From: Dehalococcoidia bacterium
GTDB taxonomy: Bacteria > Chloroflexota > Dehalococcoidia > UBA2979
DNA: 64,000 nt
Direction: 5' to 3'
Assembly: GCA_965262725.1 (NCBI GenBank)
Contig: OZ253555.1
Span: forward strand, 1,248,001-1,312,000
A program made the translations under genes and the position numbers. Shown piece after piece: positions 1 to 64,000 of this stretch (the first letter of the stretch is position 1; each line of letters opens with the position of its first letter). The notes beneath the pieces were generated by a model. It saw nothing but the letters and a program-made list of their open reading frames with translations, was not told the origin of the DNA and did no database searches.

Positions 1-227
1 GTCTCGCGGTGTCCCGCGGCCTCGGCGCCGTGGGCGACCTGCTCCACGTGGCGCGCGTAGCGCTCGATGACCTTGGGAATCTGGCGGTAGGTCTTGACCT
101 CGGGCGGATGCTGGCGCGTGTCGTAGGCGAAGTTCTGGACGCGCCCAGTCGTCTTCGCCATCCAGTCGAGCAACCACTGCTGTCCGTCGCGGCGCCGCTC
201 CTTGCGCGACACATCGGTGGGTCTCAT
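1..227 (-). CDS. N-terminal part of a probable alpha/beta-hydrolase (FrsA/DHPON-hydrolase-like); truncated by the window edge
   Basis: Hand translation from ATG at 227: MRPTDVSRKERRRDGQQWLLDWMAKTTGRVQNFAYDTRQHPPEVKTYRQIPKVIERYARHVEQVAHGAEAAGHRET. GGGAGGG SD upstream and G/C-rich third positions. The family call rests only on the 'AEAAGHRET' helix motif. Confidence 0.55.
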   Translation of the reverse strand, partial: MRPTDVSRKERRRDGQQWLLDWMAKTTGRVQNFAYDTRQHPPEVKTYRQIPKVIERYARHVEQVAHGAEAAGHRE

Positions 228-387
228 CCGCCGCTTCCCTCCCGCCGGCCGCTCCGCTGATGCCCCCAGCCCCCGCGTGCCGGCCGGGCGGAGCCTGCGC
301 TGCGCGCAGGCGTGCCCCCGGGTGTCGACGCTAGAATGGGCGCTCCGGCTGGGCGCCACTCTGCCACAGCCGCTCGAAAGGAGCACG

Positions 388-1302
388 ATGTCGCTCTCCG
401 ACGTCAAGCCCATCGACGTTCACATCCACCCGTTCACGGTGGAGACGCGTCTCGGTCACGGACCGTCCTACACCGAAGCCCACGACGGGTATTTCGGCCG
501 CTCGGAGGAGGCACCACACCACGGCCGCCTCGATATCCCGATCGACGTGAGCTACGAGACCTTCAGGGAGGCGGGCGTGGAGCGCGCGGTGCTGGTGAAC
601 ATGGTCTCATACCACCGCTGGGGCCGCGCCCTTCCCAACGACTACATCGCCGAGTACTGCCGACGCCACCCCGACATGTTCCTCGGCTTGGGCGGCGTCG
701 ACCCGCACATGGGTGCGAAGAACGCGGTCGGCGAGCTCGAGCGCTGCATGAACGAGCTGGGGCTGCTCGGCTTGAAGTTCCACCCGGCGTACCAAGAGGT
801 CGATCCGGCCGACCGCGCCCTGATGTATCCGATCCTGGAGGCCTGCGAGGCGATGGACGCAACGGTCCTGATCCACACCGGGACGACGCGCATGACCTAC
901 AGCAAGATCCGGACGTGCAACCCGATCTCAATCGACGACGTTGCGACGGATTTCCCGAATCTGCGCCTGATCATGACGCACTTCGGATGGCCCTGGACCG
1001 CGGAGGCGCTCGCCGTCATATGGCGGCACGAGAACGTCTACCTCGACCTCTCGGGGTGGCTGCCGCGGTACGTCTACCAGGCGGAGCCGATCGTCTTCCA
1101 GTACATGAACACGGTGCTGCAGGACAAGTTCGTCTTCGGCTCCGACTACCCGGCGATCGACCCGAAGGTCTGGCTGGACGACTTCGACGCCATCGTCGAG
1201 CAGGGCTATGTCTGGGGCGGGGAGCGGCGGGAGTTCCGCCCCGAGGTCTACGAGAAGTTCGTGCGCACGAACGCGCTGCGCGCGCTGAAGCTAGATCTCT
1301 AG
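388..1302 (+). CDS. Amidohydrolase family 2 protein (metal-dependent TIM barrel)
   Basis: Motifs IDVHIH, GLKFHP, VLIHTG, THFGWPW, NVYLDLSG and VFGSDYP; AAGGAG SD before ATG 388. Confidence 0.9.
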   Translation: MSLSDVKPIDVHIHPFTVETRLGHGPSYTEAHDGYFGRSEEAPHHGRLDIPIDVSYETFREAGVERAVLVNMVSYHRWGRALPNDYIAEYCRRHPDMFLGLGGVDPHMGAKNAVGELERCMNELGLLGLKFHPAYQEVDPADRALMYPILEACEAMDATVLIHTGTTRMTYSKIRTCNPISIDDVATDFPNLRLIMTHFGWPWTAEALAVIWRHENVYLDLSGWLPRYVYQAEPIVFQYMNTVLQDKFVFGSDYPAIDPKVWLDDFDAIVEQGYVWGGERREFRPEVYEKFVRTNALRALKLDL

Positions 1303-1331
1303 CTCACCGGGCGGCCGGAGGGGGGTGGCAG

Positions 1332-2150
1332 ATGGCGATGGAGCAGGCCGTGGCCGGCACGCCCGACGGAGGCCGTGAGAGGCCGCTCTCGACCGTGGAG
1401 CGTGCCATGGGCACCTACTCGGCGTACGGGTGGCGGGCGCGCATCGGAATCATCGTTCCGCCCGGCAACACGTCGAACGAGGCCGAGTTCAACCTGATGG
1501 CACCCGAGGGCGTCTCCGTCCACGCGGCGCGCTCCCCCGCCTTCCACGACGTGGAGCGTGCCCCGGAGATGCTCGACTGCCTGCGCGACGGCGTCGCACA
1601 GATCGGCGGAGGCTCGCGCTTCGACGTCGTCGCGCTCGGGTGCACGACGAGCTCGATGCTCCTCCCGGTCGAGGAGCTCGATCGGAAGATGTCCGAGATC
1701 GTGGGAGGCGCGACGCCGACTACCTCGGCCGGGGGGGCCGTCGTCCGCGCCCTGCGCGCGCTGGGAGCCCGTCGCATCGGCGTTGCCACGCCGTATCCCG
1801 AGTCGCGCAACGTGCTGGCGCGCAGCTTCCTCGCGAGCGAGGGCTTCGACGTCCTCACCCTCGAGGCGTTGGGGATCGGGGAGGAGGCATGGCAGATGCA
1901 GGGCGGCTTCCTCGCCCGCATCCCGCCGGAGGTCGCCTACCGCCTGGCGCGGCAGGCGGATCGCGAGGAGGCGGACGCCCTCCTCATCAGCTGTACCGAC
2001 CTGCCAACGCTCGCGATCGTCTCGCGGCTGGAGGAGGCGCTGGGCAAGCCCGTGGTCACCAGCAACACCGCGATGTTCTGGGACTGCATGCGCCGCGCGG
2101 GGCTGAACGAGCGCACGGACGGTTTCGGGACGCTCCTTGCCGAGCACTAG
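1332..2150 (+). CDS. Maleate cis-trans isomerase / Asp-Glu racemase superfamily protein
   Basis: RIGIIVPPGNTSNEAEF, GCTT and ISCTDL (both catalytic Cys present), ATPY, LGKPVVTSN. Confidence 0.85.
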   Translation: MAMEQAVAGTPDGGRERPLSTVERAMGTYSAYGWRARIGIIVPPGNTSNEAEFNLMAPEGVSVHAARSPAFHDVERAPEMLDCLRDGVAQIGGGSRFDVVALGCTTSSMLLPVEELDRKMSEIVGGATPTTSAGGAVVRALRALGARRIGVATPYPESRNVLARSFLASEGFDVLTLEALGIGEEAWQMQGGFLARIPPEVAYRLARQADREEADALLISCTDLPTLAIVSRLEEALGKPVVTSNTAMFWDCMRRAGLNERTDGFGTLLAEH

Positions 2151-2196
2151 ACCGGTGGCCACCCACGCCGCCGGAGGGGACCGATAGGGGGCGATC

Positions 2197-3624
2197 GTGA
2201 CCGACGAAGCCAGCGGCCCGACGCTCAGCCAGCGTCTCGGCGCGTTCGCCGCCGCGCTCGGTCCCGGCGACCTTCCCGCAGCCGTCGCCGACAAGGTGAA
2301 GGCGCTGCTCCTGCACGCGTTGGTGGTCGGGCTGGCCAGCCATGCCGAGAGCGATGTCTCCCTCGCGCGTCGCGTCGCGCTGGCGGGCGGCCAGCCGCTC
2401 GCGGCCGGGGGCGCGCGGATGCTCGCGAGCGGCGACCGCGCCGGCCGCCGGGACGCGGCCTTCGTCAACTCGGTCCTGATCCACGCCCGCGGTCAGGACG
2501 ATTCCTACCGCATGCTCACGCACCCCGGGTGCGCCATCGTCCCGGCGGCGCTCGCGGAGGCAGAGGGGCGGGGCGTCGACGGCGCCGGCCTGCTCGCGGC
2601 GCTGGCGGCGGCTTACGAGGTCCATTGCCGCCTCGCCCGCGACCTCGTCCCCTCCACCCAGAATCACGGCTTCCGCTCCTCGGCGCTCTTCGGAGTCTTC
2701 GGTCCCGCCGTTGCGGCGTCCCGGCTTCGGGGTCTCACAGCGGAGCAGACGGCGGACGCGATTGCCCTCGCGGTGAGCTACGCGTTCGGCAACCTGGAGA
2801 CGAGTCGGGCGGGCACTCGCGAGATGACCTTCCAGGAGCCCGTGGCGGCCCAGTCGGGGATGACCGCCGCAGCGCTGGCGGCTGAAGGCGTGACGGGCGC
2901 CCCGCACTGCATCGAGGGTGCCGTCGGCTTCCTTTACTCCTTCGCCGGCAGCGCGGAGGGCGCGCTCACGGGCAGCTTCGTCGGCACCGAGCGCGTCGAC
3001 GTGCCGGAGATCGGTGCCGATCTCGGGGAACGCTGGGAGCTCCTCGGCGCGACCATGAAGATCTACTCGGGCGCAGGCTTCGTCCAACCCGTCATCGATC
3101 TCTGCGCGCGGCTCGGTCGCGAGCATCAGATCGACCACGCGCAGGTTCGCGAGATCCGCGTCGAGATGAATGAGTGGGAGACCTACTACCCGTCGCCGCG
3201 CTTCCCGCGCCCCGCGACCGATGAGTGGAACAACGCCTACTTCGCCGCGAAGGCGCTGATCCAGCGCGGCTACGCCTCCACGGGCAGACGCCTCTCGTAC
3301 GGCGGCCGCGACGCGGCGGCCGCGGACGAGCCGCCGGAGGTGGAGGCGCTCTCGCGTCGGGTGCGCGCGTTCGCGGCCGATCGGGGGCAGTACTCTCCGC
3401 GCGTCACGGTGGAGCTCAACGACGGGACGACGCACGTCGCCGAGGCGGACGGGACGGAGTTCGCCTGGGATCTCGCGACCACGCGCGAGCGCGACCGGGC
3501 GCTCTACGAGGCGCTCCCGTTTCCCGAAGCGCACGCGGAGCGGCTCGCCCGCGCGGTCGAGTCCCTCGAGTCGCTCGCCTCGGTCGACGAGCTTGTCGAC
3601 CTCTGCGTCGCGCGGCCGTCGTAG
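2197..3624 (+). CDS. MmgE/PrpD family protein
   Basis: AAFVNSVLIHARGQDD, THPGCAIVPAALAEAE, AAYEV, GVTGAPHCIEGAVGF. Confidence 0.85.
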   Translation: MTDEASGPTLSQRLGAFAAALGPGDLPAAVADKVKALLLHALVVGLASHAESDVSLARRVALAGGQPLAAGGARMLASGDRAGRRDAAFVNSVLIHARGQDDSYRMLTHPGCAIVPAALAEAEGRGVDGAGLLAALAAAYEVHCRLARDLVPSTQNHGFRSSALFGVFGPAVAASRLRGLTAEQTADAIALAVSYAFGNLETSRAGTREMTFQEPVAAQSGMTAAALAAEGVTGAPHCIEGAVGFLYSFAGSAEGALTGSFVGTERVDVPEIGADLGERWELLGATMKIYSGAGFVQPVIDLCARLGREHQIDHAQVREIRVEMNEWETYYPSPRFPRPATDEWNNAYFAAKALIQRGYASTGRRLSYGGRDAAAADEPPEVEALSRRVRAFAADRGQYSPRVTVELNDGTTHVAEADGTEFAWDLATTRERDRALYEALPFPEAHAERLARAVESLESLASVDELVDLCVARPS

Positions 3625-3628
3625 CCGC

Positions 3629-4573
3629 CTACGAAGGCAGCGTGTCCAGGACCGCCGCGATCTCCTGGGCTCGCCGCACGAAGTCGTAGCCGGCCACCTT
3701 GTAGACGACCATGCCCGCCTCCATGATCACGAGCCCCTCGGCCTCGCGTACCTGCGCCAGGGTCGCCCCGTTCACCATCGCGGCGCGCAGGTGCGCCTCG
3801 CCGCCCCAGGGGTTGTTCAGGATGGTGTCGCTGACGACGGCGTTCAGCTCCTTCACGATCTTCGGGGTATGGCCGCCCTCCTCCGGGCGGCGCATCGTGT
3901 AGCGCCTCAGGAGGTAGTAGCCCTCCAGCAGTCCGCCGCTCTCGCGGCCGAGTGCGGCCCAGAACTCTGGCATGGGAGCGTTGAAGCTGCGCTCGAAGTA
4001 GGCGTGGATCGCCGGCATGGCGTCGCCCGTAGGCGGTTCCCGCGCGGGCTGCTCACCCGGCGGCTGCTCTCCCTGTGGCAGCCCGGCGTCGGCCCAGCTC
4101 GCCGGGATCTTGACCATCGGCATCGGCTCGGGGTCCGGCTCATAGTTGCCCGATTCGATCACCTCGCGCGCTGCGCGGATGCAGCGCTGGCCGATCTCCC
4201 GGAAGGTCGACATCCCCTGCCCCGTGATGTTGAAGCCGATCACCTCGAGCAGCTCCTCAAGCATCAGTCCCCAGCGCGCGCCGACGCGTGACCACCACTC
4301 GGCAGCCTCGCCGTTGCGGGCGGTCATCGCGATCGAGGCGCAGAGGAGGGCCTTGTAGCGGCGCGGCAGTGCCCCACCCTGAGAGGGGTCGCGCATCAGC
4401 TCGCGCCACATGCGGTCGTGGCCCTGGAGCGAAGAGGGAGCGACCTCCGCCAGCAGGGCGAGATGGGGCGGAAGTTCGCCGACCTCCGCACGGAAACGCT
4501 CCACGATCTCCTCGATCGACCGTTCGTCGACGATGGGCGGCGGGCTCGATGCGCTCTCGGCAGCGGTGCTCAT
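3629..4573 (-). CDS. Tandem carboxymuconolactone-decarboxylase/AhpD-like domain protein
   Basis: Two repeats (GALPRRYKALLCASIAM... and GHTPKIVKELNAVV...HLRAAMVNGATLAQVREA) joined by a Pro-rich linker; AAGGAGG SD. Confidence 0.75.
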   Translation of the reverse strand: MSTAAESASSPPPIVDERSIEEIVERFRAEVGELPPHLALLAEVAPSSLQGHDRMWRELMRDPSQGGALPRRYKALLCASIAMTARNGEAAEWWSRVGARWGLMLEELLEVIGFNITGQGMSTFREIGQRCIRAAREVIESGNYEPDPEPMPMVKIPASWADAGLPQGEQPPGEQPAREPPTGDAMPAIHAYFERSFNAPMPEFWAALGRESGGLLEGYYLLRRYTMRRPEEGGHTPKIVKELNAVVSDTILNNPWGGEAHLRAAMVNGATLAQVREAEGLVIMEAGMVVYKVAGYDFVRRAQEIAAVLDTLPS

Positions 4574-5121
4574 CTCGTTCCTCCTTCGGCCGGCGCGATA
4601 CTGGCGGCCGCATTCTACGGCGTTCGTCCGCCGGGAAGGGGACCTCTCGCGGTGGTGGGAGCCGGGCTCGGAGGCACGTCGTTCCCCTCGCGCGGCGGGT
4701 GCTGGTGGCGGTGCCTCACTCTCTCTCGGTATCCGGCTGAGGGGCCCCGCGGAGTTTCACGCTCGCCTGCCTTCGCACCCGGGAGCGAGCGGCGACGCGT
4801 GTCGAACTCACGGAGGGCGGACGAGTGGATGCAGGCCTCGGCGCGCGCGCGACGGCCACCAGCTCGTGAGCAGCACCGAGCGCCATCCTCGCGCAGGCGG
4901 GATCGGCACGGCCGAAGTGATCGAGGCGGCGCGCGACCCAGAAGGCGCGTACGGTCGGCCCAGCCGCTGGGTAGGTGCGAGGACGTCAACAGCAGCACCG
5001 GAGCAGGTGAATCGTGCACGTCGCCGGGGGACGGTGTCAGGAGGATCGGCAGCGGGCTGCTCTCCGTCTCGACACGACATAATCGACACGCACAACACAT
5101 CGCCGTGCTACGTTACGGCGC

Positions 5122-6075
5122 ATGACGAGAGGTGTGGTCGGCGTCAATATCGCGGCGGGCAGCGCGCGCGCGGCGGTCGAGCAGATCGCGGACGCGGAGC
5201 GTGCCGGGATACCGGCGACGTGGGGCACGATCGGCATGGCCGGCGGACACGATCCGATCGCGGCCTTCGCGGCGGCTGCGGTGCAGACCGAGTCAGTGCT
5301 CATGGGCACCTGCATCATCCAGACGTGGCCCCGGCATCCGCTCGTCATCGCGCAGCAGGCGCTGGCGCTCGAGTCGCTGGCGCCGGGGCGCTTTCGCCTC
5401 GGCATCGGGCCGGCACACCAACCGGCGATGGAGTCCTCGTACGGCGTCACGTGGCGCAAGCCGCTCACGCAGTTGCGTGAGTACCTCACGGTGATCCGCT
5501 CGCTGTTCGACGAGGGCGAGGTCGACTTCCAGGGCGAGCACGTCGTGGCACGCGCGAAGCTCCGTGGGCCGGTGGCGGCGCCGGTGATGGCGTCTGCGCT
5601 GCGCCCGAAGTCCTTCGAGCTCTGCGGTGAGCTCGCCGACGGCGCGATCTCGTGGATGTGCCCGCGGGCCTACCTCGTAGAGCAGGCGCTCCCGGCTCTC
5701 GAGCGCGGTGCGAAGGCCGCCGGCCGTGCGGCTCCGCCCCTGGTCGCGCACGTGCCGGTGATGGTCGAGTCGGATCGGGAGAAGGCGCGCGCCGCCGTTC
5801 GGGGGTCGCTCGGGTACTACGCTCAGAGCGCGAACTACCGCGGCATGTTCGAGGTGGCGGGTTTCCCCATCGCCGAGACCTACTCCGACGACCTTCTCGA
5901 CGACCTCGCCATCTCGGGAAGCGCCGACGAGGTCGCGGCGGGACTCGTGAGCCTGCTGGATGCGGGCATGGGCGAGGTGCTCGCCCACCCGGTCATCGAC
6001 CGTGACGATCGCTCCGGCTCTCTCGACCGCGCCTTCCAGGCGATCGCGCTCGCCGCTCAGCAGGTCGAGGGCTAA
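5122..6075 (+). CDS. LLM-class (luciferase-like) flavin/F420-dependent oxidoreductase
   Basis: DPIAAFAAAAVQT, GTCIIQTWPRHP, GRFRLGIGPAH, ELADGAISW. Confidence 0.9.
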   Translation: MTRGVVGVNIAAGSARAAVEQIADAERAGIPATWGTIGMAGGHDPIAAFAAAAVQTESVLMGTCIIQTWPRHPLVIAQQALALESLAPGRFRLGIGPAHQPAMESSYGVTWRKPLTQLREYLTVIRSLFDEGEVDFQGEHVVARAKLRGPVAAPVMASALRPKSFELCGELADGAISWMCPRAYLVEQALPALERGAKAAGRAAPPLVAHVPVMVESDREKARAAVRGSLGYYAQSANYRGMFEVAGFPIAETYSDDLLDDLAISGSADEVAAGLVSLLDAGMGEVLAHPVIDRDDRSGSLDRAFQAIALAAQQVEG

Positions 6076-6254
6076 CAGACCCTTTCGCCCCGTCGCTCGG
6101 CTCGAAGTGATCCACCGCGGCTCTCGCGTGGAGCGGGGCATCCCGCAGAGAGAGCAGGGCGCGCTCCCCGAGGTGCGCGCCCGTCCTTGCTGACCGTCGT
6201 CTCGTCAGCGCCCGGCGATGTCTCAGCGGACGGAGGCCGGACGGGCCGCCGCTG

Positions 6255-7802
6255 CTACCACCAGCCCATGATCTGGCGGTGCGCCGACCACACGGTGGTT
6301 GTGGCGCCGAGGAAGGCGGGATCCAGAGCCCACGGATCGACGTCGGCGCGGAAGACCCAGCCGGTGTCGATCTCGGCGACGTGCGCACACGGCGCGAAGT
6401 CGAGCAGGTCGCGCTGGAGATCCTGGAACATCCCGGGCTGGTCGGCCGAGTCCGCGGCGTGCACGGCGCGGATGCGCGTCGTCCACTCCCGGTCGAGGTT
6501 GTTCTTGCCGCCCCACATCCCCATCGGCGGGTCGTAGTCGTGCGCCAGGTCGTACATTGGCTCGTAGAGCGCGTGCCCGCATTCCTCCTTGAACCACAAC
6601 GGGACCTTGGTGCCGAACGGGAGCTGCGTGTCGAGCCGGACATCGACCTGGATCCCGAGCGGGATCAGGGCCTGCTGAGCGATGTGCGCGAAGCGCAGCG
6701 ACTCGTACGACGGCTTGATCCAGAGTTCCGTCTCGAAACCGTCGGGATGACCGCTCTCCTTCATCAGCGTGCGCGCACGCTCCACGTCGTAGCGGTAGGG
6801 GTCGTGCTCCGCCGAGTGAAACTCAGAGGTGGAGCAGATCGGGCTGTGACTCGGCCGTGCATGGCCCCCGTAGACCTTGTCGAGGATGCGCTCGTAGGGG
6901 AGCGCGTAGCAGATCGCCTGCCGCACCTTCTGGTCGTCGAAGGGCGCCTCGACCCAGTTGAACTCGAGTGTCGAGTGGTTGGCGCGCACCTTCCGCGTCG
7001 TGAACTCCGGGCGCCGGGCGTAGCGTGCCAGCTCCTCCGGGTAGAGGCCGAGCGCCATGTTCGCCTCGCCCGTGTCGAGCAGGCGCAGACCCTCCTCTCG
7101 CCCGTCGACGCCGACTTGGACGATGGAGTCGACGCCGGGGCGCCCCATCCAGTGCTCGGCGCGCGCCGAGTACTGGATCTCATCATCGGTCTGCCGCTCG
7201 ACCGCGAACTGGCCGAAGCCGCAGGCGTTGCGCGCGAGCCATGCCGTCGCCCAGGGATCCTCAGCGGTGGCGTGCCGCCGCGCCTCGGTGGAGTCGACGA
7301 CGTTGCCCGAGGCGAAGAGCAGGTACTGCGGGAACTGCGGGTTGGCGCCCCGGAGGCGGAAGCGCACTGTGTAGGTGTCGACGGCCTCCACGTCCTCGGC
7401 GGCGTTGATCCCGGCGAGGCGACGCAGCCTCCAGAGCCCGACGCCCCGCAGCGCGAAGACGCGCTGGACCATCCACACGACGTCCTCGGCCGTCAGCTCG
7501 TTACCGGCGTGGCTGCGCACGCCGGAGCGCACGCGGACCGTCCACGTGCGAGCGCCGTCTGTGGACTCCCAGCTTTCCGCGAGCCGACCCTGGAGTTCAC
7601 TCGCTACGGGGTACCGGGTCCCGTCGGCATCGAACGCGATCTTCGGGGTCGTCAGCGGATCGTAGGGAATGTGGATCGTGTGGTACGGCGCGGGCTGCGC
7701 AGCGCCTCCGAGGTGCGGCTGGTCGGGATCCCACCCGGCTTGGATGCCGCTACGCCTCTCCACCGGCCACACGAGATTCTTCGGAGACGGACCGCTCGCC
7801 AT
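6255..7802 (-). CDS. Family-5 (OppA/DppA-like) solute-binding-domain protein with no apparent signal peptide
   Basis: GRLAESWE, VRSHAGNELTAEDV, PFDDQKVRQAI, ARTLMKESGHPDGF. Start ATG 7802 has a purine-rich SD and a TATGAT -10 at 7830-7835. Confidence 0.8.
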   Translation of the reverse strand: MASGPSPKNLVWPVERRSGIQAGWDPDQPHLGGAAQPAPYHTIHIPYDPLTTPKIAFDADGTRYPVASELQGRLAESWESTDGARTWTVRVRSGVRSHAGNELTAEDVVWMVQRVFALRGVGLWRLRRLAGINAAEDVEAVDTYTVRFRLRGANPQFPQYLLFASGNVVDSTEARRHATAEDPWATAWLARNACGFGQFAVERQTDDEIQYSARAEHWMGRPGVDSIVQVGVDGREEGLRLLDTGEANMALGLYPEELARYARRPEFTTRKVRANHSTLEFNWVEAPFDDQKVRQAICYALPYERILDKVYGGHARPSHSPICSTSEFHSAEHDPYRYDVERARTLMKESGHPDGFETELWIKPSYESLRFAHIAQQALIPLGIQVDVRLDTQLPFGTKVPLWFKEECGHALYEPMYDLAHDYDPPMGMWGGKNNLDREWTTRIRAVHAADSADQPGMFQDLQRDLLDFAPCAHVAEIDTGWVFRADVDPWALDPAFLGATTTVWSAHRQIMGWW

Positions 7803-8032
7803 GTTCTGCTTCCCCCTGACTGCCGCCGCATCATACGGAACGGCCCGGCCCCTGTGCATTCGGGAAGCCGCCGGAGCGGTCGCGGAGGGATGCGAGGGTG
7901 CGACCCGAATGTGCGCGTGGCTGGCGGGCGCAGCCGCCGCGTTGGCCCGAACCGCCGGCCACGCCGTACCCTCCTGCCGGAAGGCCTCCCCATCCCGGGG
8001 TCGAGGGCACCGAAGCGATCGTCGGGGGCAAC

Positions 8033-8896
8033 GTGGCCGAACGGACACGCCGCCGCCTGCTTGAGACGCCACACGGCTACATGGAGTGCCGGGAGGTGGG
8101 CCGCGGCGCCCCGCTCATCCTGCTGCACGCGACTCCCACGTCCTCAGCGATGTACGCCGATCTCCTGCCCCATCTGGCCGCCGGCTTCCCGGGGGAGGGC
8201 ACTGGCGTGCGCGCGTTCGCACTCAGCACCATGGGCTACGGCGCCTCCGACCGTCCGCCGGCGCCCTATACGACCGTCCGCGAGTTCTCGCAGGCGGTGG
8301 TATGGGGGATGGACGCGCTCGGCGTGGAGCGCGCCGACGTGTTCGCCACGCACACGGGTGCCGTGATCGGTGTCGAGCTCGCCGCGACCTGGCCGGAGCG
8401 TGTCTCCGCGCTCATCCTCGAGGAGATCAACGACTACAACAACGACGAGGGCCGCGCCTTTCACGAGGGGCGCCACTTTTTCCGCGAGCCCCGCGCGGAC
8501 GGCGACCACCTGCTCGAGCTCTGGTCCGACCTCGCCGTGCTCGGACCGAGCCCCAGCCTGCGGCTCTCCGGCGAACGCTACCTCGACACCCTGCGCGTCA
8601 ACGCGCTGGCCCCGGATGGGGCGTACTTCCATATGGGATGGCGGGGCGCGGGTCCATACACGATCTGCCGCTATCCCCTCTGGGAGCGGCTGCCGCTCGT
8701 GAGCGCGCCCGCGCTGATCATCCACGGGACGAACAGCCGCATCCGCCCGCTGCACGAGCGCGTCGTCGAGGCACTCCCGGACGCGCGTGGCGTGCTGGTA
8801 CCGAGCCGCGCCGTCTTCACGCCGAACGAGAATCCCGCGCTGCTGGCTCGCATCACGCTCGCGTTCCTGCGTGAGCACGGCCTGGCGTCGGCGTAG
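8033..8896 (+). CDS. Alpha/beta-hydrolase-fold protein with a non-canonical active site
   Basis: PLILLHATP, MGYGASDRP, elbow FATHTGAVIG, WPERVSALIL, PALIIHG. The GTG 8033 start is inferred. Confidence 0.8.
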   Translation: MAERTRRRLLETPHGYMECREVGRGAPLILLHATPTSSAMYADLLPHLAAGFPGEGTGVRAFALSTMGYGASDRPPAPYTTVREFSQAVVWGMDALGVERADVFATHTGAVIGVELAATWPERVSALILEEINDYNNDEGRAFHEGRHFFREPRADGDHLLELWSDLAVLGPSPSLRLSGERYLDTLRVNALAPDGAYFHMGWRGAGPYTICRYPLWERLPLVSAPALIIHGTNSRIRPLHERVVEALPDARGVLVPSRAVFTPNENPALLARITLAFLREHGLASA

Positions 8897-8918
8897 GGGT
8901 CGGGGAGGGGGGATCCGG

Positions 8919-9467
8919 ATGATCGACGAGCGGCTGATGGCGATCCGCGACTTCATCTCGTCGCGCGAGGCGGGGGTGACGAGCTTCCTCACGACCGTGA
9001 ATCGCTACGGCGACGCCTACGTGCGGCAGGTGAGCTGCCTGGTCGAGAACTTCGAGTCGGGGCTGCGGCTCGGGACCATCGGCCGCGTCCGTGAGGGCGA
9101 CCTGAAGGCGCGCCACCTCGCGGACAACCCCCGCGTCACGATGCACTGGGTGCAGACGGAGGGGATGGGCATCGGCCCGAGCGGGCGCGCCGCCCGCAAC
9201 GTGACCGTGCAGGCGGACGTCGAGATCGTGCGCGATGAGGCCGGGATCCGCGACTTCTTGGAGCGCCGGTCGCGGGCGTGGGGACAAGGCACCAACCTCG
9301 AGGTCGACTACGAGCGCTACGTGATGGTGATGGCTCCGCGCAGGCTGCGGGCAGAGGGCTTCAGCGAGGTCTTCGAGGAGATCGTGGTCCTCACGGATTT
9401 CGCGCATCCGGAGCGCTACCGCGTGGTCAACTACCGCGCGGGCATCGGACCCTCGCGCGGGGCGTGA
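8919..9467 (+). CDS. Pyridoxamine-5'-phosphate-oxidase-like (split-barrel flavin/F420-binding) protein
   Basis: FLTTVNRYGDAYVRQV and KARHLADNPRVTMHW resemble PNPOx-like motifs; GGAGG SD. Confidence 0.6.
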   Translation: MIDERLMAIRDFISSREAGVTSFLTTVNRYGDAYVRQVSCLVENFESGLRLGTIGRVREGDLKARHLADNPRVTMHWVQTEGMGIGPSGRAARNVTVQADVEIVRDEAGIRDFLERRSRAWGQGTNLEVDYERYVMVMAPRRLRAEGFSEVFEEIVVLTDFAHPERYRVVNYRAGIGPSRGA

Positions 9468-9624
9468 CTGGAACGGGAGCCTTCTCCGGCGCGGTGGCCT
9501 TCGCCGCGCCTCGCCGTGGACGCGCGCCGCGGCGGGGAGTCGCCTCCGGGGTGCACGTGGCCGCGTGGCCCAACCGGGCGCACGCTCCCTCGCCGGGCGC
9601 GCGGCCGCGGGGTCGGCGCCTCGC

Positions 9625-11166
9625 TCAGCGGATCGCCGGCAGCACGTACCGAGCCGCCGACCACATCAGGCTCGAGAGCGGGAGGTACGCCGGACTGAGG
9701 AACCAGGGGTGCAGCCCCTCCCGCACGGCGACCACGTAGCTGTGCCCCGCGAGCGGGACCACGGCGGCGCCGTCGAGGAGGTCGATCTGCAGCTGCTGAT
9801 ACATGGCGGGCTGATACTGCGCGGGGGCCTGGCGGATCGCGCGCATCATGGAGGTCAGGCGCAGCGACTCGAAGAGCCGCCCCGGCATGCCGCGCGGCGC
9901 GGCGAAGTCGATGCCGAGATCGTAGTGAGGGTCGGCGATGCCGTGGCTGCAGTCGCCGCGCAGGTACATCTCGGGGACCTCGCCCGCGCCCAGGTCGTCG
10001 ATCGCCACCACGCGGACCACGAGCCCGGCGCCCTCGAGCGCCTCGGCGACGAGCGCGCCGATGCGCGCCCCCTCGGCCGATCCGGGGACGGCGAAGGTGA
10101 CGGCGGCGCCGGCTGCGCCCGCGTCGGAGACAAGCCGACGTGCGTGCGCGACGTCTGTGTCGTAGGCCCAGCCGGACTCGTTGTAGCCCGGCGTGTTCCG
10201 CTGGTAGATCCCGCGCTGCGCCTCGGCGAATCCGAGGTAACCCTCCTCCACGATGCGCTCGTAGGGAACGGAGCGGAGGACCGCCTCGCGAATCGCGCGG
10301 TTCCGGAAGGGCGCGCGAGAGTGGTCCAGCTCGATGGTGGCGTGGTTTGTGCGGCCGAGCAGCAACCGCGTGCCGACGAGGCGCTCGACGCGCCGCGCCT
10401 CGTCAGGATAGAGGCCGGCCAGGACGTTCACCTCGCCCGCCTCGAAGAGCTCGAGGCCTCGCTCCCGCGTCGGCGCGGCGACGTAGGCGACCCCGTCGAC
10501 GGGGGGATCGCCGCCCCAGAACTCGGCCCTCGGGGCGAGCTCGAGCCGCTCCGCGTCGCGACGCGTCATCGTGAAGGCGCCAAAGCCGCAGGGGATGTCG
10601 GCGAGGTAGTCCGTCGACCAGGGGTCGGCGGCGGTCGCGTGCCGTCGGGCCTCGGTGGAGTCGATGATCGCGGCCGTGGCGTAGCTGAGGAAGCGCGGGA
10701 AGTCGGGGCAGTGTCCGTCGATCCGGAACTCGACGCGGTGTCGATCGAGGGGGCGCACGCCCCCCTCGCGGGCGACGCCGGCGATGGTGGAGGCGCGCCA
10801 CATCCCGATCGCCCGGAGCGCGAACACGCGCTCGTAGCTCCACGCGACGTCCTCCGCCGCCAGCTCGTTTCCGGCGTGGCTTCGCACCCCCTCCCTGAGG
10901 GTGACGACCCAGCGGCTGGCGTCGTCGTGGGGCTCGAAGGAGCGGGCGAGGCGACCGACCATCCGGGAGTAGTCGGCGTAGGAGCGGCCGTCGGGCAGCG
11001 TATCGATGGTCGGCGCTGCGAGCGCATCGAAGACGTGGTACGCGAGGTGGTAGGGGCGCGCGGGCCCGCGCCCGACGTTGCCGCTCGGCGGATCGCAGTC
11101 GAGCGCCGCCTCAGTGGACTCCATCGCCATGACGAGCGTGCGCCCGCCCGGGGCCGCCTGCGCCAA
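9625..11166 (-). CDS. Family-5 solute-binding-domain protein with no signal peptide; paralog of 6255-7802
   Basis: GRLARSFE, VRSHAGNELAAEDV, DSTEARRHATAADPW, PFRNRAIREAV. TTG start preceded by GGAGGGAGG. Confidence 0.8.
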   Translation of the reverse strand: MAQAAPGGRTLVMAMESTEAALDCDPPSGNVGRGPARPYHLAYHVFDALAAPTIDTLPDGRSYADYSRMVGRLARSFEPHDDASRWVVTLREGVRSHAGNELAAEDVAWSYERVFALRAIGMWRASTIAGVAREGGVRPLDRHRVEFRIDGHCPDFPRFLSYATAAIIDSTEARRHATAADPWSTDYLADIPCGFGAFTMTRRDAERLELAPRAEFWGGDPPVDGVAYVAAPTRERGLELFEAGEVNVLAGLYPDEARRVERLVGTRLLLGRTNHATIELDHSRAPFRNRAIREAVLRSVPYERIVEEGYLGFAEAQRGIYQRNTPGYNESGWAYDTDVAHARRLVSDAGAAGAAVTFAVPGSAEGARIGALVAEALEGAGLVVRVVAIDDLGAGEVPEMYLRGDCSHGIADPHYDLGIDFAAPRGMPGRLFESLRLTSMMRAIRQAPAQYQPAMYQQLQIDLLDGAAVVPLAGHSYVVAVREGLHPWFLSPAYLPLSSLMWSAARYVLPAIR

Positions 11167-11219
11167 CGCTCCTCCCTCCCAGTCGACGATCGAGTGGGCC
11201 GCCGGGCGTGACTGGCCGG

Positions 11220-11615
11220 TTACGCCTCTTCAAAGTCGAGCGAGAGCGAGTTGATGCAGTAGCGCTCGCCCGTGGGCTGCGGACCATCCGGGAAAACGTG
11301 GCCGAGGTGAGAACCGCAGCGACCGCACGAGACCTCGGTGCGGATCATCCCGTAGCCGACGTCCGTCTCCATCTCCACGGACTGCTCGGCGACCGGCTCC
11401 CAGAAGCTGGGCCAGCCGGTGCCGGAATCGTACTTGGTGGAGGAGCGGAAGAGCTCGCCGCCGCAGGCGGCGCAGCAGTAGGTGCCGTCCCCCTTCTCGT
11501 CGACGTGGCGGCCGCTGAAGGGCGGCTCGGTGCCGCGCTCGCGGAGCACGTGAAACTCCTCCGGCGTGAGCCTCTGTCGCCACTCCTGATCGTCGCGCGC
11601 GATGCTCTTCGTCAT
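11220..11615 (-). CDS. msrB: Peptide methionine-R-sulfoxide reductase
   Basis: GTEPPFSG, CAAC, KYDSGTGWPSF, CGSHLGHVFPDGP, RYCINS. Confidence 0.97.
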   Translation of the reverse strand: MTKSIARDDQEWRQRLTPEEFHVLRERGTEPPFSGRHVDEKGDGTYCCAACGGELFRSSTKYDSGTGWPSFWEPVAEQSVEMETDVGYGMIRTEVSCGRCGSHLGHVFPDGPQPTGERYCINSLSLDFEEA

Positions 11616-11738
11616 ACCCGCCCCCTGCCGCGCGTTCCACGATGTCGGGGGACAGCGTACCAGCAGAGACGGGGTGACCGACGGGCGCGCAGGGAGCCCC
11701 GCCCCCCGTCCCCCCGCCCTGGGCGTACACTCGCCACC

Positions 11739-12815
11739 GTGAGCAGCCTGCGCGTCGGCGTGATCGGGGCGGGCTTCGGTGCCGCCGTCCACGCTCCCGC
11801 CTTCCTGTCGGAGGGCTGGGAGGTCGTGGCGCTGTGGGGACGCTCGCCCGGGCGGACGCGGGAGGCCGCGCAGCGGCTCGGCGTCGCGGCGTGGGAAGAG
11901 AGCTGGCGCGATCTGGTCGAGCGCGAGGACATCGACGCGGTCGCCGTCGCCACGCCTCCGGCGCCCCACCGGGAGATGGTGCTCGCCGCGATCGCGGCCG
12001 GCAAGCACGTGCTCTGCGAGAAGCCCTTCGCGCTCGACGCCGCCGAGGCGGCGGAGATGGTGTCGGCGGCGCGCGGTGCTGGCGTCACCGCGATGATCGC
12101 CCACGAGTTCCGGCATGCTCCCCAGCGCTCGCACATCCGCCGCCTGCTCGATGAGGGCTACATCGGCGAGCCGCGCTTCGCGTCGATCGAGCTGTTGATC
12201 GGGAGGCCGCCGGCTGCCGAGCCGCCGCCTTTCACGTGGGGGGCGCGCGCGGCCGACGGCGGCGGCCTCCTCGGGGCGCTCGGCTCGCACTACATCGACG
12301 GGCTCCGCCACTGGTTCGGCGACGCGCGGGAGGCGAGCGGCCGGCTCTCGGTGTCGCGGCCGGAGCGCCGCGACACCGCCAGCGGCGCCGCCGCGACCGC
12401 CGACGCCGACGACACGTTCACCTTCCAGCTGGGCTTCGAATCGGGCGTCTTCGCCACGATGACCGCCAGCTCGGCGGCGTCCCCCGCCGCGGGGGCGCGG
12501 GTCCACGTCGTCGGTTCGGAGGGAGTTCTCGCGGCCGAGCAACGGGGACCGAATCCCGAGCCCAACGGCGTCGTCTCGGGCGGCCGCGCCGGCGACGGCC
12601 GCCTCCGCGAACTGGCGATGCCCCCGGAGCTCGTTCCCTTCGACGACGACCGCGACCACCGGCTGATGGCGTTCCGCTTGCTCGTCCGCGACTTCGGGCG
12701 AGGCATCCGAGAGCGTCGCTCCCCCGCCCCCTCCTTCGAGGACGGGGCCGCGACCCAGCGGGTGCTCGACGCCGTGCGCGAATCGGCGGCCGCGGGTCGC
12801 GTCGTCGCGCTCTAG
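11739..12815 (+). CDS. Gfo/Idh/MocA family oxidoreductase
   Basis: VGVIGAGFG, AGKHVLCEKPF, GGGLLGALGSHYID. Confidence 0.92.
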   Translation: MSSLRVGVIGAGFGAAVHAPAFLSEGWEVVALWGRSPGRTREAAQRLGVAAWEESWRDLVEREDIDAVAVATPPAPHREMVLAAIAAGKHVLCEKPFALDAAEAAEMVSAARGAGVTAMIAHEFRHAPQRSHIRRLLDEGYIGEPRFASIELLIGRPPAAEPPPFTWGARAADGGGLLGALGSHYIDGLRHWFGDAREASGRLSVSRPERRDTASGAAATADADDTFTFQLGFESGVFATMTASSAASPAAGARVHVVGSEGVLAAEQRGPNPEPNGVVSGGRAGDGRLRELAMPPELVPFDDDRDHRLMAFRLLVRDFGRGIRERRSPAPSFEDGAATQRVLDAVRESAAAGRVVAL

Positions 12816-12929
12816 TTCGCGCGACCTCGCGTGCCAGCCCGGATTCACCGGGAGCGTAGACGGTTCATCCCCCGCCTGGCACGGTCGACCGCGCGGCGAC
12901 AGTCGCGCGGCCTCGGTGGAGGGAGCCCG

Positions 12930-13328
12930 ATGGTGCTGAGCTACGAGCAGGCGGAGCGGGCGCTGCGAGCAGGGATCGCGCGGGCGCGTGAGCTCGATGC
13001 GCGAGTCGGGATCGCCATCGTCGACGAGCGCGGCTACACCGTGTCGGCGGGGCGGATGGACGGGACGCGGGCTTTCGCGGCGGACATCGCGGCGGGGAAG
13101 GCGCGCGCCGCCGCGCTCTTCGGCCTCCCGAGCGGCTCGATCGACGTCTCGGAGCAGGTCGCGCTGGCGGCGGCGGAGCTGCACGGGGGCCGGTTCGTGC
13201 GCTCGCGGGGCGGCGTCCCGATTCGCATCCGCGGGGAGCTCGCGGGAGGGATCGGTGCCGGCGGAAGCTCCGCGGCGAACGACGAGATCATCGCGCAGGC
13301 CGGCGCCGACGCCGCGACCGAGGACTAG
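12930..13328 (+). CDS. GlcG/HbpS-family heme-binding protein
   Basis: IAIVDERG, RMDG, IAAGKARAA, GGVPI, GGIGAGGSSAANDEIIAQAG. Confidence 0.88.
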   Translation: MVLSYEQAERALRAGIARARELDARVGIAIVDERGYTVSAGRMDGTRAFAADIAAGKARAAALFGLPSGSIDVSEQVALAAAELHGGRFVRSRGGVPIRIRGELAGGIGAGGSSAANDEIIAQAGADAATED

Positions 13329-13372
13329 GCTCGGCTGTCGCGCCTCCCTGGTCGGGGGACCGTGGGCGGCCG

Positions 13373-13630
13373 CTACCCTCCCGTCCCCGACCCGATCACC
13401 GAGAGAAGGGCGTAGAGCACGAGAATCGCGATCATGGGCGTGATGTCGACCATGCCGATGCGGGGGATGAGGCGCCGTAGCGGCCCGAGCACCGGCTCCG
13501 TCACGGCGTCGAGGCCGCGCAGCAGCGGCCCGCTGCGGTCGATCGGGAACCAGGTGATGATCGCGCGGATGAAGATCGCGAAAATCAGCCCCTGGATCAT
13601 CACCTCGATGAGTGCGACGAGCACTGCCAC
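13373..13630 (-). CDS. yggT: YggT family membrane protein
   Basis: RAIITWF, VTEPVLGPLRRLIPRIGMVDITPMIAIL. Confidence 0.92.
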   Translation of the reverse strand: MAVLVALIEVMIQGLIFAIFIRAIITWFPIDRSGPLLRGLDAVTEPVLGPLRRLIPRIGMVDITPMIAILVLYALLSVIGSGTGG

Positions 13631-13632
13631 TG

Positions 13633-14433
13633 TTACTCTCCGAGTTCCTGCGCACGTGAGTAGGCCGCCTCGATGGCGTCGTCGAAGGCTGCCCGCACGC
13701 CTGCGGCCTCGAGCTCCGCGATAGCGGCGGCGGTCGTGCCCCCGGGCGAGGTCACAGCGTAGCGTAGCTCAGCGGGCGCCGTCTCGCTCACCATCGCGTA
13801 ACGCGCGGCGCCGGCGACCGTGGCCAGCACCAGGCGCTGCGCATCCGAGCGCTTCATCCCGAGGCGGACGCCCGACTCGATCATCGACTCGACCACCATG
13901 TAGACGTAGGCGGGTCCGGATCCGTGCACGGCCGTCGCGAGGTCGATCGCATCATCGTCCCCGACCTCCACCACGACGTCCGAGACGGCGGAGAGGACGT
14001 GCTGGACCGTCTCCTGCTGGGTTGAGGAGAGGTCCGCCGCAGCGTAGTAGACGGTGGCTCCCTCGCCGATGGCGGCGGGGAGGTTCGGCATCACGCGCAC
14101 GCTGACCCGGTGCCGCGCGTGCCGCTGCACGTCGGCGAGCCGGATGCCGGCCGCGATCGAGAGCAGGACCGCCGAGGTCGGGATCGCGCCCGCCAGCGCC
14201 TGCACTGCAGCCTCGAAGTCCTGCGGCTTGATCGCGACCAGCACGACGTCGGCGCCGATGCAGGCGCTCTCCGCGTCATCGGTGATGCGGACGCCATGCT
14301 CGCTCAGAGCGGTGCGCCGCGCCGCCGAGATCTCGGCGACCGCGATCTCGGAGGGGCTCGCGACCTCGGCGCGCAGCAAGCCGCGCAGGAACGCCTCGCC
14401 CATGAACCCGCCGCCGATGATCCCGACCCGCAC
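13633..14433 (-). CDS. proC: Pyrroline-5-carboxylate reductase
   Basis: GIIGGGFMGEA, AIKPQ, RVMPNLP, GSGPAY, VTSPGGTT. The GTG start overlaps the yggS stop. Confidence 0.95.
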   Translation of the reverse strand: MRVGIIGGGFMGEAFLRGLLRAEVASPSEIAVAEISAARRTALSEHGVRITDDAESACIGADVVLVAIKPQDFEAAVQALAGAIPTSAVLLSIAAGIRLADVQRHARHRVSVRVMPNLPAAIGEGATVYYAAADLSSTQQETVQHVLSAVSDVVVEVGDDDAIDLATAVHGSGPAYVYMVVESMIESGVRLGMKRSDAQRLVLATVAGAARYAMVSETAPAELRYAVTSPGGTTAAAIAELEAAGVRAAFDDAIEAAYSRAQELGE

Positions 14434-15185
14434 TAGCCTGCTCCAGTCACCCGCTCGCCGAACAGAACGCGCCCGATTCGCACGATCGTCGCCCCCTCCT
14501 CGACGGCGACGCGGTAGTCGCTCGTCATCCCCATCGAGAGTCCGGCGAGCCCGTGCTCCCGGGCTAGGCGCGCGAGCGCGCGAAAATGCGACCTCGCGGA
14601 CTCCGGCTCCCCCTCGGGGGCGACCGTCATTAGTCCGCGCACGGCAACGGCCTCGCTTGAGCGTGCCGCATCGAGCAGGGCCGGCAGCCCGTCGGGCAAT
14701 ACGCCGTGCTTGGCGGGATCGCCCGCCACGTTCACCTGAAGGTAGCAGGGGAGAGGGGATGCGGCACCCCCGCCCGTGTCCCGGAGTCGGGCTTGCTCGC
14801 GCTCGATCGCGGCAAGGAGTCGCTCCGAGTCCAGCGAGTGAAGGCAGGTGATGAGCGGCAGCACGTCGCGCACCTTGTTGCGCTGTACGTGCCCGATGAA
14901 GTGCCACCGCGGTGCCCGCCCGGCGCTCGGGGGCTCCGCGTTCGGCTTCCCCTCGTCGGCGAGAGTTCGCACCTTCGGTCCGAGTTCCTGAGCCCTGCTC
15001 TCCCCAAGGTCGGCGAGACCGGCCGCGAGCGCGTCGCGGGCCCGCGCGACGGGGTGCCCCTTGGTCACGGCGACGATCGTCACCTCGTCAGCCCCGCGCC
15101 CGGCGCGCGCGCACGCCTCGGCGATCTCAGCGCGGAGGGAGGTGAGCGCCGGGACCAGATCGACGGAAGGCGAGGTGGCCGTCAT
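14433..15185 (-). CDS. yggS: PLP homeostasis protein (YggS/PROSC family)
   Basis: VAVTKGHP, LGESRAQEL, WHFIGHVQRNKV, LSMGMTSDY, GATIVRIGRVLFG. Confidence 0.95.
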   Translation of the reverse strand: MTATSPSVDLVPALTSLRAEIAEACARAGRGADEVTIVAVTKGHPVARARDALAAGLADLGESRAQELGPKVRTLADEGKPNAEPPSAGRAPRWHFIGHVQRNKVRDVLPLITCLHSLDSERLLAAIEREQARLRDTGGGAASPLPCYLQVNVAGDPAKHGVLPDGLPALLDAARSSEAVAVRGLMTVAPEGEPESARSHFRALARLAREHGLAGLSMGMTSDYRVAVEEGATIVRIGRVLFGERVTGAG

Positions 15186-15245
15186 CGGGGGCTCGCCAGC
15201 TGGCGGCCGCATGCCGGGCGTGCTGGACGTTGGGGCGCCACTCCG

Positions 15246-15494
15246 TCAGCGCGCCGGAGGACCGCGGCGTCGGCCACGGAGCGAGATCGCGATCACGACC
15301 GCGACTCCGAGCGCCAGGTAGGTGAGGCCGGCGAGCGCGTGCAGATCGAACAGGACGAAGGCGAGCGCGAGGAGCACGACGACGGCCGCGGCGAACAGGG
15401 CAAAGCCGAACAGGATGCCGTAACTGTCCAGCGCTATCGCGAACGCCTGGCGCCAGCTGTTCGGCGGCGGGTCGTCGGGGTCTGTCCATCGCAT
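15246..15494 (-). CDS. Small hypothetical membrane protein (about two TM segments)
   Basis: MRWTDPDDPPPNSWRQAFAIALDSYGILFGF... has a hydrophobic core and a basic C-terminus. TACACT -10 lies 6 nt before the ATG. Confidence 0.65.
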   Translation of the reverse strand: MRWTDPDDPPPNSWRQAFAIALDSYGILFGFALFAAAVVVLLALAFVLFDLHALAGLTYLALGVAVVIAISLRGRRRGPPAR

Positions 15495-15598
15495 GGAACG
15501 AGTGTACGCGTCACGCCGTGCGCTCGCCGCCACCGGGGCCGGCGTGACCGGGCGCGATCCGCGTCGGCGGATCTCTTCGCTGCCCGTGTCCCCCTCGC

Positions 15599-16183
15599 CT
15601 AGGTTGCCGCGGCGGGTCCGGCCATGCGCTCACGGGCCTCGGCGATGGAGAGGGGCACCTCCGGGAGCTCGGCGGTGCCCTCGACGATGCGATCGGCCTC
15701 ATCTCCGAAGAGCCGCGGTTGATCGGCCGGCCGCCGCGGTGAGAGCGCGAGGCGGTGCAGCTCATCCAGCATGTCGTCGACAGAGAGGAAGTCTCGGTAG
15801 TCGGAGGCGAAGCGGATGTAAGCGATGGGATCGAGGCGGCGGAGGTGCATAATCGCCATCTCCCCGATCACGCGACTCTCCAGCTCCGGTCGACCGCTGG
15901 CCACGAGCCGTGCCTCGATCGCCTCGACGACGGCATCGAGTGCGCCGGCCGGCAGCGGGCGCTTCCCGGCGGCCCGGCGCAGCCCCTCGAAGAGCTTGCC
16001 CCGCTGAAAGGGCTCGCGGCGCCCGTCCCGCTTCACGACGAGCATCGGCTCCCCTCGCAGGCGCTCGTCCGTGACGAAGCGCTCCCGGCAGGCGGGGCAT
16101 TCGCGCCGCCGCCGCACGCTCTCGCCGGAGGCGCGGGCGTCTAGGACGCGTGTGGAGTCAGAGCCACAGGAGGGGCATCGCAT
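15599..16183 (-). CDS. nrdR: Transcriptional repressor NrdR
   Basis: MRCPSCG, RRRRECPAC, VVKRDGRREPF (ATP-cone), DPIAYIRFASDY. Confidence 0.96.
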   Translation of the reverse strand: MRCPSCGSDSTRVLDARASGESVRRRRECPACRERFVTDERLRGEPMLVVKRDGRREPFQRGKLFEGLRRAAGKRPLPAGALDAVVEAIEARLVASGRPELESRVIGEMAIMHLRRLDPIAYIRFASDYRDFLSVDDMLDELHRLALSPRRPADQPRLFGDEADRIVEGTAELPEVPLSIAEARERMAGPAAAT

Positions 16184-16401
16184 CGGGCGTTCTCGTTCCG
16201 GTCAGGGGAGGACGGCGGGCGTCTCGGGCACGCCGTGGAGTACAGCACGCGGAGCCGTCGGAGGCATGGGGCACGTCCACACAGTTCCCCCCCACCTGTC
16301 CACGCCGTGGCGGCGGGCATCGCTCGACCCGTCGCCCACCGCCCCCGCGCCCGGGAGGGCGCCGGGGGCGGGCGACTCGGAGCCTCCCCGCGCGCCGCTC
16401 C

Positions 16402-17895
16402 CTAGCGTGCGGGGAACGTCCGGCGCAGGAAGGTCGGCAGGTCGGCCTCCGTCAGCTGGGCGAACGCGGGGTCCGGCTGGAGGTCGGCGAGCTTGATCGG
16501 CGCCGGCTCGGCCGCCTCGATCGTCCCCATCGTGAGCGGGCGGGTTCCGGAGAACCCCGTCGCGATCACCGTGATCCGCACCTCGTCGTGGAGGTTCTCG
16601 TCGATCGAGGTACCGAAGATGATCTCCGCCTCGGGATCCACCACCTCCGCTATCACGCGCGCGGCCTGATCCAGTTCGCGGAGGCCGAGGTTGCCCGGCC
16701 CCGAGACGTTGAACAGGACGCCGGTCGCGCCAGTGATGTCGACCTCGAGCAAGGGACTAGCGATGGCCGCGCGCGCGGCCTCGACGGCCCGCGTTTCGCC
16801 GCGACCGGTCCCGATCGCCATCAGCGCCGGGCCCGCCTCCGCCATGACCTTGCGGACGTCCGCGAAGTCGAGGTTCACCATCCCGGGCACCGTGATCAGT
16901 TCGCTGATGCCCTGGATCCCCTGCCGCAGCACGTCGTCGGCCGTGCGGAATGCCTCCGTCACGGAGACATCGTCGCCGCAGATGTGAAGGAGCCGGTCGT
17001 TCGGGATGACGATCAGCGTGTCGACCTTCTCCTGCAGGTCGCGGACGCCCTCCTCCGCCTGCTGACGGCGGCGGGCGCCCTCGAAGGTGAAGGGCTTCGT
17101 GACCACGCCGATAGTGAGGGCGCCGAGCTCGCGCGCCGCCTCCGCGACGACTGGCGCGGCGCCGGTCCCCGTCCCGCCGCCGAGGCAGGCCGTGACGAAG
17201 ACCATCTCCGCACCGCTGAGAGCCTCATGGAGGAGCTCGCGCGATTCCTCGGCAGCGCGCCGGCCGGTCAGCGGCTCCGATCCGGCGCCCAGGCCACGCG
17301 TCGTGCGCTCGCCGATGCGCACCGTCACCTCGGCGTCACAGCCGGCCAGCGCCTGGTGGTCCGTGTTGACCGCGACGTACTGCACGCCCGGCAGCCTCGA
17401 GGCAATCATGCGGTGCACGGCGTTCGAGCCGCCTCCGCCCACGCCCACAACCTTGATCGGCGGGAGACCGTCGTGGTAGGCCATCTTTCCTCGGTTGGTG
17501 CGTCCCATGGCGCTCACCTCCGTGTCGTGTCCGCGCTCGGACTGTGCCCTGGACTCTCTCTTTGCTTCCCTGCGGTGTCCCGCAGCGACGGACGGACTCT
17601 CCACCCGGGCGGCCGCGTCGAAGACGCGCAACTCCTCCCCGGCGATATCGAACTCGGAGTAGCTGGCCGGCGGCGGCGGCTCCCACGAGAGGTCGAGGGG
17701 CGCCGGGGCGTTCGACTCCGAGCGTCCCCAGCCCGCGTCGGTGGGATCCTCGGCGCCCTCGCGGGGGGTGCGGGACCGCGCCGCGAGATAGTCAAAGAGC
17801 GGCCCCTCGGAGCGCCGGCCGAAGAGCCCGGCCTCCCCGGAACCGTCGCCCGCCTGTTGCTGGGGGTTCGGTTCGTGGCGGTTCTTGGCACTCAT
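16402..17895 (-). CDS. ftsZ: Cell division protein FtsZ with a long N-terminal extension (alternative starts at 17508 and 17484)
   Basis: [21 protein letters not shown] tubulin motif, NLDFADV, C-terminal DLPTFLRR peptide. Confidence 0.97.
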
Positions 17896-19133
17896 TGCGG
17901 CAGGACCACGCGCATCATGTGCGCCACCTTCCTAAGCAGGCCGCCGATGGGGACTGCCGACGCGGGGGAGGACGAGCGAAACTGGATCTCCTGCTCGCGC
18001 AGGGACCAGCGGAGAAGCCCCACGGATGTGGCGTACGCCGGGTCGTGGAGCAGATCAGAGAGGCCCGCGAGGTGGCGCGGGCGGCCGACGCGAGCCGGGA
18101 GGCCGATCACGTCCTCCGCGAGGAGCTCGATGCCGTCGAGCGAGGCCGCGCCGCCAGTGAGCACGACGCCGGCGGAGAGCAGCTCCGGCTCGGCGCCGCG
18201 CCGCACCTCGGCGCTCACCATCTCGAAGAGCTCCTCAATGCGCGCCTGCAGCACCTCGGCGAGCCGGCGCCGCGGCACGCTCTTCGTCCCGTCGGCGCCG
18301 AATGCGTCGATCTCGATCGTCTCGTCGGCCTCGACCATCGACGGGATCGCGTGGCCGTACTCGCGCTTCGCGCGCTCGGCGGACGGGTGCGGGACGCGCA
18401 GCGCGACAACTAGGTCTCGGGTCATGGCGACACCGCCGATCGGCAGCACCGCGGTGTGCGCGACCGCGCCGTTCACGTAGACCGACAGATCCGTCGTGCC
18501 GCCGCCGATGTCGCAGAGCACGACGCCGTGCCGCAGTTCCTCGGGGTCGATGGTCGCCTCGGCTGCGGCCAGCGGCTCGAGGACGAGCGAGTCGACGCGC
18601 ACACCCGAGCCCTCGACGCACTGGACCAAGTTGTGAATGGCGGCCGAGGCCGCCGTCACGACATGGGTCTCCACGTCGAGCCGGGAACCGAACATACCGA
18701 CGGGATCCACGACGTGGTCCTGCCCGTCGACGACATAATAACGCGGTATCACGTGAACCACGTCGCGATTGGTGGGGGCGTTGATGATGCGCGCGGCATC
18801 GAGCGCCCTTTGGACATCGCTCTCCGTGACGGGGTGTCGGGGATCCGCCACGGCGACGATGCCGCGCGAGTTCATCGACGAGACGTGGGGGCCGGCGATC
18901 CCGATATGGGCGGAGAAGATGCGGCTCCCGGAGGCGCGCTCGGCTCGCTCGACCGAGGAGGCGATCGCCTCGATGGCGGCGGGGATGTTGTCGACCATTC
19001 CGCGCGTGAGTCCGGCGGAGGGGCCGATGCCCACGCCCAGGATGCGAAGCGCTCCGTGGGGGGTGACCTCCGCGACGATCGTGCAGACCTTGGTGGTCCC
19101 GACGTCGATGGCGGCGAACGAGCGGACGGCCAT
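17892..19133 (-). CDS. ftsA: Cell division protein FtsA
   Basis: [26 protein letters not shown]-terminal amphipathic helix. Confidence 0.96.
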
Positions 19134-19197
19134 CAGCGCGGCCCTCCCGCCGCACGGCGGCCGCCCGTCGCGTCCCCGTGTCGCATCCACTCGCGCC

Positions 19198-20109
19198 TCA
19201 TCGCAGCACCACCCGGCGCCCGAAGCGCAGGTCGATCTCAGTCACCTCGAGCTGATCGCGCTCGATCCGATCGAGCAGCGCGCCCCACGCCACGACCTTG
19301 AACTCGTAGTCGTTGGAGTCGCCAAGCAGCGCGTTGGGGCCGTCCTCGATCACCACCGTGAGCCCGCGGTCGGGGTCGAAGACGAAGGCGTCCGGACGGA
19401 CGCGCAGGCGCACGAAGGTGCCGTCCGTGAGCAGGCGGTCCACGAGCTGCACGGTGTCGGGGTCGGGGGCGAGTCCGGCGGTAGGCCCGGACGGGGCCGC
19501 GATTTCGAAGATCGTCACGGCTCCCGGATCGGGCGGACGGGCGTGGGTCAGTACTCGGCCGCCCGAGTCGATGACGTTCCGCGTGTCGCCCCGCTGCCAG
19601 TAGCCCCAGCCCTGCTCCTCAATCACTGTGATCGAGAGCCCGTTGGGCCAGTCGCGGCCGACGAGCGCCTCGCGCACGGCCGGGAGCTCCTCGATGCGCC
19701 GCGCAACCTCGGCGTCGTCGAACCAGAGCAGGGAGGCTCCATCGGCGTCGGCGGCAGCGGCGACCGCCAGCGGCTGCGCAACCTCCAGACCGTCGATGCG
19801 GATCTCCTGCACCCGGAAGGTGTCGCCCCCCACGAGGTGCCAGCCGCCGATCCCGGCGCCGGGGAGGATGAGGAGCACCAGCACCGCGAGGGCGAACCGG
19901 CGCCATGTCAACCACGCGAGCCGCGCGCGGGGCGCGCGGCCCTGGGCGGGCGCGGGTGCCCGACCGAGCATGAAGCGCCCGGTCGGCGCGGGGCGATCCC
20001 CCCGCGCGGCGCGCCGCCTCCCCCGGGATGGCCAGCCGCCTAGTGGACCCCGGGCCTCTCGGCGTTTGCGACCGGGCCAGCCGAGCGGGAGATGCGGGCG
20101 TCTAGGCAC
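19198..20109 (-). CDS. ftsQ: Cell division protein FtsQ/DivIB
   Basis: Single TM, POTRA-like FRVQEIRIDG...WPNGLSITVIE, C-terminal IDLRF; lies between ddl and ftsA. Confidence 0.85.
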   Translation of the reverse strand: MPRRPHLPLGWPGRKRREARGPLGGWPSRGRRRAARGDRPAPTGRFMLGRAPAPAQGRAPRARLAWLTWRRFALAVLVLLILPGAGIGGWHLVGGDTFRVQEIRIDGLEVAQPLAVAAAADADGASLLWFDDAEVARRIEELPAVREALVGRDWPNGLSITVIEEQGWGYWQRGDTRNVIDSGGRVLTHARPPDPGAVTIFEIAAPSGPTAGLAPDPDTVQLVDRLLTDGTFVRLRVRPDAFVFDPDRGLTVVIEDGPNALLGDSNDYEFKVVAWGALLDRIERDQLEVTEIDLRFGRRVVLR

Positions 20110-21217
20110 GGGTTCCCCCCTCCTGAGCGCGCCCGTGGCGTTCGAGCGCGAGCTTGACCAGCCGCGTGATCAGCTCCGCGTAGGGGAGACTCGCCTCCAG
20201 CCAGAGCCGGGGGTACATCGAGATCGGCGTGAAGCCGGGGAGCGTGTTCAGTTCGAGCACGTGGATCTGCGGCTCCGCCGTGCTTTCCTCATCGACGAAG
20301 AAGTCGACGCGCGCGAGGCCAGCGCAATCGAGCGCGCGGAAGGCTTGGATCGCGTAGCGCTGGACCAGCCGGGTCGCCTCCTCCGAGACGGCGGCCGGGA
20401 CCACCAGCTCGGCGGAGTCGTCCTCGTACTTGGCCGCGTAGCTGTAGAAGCCGCCCGGTGCCCGGATCTCGCCGAGCGGGGAGGCCTCGGGCTCCGCGTT
20501 GCCGAGCACGGCGCACTCCACCTCGCGCCCGGTGAGCGCCCGCTCGACGAGCACTGTGCGGTCGTGGTGCGCGGCGAGCTCGAGCGCGCCCCTGAGGTCC
20601 CCGGCCGCAGCGACCGGGCTCACGCCGACCGACGATCCTCCGCACGCCGGCTTCACGAAGCAGGGGAAGCCGATCTCCCGCTCGACCCGCTCGCTTGCTG
20701 CGTGCTCGTGGCGCTCGAGGTCGCGCAGCACGAGGTGGCGCGGCTGAGGCAGCCCCGCCGCGCTGAATGACCGGCGCATGAGCGCCTTGTTCATGCCGAG
20801 GGCGCTCGCGGCGACGCCCGAGCCGACGTACGGCAGCTCCGCCAGCTCTAGGAGCCCCTGCAGCGACCCGTCTTCCCCCTGCGCCCCGTGCACGATCGGG
20901 AAGACCACGTCGACGGTGGCGAGCGTGGCGAGCGCCGCAGCCGACCCGAGCAGGCCGGGCTCCGCTTCGTCGCCCAGGCTGCTGTACCCGTGGCCGCTCG
21001 CGAGGCGCTCGCGCGTCGCCTCCTCCGTCAGCCAGCTACCGCCGCGGGTGATCCCCAGGGGCACCGTCTCGAAGCGGCGGCTGTCGCTCTCATTCAGGAT
21101 CGAGCGCGCGGACATGACGGAGACCTCGTGCTCCGCTGAGCGTCCGCCGAAGAGGACTCCGAGCCGCAGCCTCCGGTCGCGGTCGCCGCTGCGGCCGCCC
21201 CCGTGCGGGCGCGTCAC
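20102..21217 (-). CDS. ddl: D-alanine--D-alanine ligase
   Basis: FGGRSAEHEVS, HGAQGEDG, GSSVGVS, FYSYAAKY, ELNTLPGFT. Confidence 0.96.
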   Translation of the reverse strand: MTRPHGGGRSGDRDRRLRLGVLFGGRSAEHEVSVMSARSILNESDSRRFETVPLGITRGGSWLTEEATRERLASGHGYSSLGDEAEPGLLGSAAALATLATVDVVFPIVHGAQGEDGSLQGLLELAELPYVGSGVAASALGMNKALMRRSFSAAGLPQPRHLVLRDLERHEHAASERVEREIGFPCFVKPACGGSSVGVSPVAAAGDLRGALELAAHHDRTVLVERALTGREVECAVLGNAEPEASPLGEIRAPGGFYSYAAKYEDDSAELVVPAAVSEEATRLVQRYAIQAFRALDCAGLARVDFFVDEESTAEPQIHVLELNTLPGFTPISMYPRLWLEASLPYAELITRLVKLALERHGRAQEGGTRA

Positions 21218-22713
21218 GGCGTCGCCCCTCGCGCCAGAAGGCGGGCTCGCACCATCGGCAGCAGGCGGTCGACGGGGCCCGCGCCCAGGGTCATGAAGAC
21301 GTCGCCCGGCTCAAGCTCGGAAACGACGCGGTCGGCGCCTGTATGGAGGTCCTCAAGGTAGGTCGCGGCCGGCCGCTCGATCTCGCGCGCGAGCGCGCGA
21401 CCGTCGAGACCTGCCGACTCGGGCTCGCGCGCCGCGTAGGTCGGGATCACATAGAGCCGCGCGAGGCCCTCGAAGCACCCGCGGAAGCCCTCGAGCAGGT
21501 AGGACGAGCGCGAGAAGGTGTGGGGCTGGAAGCAGCCGACGAGCCGCCGGCCCGGGTACCTCTGACGCGCCGCCGCGAGCGTGGCGCGAACCTCGGTTGG
21601 GTGGTGCGCGTAGTCGTCGAGCAACGTCACGACACCCCGGTCGAGCGCGACCTCTCCGTGCTCCTCGAATCGCCGGTGCACGCCGGTGAACGCCGCGGCC
21701 GCGGCTGCTGCGCGGTGGAAGTCGACGCCGGCGCGCATCGCCGCGGCGAGCGCGCCGAGGGCGTTGAGCACGTTGTGGCGGCCCGGGACGCGCAGCGAGA
21801 GGCGTCCGAGGTCCGTACCGTCCCAGCGCACGACGAAGTCGAGGCCGCCGGCGTCGTTGCGGCGCAACTGCGTGGCGCGCCAGTTGACCTCGGCGCCCGC
21901 CGCGTCGATCCCGTACCTCTCGACGCGCGCGCCCGCGGCCTCGCGGTCCGTTCCGAGCATCGCGGCCCCGGGCTCGTCGGCGCAGACCACGAGCGTGCCG
22001 TCCTCCACCACTCGCGCGGCGAAGCCGGCGAAGGCCTGCCGGAGGCGCCCCTCGGTTCCGTAGTAGTCAAGGTGGTCGGGCTCGACGCTGGTGACGACCG
22101 CGATCCGCGGCGCGTAGCGGAGGAAGGCCCCGGCGTACTCATCGGCCTCCACCACGGCGTGCCTGCCGGAGCCGTCCCGAAGCGCCGTGCCCTGCGCCGG
22201 CGTCTCGACCTTGCCCGGCCGGGCGAGGGCTGCGAGGTCGCGAGATTGACCGCCGAGGAGGACGAGTGGGTCGAGCGCCCCGTGGACCAGCATCAGCGCC
22301 AGCAGGGTGGAGGTCGTCGTCTTCCCGTGGGTTCCGGCGACCGCGAGCAGCTCGTGTTCCGCCACGAAGTGCGACACCATCTCCGCTCGCATCAGCACTC
22401 TGGTCCCCCGCGCGCGCGCGGCCTGCAGCTCGGGGTTGTCCTCCCCGGCGGCGGCCGTCGCCACGACGAGCTCTGCGCTGCCGATCTGTGAGGCGTCGTG
22501 GCCGATGTAGACGGTCGCGCCGAGCACCCGCAGCCGGCGCGTGATCGCGCTCGCGGCGAGGTCGGATCCGCTGACGAGATGCCCACGGGCGAGAAGCAGC
22601 TCGGCGATCGCGGACATGTGGATACCGCCGACGCCCACGAGGTGCACGCGCGCCGGGATTGGTCCGGGGCGCTCGCGCCCGCCGGCGCGTCGCGGGAGCA
22701 GGCGCGCCATCAT
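21214..22713 (-). CDS. murC: UDP-N-acetylmuramate--L-alanine ligase
   Basis: GVGGIHMSAIA, AGTHGKTTTS, EADEY, DHLDYY, DDYAHHPTEV, FQPHTFSR. Confidence 0.96.
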   Translation of the reverse strand: MMARLLPRRAGGRERPGPIPARVHLVGVGGIHMSAIAELLLARGHLVSGSDLAASAITRRLRVLGATVYIGHDASQIGSAELVVATAAAGEDNPELQAARARGTRVLMRAEMVSHFVAEHELLAVAGTHGKTTTSTLLALMLVHGALDPLVLLGGQSRDLAALARPGKVETPAQGTALRDGSGRHAVVEADEYAGAFLRYAPRIAVVTSVEPDHLDYYGTEGRLRQAFAGFAARVVEDGTLVVCADEPGAAMLGTDREAAGARVERYGIDAAGAEVNWRATQLRRNDAGGLDFVVRWDGTDLGRLSLRVPGRHNVLNALGALAAAMRAGVDFHRAAAAAAAFTGVHRRFEEHGEVALDRGVVTLLDDYAHHPTEVRATLAAARQRYPGRRLVGCFQPHTFSRSSYLLEGFRGCFEGLARLYVIPTYAAREPESAGLDGRALAREIERPAATYLEDLHTGADRVVSELEPGDVFMTLGAGPVDRLLPMVRARLLARGATP

Positions 22714-23783
22714 GCCGCCGCCTCGCGCACCAGCGCCGCGAGGCGGGCCGCGGCGTCGGGGCGCGCCAGGCCGCGCATCGCCTCTGCCATCGGCGCGAGC
22801 TTGTCCGGGTCGCGCAGCAGCAGAGTGACGAGGTCGGGGAGGGCGTCGATGTCGCCCTCGGGGAGCACGCGGGCCGCACCCCGCTCGATCAGGAAGGCGG
22901 CGTTGTGGTCTTGGTCGGAGAAGCGCCCGGGCACGACGACTGCGGGGAGTCCCATCGCCGGCAGCTCTCCGAGGATCGAGGCTCCGCCCCGGGTCACCGC
23001 GAGGTCGGCGGCCGCCATTGCCCACGCCATCTCGTCGGTGTAGGCGTGCAGGTGGTAGCGCTCGCGCTGCCACTGCGGGAGGCGTTCGCGCTCCCGGGCC
23101 AGCCATGGCTGCTCGGCCGGCCCGGCGATGTGCACGACCTGGGCGTGCGTCAGGAGATCCCGGAGCGCAGCAGCGATCACGGCGTTGAGGTGGTGGGAGC
23201 CGAGCGAGCCGCCCGCGACGAGTAGTGTCGCGATGCCGGGCGCGAGGCCGAAGCGGCGAATCCCCTCCTCCCTGGTCGCCATCGCGAACTGGCGCCTGAC
23301 GGGGTAGCCCGTCACGACCCGCGACTGGGCGTGGAGCGAGCCGAGCGAGCCCTCCACGCTGCACGCGACGGTGGCGGCGTAGCGCTCGAGGAACCGCACG
23401 GCCCATCCGGGCTTCACGTCCGGGAGGAAGACGACGAGGGGGATGCCGTTCCGGTGCGCCGCGCGCCCGATCGGGGCGGCCGCGTAGCCGCCGGTCGCGA
23501 AGACGGCGCTCGGCCGATCGCGCCTGAGGTGGCGTCCGGCCTCCCGGCTGCCGCGCACCAGATTCCATGCGCCGTGCAGGATTCTCACCGGGGAGCCGCG
23601 AAACTGCGACGCAGGCACCCTCCGGAAGGGGATGTCGCTCTGCCCGGCGATGGCGCGCTCCGGCCCGTGTGCCGTGCCGTAGTAGACGAGCTCCGTTCCA
23701 GAGTCGCCGCGCAGCGCCTCGCCCACCGCGATCGCGGGGTAGGCGTGGCCGCCGGTCCCGCCGCCCGCGAGGACGAACCTCAC
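22710..23783 (-). CDS. murG: Lipid II GlcNAc transferase
   Basis: AGGGTGGHAYP, TGGYAA, GGSLGS, TRGGAS, DQDHNA. Confidence 0.95.
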   Translation of the reverse strand: MRFVLAGGGTGGHAYPAIAVGEALRGDSGTELVYYGTAHGPERAIAGQSDIPFRRVPASQFRGSPVRILHGAWNLVRGSREAGRHLRRDRPSAVFATGGYAAAPIGRAAHRNGIPLVVFLPDVKPGWAVRFLERYAATVACSVEGSLGSLHAQSRVVTGYPVRRQFAMATREEGIRRFGLAPGIATLLVAGGSLGSHHLNAVIAAALRDLLTHAQVVHIAGPAEQPWLARERERLPQWQRERYHLHAYTDEMAWAMAAADLAVTRGGASILGELPAMGLPAVVVPGRFSDQDHNAAFLIERGAARVLPEGDIDALPDLVTLLLRDPDKLAPMAEAMRGLARPDAAARLAALVREAAA

Positions 23784-25075
23784 CTCGCACCGTCCCCGAG
23801 CATGGCGCGCGTCGGGGCATTCGCGCGGGAGTGCAGCGCGGCACCCCGGGCCGCTGCCGCCTCCGCCGCCACCGGCGGGTTCGCCAGTGCCGCGCGGCGC
23901 GAGATCGAGAGCAGAAGCCCGACGGCGACCAGGGTGACGGTGAGCGAGGATCCTCCGGACGAAAGGAAGGGGAAGGGGATCCCGGTCAACGGGATCAGCC
24001 GCGTGACGCCGCCGGCGTTGATCAGCGACTGGAAGCCGATCCACGCCACGATTCCCGTTGCGAGCAAGGAGCCGAACGGATCGCTGGCGCGCCGCGCGAT
24101 CAGAAGCCCACGCCACAGCAGCATCGCGACGAGCGCGACCACGACCAGGACGCCGACCAGTCCCAGCTCCTCGCCGACGATCGCGAGCACGCCGTCGGTG
24201 TGCGAGCCGGGGACGAAGAAGAACTTCTGGCGCGAGGCGCCGAGCCCCAGCCCCGAGATCCCGCCGGAGCCGAAGGCGACGAGGAGTTGCAGCGTCTGGA
24301 AGCCGACGCCCTCGGGGTCGGCCTCCGCGGAGGTGAAGGAGAGGATGCGATCCATGCGGTAGCCGCCGGTCGTGATCAGCAGGAGCGCCGTCAGGAGCCC
24401 GCTCGCGCCGAGCACCAGCACATGCCACAGTCGCGCGCCCGCCACGAAGAAGAGCGAGCCGGTGATGATCGCGATGACGAGGGCGGTGCCGAGATCGGGC
24501 TCGAGCATCACGAGCGCGCCGACGATGCCCACCATCCCGACGAAGGGAACCACCCCCAGCGAGATCGAGCGCACGGCCTCGCCCTTGGTCGCGAGCCAGG
24601 CGGCCAGGTAGATGGTCACGGCGAGCTTCGCGAACTCGCTCGGCTGGATCGACGGCAGCGATCCGATCTGCACCCAGCGCTGTGCGCCGTTCTGCTCGAC
24701 GCCGAGGCCGGGCACGAGGACAGCGCCGAGGCCGGCGAGAGCCGCGAGCATCACGAGCGGCGAGAGGCGCAGCAGGACCCGGTAGTCCAGCTGCATCGCC
24801 GCGAGCATCCCCAGCAGGCCGAGCGCAGCCCAGGCAGCCTGGCGCTTCGCGAAGTAGTGCGCGTCGCCGAACTGCAGGAAACCGAGTGCGAACGACGAGG
24901 AGTAGACCGCGATCAGCCCGATGATCACGAGCATCGCGACTGCGGTGAGGAGCGGGTAGTCGGGGGCGTGAGGAGCCGGTCGGTCGCGCGCGTCTGCGGG
25001 AGCCTGCGCCGCGCCGGCGGCCGCCGGGCGCCGGCCGCCGGGCCGCCCCGGCGACTGCAGTACGCGGGCGCTCAT
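23780..25075 (-). CDS. ftsW: SEDS peptidoglycan polymerase FtsW
   Basis: NGAQRW, IQPSEFAK, EPDLGT, GLGLGASRQK, PLTGIPFPFLSSGGSS. Confidence 0.95.
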   Translation of the reverse strand: MSARVLQSPGRPGGRRPAAAGAAQAPADARDRPAPHAPDYPLLTAVAMLVIIGLIAVYSSSFALGFLQFGDAHYFAKRQAAWAALGLLGMLAAMQLDYRVLLRLSPLVMLAALAGLGAVLVPGLGVEQNGAQRWVQIGSLPSIQPSEFAKLAVTIYLAAWLATKGEAVRSISLGVVPFVGMVGIVGALVMLEPDLGTALVIAIITGSLFFVAGARLWHVLVLGASGLLTALLLITTGGYRMDRILSFTSAEADPEGVGFQTLQLLVAFGSGGISGLGLGASRQKFFFVPGSHTDGVLAIVGEELGLVGVLVVVALVAMLLWRGLLIARRASDPFGSLLATGIVAWIGFQSLINAGGVTRLIPLTGIPFPFLSSGGSSLTVTLVAVGLLLSISRRAALANPPVAAEAAAARGAALHSRANAPTRAMLGDGAR

Positions 25076-26514
25076 CGTGTCCACCGCCGCCGTGCGCGAT
25101 TGGCGTCGGACGGCACGAACCCGCGGAGCCCGGACACCGCGTCGCGGAAGGCGCGTCCACGCTCCTCGAAGCTCACGTAGGAGTCGAACGAGGTTGCGGC
25201 CGGGGACAGGAGCACGACATCGCCGGGCCGCGCGAGGCGCGCCGCCGCTTCCACCGCCTCGGGGACGCCGTCCGTCAGCTCGATCGCGGGCCCGCCCGGA
25301 GGGGAGGCGGCGGCGACCGCTCGCGCGAAGAGATCGGCTGACTCGCCGAAGGTGACGACGGCGCGGCAACGCGCGACGGCCTCGGCGGCGAGGTCGGCGG
25401 TCGGCAAGTGCTTGTCGCGCCCGCCGAGCAGGAGCACGAGCGGCTCATCGTAGGCCCGTAGGGCGGCGCGGGCGCGCTCCGGCGTCGTCGCGATCGAGTC
25501 GTTGACGTACCGGACCCGGTCCGCGCTCCCGACCTCCTCGAGGCGATGCGGGATCCCCTCGAAGGACCGGGCCGCCGCGGCGCACGCCGACTCGCTCGCG
25601 CCGAGGTGCGAGGCGATGGCGATCGCCGAGAGGACGTTCGCGACGTTGTGCTCGCCCCGCAGCCGGATGTCGGCGCGCGGCAGCACCGCGTGGTCGGCGC
25701 CGCCCGTGCGCCTGGTGACGACGGGGCCGCCCGTGCGGCCCGGGTCTGCGTCCAAGAAGACCCCGTCGGCAGGGATATCCGCGGACATCGAGGTGCGCTC
25801 TACCCGGCCAGGTGCGTCGTCCGCAAAGCCCGCGCAGACTTCGTCGTCGTGGTTCAGGATCACGGTGTCGCCGGCCCGCTGGAACTCGAAGATTCGCCGC
25901 TTCAGCGCGACGTAGTCGGACCACGAGTAGCGGTCGAGGTGGTTGGGCGTGACGTTGGTGACGCAGGCGAGCGCCGGGCTCGCCTCGACGCTCGCGAGTT
26001 GCGTGTGCGAGAGCTCGACGAGGACGCGGGTGGTGGGCTCGATGCGCGGCAGGAGGCCGAGCAGCCCGATGCCGATGTTACCGCCGATCACGTGCTCGAC
26101 GCCGGCCGCCTCGAGCATGGCGCCGGCGAGCGCCGTCGTCGTGCTCTTCCCCGAGGAGCCGGTGATGCCGGCGACGGGCGCGGGGCACCGCTCCACAAAG
26201 AGCGCGGTCATCGATGAGATGGGGATCCCCGCCCGTCGCGCCGCCAGCAGCGCCGGGATCTCGGGCGGGACCCCCTGCGAGGCAAACACGAACTCTGCGT
26301 CAAGCAGGGCGTCCTCCCCCTGCTCGCCCAGGACCGCGCGCGCGCTCGCGTCCTCGATTGCGGCGAGTCGCTCCCCCAGCGCGGCGGCCGGCCGCGCGTC
26401 GGAGATGGTGACCACAGCACCCTCGGCCGCGAGGTAGCGGATCAAGTCGATTCCCTCGATCCCCAACCCGACCACGGTCACTCGAAGACCGCGGAAATTC
26501 TGCGGAAGCGTCAT
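25072..26514 (-). CDS. murD: UDP-N-acetylmuramoyl-L-alanine--D-glutamate ligase
   Basis: GITGSSGKSTTT, GGNIG, NHLDRY, HRLE, NDSIAT, LSPAATSFD. Confidence 0.95.
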   Translation of the reverse strand: MTLPQNFRGLRVTVVGLGIEGIDLIRYLAAEGAVVTISDARPAAALGERLAAIEDASARAVLGEQGEDALLDAEFVFASQGVPPEIPALLAARRAGIPISSMTALFVERCPAPVAGITGSSGKSTTTALAGAMLEAAGVEHVIGGNIGIGLLGLLPRIEPTTRVLVELSHTQLASVEASPALACVTNVTPNHLDRYSWSDYVALKRRIFEFQRAGDTVILNHDDEVCAGFADDAPGRVERTSMSADIPADGVFLDADPGRTGGPVVTRRTGGADHAVLPRADIRLRGEHNVANVLSAIAIASHLGASESACAAAARSFEGIPHRLEEVGSADRVRYVNDSIATTPERARAALRAYDEPLVLLLGGRDKHLPTADLAAEAVARCRAVVTFGESADLFARAVAAASPPGGPAIELTDGVPEAVEAAARLARPGDVVLLSPAATSFDSYVSFEERGRAFRDAVSGLRGFVPSDANRARRRWTR

Positions 26515-26545
26515 CGCACCTTAGCCAATTTTAACCGCACTTCAC
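26515..26545 (-). promoter_or_regulatory. Possible internal promoter and RBS for murD
   Basis: AT-rich island in very GC-rich DNA. Minus-strand TAAAAT (26528-26533) is followed by TAAGGTG and the murD ATG. Confidence 0.45.
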
Positions 26546-26546
26546 T

Positions 26547-27539
26547 TCACACCGAAAGGGCCAACGCGACGCCGACCATCGCCCCCGAAACGGCGATCAG
26601 CCACAGGCGCATGACGACCTGAGGCTCGCTCCATCCGATCAACTCGAAATGGTGGTGCAGGGGCGTCATCCGGAAGAGCCTGAGCCCGCCGGTCGCCTGG
26701 AAGTAGGCGATCTGCATCAGAGCCGAGCCCGCCTCCGCCACGAAGACGACACCGATGACAGGCAGGAGGAGCCAGTGTCCCGTCATCAGCGCCACCGTCG
26801 CGAGCGTGGCGCCGAGCGGGAGCGCTCCCGTGTCTCCCATGAAGAGGCTCGCGGGGTGCGAGTTGTACCAGAGGAACCCGAGCAGGGCGCCGACCACCGT
26901 GAACGAGAAGGTGGCGAGAAAGTCCTGTCCCTGCACGAAGGCGATTACCGCGTAGGCGGCGAAGGCGACCGCCGCCGTTCCGCCCAGCAATCCGTCGAGT
27001 CCGTCGGTGATGGCGACGGCGCTCGTCGTGCCCACGACGGTGGCCATCGCGATCGGAATGTAGATGAGCCCGAGCTCGTACTGCCCGACCCACGGCACGT
27101 TGATGCTGCGCGCCTCGAACCCGTGGTAGAGCACGAGCGCCACGCCGAGGGAGAGCACCACCAGGAAGCCCAGCTTGAGGCGCCACGGGAGTCCCCGCTG
27201 CGTGCGCCCGATGAGGGTTCCGGCGTCGTCCAGCGCCCCCACCAGCATCGCCGAGATCAGGACCACCACCGGAAGCAGGATCGAGCGCCGCGCTCCCCCT
27301 TCGCCGAAGAGCGAGGGGATTGCGTCGGTGAGGTTGGTCGGCACCGTGATCATGGCGACGGTGCCGAAGATCAAGAGTCCGCCCATCGTCGGAGTGCCCG
27401 CCTTGGCGGCGTGCGTCGACGGCCCCTCCGCCGAGATCGACTTCCCCAGGCGCTGCCAGCGCAGGAACCGGACGACGTGCCCTCCTCCGAGGAGGGCGAG
27501 CAGGAAGGACGAGCCCCCGACCAGCAGCGAATAGATCAC
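26547..27539 (-). CDS. mraY: Phospho-N-acetylmuramoyl-pentapeptide transferase
   Basis: KAGTPTMGG, TDGLDGL, FMGDTG, MTPLHHHFE. Confidence 0.96.
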   Translation of the reverse strand: MIYSLLVGGSSFLLALLGGGHVVRFLRWQRLGKSISAEGPSTHAAKAGTPTMGGLLIFGTVAMITVPTNLTDAIPSLFGEGGARRSILLPVVVLISAMLVGALDDAGTLIGRTQRGLPWRLKLGFLVVLSLGVALVLYHGFEARSINVPWVGQYELGLIYIPIAMATVVGTTSAVAITDGLDGLLGGTAAVAFAAYAVIAFVQGQDFLATFSFTVVGALLGFLWYNSHPASLFMGDTGALPLGATLATVALMTGHWLLLPVIGVVFVAEAGSALMQIAYFQATGGLRLFRMTPLHHHFELIGWSEPQVVMRLWLIAVSGAMVGVALALSV

Positions 27540-28942
27540 CGGGCCCTCCTCGATAGGGCATCGACCACGCGCTCGAGCGCCATGGCGCGGGATCCCTTGA
27601 CGAGCAGCACGTCGCTGGCCCGTAGCTCGCGCGCGAGCTCGTCGGCAGCCTCGTCCGCGGAGCTCACGTGGCGAACGGCGTCGGGCGCGGCGCCGGCCTC
27701 GATCGCCGCCTCGGAAATCGCGCGACCGAGGTCGCCGATTGTGTAGAGCACGTCGACCACGGCGCCGGCGCGGCGACCCACGTCGCGGTGCAACGCCACC
27801 GAGAGCTCGCCGAGTTCTCGCATGTCCCCGAGCAGCGCAAGCCTCCGGCCCGGCAGCTCGGCGAGCAGCTCCAGCGCGGCCAGCGTCGCGGCGGGGCCCG
27901 CGCTGTAGGTGTCGTCCATGAGGGTCACGCGTCCGGGGAGCTCCCGCATGACCAGCCGCGGCCCCGGCGCGAGACGCTCCAGCGCACATGTCACCTCGTC
28001 CAGCGTCAGCCCCTCGGCGAGCCCGACGCACGCCGCCGCCAGCACGTTCGGGACGAGGTGGGCGCCCGGGGTCGGGATGTGCACGCGCCTCGAGCCCGCG
28101 GGCGCGAGGCCGGAGGTCAGGAGCGTGAACGCGAAGCCGCTGGCGCCGCGGCTCTCGACATCGTCGGCGCGCACGTCGGCCGCCTCCGCGCGGCCGACGT
28201 GCCAGACGCGGGCGGGCGTGTGCTCGGCCATCGCGCCCACCCGCGGGTCGTCGATGTTGAGAACGGCATTGCCGTCGGCCGGCAGGGCCTCCACCAGCTC
28301 GCGCTTGGCGCGAGCGATGCGCTCCATGGAGCCGGCGCTCTCGAGGTGCACCGGCCCGACATTCAGCACCACGCCGGTGCGCGGCCGCGCCCACCTCGCG
28401 AGGTCGGCGATCTCGCCGGTCGTGTACATCCCCATCTCGACGACGGCTCGCTCCACCTCGGGCTCGAGCGAGAGCAGGCAGAGCGGGACGCCGATCTCGT
28501 TGTTGTAGTTGTTCTCCGTCGCGTGGACGCGGTAGCGCGCACGCAGCACGCCCGCTGCCATCAGCTTCGTCGTCGTCTTCCCGACGTTGCCGGTGATGCC
28601 AACCACGACCGTCTCGGGAAGCGCGGCGCGCCAGGCCGCGGCGAGGCGTTGGAGCGCGGCGAGCGGGTCCGCCACGAAGAAGCGGGTCGCCTCGTCGATT
28701 CCCTCGACGGGCCTCGCGAGGAGGGCGCCCGCGGCACCGGAGCGTACCGCCTCCGACGCGAAGTCGTGCCCGTCGTGGCGCTCGCCAAGAAGCGCCACGA
28801 AGAGGTCACCCGGACCGGCCTCGCGCGAGTCGACCACGGCGCGGCGGAAGCGCCGCTCCGGATCTCCCGCCCGACCTCTGAGCGTCTCGCCGAGCGCGGC
28901 GGCGACGAACGCCGCGTCGAGAGCGGGCCGAGCCGGCGTCAC
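27536..28942 (-). CDS. murF: UDP-MurNAc-tripeptide--D-Ala-D-Ala ligase
   Basis: DSRE, DGHDF, GITGNVGKTTTK, NNEIGVP, EMGM, LGDMRELG, VKGSR. Confidence 0.95.
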   Translation of the reverse strand: MTPARPALDAAFVAAALGETLRGRAGDPERRFRRAVVDSREAGPGDLFVALLGERHDGHDFASEAVRSGAAGALLARPVEGIDEATRFFVADPLAALQRLAAAWRAALPETVVVGITGNVGKTTTKLMAAGVLRARYRVHATENNYNNEIGVPLCLLSLEPEVERAVVEMGMYTTGEIADLARWARPRTGVVLNVGPVHLESAGSMERIARAKRELVEALPADGNAVLNIDDPRVGAMAEHTPARVWHVGRAEAADVRADDVESRGASGFAFTLLTSGLAPAGSRRVHIPTPGAHLVPNVLAAACVGLAEGLTLDEVTCALERLAPGPRLVMRELPGRVTLMDDTYSAGPAATLAALELLAELPGRRLALLGDMRELGELSVALHRDVGRRAGAVVDVLYTIGDLGRAISEAAIEAGAAPDAVRHVSSADEAADELARELRASDVLLVKGSRAMALERVVDALSRRAR

Positions 28943-30672
28943 GGCGAGGCCACCAGTTCGCTGCTCGACGGCACGCGCAGGTAGTCCATGAGCCGCGTCG
29001 CGAGGCGCGAGAAGAGCGGTGCCGCGACCTCGCCCCCGAGATTCCGCTCGCCGCTGGGCTGGTCGACCTTGACGAGGATCGAGATGCGTGGAGATTCGTA
29101 CGGAAGGAATCCGGCGAACGAGGCGATCGTGGTGTCGAGGTCGTAGCCGGTGGGGATCGACACCAGAGTCGTGCCGGTCTTGCCGGCCACGTGGTACCCC
29201 TCCACCCGCGCCCCCGAATATGGGGAGGTCTCCACGACGTCGAACATGAGCCTCGCCATCACCCGCGCCGTCTGCGGCGAGACGACGCGCCTCACCTCGA
29301 CGGGTTCGAAGCGGCGCACCTCGGTGGGAGTGACGATCTCCGAGACGATGTAGGGGCGCATGAGCACGCCGCCGTTGGCGAACGTGTTGATCGCGGTCAG
29401 CACCTGCAGCGGGGTCGCGGCGAGTCCTTGCCCGAAGGAGTTCGTCGCCCGGTCCGCCTCGTACCAGTCAATGTCGTCCGGCGTGCGCAGGAGCCCCTCC
29501 GCCTCGCCGGCCAGGCCGATGTGGGTCGGCTCCCCGAGGCCGAACGCTTGCAGGTATTCGTAGAAGGGCCGAGCGCCGATCCGCTCGGAGAGCCACACCG
29601 CCCCGGTATTCAGCGATCGCTGCAGGTACTCCGTCACCGTCACCTCGCCGTGGGCCTGGAGGTCCCAGTTGCGAATGGTGTAGCCGCCGACCTCGACGGC
29701 ACCCTCGTCGACGTAGGTGCTCTGGGGCGTGACACGGCCGAGGTCGATGGCAGCCGCCGTGGTGAGCGTCTTCAGGACCGAGCCGGGCTCGTAGAGGTCG
29801 GTGACCGCCCTGTTGCGGACGAGGTGGGAGAGCTCGGGGTCGTCGAGGTCGATCTCGGTGAGCCGGACGGCGGGCTGCGAGGCCAGCGCCAGCACCGCCC
29901 CGGTGTGGGGGTCCATCACCACGATCGAGCCGGACCGCGCGCCGTGCTGCTCGATCGCCTGGGCGAGCTCCTGCTCGGCCGCGCCCTGGATGAAGGCGTC
30001 GACGGTGAGAACCACGTCCCCGCCGCGCTCGGGCGGGTGCTCACGCCGGGCGCTGAAGGCGATCGGACGCCCGAGCACGTCGCGCTCTGTGTAGACGATG
30101 CCGGCGCGTCCCCTGAGCACGTGATCGTAGTCCGCCTCGATGCCCCAGAGGCCCGTGTCGTCGAGCCCCACGTGCCCGATGAGTTGCCCGGCGATGTCGC
30201 CCTCGGGGTGGATGCGGACGGAGGATGGGGTCAGTCGCACGCCGACGAGACCGGCACGCTCGATGGCGAGGCCGGTCTCGTAGTCGATGTCGCGCATGAG
30301 CAGGGCGGTGCCGGTGGCGTCCTCGGTGCCGAGCGCGTAGATTGCGTCGGCCTCGAGACCCAGCTCGCCGGCGAGGTCGCTCGCCGCTCGGGCTGCGCTC
30401 TCGCGATCCCGCCACTGGGCGCGATCGACGTAGACATTCCATGTGTCGATCGATGTCGCGAACGGGTAGCCGTTGGCCGAGATGATCGCGCCGCGGGGCG
30501 CCGGGACCTCCGTCGCGCCGTAGTGCAGCAGCGCCGCCTCTTCGCGGTAGCGGTCGTGCTCGAGGACCTGGATCACGACCAGCCGCCACACCAGCGCGGC
30601 CGCTCCGGCGAGCAGCAGGAGCACGAGCGAGAGATGTCGCCAGGTCAGGTGGTCGGGTCGCGCGTCGTTCAC
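28939..30672 (-). CDS. ftsI: Class B penicillin-binding protein (FtsI/PBP3)
   Basis: N-terminal TM, RGAI, YEPGSVLK (SxxK), SLN (SxN), KTGT. The GTG 30672 start is inferred. Confidence 0.92.
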   Translation of the reverse strand: MNDARPDHLTWRHLSLVLLLLAGAAALVWRLVVIQVLEHDRYREEAALLHYGATEVPAPRGAIISANGYPFATSIDTWNVYVDRAQWRDRESAARAASDLAGELGLEADAIYALGTEDATGTALLMRDIDYETGLAIERAGLVGVRLTPSSVRIHPEGDIAGQLIGHVGLDDTGLWGIEADYDHVLRGRAGIVYTERDVLGRPIAFSARREHPPERGGDVVLTVDAFIQGAAEQELAQAIEQHGARSGSIVVMDPHTGAVLALASQPAVRLTEIDLDDPELSHLVRNRAVTDLYEPGSVLKTLTTAAAIDLGRVTPQSTYVDEGAVEVGGYTIRNWDLQAHGEVTVTEYLQRSLNTGAVWLSERIGARPFYEYLQAFGLGEPTHIGLAGEAEGLLRTPDDIDWYEADRATNSFGQGLAATPLQVLTAINTFANGGVLMRPYIVSEIVTPTEVRRFEPVEVRRVVSPQTARVMARLMFDVVETSPYSGARVEGYHVAGKTGTTLVSIPTGYDLDTTIASFAGFLPYESPRISILVKVDQPSGERNLGGEVAAPLFSRLATRLMDYLRVPSSSELVASP

Positions 30673-30754
30673 CTGCAACCGCTCCCTGCGAATCGCTCCT
30701 CGCGCGGCGTGGGCGCCGGGTGGCGGTCCCCCACCGCGTTCTCGCCCTGCGTCG

Positions 30755-31315
30755 CTACGTGCCCCCTCCCGGCAGCCGATCGAGCAGCGTGCGCCAGAGG
30801 GATGCCGGCGGGTCGGGCGGTTCATCGAGGGGCGGCACGTAGCGCTCCGGCAGACGGAGGGTCGGGGGTGCGGCGACGTCCACGGCGACGGTTAGCGCGG
30901 GGGTCGTCTCGACCATGCCGAGTTCGGTCGCGGCGCGGTGCGCGAGATTGTCGCCGCGCGAGAGTCCGGCGATGCGCCCCTCGAGGAGGCGCACCTCCGC
31001 CGCCAGTCGCGTGCGCTCGCTCTCGAGCGCGAGCAGATCGTAGCCGACCTCGGCGATACGGCTGGTCTGCAGGACCTGGTAGACGCCGAGTGCGCCCACC
31101 GCGACGAGGAGGAGCCCCAGGAGGAAGAGCCCCGGGATGCGCTGCCAGCGCGACTGCACGATGACGGCCGCCCCCTCGAGGGCGCGGCGCGAGATGACGC
31201 CGCGCGCGGGCTGGTGCCCGGCCTCGCCCGGGGGCCCGTGCCCGGCGACCGCTCGCCCGACGGGCAGGCGGGGTCCCGCTGTGAGCGATGCTGCGCGCGG
31301 GTGCGCGGCCATCAC
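30755..31315 (-). CDS. ftsL: FtsL-like cell division protein (start uncertain)
   Basis: TM, coiled coil and ATELGM; lies between rsmH and ftsI with a GTGA overlap on the rsmH stop. Confidence 0.7.
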   Translation of the reverse strand: MMAAHPRAASLTAGPRLPVGRAVAGHGPPGEAGHQPARGVISRRALEGAAVIVQSRWQRIPGLFLLGLLLVAVGALGVYQVLQTSRIAEVGYDLLALESERTRLAAEVRLLEGRIAGLSRGDNLAHRAATELGMVETTPALTVAVDVAAPPTLRLPERYVPPLDEPPDPPASLWRTLLDRLPGGGT

Positions 31316-32403
31316 GCCCCCTCGCTCGCCGGGAGGCGCTCTGCCGCCCGCAGCCTCGCCGAGCGGGCCCGGGGGTTGCGCGCCACCTCGGAGGCGTCGG
31401 GGCGCAGCGGGCGGCGGGTCAGCTCCGCAAGCGTTGCGACGTGGCCGCAGACGCAGGCCGGGCTGCGCGGCGGACAGAGGCAGTCCGTCGCTTCGCGACG
31501 GAGGAACCGCTTCACGATGCGGTCCTCCAGCGAGTGGTACGAGAGGACGACGAGGCGGCCACCGACAGCGAGCAGGCCGTGAGCACCGGGGAGCGCCGAG
31601 TCGAGGAGCGAGAGCTCCCCGTTGACGGCGATCCGTAGGGCTTGAAACGTCCGGGTAGCGGGGTGGATGTTTTCTGGACGTCCCCGGCCCGGTCCCACGG
31701 CCTGCTCGATGGCGGTGACGAGTTCCCCCGTTGTCTTCAGCGGGCGGCGCGCCATCACCGCCCGTGCGATCGCACGGTGCCGCTTCTCCTCTCCGAATTC
31801 CCGGAGGATGCTCGAGAGCTCCCGCTCTGCGTAGCCGTTGACGATCTCGGCGGCGCTCGGCCCGTCCGTCGTCGAGTCCATGCGCATGTCCAGCGGCTCG
31901 TCCCGGCGGAACGAGAAGCCCCGTCCGGGTGCCGCGAGTTGCAGGGACGAGACGCCGAGGTCGAAGAGCACGCCGTCCACATCACCGAAGCCGGCGTCGC
32001 CCACGATCTCCGGCAACCGGTCGAAGCGGCCGTGCCGAAGGGTGACCGCGTCGCCGAAGGGGGCCAGCCGCCCGCGGGCGACGTCGAGTGCCTGTCGATC
32101 GCGATCGACCCCGAGCAGCCGGACGCCCGGGGTCGCCTCGAGCAACGCGCGCGCGTGGCCGCCCGTGCCGAGAGTCGCGTCGACGTAGCGCCCGCCCGGT
32201 CGCAGAGCAAGCAGCTGCACGACCTCTTCGGGCATGACCGGCTCGTGTACGGCGCCGGCGGCGTTCGGACCGGCGGGCCCTAGGGGCCCGCCGGGGCGGC
32301 GCGCCCTCCGACCGGGGCCGCGACGCGTCGCCGAGCAGGCACCCGAACGGTGACGGGGAGACGGGCCCTCCCCCGCGGTGGGCGGGACGAGCGGAGTCGT
32401 CAC
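31312..32403 (-). CDS. rsmH: 16S rRNA m4C1402 methyltransferase
   Basis: HEPVM, DATLGTGGHA, DLGVSSLQL, PLDMRMD, HPATRTFQALRIAVN, YHSLEDRIVK. Confidence 0.96.
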   Translation of the reverse strand: MTTPLVPPTAGEGPSPRHRSGACSATRRGPGRRARRPGGPLGPAGPNAAGAVHEPVMPEEVVQLLALRPGGRYVDATLGTGGHARALLEATPGVRLLGVDRDRQALDVARGRLAPFGDAVTLRHGRFDRLPEIVGDAGFGDVDGVLFDLGVSSLQLAAPGRGFSFRRDEPLDMRMDSTTDGPSAAEIVNGYAERELSSILREFGEEKRHRAIARAVMARRPLKTTGELVTAIEQAVGPGRGRPENIHPATRTFQALRIAVNGELSLLDSALPGAHGLLAVGGRLVVLSYHSLEDRIVKRFLRREATDCLCPPRSPACVCGHVATLAELTRRPLRPDASEVARNPRARSARLRAAERLPASEGA

Positions 32404-32825
32404 GATCCAGGCTCGCCGCGAGCATCGGCTAGCGCGGCCGCCGTCTGCTCGCGCTCCCAACGCTCCGGGCTCCACAGCTCGACGTAGTCGCCGCACCCGA
32501 TCACGACGGCGCGGCTCTCCAGGGCCGCAGCCTCGCGCATCCCCGCAGGCAGCAGCACTCGGCCCTGCCCGTCGAGTTCGACGGTGAAGGCGCCGGGCAG
32601 GAAGCCCCGGCGCACCCGCCGGCCCCCGATGTCGCGCGTGCTGACGTGCGCTCCGAGCCGGGAGCGGACCTCCTCCTCGAACCCCTCCTGCGTGTAGAGC
32701 TCGACGCAGCCGTCCCCGCTCGCCCGCAGGACGCCCCCGCCGGCAAAGGCGTGGCGATAGCGAGCCGGGACTGCCACCCGGCCACGGTCGTCGACCGCGT
32801 GATCGAAAGAACCGAAGAAGTACAC
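32400..32825 (-). CDS. mraZ: Transcriptional regulator MraZ
   Basis: DDRGRVAVP and LDGQGRVLLP repeats, GCGDYVELW. Confidence 0.93.
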   Translation of the reverse strand: MYFFGSFDHAVDDRGRVAVPARYRHAFAGGGVLRASGDGCVELYTQEGFEEEVRSRLGAHVSTRDIGGRRVRRGFLPGAFTVELDGQGRVLLPAGMREAAALESRAVVIGCGDYVELWSPERWEREQTAAALADARGEPGS

Positions 32826-32872
32826 GCTGTCCCCGCTGCGCTCCCGGACGCTCGTGCGGAATAGGGAATACG

Positions 32873-32888
32873 CCCCATTCTGCCCCAT
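32873..32888 (-). promoter_or_regulatory. Probable MraZ operator (TGGGG direct repeats, 10-bp period) in the dcw promoter
   Basis: Minus strand reads ATGGGG-CAGA-ATGGGG, matching the known TGGGN-N5 MraZ box pattern. A TTGTGA...TAGCTT promoter candidate lies just upstream. Confidence 0.6.
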
Positions 32889-33016
32889 TGCAGCTCCGAG
32901 AAGCTATCACATGCCCCACCGCCCTCACAACCGAGCCCGCGCGGCACCACGGAGGGCGTCGCCTCTTGCCCGTCGACGCCGATCGGGCGCACCGTGAGTA
33001 CGGTGGAGGGCTGGCG

Positions 33017-33559
33017 ATGGCGTTGCGTGCCGGCGTCCTGACGGTGTCCGATGCGGGGGCCCGCGGCGAGCGTGACGACACGGCCGGGCCCGCTGTCGCC
33101 GCGGCGCTCGCCGGCGCCGGGTTCGCCGTGGCGGCGAGCGCACTCCTCCCCGACGAGGAGGGCGAGATCGCCGCCCTCTTGCGCCGCTGGTGCGACGACG
33201 AGGACGTCGCCCTCGTCGTGACGACCGGCGGCACCGGACTCGCGCCGCGCGATCGCACGCCGCAGGCCACGGCCGGGGTGATCGACTACGAAGTCCCGGG
33301 CCTGGCCGAGGCGATGCGCGCGGCCGGCCGCAACTCTACGCCGTTCGCCTCGCTCTCCCGGGGCCTCGCCGGCGTGCGCGGTTCCACCCTGCTCCTGAAC
33401 CTCCCCGGCAGCGAGAGCGGCGCGACGGAGAGCATCGCGGCCGTGCTCGGAGTGCTCCGCCACGCGTGCACGCAGCTCTCCCTCCCGCGATCCGGCGGAC
33501 CGTCGGGCGCCGACCCCGACACAACGCACGCCGAGCTCGCGGCCGGTTCCGCGGAGTAA
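33017..33559 (+). CDS. mogA: Molybdopterin adenylyltransferase (MogA/MoaB family)
   Basis: VLTVSD, TTGGTGLAPRDRTPQAT, LSRGLAG, NLPGS. Confidence 0.9.
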   Translation: MALRAGVLTVSDAGARGERDDTAGPAVAAALAGAGFAVAASALLPDEEGEIAALLRRWCDDEDVALVVTTGGTGLAPRDRTPQATAGVIDYEVPGLAEAMRAAGRNSTPFASLSRGLAGVRGSTLLLNLPGSESGATESIAAVLGVLRHACTQLSLPRSGGPSGADPDTTHAELAAGSAE

Positions 33560-33566
33560 CCCCGGC

Positions 33567-34316
33567 GTGCGCATCGACGTGCTGACGCTCTTTCCCGGCA
33601 TCCTCGAGGCGCCGCTCCGGGAGACGATCCTCGGGCGCGCCCGAGAGTCCGGCGTGCTTGAGGTCGTGATCCACGATCTCCGACCTTGGGGGCTCGGCCG
33701 GCACCGGTCGGTGGACGACTACCCGTTCGGCGGGGGGCCGGGGATGGTCATGCGGCCCGAGCCGTTCTTCACCGCCGTCGAGGCGATCCAGCTCCTCTCG
33801 GAGCCGGCGGCCGAGGTGGTCCTGCTGACACCCCAGGGACGCCGCCTCGATGCGGCCCTCGCCGCGGATCTCGCCGCCAGACCGCGCCTGCTCATGGTCT
33901 GCGGCCGCTACGAGGGGGTCGACGAAAGGGTCCGCGAGCACCTCATCGATCGCGAGGTAAGCGTCGCTGACGTAGTGCTCTCCGGTGGCGAGATCCCGGC
34001 GCTCGTGCTGATCGACGCGGTGGCGCGCCGGATCCCCGGCGTGCTCGGCGCCGAGGCCTCCCTGGCTGAGGAGTCCTTTGACGAGGGGCTGCTCGAATAC
34101 CCGCAGTACACGCGTCCCCGCGACTTCCGCGGCTGGCCCGTCCCTCCGGTCCTGCTCTCAGGTGATCACGGGGCGGTGGCGCGCTGGCGCCGGGGTGAGC
34201 GGGTACGCCGCACGCACGAGCGCCGGCCGGATCTTCTCCCCGGCGCCGCCCTCACCGAGCGCGAGCGGGCCTTCCTCGCCGACCGGTCCGCCGACGGCGG
34301 GGGCCCGGTTGACTGA
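33567..34316 (+). CDS. trmD: tRNA (guanine-37-N1)-methyltransferase
   Basis: VDDYPFGGGPGMVM, CGRYEGVDER, VLSGGE, LEYPQYTRP. Confidence 0.98.
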   Translation: MRIDVLTLFPGILEAPLRETILGRARESGVLEVVIHDLRPWGLGRHRSVDDYPFGGGPGMVMRPEPFFTAVEAIQLLSEPAAEVVLLTPQGRRLDAALAADLAARPRLLMVCGRYEGVDERVREHLIDREVSVADVVLSGGEIPALVLIDAVARRIPGVLGAEASLAEESFDEGLLEYPQYTRPRDFRGWPVPPVLLSGDHGAVARWRRGERVRRTHERRPDLLPGAALTERERAFLADRSADGGGPVD

Positions 34317-34420
34317 CCCCCGGCGGCCTCGACTCTGTGGTGGGGGGCGGCTAGACTGCGATCCTTCCTGTCCCATCGGCACCGCGCCGGGATGGCGACC
34401 GATTCGGGGGAGCAGTCGCC

Positions 34421-34780
34421 ATGCCGACCATCGACTTGCGCAAGCTGGCGCCGGAGCGCAACGTCGCCATCCCGGATTTCGGGGCTGGCGATACGGTGCG
34501 CGTCTTCGTGCGCGTCGTCGAGGGCGAGCGCGAGCGCATCCAGCCCTTCGAGGGCGTCGTTCTGCGCGTGACGAGGGGACCGGGCGGGAGCTTCACCGTC
34601 CGCCGCATCGCCTCCGGCGTCGGCGTTGAGCGCAGCTTCCCGCTCTCCTCGCAGCGAGTGGTCCGCGTCGAGGTTGTGCGCCGCGGTCGCGTCCGCCGCT
34701 CGCGCCTCTACTACCTGCGCGGCCGCACGGGCCGCGCGGCGCGCGTGAAGGAAGCACGCCGAGCGCCGAGCAGCTCGTAG
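34421..34780 (+). CDS. rplS: 50S ribosomal protein L19
   Basis: [37 protein letters not shown]. Confidence 0.98.
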
Positions 34781-34819
34781 GGCGGCGGACCGCCGCCTCA
34801 TTCGGCCTATCATCGGCCC

Positions 34820-37663
34820 GTGAGTAAGCCGCCCGCAGGCCCCACCCAGCCCGATCGGGAAGCGCCGGGACGCAGCCGCTACGTGCGCGTCGCCGTCAAC
34901 TCCGGGCAGCGCACGGCTATGACTTTCACCTACCACGTGCCGCCGGGGCGGGAGGTCCGTGCGGGCGAGGTCCTGCACGTCCCGTTCGGGGCGCGCACGC
35001 TGCAGGGGGTCGTCGTCGAGGGTCCATTCGACCTTCCCGGGTACGCCGGCACGACCCGCCCGATCGATCCCCCGGTGGAGGGCGCGCCGGTGATCACGGC
35101 GCGGCGCCTCGAGCTCGCGCAGTGGATCGCCGATCGCTACCTCGCGCCAGCTTGGGAGTCCTACGCGCTGATGCTGCCGCCGGGCGCGAGTGAGCGCCCG
35201 CAGACTCTTGTCGCGCGGGCAGCCGGCGGGCCGCAAAACGACGGTGATCCGGAGGCGCATCCCCGCCTGCCGGAGCCGCAGGCACGGCTCTACGCCCTGC
35301 TCGGCCCGGATCCGCGCCCCGCGGAGGAACTGCGCGCGAAGGCGGGCGAGCGCGCTTTCGACCAGGCGCTGGCAGCCTTGGTGCGACGGGGTCTGGCTGA
35401 GAAGCGCTATCGGCTGGGGCGGCCGCGCGGGCGAGCGCGCGTGGCCGAAGTCGTGCGCCTGCTCGTCCCGCCGGAGCGTGCGCGCGCTGCCGCGCTCGCG
35501 ATCGAGGGGCGCCGGCGGTCACGACCGGCGCGCGTGCTTCGTGCCCTGCTGGATGCGGGCGTGCCGCTTCCCTCCGAGGAGCTCGCCCGGATCGCGCGCG
35601 GCCGCGCGGTGGTCGAGGCGCTCGTGAGGGACGGTGTGCTTGAGCCCGCTCCCCCTGGCGAGGGGAGCGGATCCGGCCCGCGCGGGGAGGATTCCCCCGG
35701 GGCGCTGCGCCTCGCCGTCTCGCGCGAACGGGCGGAGCGCGCGGCGCTGCGCCTCTCGCGCACGCGCGCCGATGAAGCGTCGGCCGCACTCCTCGAGCGG
35801 CTCGCGGCCGACGCCGAGGGGGGCCGCGAGCCGACGGCGCGGCTAGCGGGCCTCGGCCGCGAGCTGGGCCCCGGCGCGCGGGCGGCGGTGGAGCGACTGG
35901 CCGCCGAGGCGCTCGTCGCCGTCGACGAGGTCCTGGATCGGCGCGACCCTCTCGCCGGACTCTCCGTGCTCACCCGCCCGCGCCCGGAGCTGATCGGCGA
36001 TCAGCGGGTCGCCTCGGCGCGGGCACGCGCGCTCATCGACCGCGCCGCGACGGGCGGGGATGGCGGCACGCCGCTGCTGATGGTGGGCGTGACCGGATCC
36101 GGGAAGACGGAGGTCTACCTCGATGCGCTGGCGCACGCCGTCGACCGCGGGCGGCGCGGCATCGTCCTCGTTCCCGAGATCGCCCTCACGCCGCAGACCG
36201 TGCGGCGCTTCGCGGAGCGTTTCCCCGGCCGCGTCGGCGTGCTCCACTCCGGGCTCTCGCTGGGCGAGGCATTCGACGAGTGGCACGCCGCGGCAGAGGG
36301 CCGCTACGACGTCGTCATCGGCTCGCGATCGGCGATCTTCGCGCCGGTGCCCGACCTTGGCCTAGTCGTAGTCGACGAGGCGCACGAGTGGACCTACAAG
36401 CAGGAGGATCCGCAGCCCCGCTACGACGCGCGCGACGTCGCGGCGCGCCTCTGCGAGCTCGCGGGCGCCGCGCTCGTGCTCGGTACCGCGACTCCGTCGG
36501 TGGAACAGTGGTATCAGGCGGTCTCGGGTGAACTGGAGCGGGTCGACCTTCCGCGGCGCGTGCGCCCGGTGCCGCAGCCCGGCGGGGGCGTCGCGGTGTG
36601 GCCCTCCGACGAAATGCCTGAGGTCGAGGTCGTCGACATGCGGGGCGGGCGCTCCCTCTTCTCGGAGCACCTCGCGCTGGCGCTCGGGGAGACGCTCGAG
36701 CGCGGCGAGCAGTCGATCCTCTTCCTCAACCGCCGGGGCCTCGCCGGCTTCCTGCTCTGTCCGCAGGGGCACTCGCCCGAGTGCTCCTCGTGCGACGTCT
36801 CGCTCGCGCTCCACACGCGGGGCGAGCCCTCCGGCGGCGCTCCCCCTCCAGACGAGGGCCCCGCCGCCCGCCGCCGGGTTCTGGTCTGCCACCAGTGCGG
36901 GCGCCGCCGGGGGGTGCCGGCGGCGTGCCCTCGCTGCGGCGGCGCCCTCGGGCCGGCGCGCGCCGGCACGCAGCGCGTGGAGCGCGAGGTGCGCCGCCTC
37001 TATCCGGCGGCCCGTGTCGCGCGCTGGGACCGAGACACGGCCCGCCGGCGCGATCATCACGAGGCGATCCTCGGGCGGTTCCTGGGGCAGGAGATCGACG
37101 TCCTGGTCGGAACGCAGATGGTGGCGAAGGGTCTCGACATCCCTGCGGTCACGCTGGTCGGGGTCGTGCTCGCCGACTACACGCTACGCGAGGGCGACTT
37201 CCGCTCGCGCGAGCGGACCTTTCAGCTGCTCGTGCAGGTCGGCGGCCGGGCCGGCCGGGCCGAGCGGCCGGGCCGGGTCGTGATCCAGACCCTGCAACCG
37301 GAGGACCGCGCCGTGGAGGCGGCCGCGGCGGGTGATGTTGATGGCTTCCTCGAGCAGGAACTGCAGTGGCGGGCGGCTCACGACTACCCGCCGATCCGGC
37401 GCCTGGCTCGGTTGCTGTTCGCACATCCACGCCTCGCCTATGGAGCGGAGGAGGCCGCCCGCGTGGCGACGGAGGTGCGCCGGCTGGCCGCCGGAGCCCC
37501 CCACGTCGAGGTGCTCGGGCCGTTGCGGCCGCGCTTCGCGCGCGTGCGCGGGCGCCACCGCTGGTCGATCGTCGTTAAGGCAGACGACCCGTCCACCCTC
37601 CTGCGCCCACTTGCCCTCCCCGCCGGCTGGCGTGTGGACATCGATCCGGCCAGCGTCGACTGA
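34820..37663 (+). CDS. priA: Primosomal protein N' (replication restart helicase)
   Basis: GVTGSGKTEVY, VPEIALT, DEAH, YKQE, FLNRRG, zinc-finger region, GTQMVAKG, QVGGRAGR. Confidence 0.96.
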   Translation: MSKPPAGPTQPDREAPGRSRYVRVAVNSGQRTAMTFTYHVPPGREVRAGEVLHVPFGARTLQGVVVEGPFDLPGYAGTTRPIDPPVEGAPVITARRLELAQWIADRYLAPAWESYALMLPPGASERPQTLVARAAGGPQNDGDPEAHPRLPEPQARLYALLGPDPRPAEELRAKAGERAFDQALAALVRRGLAEKRYRLGRPRGRARVAEVVRLLVPPERARAAALAIEGRRRSRPARVLRALLDAGVPLPSEELARIARGRAVVEALVRDGVLEPAPPGEGSGSGPRGEDSPGALRLAVSRERAERAALRLSRTRADEASAALLERLAADAEGGREPTARLAGLGRELGPGARAAVERLAAEALVAVDEVLDRRDPLAGLSVLTRPRPELIGDQRVASARARALIDRAATGGDGGTPLLMVGVTGSGKTEVYLDALAHAVDRGRRGIVLVPEIALTPQTVRRFAERFPGRVGVLHSGLSLGEAFDEWHAAAEGRYDVVIGSRSAIFAPVPDLGLVVVDEAHEWTYKQEDPQPRYDARDVAARLCELAGAALVLGTATPSVEQWYQAVSGELERVDLPRRVRPVPQPGGGVAVWPSDEMPEVEVVDMRGGRSLFSEHLALALGETLERGEQSILFLNRRGLAGFLLCPQGHSPECSSCDVSLALHTRGEPSGGAPPPDEGPAARRRVLVCHQCGRRRGVPAACPRCGGALGPARAGTQRVEREVRRLYPAARVARWDRDTARRRDHHEAILGRFLGQEIDVLVGTQMVAKGLDIPAVTLVGVVLADYTLREGDFRSRERTFQLLVQVGGRAGRAERPGRVVIQTLQPEDRAVEAAAAGDVDGFLEQELQWRAAHDYPPIRRLARLLFAHPRLAYGAEEAARVATEVRRLAAGAPHVEVLGPLRPRFARVRGRHRWSIVVKADDPSTLLRPLALPAGWRVDIDPASVD

Positions 37664-37799
37664 GGACGATCGCTCCGGGAGGCGCACAGGTGCCCCCGGG
37701 GAGCTGTCGCCCGTGGCGTGCCCCGTGGCGCGCAGACCCAAGCCGGGAGCGCGGGTACAATCGGCGCGGCCGCGCAACCGATGTGCCCCGAGGAGCGGC

Positions 37800-38369
37800 A
37801 TGATGATTCGTCCCATCCGCTATCTGGGCGACCCCGCGCTGCGCCTGCCGTCTCGGCGCGTGCGCGTCGTCGACGAGAGCGTCCGCCGCTTGATCGGGGA
37901 CATGATCGAGTCGATGGAGATGGCTCAGGGTGTCGGGCTCGCGGCGCCGCAGATAGGCGTGGGGCTGCGCGTGGTGGTGATCGGCCTGCCGGGCGAGCAC
38001 CCCTTCGCGCTGGTGAATCCCGAGGTGGTCGCACGCTCCGGGGAGCGCCGGGCCGAGGGCGAAGGTTGCCTCTCGGTGCCCGGCTACCGCGGTACGCCCA
38101 CCCGCTCCGTGCGGGTGGTCGTCCGGGCGCTCGACGAGCGGGGGGACGCCGTCGAGTTCAGGGCTGAGAATGACCTGTTGGCGCAGGCGCTGGAGCACGA
38201 GGTCGACCACATCAACGGCATCCTCTACGTCGACCGGCTCGGCCCGGACGGGCAGCTCAGCAAGATTCCGGGCCGCGACTGGTCCGAGGGACGCACGTCG
38301 CGGGAGGGACGGGGTCCTGAGAACGCCGCGAACGGTTCGCGGGATGCGGCGGCGGTGGGCGGTTCCTAG
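37800..38369 (+). CDS. def: Peptide deformylase
   Basis: GVGLAAPQIG, EGCLSVP, HEVDHING. Confidence 0.97.
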   Translation: MMIRPIRYLGDPALRLPSRRVRVVDESVRRLIGDMIESMEMAQGVGLAAPQIGVGLRVVVIGLPGEHPFALVNPEVVARSGERRAEGEGCLSVPGYRGTPTRSVRVVVRALDERGDAVEFRAENDLLAQALEHEVDHINGILYVDRLGPDGQLSKIPGRDWSEGRTSREGRGPENAANGSRDAAAVGGS

Positions 38370-38704
38370 TGGATGTTGTCCTCGCCCTCGTTGTCGTCGT
38401 CGCCGCGTTTTACTTCATTCTTCTCAGGCCCGTGATCGCGCAGCAGCGCCGCCAGCGCCGCGACATCGCTGGCCTCTCCGAGGGGGACGAGGTGCTGACC
38501 AGCGGCGGCTTCTACGCGCGCGTGGTCGAGATCCGCACGCCGGATCACGGCCCGACCCTGATCCGGCTTGAGGTCGCACCCGGCGTGGTTCTGAACGCCA
38601 CGCCCCACGCCGTGCAGGAGGTCAGCGCGCGCGCGCCGCTCGCTGGCGGGTCCGCGGATGCGCCCGATGCGCCCACGACCCCCTCTGCGGGCGGAGCGGA
38701 GTAG
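38369..38704 (+). CDS. yajC: Preprotein translocase subunit YajC
   Basis: N-terminal TM, FYFILLRP, GDEVLTSGGF; lies upstream of secD. Confidence 0.9.
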   Translation: MDVVLALVVVVAAFYFILLRPVIAQQRRQRRDIAGLSEGDEVLTSGGFYARVVEIRTPDHGPTLIRLEVAPGVVLNATPHAVQEVSARAPLAGGSADAPDAPTTPSAGGAE

Positions 38705-38707
38705 CGC

Positions 38708-40177
38708 GTGCGGCTGCGCCGGAACACCGTCGCCCTCTTGGTGGTCGCGATTCTCTCCGCGGCGTCGCTCGTCGTGGTCTGGCCCCAGGATCCCGGACGC
38801 TTTCTTCCCGGAGTGGTTCCTTGGCCGGAGGGGCGCGGCGTCAGCATCGGGGGCTTCGAGCGCGAGGAGATGCGCCTCGGCCTCGACCTCCAGGGCGGCA
38901 CACGGCTGCTGCTGCGAGCGGTCGTGCCGGATGACTTCGACGGCGTCCTCGACGATGCCCTCGACGGGACGATCACGGTTCTGAGGCGGCGCGTCGACGG
39001 CGCCGGCGTCTCCGAGGCCGAGATCACGCGCCAGGGCGCGCAGGACATCTCCGTGCAGCTTCCGGGCCTGAGTACCGAGGAGGCGCGTCGCCTCCTCGGC
39101 CGCACCGCGCTGCTCCGCTTCTGCCAGCCGGCCTCGATTGCGGAGGGCGGGGGCGAGCCCTGTGACGTCGCGGGCCAGTTCGTCCAGGCATTCGGCGTGA
39201 TCGACGCCCGCCCGGTGGCGCTCACCGGCCGCTTCCTGCGCGCCAACGCCTTCGTCGGCACCGACTCGATCGGTCTCCCCCTGGTTGCCTTCGAGTGGAT
39301 CGGGGACGGACCGGAACTCTCCGAGCAGGTGACGAGCCGGCTGCTCCGACTCCCGCTCGCGATCTTCCTCGACGACGAGCTGCTCTCCACGGCGACGGTG
39401 CAGTCCGTGATCCGGGACCGCGGGAGCATCACGAACCTGCCGCTCGACCGCGCGCAGGAGCTGGTCGTGCAGCTGAACGCGGGCGCGCTGCCGATCGAGC
39501 TGAGCGTACTGCAGGAGCAGAACGTCGACGCGGCGCTCGGTGATGACTCGGTGCGCCGCTCGGTGCTCGCCGGTGAGATCGGGCTGGTGCTGGTGGTGCT
39601 CTTCATGATCCTCTACTACCGCCTCCCTGGCGTGCTGGCCTCGATCGCGCTCGGGGTCTACACGGCGCTGACGCTCGCCGTGTTCAAGCTCATCCCGGTG
39701 ACACTCACGCTCGCCGGGCTGGGCGCCTTCGTGCTCTCGGTGGGCATGGCAGTCGACGCGAACATCCTGATCTTTGAGCGGATGAAGGAGGAGCTCCGCG
39801 CCGGCCGCGCCTATGCCCAGGCAGTGGAGGCGGGCTTCCGCCGTGCCTGGCCCTCGATCCGCGACTCGAACGTCACGACGCTGATTACCTGCGGGATCCT
39901 CTTCTCGCTCGGCGGCGGCATCGACCTGCCCGGACTCGGCGCCTTCAACGCGCCCCTGGTTCAGGGCTTCGCCGTCACGCTCGGCATCGGCGTTCTCGTC
40001 TCGATGTTCAGCGCGATCGTTGTCTCCCGGGCGCTGCTTCGCTCCCTGGTGGGGACACCGCTCTCGCGGCGCTACGACTGGATATTCGCCGACGCGCGGC
40101 CGTTTCTGCGCGGGGGGGGCGGCGTGCCGGAGCGCCGGGACGCGGGGCCGACGGGCGGCCCCATGGCGGGCGCCTGA
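38708..40177 (+). CDS. secD: Protein translocase subunit SecD
   Basis: LGLDLQGG, RRVDGAGVSE, LNAGALP, GMAVDANILIFERMKEE, DSNVTT. Confidence 0.97.
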   Translation: MRLRRNTVALLVVAILSAASLVVVWPQDPGRFLPGVVPWPEGRGVSIGGFEREEMRLGLDLQGGTRLLLRAVVPDDFDGVLDDALDGTITVLRRRVDGAGVSEAEITRQGAQDISVQLPGLSTEEARRLLGRTALLRFCQPASIAEGGGEPCDVAGQFVQAFGVIDARPVALTGRFLRANAFVGTDSIGLPLVAFEWIGDGPELSEQVTSRLLRLPLAIFLDDELLSTATVQSVIRDRGSITNLPLDRAQELVVQLNAGALPIELSVLQEQNVDAALGDDSVRRSVLAGEIGLVLVVLFMILYYRLPGVLASIALGVYTALTLAVFKLIPVTLTLAGLGAFVLSVGMAVDANILIFERMKEELRAGRAYAQAVEAGFRRAWPSIRDSNVTTLITCGILFSLGGGIDLPGLGAFNAPLVQGFAVTLGIGVLVSMFSAIVVSRALLRSLVGTPLSRRYDWIFADARPFLRGGGGVPERRDAGPTGGPMAGA

Positions 40178-41493
40178 TGCGCTTCGAACACCTCGACCTG
40201 GTCGGCCGCCGGCGCTGGTTCTTCGCCGCCAGCGGCGGCGTCGTGCTGGCGGCGCTACTGCTTCTCGCCATCCCGCCGTCGCTGCGGCCCGGGATCGAGT
40301 TCACCTCGGGGACGACGGCGCTCCTGCGCTTCGATCGGCCGGTCGAACAGGCCGCGCTCCGCCAGGCCTACGCCGATCTCGGCCACGCGGAGGCGCGCAT
40401 TCAGTCGACGGGTGGAATCGAGTTCCTGGTCCGAACGCGCGAGCTCGACGTCCCCGACGAGGCGTTCGTCTCGCCGGCCCCGCCGGTCGCCGCTCCGGAA
40501 CCCGTGGGCCCCGTCCCCATCGAGCCCGTGGGGACCGCCGTTCTCGGGGCCGAGGACGCACCGCCTGGCACCACCGTGCTCCTCCGTCGTCCGTTCCAGA
40601 ACGACATCTGCAACTTCGGCGGCCTCGTCTCCGAGCTGCCGGCCGGAACGCCCGTGAAGGTCGTCGAGCAGCACCCCGAATGCGTTGCGAACGGGGGGTT
40701 GGTCTGGCGTGTGCTCGCAGAGGGGGAGCTCGGCTACGTGCTGAGCACGGACACCCACGGCTTCGCCCCGGTCGAGGAGGTGTCCGAACAGGTGTCTGCG
40801 ATCGACCTCGGGGAGCGCGGCGTGATCGAGAACGAGCTGGAGGCGCGTTTCGGCAGCTTCGCCGTGCTCGAGTTCGACACCGTCTCGGCGGTCGTGTCGC
40901 GCGTCGCCGTCCGAAACGCGACTGTGGCGGTCGTGGTCGCGGCGATCTTCATCATGGGCTACGTCGCGTTCGCCTTCTCATCGATGCCCTCGCCCCTTCG
41001 CTACGCGGGCGCCGCCATCATTGCGCTCGCGCACGATGTCCTCATCGTGCTCGGCGCCTTCTCGCTTCTGGGCAAGCTCGCGGGCACCGAGATCAATCTC
41101 ATGTTTGTGACCGGGCTGTTGACCGTGATCGGCTTCTCCGTCCACGACTCGATCGTGGTCTTCGACCGCATCCGGGAGAATGTTCAGCGAGCTCCGGACG
41201 CCCCCTTCGGCGAGAGCGTGAACACCGCGCTCGTGGAGACGATGGCGCGCTCGCTCAACACGTCGCTGACACTGCTCCTGACGGTCTGCGCCCTGCTCTT
41301 CCTCGGCGGCGTGACGATTCGCGAGTTCCTGCTTGTGATCCTCGTCGGCGTGATCGCCGGGACCTACTCGAGCATCGCGATCGCGGCGCAGATCCTGGTG
41401 GCGTGGGAGTCCGGCGATCTGGGCCGGTTGCGGGTGAGGCTCGGTCGATCGCTCCGAGGTACGCGGCGAAGCGGTTCCGCCGCCGGCGGCTAG
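40177..41493 (+). CDS. secF: Protein translocase subunit SecF with an inserted extracytoplasmic SH3b-like domain
   Basis: GIEFTSGT, AHDVLIV, GFSVHDSIVVFDRIREN, RSLNTSLT, GTYSSI; about 120 extra residues in the first external loop. Confidence 0.95.
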   Translation: MRFEHLDLVGRRRWFFAASGGVVLAALLLLAIPPSLRPGIEFTSGTTALLRFDRPVEQAALRQAYADLGHAEARIQSTGGIEFLVRTRELDVPDEAFVSPAPPVAAPEPVGPVPIEPVGTAVLGAEDAPPGTTVLLRRPFQNDICNFGGLVSELPAGTPVKVVEQHPECVANGGLVWRVLAEGELGYVLSTDTHGFAPVEEVSEQVSAIDLGERGVIENELEARFGSFAVLEFDTVSAVVSRVAVRNATVAVVVAAIFIMGYVAFAFSSMPSPLRYAGAAIIALAHDVLIVLGAFSLLGKLAGTEINLMFVTGLLTVIGFSVHDSIVVFDRIRENVQRAPDAPFGESVNTALVETMARSLNTSLTLLLTVCALLFLGGVTIREFLLVILVGVIAGTYSSIAIAAQILVAWESGDLGRLRVRLGRSLRGTRRSGSAAGG

Positions 41494-41517
41494 CGCCCCG
41501 GCGTTGCCGGGAGAGGC

Positions 41518-43365
41518 TCAGTCGACCAGAACCCGTCCCTCCCCCTCGCGGCGCGTGACGCGGTGGCGGTCGAGCGTCTCGAGCAGCGCCTGCGCGACGC
41601 GGCGGCTGGTGCCGAGGCGGTCGCGCGCCTCCGCCAGCGTGATCGCCCCGTGGTCGCGGATCAGCGAGACGACGACTGAGCGGGCCTCCTCGAAGGCGCC
41701 GCGCGCGAGCAGCACCCCGTTGCCGCAGTCGACGGCCGCCCCCGCCCCCTGCAGGTAGGCTACCTCCTCGACGTCGAGCTCAAGGCGCGGGACCCCGAGG
41801 CCGGCCTCCGCGAGCGCGGCCTCGGCGCCGTCGAGCCGGCGCCGTTGCGCCGCGGTCGGTCGCGGTGTCCACTCCGCCCGGGCGATACCGTCGGGACGCT
41901 CCGCGAGCGGCGGGACGAGTGCCTCGAGGACGGCCGCGAATTCCCGGGGCCCGACCGCGAGACGGCCGCGCAGCTCCTCCCGTGGCATTGCGAAGCGCAG
42001 CGGGTGCCCGGCGTGGTAGGCGTCCAGCACGCGGGACGAGCGGTCGAGCAGGCGGGCGGCTCCCCCTGAGGAGAGCAGGAGTGGTTCCCCGTGGGCGACC
42101 GGCAGCTCGCGCACCGCGCCGCGGGCGAGCAGATCGGCGAGCGTTTCCTCATGCTCGTCGGATGCGAGTTCCCCGACCGCAGCGAGCTGCGGACGGGTCG
42201 CCGGCTCAAGTCGCTCCAGCGCCGCCAGGAGGCGGCTCGCGGGCGTGTCCCGCGCCCGCTCGGCCAGCCGATCGAGAACGCGCGCGTCCGCGCGCCGGTG
42301 GCGCGGCGGTCCGAGCTCGACCACGCGGCCTCCCGCCACGGTGCGATCGGAGATACGCAGCACGAAGAGATCTCCCTCCGCGGCGGCCACCGGCGCCGAG
42401 AGGACGATCTGGCACCACCCCTCGGCGTTGGCCGGCACCTCCTCGCCGTCCAGCACGCGCACGCGGCCCTGTACCTCGTCGGTTCCGATGTGGACGGTGA
42501 CCCGCCGGTTGTGCCGCAGGGGCCGGTCCGGCAGGGAACGCACGCGTGCGTCGAAGGCGCGGGCCGCCCCGAGCCGGCCGGGCGGCGCCAGCACCTGCCC
42601 GCGGCGCAGCCGATCCGTCGAGACGCCGGCGAGGTTGACTGCAACGCGACTCCCCGGCTCCGCCGTCCGCAGCGTGCGCCGGTGCGTCTGCAATCCGCGT
42701 ATGCGTGCCGGCGGTCCGTCCGGGACCGCGGCCACCGCGTCGCCGACGGCGATGCGGCCGTCGAGAAGGGTCCCTGTGACCACCGTTCCGAAGCCCGCCA
42801 TCGTGAAGACGCGGTCGATCGCGAGTCGCGGCCGGCCAATGTCGCGGGGCGGCTCCGCGTCCAGGAGCGCGCGGTCTATGGCGGTCGCCAGCTCCTCCAG
42901 GCCGCTCCGGGCGATCGAGGAGACGCGGTGGATCGGTGCGCCGGCGAGCCTCGTCGGCAACAGCAGCTCGGCGATGTCGTCCTCCACCAGCGCGAGCCAC
43001 TCCTCGTCGGAGACAACGTCGCACTTCGTCAGCGCGACGACGCCGCGGCGTACCTCCAGCAGTTCAAGGATCTCGAGATGCTCCCGCGTCTGCGGCATGA
43101 TCCCCTCATCCCCCGCGACCACGACGAGCGCGAGGTCGACGGCGCCCACGCCGGCGAGCATGTGACGGATGAAGCGGACGTGCCCCGGCACGTCGACGAT
43201 CGAGACCTCGCGACCGGATGGCAGCGTGAGCCACGCGAAGCCGAGCTCGATCGTGAGGCCCCGCACGCGCTCCTCGCGCAATCGATCGGGGTGGGTCCCG
43301 GTCAACGCCTCGACGAGAGCCGACTTCCCGTGATCGACGTGGCCGGCCGTTCCCACGACAAACAC
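41518..43365 (-). CDS. selB: Selenocysteine-specific elongation factor
   Basis: GTAGHVDHGKS, RGLTIELGF, DVPGH, IDRVFTMAGFGTVVTGT; C-terminal winged helix RDRLGTSRR...LETLDR. Confidence 0.95.
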   Translation of the reverse strand: MFVVGTAGHVDHGKSALVEALTGTHPDRLREERVRGLTIELGFAWLTLPSGREVSIVDVPGHVRFIRHMLAGVGAVDLALVVVAGDEGIMPQTREHLEILELLEVRRGVVALTKCDVVSDEEWLALVEDDIAELLLPTRLAGAPIHRVSSIARSGLEELATAIDRALLDAEPPRDIGRPRLAIDRVFTMAGFGTVVTGTLLDGRIAVGDAVAAVPDGPPARIRGLQTHRRTLRTAEPGSRVAVNLAGVSTDRLRRGQVLAPPGRLGAARAFDARVRSLPDRPLRHNRRVTVHIGTDEVQGRVRVLDGEEVPANAEGWCQIVLSAPVAAAEGDLFVLRISDRTVAGGRVVELGPPRHRRADARVLDRLAERARDTPASRLLAALERLEPATRPQLAAVGELASDEHEETLADLLARGAVRELPVAHGEPLLLSSGGAARLLDRSSRVLDAYHAGHPLRFAMPREELRGRLAVGPREFAAVLEALVPPLAERPDGIARAEWTPRPTAAQRRRLDGAEAALAEAGLGVPRLELDVEEVAYLQGAGAAVDCGNGVLLARGAFEEARSVVVSLIRDHGAITLAEARDRLGTSRRVAQALLETLDRHRVTRREGEGRVLVD

Positions 43366-43374
43366 GGAGCGCGC

Positions 43375-43677
43375 TTACCCGTCGATGACGCGAGAGACGG
43401 CGAACGGGTTCTGCGCGCTGCAGGCCGGGCAGACGAGCGGGAGCTCATCGCGCGGGATCGGCGTCGCACGGCCGTCCGAGATCGCGATCCAGATGTCGTC
43501 GCGCAGCCGCGTCGCGGGATCGCTGCGGCCGGCCCGGCCGCGCGCCGCCGGCCGGAGCTCCTCCTCGAGCCTCCGCCGGAACTCGGCGTCGGAGAGCGGC
43601 GGCTCGCCGGGCCGCGGAATGCGCCGCACGAGCACCTCGCGCCCGCAGCACTCGCAGCGGTAGACCTCGACGGCCAT
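43375..43677 (-). CDS. Hypothetical zinc-ribbon-like protein
   Basis: YRCECCG ... VCPACS; tightly packed between hemW (3-nt gap) and selB (9-nt gap). Confidence 0.7.
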   Translation of the reverse strand: MAVEVYRCECCGREVLVRRIPRPGEPPLSDAEFRRRLEEELRPAARGRAGRSDPATRLRDDIWIAISDGRATPIPRDELPLVCPACSAQNPFAVSRVIDG

Positions 43678-43680
43678 TCG

Positions 43681-44955
43681 CTACCCCCGAACCGTCGCGC
43701 CGTCCGCGGGAGACGGGTCCGGCGCGGGCCCGTCGTCGGGAAGGAGATCGACGAAGACCTCGTTGGCGAGCAGCAACCCGCGATCCGAGAGCCGCGTCAC
43801 CTCGCCGTCGCGCTCGAGCAGCCCGGTAGCGAGGTGACGGCGGATCGCCTCGCCATGCGCATCCGCGGGGCTCACGCCGAAGCGCTCCCGAAACCTCGTG
43901 TCCGAGACACCCTCGCGCAGGCGCAGCCCAAGGATCAGCGCGTCGGAGCGCTCCTGCTGGGGGCTCGGCGTCTCGCCGTAGGCGACCTGTCGCATCTGCG
44001 CGCGACCGGTCTCGCGCCGCTCGGCGAGGGTCTCGCGGACGCCCTCCACGTAGCGGTTCGGCGCGTCGACATCGGCGAAGCGCCGGCCGCGGAAGTATGA
44101 GTGCGCCCCGGCGCCCACGCCCAGGTAGGGTTCCGCGCGCCAGTAGACCAGGTTGTGATGGCACTCGTGTCCCGGCCGCGCCCAGTTAGAGATTTCGTAG
44201 TGGACATAACCGCCCTCAGCGAGCCGGCGGCGCACCCACTCGTACTGTTCCGCGGCGTCGTCGGGATCCGGCGCAGGGATCTCGCCCTTCGCCACGCGGT
44301 AGTGCAGGGGCGTCCCCGGCTCTACGGAGAGCGCGTAGCAGGAGAGGTGGTCGGGCTCGAGGGAGAGCACGCGCTCCACGCTCGCCTGCCAGCGGTCGAG
44401 CGGCTGGTCGGGCAGCCCGAAGATGAGGTCGAGATTGAGGCTCCCGAAGCCCGCTGCGCCCGCGTCGGCGACCGCCTGCTCCACCCTCTCTGGTGTGTGC
44501 TGGCGATCGAGAAGGGTGAGCTCCTCCGCGTGCATCGACTGCACGCCCATCGAGAGCCGACGGATGCCCATCTCGGCCAACCCGTGCAGGTGATCGCGGA
44601 GCAGCTCGGTTGGATTCGCCTCAAGCGTCCACTCCGCGCCGGGCGCCACGTCGTAACCCGCGCGGATCGCCTCGACGATGCGCGCCACCTCGGCGAGCGG
44701 GAGCAGGCTCGGCGTTCCACCCCCGAAGAAGACGCTCCCCACACGGTGCCCGCGCGCCGCCGCCGACCACAGCTCTAGCTCCGCGACCAGCGCCTCCACG
44801 TACTCCGGAACGAGGTGCTCGACGCCGGCGTACGCGTTGAAGTCGCAGTAGCCGCAGCGGCTGGTGCAGAACGGAATGTGCACGTAGAGCCCGAGCGCGG
44901 CGGGATCCGCCTCGTCGGCCGTTGCCAGGGTCGCGGGGCGGGTCTGGCCGGTCAT
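43681..44955 (-). CDS. hemW: Radical SAM heme chaperone (HemN-like)
   Basis: LYVHIPFCTSRCGYCDFN, FGGGTPS, EANP, YEISNW, HNLVYW, YLGVGAGAHS. Confidence 0.92.
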   Translation of the reverse strand: MTGQTRPATLATADEADPAALGLYVHIPFCTSRCGYCDFNAYAGVEHLVPEYVEALVAELELWSAAARGHRVGSVFFGGGTPSLLPLAEVARIVEAIRAGYDVAPGAEWTLEANPTELLRDHLHGLAEMGIRRLSMGVQSMHAEELTLLDRQHTPERVEQAVADAGAAGFGSLNLDLIFGLPDQPLDRWQASVERVLSLEPDHLSCYALSVEPGTPLHYRVAKGEIPAPDPDDAAEQYEWVRRRLAEGGYVHYEISNWARPGHECHHNLVYWRAEPYLGVGAGAHSYFRGRRFADVDAPNRYVEGVRETLAERRETGRAQMRQVAYGETPSPQQERSDALILGLRLREGVSDTRFRERFGVSPADAHGEAIRRHLATGLLERDGEVTRLSDRGLLLANEVFVDLLPDDGPAPDPSPADGATVRG

Positions 44956-45041
44956 GGGCACAGCGTACCAGCCGACTCCTCGCCCGAGCGGCTGGGCTCG
45001 TGCGACACTCGGCCTTCGTGTCGCACAGCTGAGGGGTTGAC

Positions 45042-46829
45042 GTGCTGAAGAGTCACCGCTGCGGGGAGCTGCGAGCCGAGCACGCGGGCGAGCAGGTACG
45101 CCTCGCCGGCTGGGTGCACCGCCGCCGCGACCACGGGGGCCTCGTCTTCCTCGATCTGCGCGACGAAAGCGGGCTGGTTCAGATCGTGTGTCACCCCGAG
45201 AGCACTCCCGGGGCACACGCGGTCGCCTCCACCGTCCGCGCCGAGTGGGTGCTCGCAGTCGGGGGCGAGATCGCCCCTCGCCGCGAGGGAACGGTCAATG
45301 AGGCGCTCCCGACCGGTGCGATCGAGGTGGTGGCTTCGCATGTCCGCGTGCTCTCGGAGGCGGCCACGCCGCCGATCCCGGTGAACCAGGAGGCGGCGGC
45401 GGACGAGGCGACGCGTCTGCGCTACCGCTACCTCGATCTGCGCCGCGAGCGGATGTCGGCGAACCTCAGGATGCGCCATCGCGTGGTGCGAGGGATCCGC
45501 CGCTACCTGGAGGAGCGCGGATTCGTGGAGGTCGAGACGCCCATTCTCTCGGCCGCGACGCCGGAGGGGGCGCGCGACTACCTCGTGCCGAGTCGGGTCC
45601 ACCCAGGGCGGTTCTACGCGCTGCCCCAGTCGCCGCAGCAGTGGAAGCAGCTACTCGTCGTGGCCGGCTTCGAGCGCTACTACCAGATCGCGCGCTGCTT
45701 CCGGGACGAGGATCTCCGAGCCGACCGCCAGCCCGAGTTCACCCAGCTCGACATCGAGATGGCGTTCGTCGAGCAGCACGACGTCCTGGATCTGGTGGAG
45801 GGTCTCTACTCGGAGCTCTCGCGGGAGGTCGCCCCGGAGCGGCGTTGCGAGGTGCCCTTCCCGCGCATCCCCTACGTCGAGGCGCTGGAGCGCTTCGGCT
45901 CCGACAAGCCTGACCTGCGCTACGGCATGGAGATCGCCGACCTCAGCGAGCCGGCGGTCTCGGGGCAGCTGGGGATCTTTCGACGCGCGGTCGCGGACGG
46001 CGGCCGCGTACGCGCCTTCTCCGTTCCCGGCGGCGCCGACACGGCGCGACGCGAGATCGACCGCTTGACCGACCTCGCCCGCGAGGCCGGCGCCGGCGGC
46101 CTCGTCCCGGTCGCCTACGCGGGGAGCGGCCCCCTGGACGGGATCACGCTAGACGACGTGCGCTCGCCCGTGGCGCGCTTCTTCGACGCGGGGACGCTGG
46201 CCGCAATGGGCCGCCTCGGCGGTGCGCGACGTGGCGACCTGCTGCTCGCCGTCGCCGCCTCAGACGACGTCAGCTCGCGCGCGCTCGACGTGCTGCGCCG
46301 CGAGGTGGCTGCCACGCGCGGCCTAGCTGACAAGGACGCCCTCGCGTTCTGCTTCGTGACCGACTTCCCGCTCTTCGAGTGGGACGGGCGGGAGGAACGG
46401 TGGCAGTCCAGCCACCATCTCTTCACGGCCCCGGCGGATGAGGACGTGTCGATCGTGGAGAGCGACCCGGGCGCCGCCCGATCGCTCGCCTATGACCTGG
46501 TCTGCAACGGGCAGGAGCTCGCGTCGGGCTCGATACGCGAGCACCGCCCGGAGGTACTGCTCTCCGTGATGCGGGTGCTCGGAATCGACGAGCAGCAGGC
46601 GAGGGAGCGCTTCGGGCACATGCTGGATGCCTTCGGCTACGGCGCGCCCCCCCACGGCGGCATCGCGCCGGGCCTCGATCGCACCGTCGCGCTCTTCGCG
46701 CGCGAGCGCGACATCCGCGAGGTGATAGCGTTCCCCAAGACGAAGACGGCCTCGGATCCGCTCACCGGAGCCCCCTCCGCGGTCGATCCGAGGCAGCTGG
46801 CGGAGGTGCACATCAACCTCCGCCCGTGA
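45042..46829 (+). CDS. aspS: Aspartate--tRNA ligase, probably non-discriminating
   Basis: RRRDHGG, FLDLRD, TPEGARDY, LPQSPQ, FRDEDLRADRQPEFTQLD, GAPPHGGIA. Confidence 0.97.
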   Translation: MLKSHRCGELRAEHAGEQVRLAGWVHRRRDHGGLVFLDLRDESGLVQIVCHPESTPGAHAVASTVRAEWVLAVGGEIAPRREGTVNEALPTGAIEVVASHVRVLSEAATPPIPVNQEAAADEATRLRYRYLDLRRERMSANLRMRHRVVRGIRRYLEERGFVEVETPILSAATPEGARDYLVPSRVHPGRFYALPQSPQQWKQLLVVAGFERYYQIARCFRDEDLRADRQPEFTQLDIEMAFVEQHDVLDLVEGLYSELSREVAPERRCEVPFPRIPYVEALERFGSDKPDLRYGMEIADLSEPAVSGQLGIFRRAVADGGRVRAFSVPGGADTARREIDRLTDLAREAGAGGLVPVAYAGSGPLDGITLDDVRSPVARFFDAGTLAAMGRLGGARRGDLLLAVAASDDVSSRALDVLRREVAATRGLADKDALAFCFVTDFPLFEWDGREERWQSSHHLFTAPADEDVSIVESDPGAARSLAYDLVCNGQELASGSIREHRPEVLLSVMRVLGIDEQQARERFGHMLDAFGYGAPPHGGIAPGLDRTVALFARERDIREVIAFPKTKTASDPLTGAPSAVDPRQLAEVHINLRP

Positions 46830-46952
46830 TTGCCGGGCGCCTGTCCCGGAGCCCCGGCGCGCATCGCTATAATCTCGTGGTGGGTGCTGTCGCTGCGCCA
46901 CCCGGGGCACGATGTCCACGACCGGGCGGGCGAGGGGAACAGGGGAGTCTCG

Positions 46953-48647
46953 ATGGGTAGACAGAACCGGCTCCTCGGCATCCTGCTCGCCGCCCTCGCG
47001 CTGCTCGTTCTCGTGGTGGGAGGCCTGTCGGCGGCGCTCCTGATCGGCGGCGGGCAGAGCCCGGACGACGGCGGGGGGACGACCACCTCTCCCGCCGGCG
47101 GCGATGGCGGCGATGGCGGCGGCGTGGAGGCCGACGGAGACTCCGGCGAGGTCTCCGCCGGGCGGCTCCGGCTGCCCGGGATCGACCCGATCACGCTCGA
47201 CCCCGCGCTCGTCACCGATACCGGCTCCGCTCAGTACGTCGCCGAGATCTTCAGCGGCCTCACCACCATCACGCCCGACCTAGAGCTCGAGCTGGATCTC
47301 GCGGAGTCATTCGAGGTCTCGGAGGGCGGCCGGGTCTACACGTTCACGCTCAGACCGGACGCGCTCTTCCACAACGGGCGCCGCGTCACCGCCGCCGACG
47401 TCGTCTGGTCGATAGACCGCGCTCTCTCGCCGGAGACCTCGTCGCTGGTGGCCCTCTCCTACCTCGGGGACATTGTGGGCGCGCGTGAGCGCCGGCTCGG
47501 GAGGTCCGACACGCTCGAGGGCGTCCGCGCTATCGACGAGCGCACCATCGAGTTCACGCTCGACGCGCCGAAGCCGTTCTTCCTCTGGAAGCTCACCTAT
47601 CCGACGGCGTGGGTCGTCGACAGTCAGCAGGTGGAGGCGAACCCGCGGAACTGGACGCGGAACCCGAACGGCACCGGCCCGTACCAGCTGAAGGAGTGGC
47701 GCCTCGGTGAACGCATCGTACTGGAGGCGAGCGATCGCTACTATGGCGGCGCGCCAAGCGTCCGTGAGGTGCTCTTCGAGCTCTCCGGGGGCTCGACGCT
47801 GACGCGCTTCGAGAATGGTGAACTCGACGTCGCTGGCATCGGCATCAACGACCTCGAGCGCGCGCAGGACCCCAACTCCGACCTCGGCCCGCTCTACTCC
47901 AACTCGGTCGAGATGTCGATCTCCTACCTCGCATTCAACACCGATGCGCCGCCGTTCGACGACGTGAACGTGCGCCGCGCCTTCGCGATGGCTATCGATC
48001 GACAGAAGGTGGCTGAGACCGTCTTCATGAACGCGTGGCTGCCGGCCACCGGCATTATCCCGCCGCGTGTGCCCGGCTACACCTCCGAGGACAAGACCTT
48101 TGGCTTCGATCCCGACGGCGCGCGAGCGGCGCTCGCCGCCTCGAGCTACGGCTCCGCGGAGGCCCTGCCTCCGGTCACGCTCACCGAGATGGGCGGCGGC
48201 GCCTCGGCGTCGATCGACACGCAGGCCTTCCTCGAGCAGTGGCGCGAGGAGCTCGGCGTCGACGTCCAGGTCCGCCAGACCGATCGCGCCACCCTCACCG
48301 CCGACCTCGACGATGGCCGGCTGCAGATCTTCGTCGACGGCTGGTCGATGGACTACCCGGACCCGGAGAGCGTGATCGACCTCAAGTTCCACTCGACCTC
48401 GGCTCTCAACGACGTGCGCTACGAGAACGCGGAGGTGGACGGGCTGATCGAGGCGGCGCGGATTGAGCAGGATCCCGCGCGGCGCCTGCAGCTCTACCGC
48501 GACGCCGAGAAGATCCTGATCGACGAGGCGGCGTGGGTCCCGCTCTACTTCCCGCTCTCGCACGTCGTCGTCGCCCCGAGGGTCGAGGGCTGGTTCGACC
48601 CGCCGCTCATCATGCCGCGGCTTCGCTTCATCTCCGTGACGGAGTAG
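46953..48647 (+). CDS. oppA: Peptide ABC transporter substrate-binding protein with an N-terminal TM anchor
   Basis: TM plus Gly/Asp linker, TLDPA, LAESF, FHNGRRVTAADV, GTGPY, PFDDVNVRRAF. Confidence 0.88.
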   Translation: MGRQNRLLGILLAALALLVLVVGGLSAALLIGGGQSPDDGGGTTTSPAGGDGGDGGGVEADGDSGEVSAGRLRLPGIDPITLDPALVTDTGSAQYVAEIFSGLTTITPDLELELDLAESFEVSEGGRVYTFTLRPDALFHNGRRVTAADVVWSIDRALSPETSSLVALSYLGDIVGARERRLGRSDTLEGVRAIDERTIEFTLDAPKPFFLWKLTYPTAWVVDSQQVEANPRNWTRNPNGTGPYQLKEWRLGERIVLEASDRYYGGAPSVREVLFELSGGSTLTRFENGELDVAGIGINDLERAQDPNSDLGPLYSNSVEMSISYLAFNTDAPPFDDVNVRRAFAMAIDRQKVAETVFMNAWLPATGIIPPRVPGYTSEDKTFGFDPDGARAALAASSYGSAEALPPVTLTEMGGGASASIDTQAFLEQWREELGVDVQVRQTDRATLTADLDDGRLQIFVDGWSMDYPDPESVIDLKFHSTSALNDVRYENAEVDGLIEAARIEQDPARRLQLYRDAEKILIDEAAWVPLYFPLSHVVVAPRVEGWFDPPLIMPRLRFISVTE

Positions 48648-48710
48648 CGGCGGCCGCGACACGGGCGCGGCCTGCCGCGGCGCGCGCGCCGCGGGTGCTG
48701 AGGAGGATCC

Positions 48711-49697
48711 GTGGCCGCCTACATCATCCGTCGGCTGCTCTGGCTCCCCTTCATCCTCCTCATCGTCTCGTTCGCGACCTTTGCGATCGCGCGCTTCGGG
48801 CCGGGCGACCCGGCGAGCGTCGCTGCCGGCCAGTTCCGCGACCCGGAGATCCTGGCGCAGGTGCGAGCCGAGCGCGGCCTCGACGGCTCGATCCTCGAGC
48901 AGTACGGGCGCTGGCTCTCGGCGGCCCTGCGCGGCGACTTCGGCGAGTCGTTCCTGCAGCAGGGCTTCTCGGTCTCCGAGCTCATCTTCCCGAAGATGTG
49001 GATCTCGGCGCAGCTCGGCCTGATCGCGCTCGTCATCGTGTTCGCCCTCGGGATCCCGCTCGGGCTCATCGCGTCCCGCCTCTCGGGCACGTGGGTCGAT
49101 CCTTTCGTCATCTCGACGCTGCTGTTCCTGCGGGCGATCCCCGTGATCGTGCTGATCCCGCCGCTGCTCTGGTTCTTCGCCCTGAAGCTGGGTCTGCTTC
49201 CCGTGGGGGGATGGGGTGGGCTCTTCGAGATCTGGTGGATCGGGGGACTGATTGCGATCCCGATCCCCGATCCGCACCTCTATCTCCCTGTCGTGGCGAT
49301 GTCGATCGGCGGGTTCGGGGGCGTGGCGCGGCTTGTTCGCATAACCGCTCTGGAGGTGCAGGGGGAGGACTACATCCGCACCGCGCGCGCGAAGGGACTC
49401 CCCGAGTCCGCGATCGCCGGGCGCCACGTGCTGCCGAACTCGCTGCTGCCGCTCGTCACCGTGATCGGCTTCGCGCTCACCAGCATCATCGAGGGGGCCT
49501 TCTTCGTGGAGGTGCTGCTCGGCATCCCCGGCATCGGCCGCTTCACCTTCGAGGCCGTGGTCTCGCGCGACTATGACGTCATCCTGGCGATGACCGTCAT
49601 CACGTCGTCCGTCTTCGTCCTGATGAACCTCCTCGTTGAGATCTCGTACACCTTCATCGATCCGCGCATCCGCCTTGGCGCCTCCGCGGGAACGTGA
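48711..49697 (+). CDS. oppB: Peptide ABC transporter permease
   Basis: YIIRRLL, PGDP, GDFGES, EDYIRTARAKGL (EAA loop), RDY. Confidence 0.9.
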   Translation: MAAYIIRRLLWLPFILLIVSFATFAIARFGPGDPASVAAGQFRDPEILAQVRAERGLDGSILEQYGRWLSAALRGDFGESFLQQGFSVSELIFPKMWISAQLGLIALVIVFALGIPLGLIASRLSGTWVDPFVISTLLFLRAIPVIVLIPPLLWFFALKLGLLPVGGWGGLFEIWWIGGLIAIPIPDPHLYLPVVAMSIGGFGGVARLVRITALEVQGEDYIRTARAKGLPESAIAGRHVLPNSLLPLVTVIGFALTSIIEGAFFVEVLLGIPGIGRFTFEAVVSRDYDVILAMTVITSSVFVLMNLLVEISYTFIDPRIRLGASAGT

Positions 49698-50674
49698 CGA
49701 GCGCCGTCACCCAGACGCCCGCCGTCCCGAGGGGCGGCGCCGAACCCGGCATCTCTGGGGTGAGTCCCGGCTCGATGCTGTGGCGGCGATTGCGCCGCAA
49801 GCGCCTCGCCGTGGTCTCCATGGTCGTGATCGCGATCATCTACGGTGCGGGCATACTCGCGCCGGTGGCGGCACCATATTCCTACGCCGAGCAGAACCTC
49901 GAGCGAACCCTGGAGGGGCCGAGCGCCGACCACTGGATGGGAACGGACCGGCTCGGGCGCGACATGCTCAGCCGCACGCTCTTCTCGGCGCGCACGACGC
50001 TCATCCTGACGGTGGCCGTCGTTCTGTCCGGCTCCGTGGTGCTCGGCATCGGACTGGGCCTGCTCTCCGGCTACAAGGGCGGCTGGGTAGACGGCGCGAT
50101 CATGCGTGTCGGCGACATCTTCGGCTCCGTGCCCGGCCTCCCGATGTTGATCCTGATCAACGCCACGACCCGCCCGCGCGTGGATGAGCTTGCGCGCTGG
50201 GTCGAGGAGCACACGCTCCTCTCCAACGAGCTCACCACGACCGGCGGCGCCTCCTACTTCACGGTCGCTGTCGCGCTCTCGCTCTTTGCGTGGGTGGGGA
50301 TGGCTCGCGTGATCCGCGCGCAGATCCTGCAGCTCCGCGAGCGCGACTTCGTGCTCGCAGCGCAGGCCACAGGCGCCACGGCAACCCGCGTGATCGGGCG
50401 GCACCTGCTGCCGAACATCGCCTTTCTCATCATCCTCTCGGTCTCGGCCGGGCTCGGCGCGATCGCCGGCTCCGAGATCGTGCTGACCTGGTTCGGGGTC
50501 GGAGTGCAGCCCCCGGCCGCCTCCTTCGGGCAGATGATCTTCGAGGGGTCGGGCGCACGGACGTTCCAGGCGCATCCGCACCTGCTTCTGGTCCCCGCCA
50601 TCGTCGTGACGGCGCTGATGTTCGCTTTCAATCTCCTCGGAGACGCACTCAACGACGCGATGCGCGGCCAGTAG
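49694..50674 (+). CDS. oppC: Peptide ABC transporter permease
   Basis: HWMGTDRLGRDMLSR, RERDFVLAAQATGA, FNLLGDALND. Confidence 0.9.
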   Translation: MTSAVTQTPAVPRGGAEPGISGVSPGSMLWRRLRRKRLAVVSMVVIAIIYGAGILAPVAAPYSYAEQNLERTLEGPSADHWMGTDRLGRDMLSRTLFSARTTLILTVAVVLSGSVVLGIGLGLLSGYKGGWVDGAIMRVGDIFGSVPGLPMLILINATTRPRVDELARWVEEHTLLSNELTTTGGASYFTVAVALSLFAWVGMARVIRAQILQLRERDFVLAAQATGATATRVIGRHLLPNIAFLIILSVSAGLGAIAGSEIVLTWFGVGVQPPAASFGQMIFEGSGARTFQAHPHLLLVPAIVVTALMFAFNLLGDALNDAMRGQ

Positions 50675-50966
50675 GATCCGATCGGTCATCGTCTCGGCCC
50701 TGCCGACCGACCACGCCCGCGCCGGCTGAGCACGCCGACGCCCGATGCGTGGCGGCCGGATCGCGGTGCTCGGTTCGGGGTTCGCCGGGTGATCCGAGCG
50801 GCCCCCGGAGGGTCCCGCGGCGGCGGCGGCGGGTGCCTGGGACCGAAGGGAGCGGATGATATACTCGGTCGGAATCGGCGAGCGCGCGGGCCGCGGCCGT
50901 CTTGGGGCGGCCGCGTTGCGTAAGTGGACCGATGTGAACACTCGACCGACGAGGGGAACGCACCGC

Positions 50967-52445
50967 GTGGTGGTGACGACCGAGCGGCTTCCACGCTGCC
51001 AAGTCTCGCTGTCGATCGAGGTCGCGCCCGAGCGCGTCGAAGCCTCGATGGAGACGGCGGCGCGGCGCATCTCCGAGAAGGTGAAAATCCGCGGCTTTCG
51101 GCCCGGGAGGGCGCCGCGCCCAGTCGTCGAGCAGACCGTCGGTCGCGGCGCCGTACTCCAGGAGGCGCTCGACCAGCTCGTTCCCGACGTCTACCGGGAG
51201 GCCCTCGAATCCGAGTCCATCGAGCCGGTCGACCAGCCCGATATCGAGCTCACCTCGACCGAGCCCCTCGTGGTCAAGGCCACAGTGCCGGTCCGTCCGT
51301 CGATCGAGCTCCGAGACTACGCCACGCTGCGCGTGCCGAGGCCGGAACCCCGCTCCGCCGAGCCCGTGGTCGAGGAGACGCTTGAGGGGCTGCGCCGGCG
51401 CTATGCCACGCTGGAGCCGGTCGATCGCGCCATCGCCTGGAACGACACCGTGCGCGCCGACATCACCATTGTCTTCCCCGGGCGGGAGGATCCCGACACG
51501 GAGGAGGACGCCGAGTTCTCCGTCCGCGAGGAGCATGCAGGCCCGCTCCCGGGGTTCCTCGAACGGTTGATCGGCCTCAAGCGCGGCGGTCCGCACGAGT
51601 TCACCGTCGACATCCCGGACGACTACCCGCTTGAGGATCGCGCCGGCGAAGCCGCGAGTTGCCGCGTGACGATCCACGACGTGAAGGAGGAGATCCTCCC
51701 AGATCTCGACGAGGATTTCGCGCGTTCCCTCGACGAGGGCTACGACAGCGTCGACGCGCTGCGCGCGAGCCTTCTGGAGCGGACGGCGGAGCGCCTCGCC
51801 GAGGAGTCGCTCCGCGAGTACCGGATGGAGCTCCTCGACCTGCTCGTCTCCCACGCGGAGCTCGACTACCCGGACGTCCTGGTCGAACGGCAGGTCGATC
51901 GCATGATCGACGAGCGGTCCAACCACGCCTCGCATACGCGCGAGGGGCTGGAGGAATGGCTTGTCGCCATCGGGCAGACGGAGGAGGAAGTACGCGAGGC
52001 GCTGCGCGACGCGGCCGATCACGCCGTCCGGCGCTCGCTCGTGCTCTCCGAGTTCGTCCGCGCCGAGGGGCTGGCCGTGGAGTCCTCGGCGATCGATGCC
52101 GAAGTGGAGAGGACCGTCGGTCTGGTCGAGGAGGATGCCCCCGGCCTCACGCCCGAGAACGCGCAGAGGTGGCGCCAGCTCGTCGAGTCGGAGGAGAGCC
52201 GCGCGAACATCGCGGAGCAGCTACTGACGACCCTGGCGATGGGCCGGCTCGTCCAAATCGCGGAGGAACCACCTGTGGAGGGCGACGGGGGCACGGCGCC
52301 CAGGCGGCGCACCGCCCGCCGTCGCCGCGCACGGACGACCGCCGCCGCGACGGAGGATGCGGGCGGGTCCGACGCCGACGAGGCGGATGCAGCCGAGGCG
52401 TCGGTCGGCGAGGGGGCGGAGCAGGCGGGCGACTCCCCCGGCTAG
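50967..52445 (+). CDS. tig: Trigger factor
   Basis: [11 protein letters not shown] ribosome-binding motif; lies upstream of clpP-clpX. The GTG start is inferred. Confidence 0.93.
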
Positions 52446-52590
52446 CGAGGGAATGCAGCGTGCGCGTCGCCTCTCGCGGGGATGCGTGGTACGGGCGGCG
52501 GGATGCCGCCCCGGAACGGGATGGCCAGTGAGAGAGATCCGCTTTCGTCAGGAGATCGTCGAGCACGCCGGGATCGGTCGCCCTTCCGCG

Positions 52591-53199
52591 ATGGATCCCG
52601 GACGCCCGGCGGCGATTGTGCCGATGGTCGTCGAGACGAGCGCGCGTGGCGAGCGCGCGTACGACATCTACTCCCTCCTGCTGAAGGAGCGGATCGTCTT
52701 CCTGGGGACCCCCATCGATGACCACGTCGCGAACACCATCATCGCCCAGTTCCTCTATCTCGACCGGGAGGACCCGGACCGCGATATCCACCTCTACATC
52801 AACTCGCCGGGCGGGCAGATCTATGCCGGCCTCGCCATCTACGACACGATGCGGCTGATCCGCGCCGACGTCTCGACGATCGCCGTTGGTGTTACCGCCT
52901 CGATGGCGACCGTGCTGCTCTCCGCTGGGGCCTCCGGCAAGCGCTACGCGCTGCCCCACGCGACCGTGCACATGCACCAGGCGCTCGGAGGGGCGCAGGG
53001 TCAGGCGCGCGACGTGGAGATCGCGGCGAAGGAGATCCTGCGCAACAACGAGCTCATCCGGAACATCCTCGTGGAGCAGACGGGGCAGACTGTGGAGAAG
53101 GTCCAGACCGATTTTGACCGCGATTTCTACATGGACGCGAATCAGGCGCGTGACTATGGGATGGTCGACGAGCTGCTGACACCGGGATCCGGGACCTGA
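52591..53199 (+). CDS. clpP: ATP-dependent Clp protease proteolytic subunit (start uncertain)
   Basis: [38 protein letters not shown]. Confidence 0.97.
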
Positions 53200-53296
53200 G
53201 AGCGGCAGGGCGGCCCGCCGGGGCAGTGGTGGGGAGTCGTGACCGCATGATCGCGGAGACGGGGGCCGGGGGACCGGCCCCGCGACGCGGGAGCGG

Positions 53297-54628
<1,332 letters not shown>

Positions 54629-54705
54629 CGTCCGCGCCGATCGGGGTCCCGAACCGCTCATCTCCCGGGGTGGCGCCGACGGCGGTGCATGCGCCGCGCG
54701 CGCGA

Positions 54706-54711
54706 TATGCT
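54706..54711 (+). promoter_or_regulatory. Candidate -10 element (TATGCT) for a leaderless transcript starting at ATG 54718
   Basis: TAnnnT plus 6 nt plus ATG, the same geometry as priA, hemW and several other genes in this window. Confidence 0.55.
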
Positions 54712-54717
54712 CCCCCG

Positions 54718-55699
54718 ATGACGCAATCATCCACGTCGCGCGGATGCCGCGGCCTCCCCGACGGGATCGCGACGGCGCGCGCGTCGCTTCACGCCGTGTT
54801 CGAGTCCGTGCTGCGTGCGTCCGGAAGTCGAAGGGGTGGTGACGTGATGACGTGACCGGTCCGGAGACATGCTCGTTGCTGCCAGCCGGTGAGAGTCCGG
54901 CACGGGTAACTGTCAGGAGGCCCGTTAGCAGGTCGGCGGCGTGGACGGGAAACGGTCTGCGTCGAAGCCCGACGTCAAGAGCCCTATGAGGGGGAGCAAA
55001 CGTGCGGTCCGCAGCATGACGCGAAGTCTGCCGCGCCGTGAGACTCGCCTGTCTATTGACAGGACCAAGGAGGAGCCGAGCCCGGGTGGTCAGGGCGAAG
55101 GCCATGGACGAGGTGAAGATCCTGGAATGCAGCCTCAAGAAACCTCCCGGCGTATGGGACGTGGAACGTACGGAAGGTAGCGACGGGAACCGGAGAAGCC
55201 CTCCCCGGCCCGGCACCCTGTGAGAGGGCGTCGGAGCGAGGCGTCCTATAACCGGTCAGAGCCGGGAAGTGGACAGCCAGCCGGAAGGGTGGCGGAGGGG
55301 GTCGTAGTACCGCTGGAGCCGGACGGACAACATAACCGCCGGTGATGGGAAGGACCCCTACTTTGTCCGTGCATGTTGCTGGGGGTGTGGACTGGTGAGT
55401 GCCCCTCGGGGCTAGCAACCACTTGGTAGGGTTCGAGGCTCTCCGCACATGCTGTACCGGCTGGCCAAGGCACGACCCACGTTGTGGGGAGCGCTGCATG
55501 CCATCTGGTGAAGGGCATCGGTGAGCCGGATGAGGGAGAACCTCACGTCCGGTTCGATGTGGCAGGGGCTGGAGACGGACGCTGCTATGGCCGTGGAGTT
55601 GGGCACCACCGGGAAACCGGCTTGGAACTGATGCGCCACCGCCTACGGCTCGCACCGCGCCAGCCCCTGACCCTACCGTGGAGGATCCGGTCCGTATGA
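54718..55699 (+). CDS. Putative intron-split 39-aa leader ORF (exon 1 54718-54814, exon 2 55677-55699)
   Basis: Joined exons read MTQSSTSRGCRGLPDGIATARASLHAVFESVLPWRIRSV*. 33 of 38 codons after the ATG end in G/C. The stop TGA 55697-55699 overlaps the nadK ATG. Confidence 0.45.
54815..55676 (+). mobile_element. ORF-less group II intron (self-splicing ribozyme, IIB-like, resembling bacterial class E/F)
   Basis: 5' GTGCG. Domain V GAGCCGGATGAGGGAGAACCTCACGTCCGGTTC (55523-55555) has the AGC triad and AC bulge. Domain VI stem CAGGGGCTGG/CCAGCCCCTG has a candidate branch A at 55670, and the 3' end reads CCCTAC. Domain III GGGGGTCGTAGTACC...GGGAAGGACCCC is present. No RT ORF. Confidence 0.92.
55431..55511 (+). 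pseudogene. Fused N- and C-terminal stubs of the deleted intron-encoded reverse transcriptase/maturase
   Basis: In domain IV: VRGSPHMLYRLAKARP-TLWGALHAIW*, resembling the VRxLQxxLYRAAK N-terminus and the ...HA..* end just before domain V in intron RTs. Confidence 0.6.
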
Positions 55700-56568
55700 G
55701 CGCGCGCCGCGTCGTTGTCTGCTACCACCCCGGCATCGCCGGCGCGCGTGACCTGGCGGAGGGGATCTCGGAGCAGCTCCGTCGCGCCGCGTGCGAGCCG
55801 TGGATCGTCCCGCTCGGCGACGAGGGCGCGGTGGGCGTCGATCTCGCGGCTCAGGCGGAGGGCGCCGCTCTCCTGGTCTGTGTGGGAGGCGACGGAACCG
55901 TCCTGCGTGCCTCGGAGGCGGCGGGCCTCACCGGCACCCCGATCTTCGGCGTGCGCATGGGGCGCCTCGGCTTCCTGACGGAGGCGACGCCGCCGGGCGC
56001 CCAGTCGGCGCTCTCGAGAGTCCTCGCCGGCGAGGGGCGCGTCGAGGAGCGTGCACTGGTGCTCGCCACCATCGACGGCGGCGAGCCGTTGCACGCGCTC
56101 AACGACGTTGTGATCGGGCGTCGCTCGCTTGGGCACACGATCTCGGTCGGTGCGCGGCTCGACGGCGTTCTGATCGCCGAGTACCGCGCCGACGCCGTCA
56201 TCGTCGCGACCGCCACCGGCTCCACCGGCTACACGCTCTCGATCGGCGGGCCGGTGCTCACGCCGACGTCGCGGGAGCTGATCCTGATGCCGCTCGCGCC
56301 GCACCTGACGTCGCACAACCCGCTCGTCCTGCCCGGCGACACGAGGATTTCGCTCGAGGTCGCGCGCGGCGATGGGATGGTGGTCGTGGACGGCGTGCAC
56401 GAGCGCGCCATCGAGTCGGGCCAGCGCATCGAGGTGACAGGTTCGCCGCGCCGCGCCCGCTTCGCTCGGCTCGGGGACGAGGGTCAGTTCTATTCGAATG
56501 TCGCCGATCGGCTCGGCTGGCTTCGCTCCGACCACACGCTCGGCGCCGCGGGCGGCGAGCGACAGTAG
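55696..56568 (+). CDS. nadK: NAD(+) kinase
   Basis: GGDGTVL, MGRLGFLTE, ALNDVV, DAVIVATATGSTGYTLSIGGP. Confidence 0.95.
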   Translation: MSARRVVVCYHPGIAGARDLAEGISEQLRRAACEPWIVPLGDEGAVGVDLAAQAEGAALLVCVGGDGTVLRASEAAGLTGTPIFGVRMGRLGFLTEATPPGAQSALSRVLAGEGRVEERALVLATIDGGEPLHALNDVVIGRRSLGHTISVGARLDGVLIAEYRADAVIVATATGSTGYTLSIGGPVLTPTSRELILMPLAPHLTSHNPLVLPGDTRISLEVARGDGMVVVDGVHERAIESGQRIEVTGSPRRARFARLGDEGQFYSNVADRLGWLRSDHTLGAAGGERQ

Positions 56569-56690
56569 GGGAGGTCCTTCCCCGCCCCCGGCGGCACACG
56601 GCGCTCGACATCCCTGGCCCGCCGCTCCGCTCCGCCGGCGAGTGCCGTCTCGCAGATGTCGCCGCCGCTTTGCCGTATTCTTGATGGACC

Positions 56691-57266
56691 ATGATCGAGG
56701 GCGAGACCAGTGCGATCGCGCCGCAGCCGGGGACGGGTCCGGCCGGGGTGCGGATCGAGCGAGCCACGGTGCACGACGCGCGCGACATCTGCGCGCTCAT
56801 CAACGTGTGGGCGGCGCAGGGGCAGATGCTGCCCCGCACGCTCGGCGAGACCTACGAGAACATCCGGGACTTTTTCGTCGTGCGGGAAGGCGGACGCCTC
56901 GTCGGCTGCGCCGCGCTCCACATCACATGGTCCGATCTCGCCGAGCTCAAGTCGCTCGCCGTGGATGAGCAGCGCCAGTCGTCGGGGTACGGTCGGGCGC
57001 TGGCGGAGGCGTGTGTCGCCGAGGGCCGGGCGCTCGGGCTTCAGCGGCTTTTCGCGCTCACCTATCGACCCGGCTTCTTCGAGCGGCTCGGCTGGGAGCA
57101 GGCCGACGTGATGTCGCTCCCGCGCAAGGTCTGGAACGAGTGCTACCGCTGCCCGAAGTTCCCGGGCTGCGAGGAGATAGCGATGGTCCTCGATCTCGAC
57201 GAGTCCTCCGCTCCCCTCACGCCACTGCCGCTCGCGACCGATCGCGGGGACGGCTCCGGCGCGTGA
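56691..57266 (+). CDS. argA: Short GNAT-type amino-acid N-acetyltransferase (N-acetylglutamate synthase-like)
   Basis: MLPRTLGETYENIRDFFV, LAELKSLAV, LFALTY, LPRKVWNECYRCPKFPGCEEIAM. Confidence 0.8.
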   Translation: MIEGETSAIAPQPGTGPAGVRIERATVHDARDICALINVWAAQGQMLPRTLGETYENIRDFFVVREGGRLVGCAALHITWSDLAELKSLAVDEQRQSSGYGRALAEACVAEGRALGLQRLFALTYRPGFFERLGWEQADVMSLPRKVWNECYRCPKFPGCEEIAMVLDLDESSAPLTPLPLATDRGDGSGA

Positions 57267-57823
57267 GTAACGCCCCGGGGCCGACTGTTGTCACGAGGGA
57301 GAGGCTCCTCTCGACGAGGACCGTCGATGTGGAGCGCTCGCTGTTCCGCCTCGCGGACGGCCGCGAGACGGAGCGGATCGTCGTGCGGCACCCGGGCGCG
57401 GTCGCGATCGTCGCACTCGACGACCAGGAGCGGTGGCTCCTCGTGCGGCAACATCGCTACGCCGCCGGCCGCGAGCTCCTCGAGATCCCCGCCGGCACGC
57501 GTGAGCCGGGCGAGGCACCCGAGGTGACTGCTGCACGCGAGCTGCGGGAGGAGACGGGCTTCGCTGCGCGGGACCTCACGCCCCTCGGTGGCTTCTACAC
57601 TGCGCCCGGGTTCTGCGACGAGTTCATTCATCTCTTTCTCGCGCGCGGGCTCACCCGGGACCCTCTCCCCCAGGACCACGATGAGGAGATCAGCGAGCCG
57701 GTCGCAGTCACACCGGCCGGGGTCCTTAGCGCTGCGGCGTCGGGCGAGATCGAGGACGCGAAGACGCTCTCGGCGGTCGCGCTGATGTCCGCGCGAGGTG
57801 GGCCCGGAGCGCCGCGGCCGTAA
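57263..57823 (+). CDS. NUDIX hydrolase (ADP-ribose pyrophosphatase-like)
   Basis: VRHPGAVAIV, QHRY, EIPAG...AARELREETG, APGFCDE, IEDAKT; GTGA overlap with the argA stop. Confidence 0.9.
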   Translation: MSNAPGPTVVTRERLLSTRTVDVERSLFRLADGRETERIVVRHPGAVAIVALDDQERWLLVRQHRYAAGRELLEIPAGTREPGEAPEVTAARELREETGFAARDLTPLGGFYTAPGFCDEFIHLFLARGLTRDPLPQDHDEEISEPVAVTPAGVLSAAASGEIEDAKTLSAVALMSARGGPGAPRP

Positions 57824-57994
57824 ACCCGCCGACCGGTCTCGCCGTCCGCCCGGCGTGCGGCCTCCTGATGGGCGGCGGGCTGCCCCCGGGGGCGGATCCG
57901 CGCGCTTGACCATGACTGCCGCCGCGGGAATAGTGGGGCCGTCAGGCCGGGAACGTCGCGTTCGGCGGCCGGTTGCTCGGGATGAGAGGCGCAC

Positions 57995-59755
57995 GTGGCT
58001 GGCGACCTTCAGCACGACCTGCTCATCGTAGGCGGCGGCGGCGCGGGGCTCCGAGCCGTGATCGCCGCCGCCGAGGCCTACCCGGATCTCGACATCGCGA
58101 TGCTCTCCAAGGTCTACCCGATGCGCAGCCACACGGTCTCCGCCGAGGGCGGGGCCGCAGCCGTGATCAAGGATGACGACTCCTTCGAGGACCATATCCA
58201 CGACACGATCAGTGGCGCCGACTGGCTCGCCGACCAGGATGCCGTCGAGTCCTTCGTGCGCGAGGCTCCGGGCGAGATGATCCAACTCGAGCACTGGGGC
58301 TGCCCGTGGAGCCGGGAGGAGGACGGGAGCGTCGCCGTCCGCCCGTTCGGCGGGATGCGTATCCGCCGCACGTGGTACGCCGCCGACAAGACCGGCTTCC
58401 ACATGTTGCACGCGCTGTTCCAGACGTCGCTCAGGTACACGCAGGTCAAGCGCTACGACGAGTGGTTCGCGACGCGCCTGCTCGTCGAGGACGGGCGCTG
58501 CCAGGGCGTCGCCGCGATCGAACTGCGCACCGGCGTGATGCGCGTGATCAAGGCGAAGGCCGTGATTCTCTGCACCGGCGGCGGCGGCCGCGTCTTCCCC
58601 TTCACGACCAACGCCGCCATCAAGACCGGCGACGGCATGGCGATGGCCTACCGCGCCGGCGTCGCCCTCAAGGACATGGAGTTCGTCCAGTACCACCCCA
58701 CCGGCCTGCCCGGCACGGGCATCCTCATCACCGAGGCCGCCCGCGGCGAGGGCGGCATTCTCGTCAACAGCGAGGGGCGGCGCTACCTCCAGGACTACAA
58801 CCTCGGCGAACCGATCGAGGTGACCGACCTGCGCCACCCGCAGTTGCGCACCATGGAGCTGGGCCCGCGCGACAAGCTCTCACAGGCGTTCATGCAGGAG
58901 CAGGAAGCGGGCCGGGTCTTCGAGGGTGAGTACGGCACCTACACGCACCTCGACGTTCGGCACCTCGGCGAGCGCCTGATCAACGAGCGCATCCCGTTTG
59001 TGCGCGAGCTGGCGAAGGACTACGCGGGGATCGATCCGGTGTACGCACCGATTCCCGTCCGACCTGTCGTGCACTACATGATGGGCGGCATCCACACCGA
59101 CACGAGCGGCGCCACGAGTCTGCCGGGTCTGTACGCCGCCGGCGAGTGCGCCTGTGTCAGCATCAACGGCGCGAATCGCCTCGGCTCGAACTCCCTGACC
59201 GAGCTGCTCGTATTCGGCCGGCGCGCCGGTCATGCGGCCGCCGCGTGGGCCGAGGAGCACCCTGAGTTCGACAGCGCCTCGATCGAAGCGCAGGGGGCGG
59301 ATGAACAGGCGCGCATCGCCTCCAGCTACCTCAGGCCGCGCGAGGGCGGCGAGCGGCTCGCCGCGGTTCGCCGCGAGCTCAACGCTACGATGGAAGAGGG
59401 CGCCGGCGTCTACCGCGACCATGCCAGGCTTGAGGCGACCACGCAGAAGGTCGCGGAGCTCAGGGAACGTGCTGCGCATCTCGCGCTCGACGACCACAGT
59501 GCGAGCTTCAACACGGAGCTCACGGCCGCGCTCGAGCTCGAGTTCCTCCTTGACGTCGGGGAGGCGGTGGCTCACTCCGCGCTCGCGCGCACGGAGTCGC
59601 GCGGCTCGCATCAGCGCACGGACTACCCGAAGCGCGACGATGAGCGGTTTCTCAAGCACTCGCTCGCTTACCGTACGGACGGTGCGCCCCGCATCGAGCA
59701 TTCGGACGTGACGATCACGAACTGGCCGCCGGCGGAACGGACCTACGGGAGCTAG
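57995..59755 (+). CDS. frdA: Fumarate reductase/succinate dehydrogenase flavoprotein subunit
   Basis: [17 protein letters not shown] (covalent-FAD His), [32 protein letters not shown]. Confidence 0.93.
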
Positions 59756-59769
59756 CGACGGGAGGCGCC

Positions 59770-60540
59770 GTGACCAGCGAAGCGACCGCCACGCGCACCG
59801 TGACCCTCGAGGTCTTCCGCTACCACCCCGACCGAGACGACGCACCGTCGTTCCAGAGCTACGAGGTGCCCTACCGCGAGGAGTGGGTGGTCCTCGACGC
59901 GCTCAACTGGCTCAAGGACGAGGTCGACGGCACGCTCAGCTACCGCTGGTCCTGTCGGATGGGCGTCTGCGGCAGCTGCGGAATGATGGTCAACGGCCAG
60001 CCGCGGCTGACCTGCAACGCCTTCCTGCGCGAGCTCATGCCCGGGCCGATCCGTATTGAGCCGCTCCGCGGCTTCCCCGTCGAGCGCGACATGGTCACCG
60101 TCCTCGACGACTTCATGGAGAAGCTCACGGACGTGAAGCCGTGGATCATCCGCGAGCAGGAGCAGCCGATCGAGGAAGGCGAGTACCGCCAGACGCCCTC
60201 GCAGCTGGCCGACTTCAAGCAATTCAGCATGTGCATTAATTGCATGCTCTGCTACGCCGCCTGCCCCGTGTACGAGCACGAGGACGAGTTCATCGGTCCG
60301 GCCGCGCTCGCCCTCGCGCAGCGCTACAACCTCGACTCCCGCGATCAGGGCAACGCGCAGCGCCAGGAGCTGATCTGGTCCGACGAGGGCATCTGGGATT
60401 GCACGTTCGTCGGCGAGTGCAGCAGCGTCTGCCCGAAGAACGTCGACCCGGCGGGCGCGATCCAGCAGGCGAAGGTGGAGGCGACGAACAGCTTCTTCCT
60501 CTCATTCTTGCCCTTCACACCCCCGGGGATGGGTCGCTGA
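59770..60540 (+). CDS. frdB: Fumarate reductase iron-sulfur subunit
   Basis: [35 protein letters not shown]. Confidence 0.93.
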
Positions 60541-60542
60541 CG

Positions 60543-60932
60543 ATGCCCGGGCCGCTCCCGCGGACGAAGTCGAACGGCTGGTGGAACCGGCGCTGGGCGT
60601 ACCGCATCGTCCTGCTGCGCGAGTTCTCGGCGTTCCCCGTCGCGGCCTACATGGTGCTGCTGCTGCTGCTGGTCTCGCAGGTCCGCGAGGGCGAGAGCGC
60701 GTTCGCGGACTACCTCGACGTGCTGAAGAACCCGCTGCTCTGGATCGTGCACGCGGTGATCCTCGGCTTCGCCCAGCTGCACACCTCGACCTGGTTCCGG
60801 CTGATGCCGAAGGCCGTGCCGCTCAAGCTCGGGGGGTGGCGCGTCCCGGACGACCTGATCGTCGCAGGCGCTCACGGAGCCTGGCTGGCCGTCTCCGTGG
60901 TCGTGCTCGTGATCTTCCTGGTCCTGGCGTAG
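60543..60932 (+). CDS. frdC: Fumarate reductase membrane anchor subunit C (E. coli type)
   Basis: WW...YRIVLLRE, LKNP, LHTSTWFRLMPKA; three TM segments. Confidence 0.88.
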   Translation: MPGPLPRTKSNGWWNRRWAYRIVLLREFSAFPVAAYMVLLLLLVSQVREGESAFADYLDVLKNPLLWIVHAVILGFAQLHTSTWFRLMPKAVPLKLGGWRVPDDLIVAGAHGAWLAVSVVVLVIFLVLA

Positions 60933-60945
60933 AGGGGAGGACGGC

Positions 60946-61275
60946 GTGAGACCTTCGAACGAGCCGTTCTTCTGGGCGATCTTCTCCGCCGGCGGGATGA
61001 TCGTGGCATTCTTGATGCCGGTGCTGATCATCATCACCGGCTTCCTCGTGCCCGCCGGGGTCGTCGAGTTCGAGCAGCTTGAGAACCTGTTCGACTTCTG
61101 GCTCGTGCGGCTGGTCATTTTCGGCGTGGCGTTCTTCACCTTCATGCACGCCGCGCACCGCATCCGCCACACGCTCAAGGACCTCGGCCTGCGCTCGATC
61201 GCGACGCCGCTCGCCGTGGTCTGCTACCTCGCGGCGCTCGCCGGGACCGTCTGGGCGGCGACCGTCGTCCTGTAG
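60946..61275 (+). CDS. frdD: Fumarate reductase membrane anchor subunit D (E. coli type)
   Basis: RPSNEPFFWAIFSAGGM, HRIRHTLKDL. Confidence 0.9.
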   Translation: MRPSNEPFFWAIFSAGGMIVAFLMPVLIIITGFLVPAGVVEFEQLENLFDFWLVRLVIFGVAFFTFMHAAHRIRHTLKDLGLRSIATPLAVVCYLAALAGTVWAATVVL

Positions 61276-61537
61276 ACTGCTCCGGCAGACGACCCCCAGA
61301 GGCGGAAGGGTGCGATGGCCGCCCGACCCCGCGCGCTGTTCACCATCATCGGCTCGGGCGTTGCGATTGGCGCGGTCGCCGACCTGGCTGGGGATCCGCC
61401 CTCGTTCGTGACGGGCGGAGTCGCCGGAGTCGTCGTCGGCCCGCCGTCGCCGTCCTGGTGACCTTCGAAGCGACCCGAGCAGCACGCCCCCGCCTCTTGC
61501 GGCGGCGGAACGGCCGCGTCCCCGGCGCGCGGCCGGG

Positions 61538-62953
61538 TCAGGGGTGCGTCATCTCCTCCGGGCGGACCCACTCGTCGAACTGGGAGGCCTCGACGAGGCC
61601 AAGCTGCTCCGCGGCCTGACGCAAGGTTAGACTCTCGGCGTGCGCCTTCTTCGCCACCTTCGCGGCGTTGTCGTAGCCGATGTGCGGGTTCAGAGCCGTC
61701 ACCAGCATCAGCGAGGAGCGCATCAACTCCTCGATGCGCCGCTCGTTCGCGCGAATGCCGACGACGCAGTTGTCGGTGAACGAGCGCGCGGCGTCTCCCA
61801 GCAGGCGCAGGCTCTGCAGGTTGTTGTAGGCGATGACCGGCTTGAAGACGTTCAGCTCGAAGTGACCGCTGGAGCCGGCGATGCCGACCGTGACGTCGTT
61901 GCCCATCACCTGCGCGCACACCATGGTCAGCGCCTCGGGCTGCGTGGGGTTCACCTTGCCAGGCATGATCGACGAGCCGGGCTCGTTCTCGGGGAGTAGC
62001 AACTCCCCGATGCCGGCTCGCGGACCCGAGCCCAGGAACCGTATATCGTTCGCCACCTTCATTAGCGAGGTGGCGAATGTCTTGAGCTGGCCAGAGAGTT
62101 CCACTTGCGCGTCATGCGCGGCGAGCGCCTCGAACTTGTTGGGCGCGGTGACGAAATCAAGTCCGGTCAGGCGGGAGATCGCGTCGGCAACGCGTGTCCC
62201 GTACTCCGGGTGCGTGTTCAGTCCCGTCCCCACCGCGGTGCCGCCGAGTGCAAGCTCGCGGAGCCTCGGCTCGGTCGACCGGGCACGCTCCACCGCCTTC
62301 GACAGCTGCTCCGCGTAGCCTGAGAACTCTTGCCCGAGCGTGAGCGGCGTCGCGTCCATGAGGTGCGTGCGACCGATCTTTACGATCGAGTCGAACTCTC
62401 CCGCCTTCTTGGTGAGCGCGTCACGCAGGTGCGCCAGGGAGGGGACGACGTGGTGCGCGAGTTGCTCCGAGGTGGCGACGGCCATTGCTCCGGGGAAGAC
62501 GTCGTTCGAGGATTGCGACATGTTCACGTGGTCGTTGGGATGCACGGGGTCCTTGGATCCGCGTTCCCCGCCGAGCAACTCGATGGAGCGGTTCGCGATC
62601 ACCTCGTTGGCGTTCATGTTGCTCTGCGTGCCGGAGCCCGTCTGCCAGACGACGAGGGGGAAGTGCTCGTCGAGTCCGCCGTCGATCACCTGCTGCGCTG
62701 CCTGCCGGATCGCCTCCGCGCGGGATGCATCGAGCTTTCCGAGCTGCTCGTTCACGGTGGCCGAGGCGTGCTTCACGATCCCGAGTGCACGGATGAGCGG
62801 GCGGGGCATGCGCTCCTCGCCGATCCGGAAGTTCCGCAACGAACGCTCCGTCTGCGCACCCCAGTAGGCCCACGCCGGGACCGCGACCTCTCCCATCGTG
62901 TCGCTCTCGATGCGGGTCTGGACGTCACGCGCGTCGGACTGTGATGGGCTCAT
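61538..62953 (-). CDS. fumC: Class II fumarate hydratase
   Basis: [42 protein letters not shown]. Confidence 0.98.
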
Positions 62954-63024
62954 GACAGCATCTCATTCGTCTGGTGGGGAACCCCGCGAGGTCCCCGTCG
63001 CATGCCGGCTGTCTCGGCCCGCGG

Positions 63025-63957
63025 CTATGCCGCGGGCGTCGCGGCGACCAGCTCCTTCACCGCCTCGCCGGCCGCCCGCATCGCGGCCGCCTCGGAGTCG
63101 GCAAGCGGAATCTCGAAGACCTGCTCCACGCCGCCGGCGCCGAGTAGCACCGGCACGCCGACGTAGCCGCCGTCCACACCGTACTGGCCGTCCAGCAGCG
63201 CGCAGGCGGGCAACACCCGCTTCTCGTCGAGTAGGATCGCCTCCACCATCTCGATGGTGGCGTAGGCGGGGGCGGTGAAGGCACTGCCGGTCTTGAGCAG
63301 TCCGACGATCTCGGCGCCCCCCTTGGTGGTCCGCTCCACGACGGCGCTCACGCGGTCGGCCGACAGCAGCTGTGTGATGGGTACCCCGCCGACACTGGCG
63401 TTGGCGACGATGGGTACCATCGTCGCCTCCGTGTGGCCGCCGAGCACCCACGCCGCGACATCGCGGGGTGACGTGCCGGTCTCCAGAGCAATGAATGTCC
63501 GGTAGCGGGCGGAGTCGAGCATGCCGCCCTGCCCCACGACACGAGCCGGGGGCAGCCCGCTGGCGGCGAGGGCGACGTGGCACATCGCGTCCATCGGGTT
63601 AGCGAAGATCACGAAGACGGCGTCGGGCGACTGATCGACCGCATGACCGACGACCGAGCGCACGATGCCGGCATTGGTTGCGAGCAGATCCTCGCGCGTC
63701 ATGCCGGGCTTGCGCGGGACGCCCGAGGTCACGACGACCACGTCGGAGCCGGCGCTGTCGTGCCAGTCCGCGGTGCCCGTGATACGGGCCGAGGAGGAGG
63801 CCCAGGGGCCCGCCTCCTGGATGTCGAGCGCCTTTCCGGCGGCCAGCCCCTCGACGATGTCCACGAGCACGACGTCGGCGTAGCCGCGCTGCGCCGCCAG
63901 CTGCGCCATGGTGGAACCGGTCATTCCGGCGCCAACGAACGTCACCTTCTTGCGCAT
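63025..63957 (-). CDS. mdh: Malate dehydrogenase (LDH-like)
   Basis: VGAGMTG, PRKPGMTREDL (substrate Arg), NPMD, LDSAR, LGGH. Confidence 0.95.
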   Translation of the reverse strand: MRKKVTFVGAGMTGSTMAQLAAQRGYADVVLVDIVEGLAAGKALDIQEAGPWASSSARITGTADWHDSAGSDVVVVTSGVPRKPGMTREDLLATNAGIVRSVVGHAVDQSPDAVFVIFANPMDAMCHVALAASGLPPARVVGQGGMLDSARYRTFIALETGTSPRDVAAWVLGGHTEATMVPIVANASVGGVPITQLLSADRVSAVVERTTKGGAEIVGLLKTGSAFTAPAYATIEMVEAILLDEKRVLPACALLDGQYGVDGGYVGVPVLLGAGGVEQVFEIPLADSEAAAMRAAGEAVKELVAATPAA

Positions 63958-64000
63958 GCTTCCCCTTCTCCGCTCGGGACCGTCCGCCTGTCGGACACAG

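Follow-up and report, generated by a model that had tools for sequence, protein, structure and literature searches.

An ORF-less group II intron, apparently a recent insertion, divides a probable tlyA-derived leader ORF upstream of nadK in a Dehalococcoidia bacterium

Results

The window analyzed here is a 64,000-nucleotide stretch of contig OZ253555.1 (all coordinates below are those of the window, all features lie on its plus strand, and the genome under study is denoted G000). The clpX coding sequence (53297–54628; Pfam zf-C4_ClpX and AAA_2), which lies upstream in relatives as well, is followed by a conserved promoter/start block (54680–54722) that holds TATGCT (54706–54711), a 6-nt spacer, and an ATG at 54718. 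This ATG opens a micro-ORF whose first exon (54718–54814; 32 codons plus 1 nt) is interrupted by an ORF-less group II intron of 862 nt (54815–55676). The second exon (55677–55699) ends in a TGA (55697–55699) that overlaps the ATG of nadK (ATGA, 55696–55699), and the insertion point lies 19 nt 5' of that ATG. NAD kinase is usually essential, and its gene (55696–56568; Pfam NAD_kinase and NAD_kinase_C) has a single match in G000; a GGAGG Shine-Dalgarno sequence precedes its ATG by 11 nt (55680–55684). Within the window, nadK is followed not by recN but by an ORF for a GNAT acetyltransferase (56691–57266; Pfam Acetyltransf_1) and a gene for a NUDIX hydrolase (57263–57823; Pfam NUDIX), which probably starts at a GTG overlapping the stop of the GNAT ORF (GTGA at 57263).

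Translation shows that the leader frame on unspliced RNA would close at an in-frame TGA (54853–54855), 13 codons into the intron, giving 45 aa and ending about 840 nt short of nadK, while the exon-joined frame spans 39 aa (GC3 0.87) and places its TGA on the nadK ATG. A preliminary description, made by reading the sequence, had proposed exactly this geometry; its coordinates for TATGCT, the ATG at 54718, the GTGCG at 54815, GGAGG, and ATGA are all borne out, as are both frames and, by Pfam, the names nadK and NUDIX. For the gene that it called argA, Pfam supports a GNAT acetyltransferase only.

That the interruption is a genuine, sense-oriented group II intron is likewise upheld, as covariance matches, termini, and boundaries agree. 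The Rfam model RF02003 (group-II-D1D4-4) matches 54883–55019, part of domain I, on the plus strand at 102.8 bits (E 7.8e-22; cut-off 49). The domain V/VI model RF00029 matches 55521–55676 at 37.5 bits, slightly below the threshold of 40, a shortfall due to an insertion of ~90 nt in domain VI. Covariance alignments (cmscan) and folding place the domain V hairpin at 55523–55555 and an unusually long domain VI hairpin (~112 nt) at 55561–55672, with a bulged A at 55670 that precedes the 3' splice site by 7 nt; the domain VI fold has a z of –3.4, and none of 200 shuffles was as stable. The minimum free energy fold of the whole intron (z –2.3; 1 of 20 shuffles folded equally well) was left out of the domain assignment. 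The termini, GUGCG at the 5' end and CUAC at the 3' end, agree with the group II consensus GUGYG/AY. We fixed the boundaries in two independent ways: similarity to other genomic copies starts at 54815 and stops at 55676, and a contig from one sequencing run (X7) skips precisely the 862 nt.

The intron is a derivative of an RT-encoding intron, formed by a deletion in domain IV. Its positions 1–664 and 666–862 are collinear with a 2073-nt intron of the genome G003, in which ~1.2 kb separates the two matches, and are 87% and 92% identical, respectively, to the parent introns in G000 described below. The breakpoint, at which ~1.2 kb that would hold the RT ORF is missing relative to the ORF-containing relatives, falls at 55478–55480. 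Such relatives, 78 to 90% identical to the intron, occur in G003, G008, and G018; the 862-nt form itself was seen in G000 only, among the 41 genomes searched.

G000 carries 24 intact copies of the 862-nt intron, 100% identical to one another, and 4 that are interrupted or truncated (~28 in total). The home site of these copies is within the RT gene of a parent intron, and each of the 15 parents carries an insertion there. This site, deep in the RT ORF, is in phase 1 and falls in a conserved RT motif; only once the inner intron is removed is a 461-aa open frame (RT plus GIIM) restored. The restored product has RT and maturase domains, its best PDB matches are group II RTs of 427 to 428 aa (E 1e-25 to 1e-27), and a domain search found no endonuclease domain in it. 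From the identical, dispersed copies, we infer that the intron has been mobilized in trans by a driver RT.

Beyond the home site, copies occupy 12 ectopic sites, the nadK site among them, and all 13 distinct targets share a motif, CGAGTC-like at –14 to –9 and C-Y-R-C at –4 to –1. At the nadK site, the target is the last ~16 nt of micro-ORF exon 1, with the IBS2 motif CGAGTC at –14 to –9 and an IBS1 ending in CTGC. Compared with the home site, IBS2 is perfect and positions –1, –2, and –4 match, and IBS1 differs at –3, –5, and –7; two further ectopic sites share the last seven bases of the nadK site, GTGCTGC. From reading the intron against its target sites, we propose GACUCG (55042–55047), which is complementary to CGAGTC and unpaired in the centroid fold, as a candidate EBS2; the expected EBS1 sequence is GUGG. 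Resemblance to the home site would explain why the intron landed in the micro-ORF. Pfam-named genes lie at 7 of the other 11 ectopic sites; relative to the intron, 4 are in sense and 3 in antisense orientation, and two of the antisense insertions clearly interrupt genes, one for a histidine kinase and one of the PTE family. Together, the copy number, identity, and shared target motif point to a recent selfish insertion at the nadK site, amid a burst in G000.

Alleles without the intron exist both in related genomes and in a sequencing run. Three genomes of the same genus (loci L022, L023, and L024) lack the intron and keep the micro-ORF. In run X7, from a sample other than the source, a 2278-nt contig joins 54813/4 to 55676/7; the allele is near-identical to the window, with 2 flank differences, both far from the junction, and unchanged adjoining exons, and its joint may be DNA or RNA. 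Run X5 holds the locus in unspliced form only, its contigs running unbroken across both intron–exon junctions, and X1 (a sponge metatranscriptome) and X2, each with a small share, covered only intron pieces or domain-V-like stretches. All runs were examined as contigs, from which no transcription start, level, or strand can be read.

Comparison of the four micro-ORF alleles shows that its two ends are conserved and its body is not. The ATG, the frame, and a stop–start overlap (ATGA or GTGA) are kept in 4 of 4 alleles, of 39, 26, 34, and 27 codons; in L022, L023, and L024, 33 to 38 of 44 to 45 nt are identical in the 45 nt 5' of the ATG. The stretch between the start block and the overlap is heavily reshuffled, the peptide is not conserved, and we found no evident sensing codons such as a Cys run in the micro-ORF. 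The preliminary description had looked to intron-less relatives for a conserved 39-aa ORF with an ATGA overlap: the start block, the frame, and the stop-on-start arrangement are there, and neither the length (26, 27, and 34 codons) nor the ATGA (each frame closes in GTGA on nadK) is. It had also allowed frame agreement a chance of 1 in 3, which was too cautious. If the three length changes were neutral, frame retention in all four alleles would arise by chance about once in 27; because two of the three frames are stop-free in this region anyway, the signal is essentially one of length modulo 3, and with only four related alleles it is suggestive, not overwhelming. A metagenome scan with NadK returned 16 loci, 3 of them close: one is again the G003 allele, and in the other two tlyA is retained. 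These 16 added no further independent micro-ORF allele. We conclude from the intron-less alleles that the micro-ORF is older than the intron.

In a fourth congener, as in most of the family, a full tlyA occupies the place of the micro-ORF. In G004, a full-length tlyA (S4 plus FtsJ domains) has a stop that overlaps the nadK start, and window positions 54680–54722 match the start of this gene (locus L025; BLAST, 82.6%, E 1.8e-5). An upstream tlyA likewise accompanies nadK at most other loci of the family and at the metagenome loci L056 and L057. Searches with the G004 protein found no tlyA in G000 to G003; in G000, FtsJ matches were limited to two that were weak and partial. Homology between the micro-ORF body and TlyA was considered and dropped, as 131, 28, 73, and 238 of 300 shuffles aligned to G004 TlyA equally well. 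Position, promoter/start homology, and synteny are nonetheless what identify the micro-ORF, in all likelihood, as a vestige of tlyA.

The start of the micro-ORF has the geometry of a leaderless gene. All 4 micro-ORF alleles, and tlyA in G004, retain TATGCT-N6-ATG without a Shine-Dalgarno sequence; a leaderless-type start was seen upstream of tlyA in 5 of the relatives examined, and TANNNT-N6-start is about 2-fold enriched genome-wide (127 occurrences versus ~65 at other spacings). Transcription may therefore begin, leaderless, at or near 54718. A simple promoter/terminator scan of 54500–55800 returned 0 promoters and 0 terminators, but it misses even the conserved TATGCT and so is uninformative for this organism. 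Downstream, GGAGG or GGGAGG stands 8 to 15 nt before the nadK GTG in L022, L023, and L025. The caveat raised in the preliminary description, that nadK has a GGAGG of its own, is thus correct, and the element is ancestral and falls entirely within the 3' exon; the ribosome binding site is therefore not a product of splicing. What splicing would restore is the coupling of the micro-ORF to nadK; among ATGA/TGATG gene pairs tested elsewhere, 13 of 14 were described as strictly coupled, with a variable contribution of the Shine-Dalgarno sequence (PMC6728339). Rfam found no riboswitch in the window, and no sensor element is evident.

Discussion

We favor, with a probability of about 0.7, a reading in which a recent selfish intron lies in a tlyA-derived leader ORF that couples to nadK, any dependence on splicing being accidental. 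The ancestral arrangement of the family would have been a tlyA–nadK pair with the tlyA stop overlapping the nadK start. In the sub-lineage of G000, the body of tlyA was presumably deleted and the promoter/ATG and the stop-on-start junction retained, leaving a micro-ORF of 26 to 39 codons with a conserved frame and a non-conserved peptide. This micro-ORF would still be translated and hand ribosomes to nadK by termination–reinitiation. Very recently, the intron would have inserted into its 3' part. Splicing at this site would rejoin the micro-ORF and re-form the ATGA junction, and on unspliced RNA ribosomes would halt 13 codons into the intron, leaving nadK with its own GGAGG only. Some accidental dependence of nadK on splicing is plausible, and any such dependence would be a by-product; it is unlikely to be an evolved regulator.

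The weight placed on coupling would be misplaced if the intron were a pure passenger, with nadK translated from its own GGAGG and ATG whether or not the RNA is spliced, or expressed from a promoter within or downstream of the intron, and with the micro-ORF an untranslated relic in frame by chance. An ancestral Shine-Dalgarno sequence within the 3' exon suits this account, as do the unconserved peptide, X5 contigs unbroken over both intron–exon junctions, and a frame signal of ~1/27 where two of three frames are open. It does not readily explain why 4 of 4 alleles retain both the promoter/ATG block and a precise overlap of stop and start despite a reshuffled body; moreover, strict coupling was described in 13 of 14 overlapping pairs even with a Shine-Dalgarno sequence present (PMC6728339), the 11-nt spacing at nadK is long, and an insensitive scan of the intron showed nothing promoter-like. 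We think the passenger account unlikely. The copy could instead fail to splice, through weak IBS1 pairing or want of a maturase, and be a mildly deleterious polar mutation so far unpurged. Its IBS1 is unlike that of the home site, every parent RT/maturase ORF is interrupted, the spliced joint is absent from the X5 contigs, and an intron-less allele co-exists in another sample. Yet this copy is identical in sequence to copies that must have spliced recently to move, its IBS2 is perfect against the home site with –1, –2, and –4 matching, two of the other ectopic sites likewise have GTGCTGC as their last seven bases, and a strong block on a single-copy and usually essential gene would be costly, which together make a dead copy quite improbable.

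The preliminary description had raised a splicing-gated switch. In an evolved form of it, the intron would be retained at this site because nadK and the genes after it are tuned, through splicing, by the level of maturase, by Mg2+, or by temperature. The geometry is indeed as described: the intron is in sense orientation, and only the spliced RNA would regain the coupling. In Ll.LtrB, the splicing of a group II intron responds to conditions (PMC7293003), and splicing capacity could be limiting where the same intron interrupts every cognate maturase gene. As an evolved device, however, the switch is unsupported. The nadK copy shares 100% identity with 23 others, whose flanks are unrelated; its site is one of 12 ectopic look-alikes, explained by target similarity; at least two sister insertions disrupt genes; and the intron is missing in 3 micro-ORF congeners and from the X7 allele, whose junction exons are unchanged. 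Nor are the marks of an allosteric or gated self-splicing leader present, given that there is no sensor and that the ribosome binding site is ancestral, lies with the start in the 3' exon, and is not assembled by splicing. We give an evolved switch very little credence.

The closest model for the accidental-insertion reading is Thermosynechococcus elongatus, whose TeI3/TeI4 introns include ORF-less forms and twintrons (Mohr, Ghanem, and Lambowitz 2010, PMC2882425). As described there, ORF-less introns arose by domain IV deletion of an ORF-containing intron, many copies were mobilized in trans (a step that in G000 is deduced from the identical dispersed copies), identical inner copies are nested in RT-encoding introns, and host-gene insertions are few (PMC2882425). 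In that cyanobacterium, however, the inner intron lies between two alternative ATGs, whereas in G000 it lies deep in the RT ORF with no bypass start, and two uninterrupted ORFs are kept there, as against 15 of 15 occupied parents here (PMC2882425). G000 further differs in being high-GC and non-cyanobacterial and in having one copy that splits the leader ORF of a housekeeping gene.

Other systems bear on the expression of nadK. Host expression of the lactococcal relaxase gene requires splicing of Ll.LtrB, which is condition-sensitive and aided by the intron-encoded protein, and the excised intron can re-open ligated exons via EBS/IBS pairing, lowering the mRNA level (PMC7293003, PMC6003770); such re-opening would be a risk in G000 as well, given ~24 identical introns. 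Ll.LtrB encodes its own protein and interrupts the coding body of a mobile-element gene, whereas the nadK intron is ORF-less and lies in a non-conserved leader ORF, so that only translational coupling, and not protein sequence, is at stake. In mycobacteria, leaderless short ORFs are described as heading polycistronic mRNAs (bioRxiv 10.1101/834739), and the micro-ORF resembles these and the ATGA pairs in its –10 box near the 5' AUG, its short first ORF, and its 4-nt overlap (bioRxiv 10.1101/834739, PMC6728339). Unlike them, it has no evident sensing codons and appears to be a remnant of a lost tlyA. The gene order tlyA–ppnK(nadK)–recN forms one transcription unit in Mycobacterium (PMC3072309), where tlyA likewise lies directly upstream of the NAD kinase gene (PMC3072309); the lineage of G000 departs from it in the cutting of tlyA to 26 to 39 codons and, in the window, in the lack of recN after nadK.

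A self-splicing leader intron whose splicing outcome decides downstream translation, as is proposed at nadK, has a bacterial counterpart in Clostridioides difficile, where a c-di-GMP-II riboswitch and a group I ribozyme reportedly act together so that splicing assembles the ribosome binding site (Lee et al., Science, 2010). Unlike that reported group I system with its ligand sensor, the nadK leader has no sensor, and its ribosome binding site is intact in the 3' exon. Among the papers listed by our literature search, none reports a group II intron within a uORF of a bacterium, which is not proof of absence.

Housekeeping loci of bacteria rarely carry group II introns, for reasons that are debated (PMC6003770). 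Here, a recent insertion beside a single-copy nadK, together with a near-identical empty allele, would make the cost of breaking translational coupling measurable without any change in protein. The survival of tlyA only as a start and a stop argues for selection on translating into nadK and offers a clean example of leader ORFs arising from gene decay, and within its family of introns a protein-less derivative has filled every copy of its own helper gene. We entertain, tentatively, a closed dependency loop, in which nadK is translated efficiently only after the intron is removed and the only cognate maturase/RT genes, 15 of 15, each have that intron inserted in a conserved RT motif. Were this so, splicing capacity would be self-limiting and would incidentally gate the supply of NAD kinase, and the locus would be a natural and polymorphic bacterial case of translational coupling that depends on splicing, the intron-less sister allele serving as its control. 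The value of the locus is that of a natural experiment and not that of an evolved regulator.

The nadK leader contains an ORF-less group II intron

Our reading of the sequence agreed with all coordinates of the preliminary description. On the forward strand, a 6-nt spacer separates TATGCT (54706–54711) from ATG 54718, which opens a micro-ORF whose 5′ exon (54718–54814, 32 codons plus 1 base) runs into an intron at 54815–55676 that begins GTGCG and ends CCTAC. Downstream lie GGAGG (55680–55684) and the ATGA stop–start overlap at nadK (55696–55699). By script translation, the unspliced micro-ORF encodes 45 aa and stops at TGA 54853–54855; joining the exons gives 39 aa and a TGA that overlaps the nadK ATG, with GC of 0.59, 0.64, and 0.87 at codon positions 1, 2, and 3. 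Pfam places ClpX upstream of the intron and NAD kinase downstream, followed by a GNAT acetyltransferase and a NUDIX protein. The NUDIX assignment made earlier stands; the name "argA" has support only as far as GNAT. nadK is the sole NAD_kinase_C match in this genome (G000). Four-nucleotide stop–start overlaps are, as had been claimed, common in the window: a rough count between long, high-GC3 frames gave up to 19 candidates.

The element is a genuine ORF-less group II intron, as first proposed, on the strength of its core match, its domain V/VI fold, and the absence of a long ORF with RT within its 862 nt. The Rfam model group-II-D1D4-4 matches 54883–55019 (102.8 bits against a cut-off of 49), and the domain V/VI model matches 55521–55676 (37.5 bits, slightly below the cut-off of 40). 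Folding yields a canonical domain V at 55523–55555 and an unusually long domain VI hairpin of ~112 nt at 55561–55672 (z −3.4; 0 of 200 shuffles fold as well), with a bulged A at 55670, 7 nt before the intron 3′ end. A typical domain VI is about one third as long, and the RT-encoding parent introns that host copies of the element have the same extension (92% identity over intron positions 682–862). A search of 41 genomes found the 862-nt form in none but G000; G003, G008, and G018 have ORF-containing relatives with 78 to 90% identity, and G016 yielded a weak fragment only. Because the element lacks ~1.2 kb at position ~665 relative to the 2073-nt ORF-containing intron of the same-genus genome G003, it is a domain IV deletion derivative. 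The G003 intron is itself uninterrupted.

We compared four sequencing runs as contigs, which show presence and cannot show absence. In run X7, from a different sample and study and not recorded as DNA or RNA, a 2278-nt contig (depth 3.6) connects 54813/4 directly to 55676/7 and so lacks exactly 862 nt; its two differences in ~1.1 kb of flanking sequence both lie away from the junction. Whether DNA or RNA, this contig confirms the intron boundaries, and the exons carry no post-insertion change by this comparison. The longest contig of the run, at 91 kb, suggests DNA, although this cannot be told; if DNA, X7 represents a near-identical strain with an empty site, and if RNA, splicing is exact. 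In run X5, both intron–exon junctions are unbroken and no spliced joint is present among the contigs, which cannot show its absence. Only intron pieces matched in a sponge metatranscriptome (X1), where a 263-nt contig (depth 2.9) is identical to 54966–55228; no conclusion on habitat or expression follows from this match.

The micro-ORF is best read as a remnant of tlyA

In the same-genus genomes G001, G002, and G003, clpX and nadK are adjacent without the intron (L024, L023, and L022). The comparison with intron-less relatives proposed in the preliminary description found the promoter/start block and the stop-on-start junction with nadK conserved at all three loci. They retain the block holding TATGCT-N6-ATG, 33 to 38 of 44 to 45 nt are identical in the 45 nt upstream of the micro-ORF ATG, and their frames (27, 34, and 26 codons, respectively, versus 39 in G000) each end with a TGA overlapping the nadK GTG. 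By this alignment, the micro-ORF is older than the intron. The start-to-stop body is heavily reshuffled, with pairwise alignments needing 4 to 8 gap runs, and the peptides are not conserved among alleles. The ATG-to-nadK frame is nevertheless kept in all four alleles (G000–G003) at four different lengths. Two of three frames are stop-free in the body, and the informative signal is length modulo 3; frame retention, at ~1/27 for three neutral length changes, is suggestive only.

In most other genera of the family, clpX and nadK are separated by a gene of 250 to 300 codons that stops on the nadK start. In G004, of the same genus, the gene at this position is TlyA (S4 and FtsJ, 137 bits), an rRNA methyltransferase that most of the family also has. 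The same GCGCGATATGCTCCC block precedes the ATG of G004 tlyA and that of the micro-ORF, as seen from the BLAST match of positions 54680–54722 (82.6%, E 1.8e-5) and from the ATG context. Two metagenome loci (L056 and L057) retain tlyA with a GTGA junction; a third, L055, repeats the G003 allele. With G004 TlyA as the query, no tlyA match was found in G000–G003 (completeness 92, 85, 73, and 93%), and in G000 the FtsJ family gives only two weak partial matches. Our preferred reading of the micro-ORF is that an internal deletion removed the middle of tlyA and left its start and end. Because its peptide similarity to TlyA is not significant, this reading rests on position, promoter/start homology, and synteny. 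Mycobacterium also has tlyA adjoining the NAD kinase gene (PMC3072309). TANNNT-N5–8 lies upstream of the tlyA starts of G004 (L025), L026, L027, L030, and L037. Across G000, an ATG or GTG opening a frame of at least 100 codons follows TANNNT at exactly 6 nt in 127 cases, versus ~65 at other spacings (~2-fold), which is consistent with frequent leaderless starts.

The intron has multiplied within its parents and at ectopic sites

A BLAST search of the 3.67-Mb genome with the 862 nt gave 28 copies, of which 24 are intact and 100% identical and 4 are interrupted or truncated, with similarity beginning exactly at 54815 and ending exactly at 55676. Flank comparison places 13 intact and 3 interrupted copies at a constant position inside parent introns (for example, on G000:C1, L011 406–3341 with its inner intron at 1522–2383), one case being a head-to-tail tandem. 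The parents fall into two types, one ~87% identical (12 parents) and the other ~80% identical (3 parents), and each of the 15 carries a copy. Without the inner copy, a 461-codon frame is open again, in which Pfam detects RVT_1 and GIIM domains and no endonuclease domain. Because all 15 parents are interrupted, in phase 1 within a conserved RT motif, no cognate RT can be made without prior splicing of the inner intron.

Home sites and the 12 ectopic sites, nadK included, have in common CGAGTC-like bases at −14 to −9 and C-Y-R-C at −4 to −1, and GACUCG at 55042–55047 is a fitting candidate EBS2. In the tandem (L012, G000:C1:549500–551223), two identical copies share one home site and the 5′ flank of the second is the 3′ end of the first, which suggests that targeting needs the 5′ exon only. 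At G000:C1:733701–736485, nesting is triple: within a parent, an ORF-less copy has been broken after position 722 by a ~1.9-kb element that begins GTGCG and has a GIIM-matching ORF (26.9 bits) and so is probably a third group II intron. Other insertions of 1.2 to 2.6 kb have truncated or split three more copies (G000:C1:408952–409808, 291159–294653, and 1391132–1393205); similar sequence in the flanks of two of these suggests an IS.

We checked the 11 ectopic sites other than nadK for open frames across the insertion point and submitted 10 flank ORFs from 9 sites to Pfam; 3 of these ORFs had no match. Sense-orientation genes were an RNase_T exonuclease, another RT gene, a cadherin-domain giant ORF, and a DUF429 gene (weak). 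Antisense insertions cut a histidine kinase between HisKA and the remainder (L016, G000:C1:1018206–1019067, after HAMP/HisKA) and a phosphotriesterase (PTE)-family gene near its end (L052, G000:C1:537614–538475), both presumably knock-outs; another lies in an IS630-like transposase region. Because antisense copies cannot splice out of the mRNAs of the genes they interrupt, we conclude that the burst is selfish, with collateral damage to host genes.

Discussion

We propose the following working of the leader, every step of which from transcription onward is inferred. The ancestral tlyA–nadK pair had a stop–start overlap and, in several relatives, a leaderless-type start on tlyA. tlyA then decayed with its start and the nadK junction retained, likely because ribosomes entering at the 5′ AUG are passed on to nadK; of 14 ATGA/TGATG pairs examined experimentally, 13 showed strict coupling, and the SD contribution varied (PMC6728339). 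The intron landed later in the 3′ part of the micro-ORF, drawn there by the resemblance of this tlyA-derived stretch to its home site. Spliced RNA would regain the 39-codon frame and ATGA junction; on unspliced RNA, ribosomes would halt 13 codons into the intron, leaving nadK with GGAGG alone at a long 11-nt spacing. The splicing-gated switch envisaged in the preliminary description is only partly supported, being plausible in its mechanics but unlikely as an evolved function. Nor is the leader a gate of the riboswitch–ribozyme type: no sensor is evident, and splicing does not assemble the RBS.

The leader resembles mycobacterial leaderless short ORFs (bioRxiv 10.1101/834739). In behavior, the intron family resembles the T. 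elongatus TeI3/TeI4 system (PMC2882425). Two features set the present family apart: the inner intron has its home site far inside the RT ORF, and no parent is without a copy. Excised introns can re-open ligated exons via EBS/IBS pairing (PMC6003770), and the ~24 identical excised introns could act in this way on the ligated nadK leader. Splicing capacity may in addition be limiting, because each cognate maturase gene must first be spliced itself.
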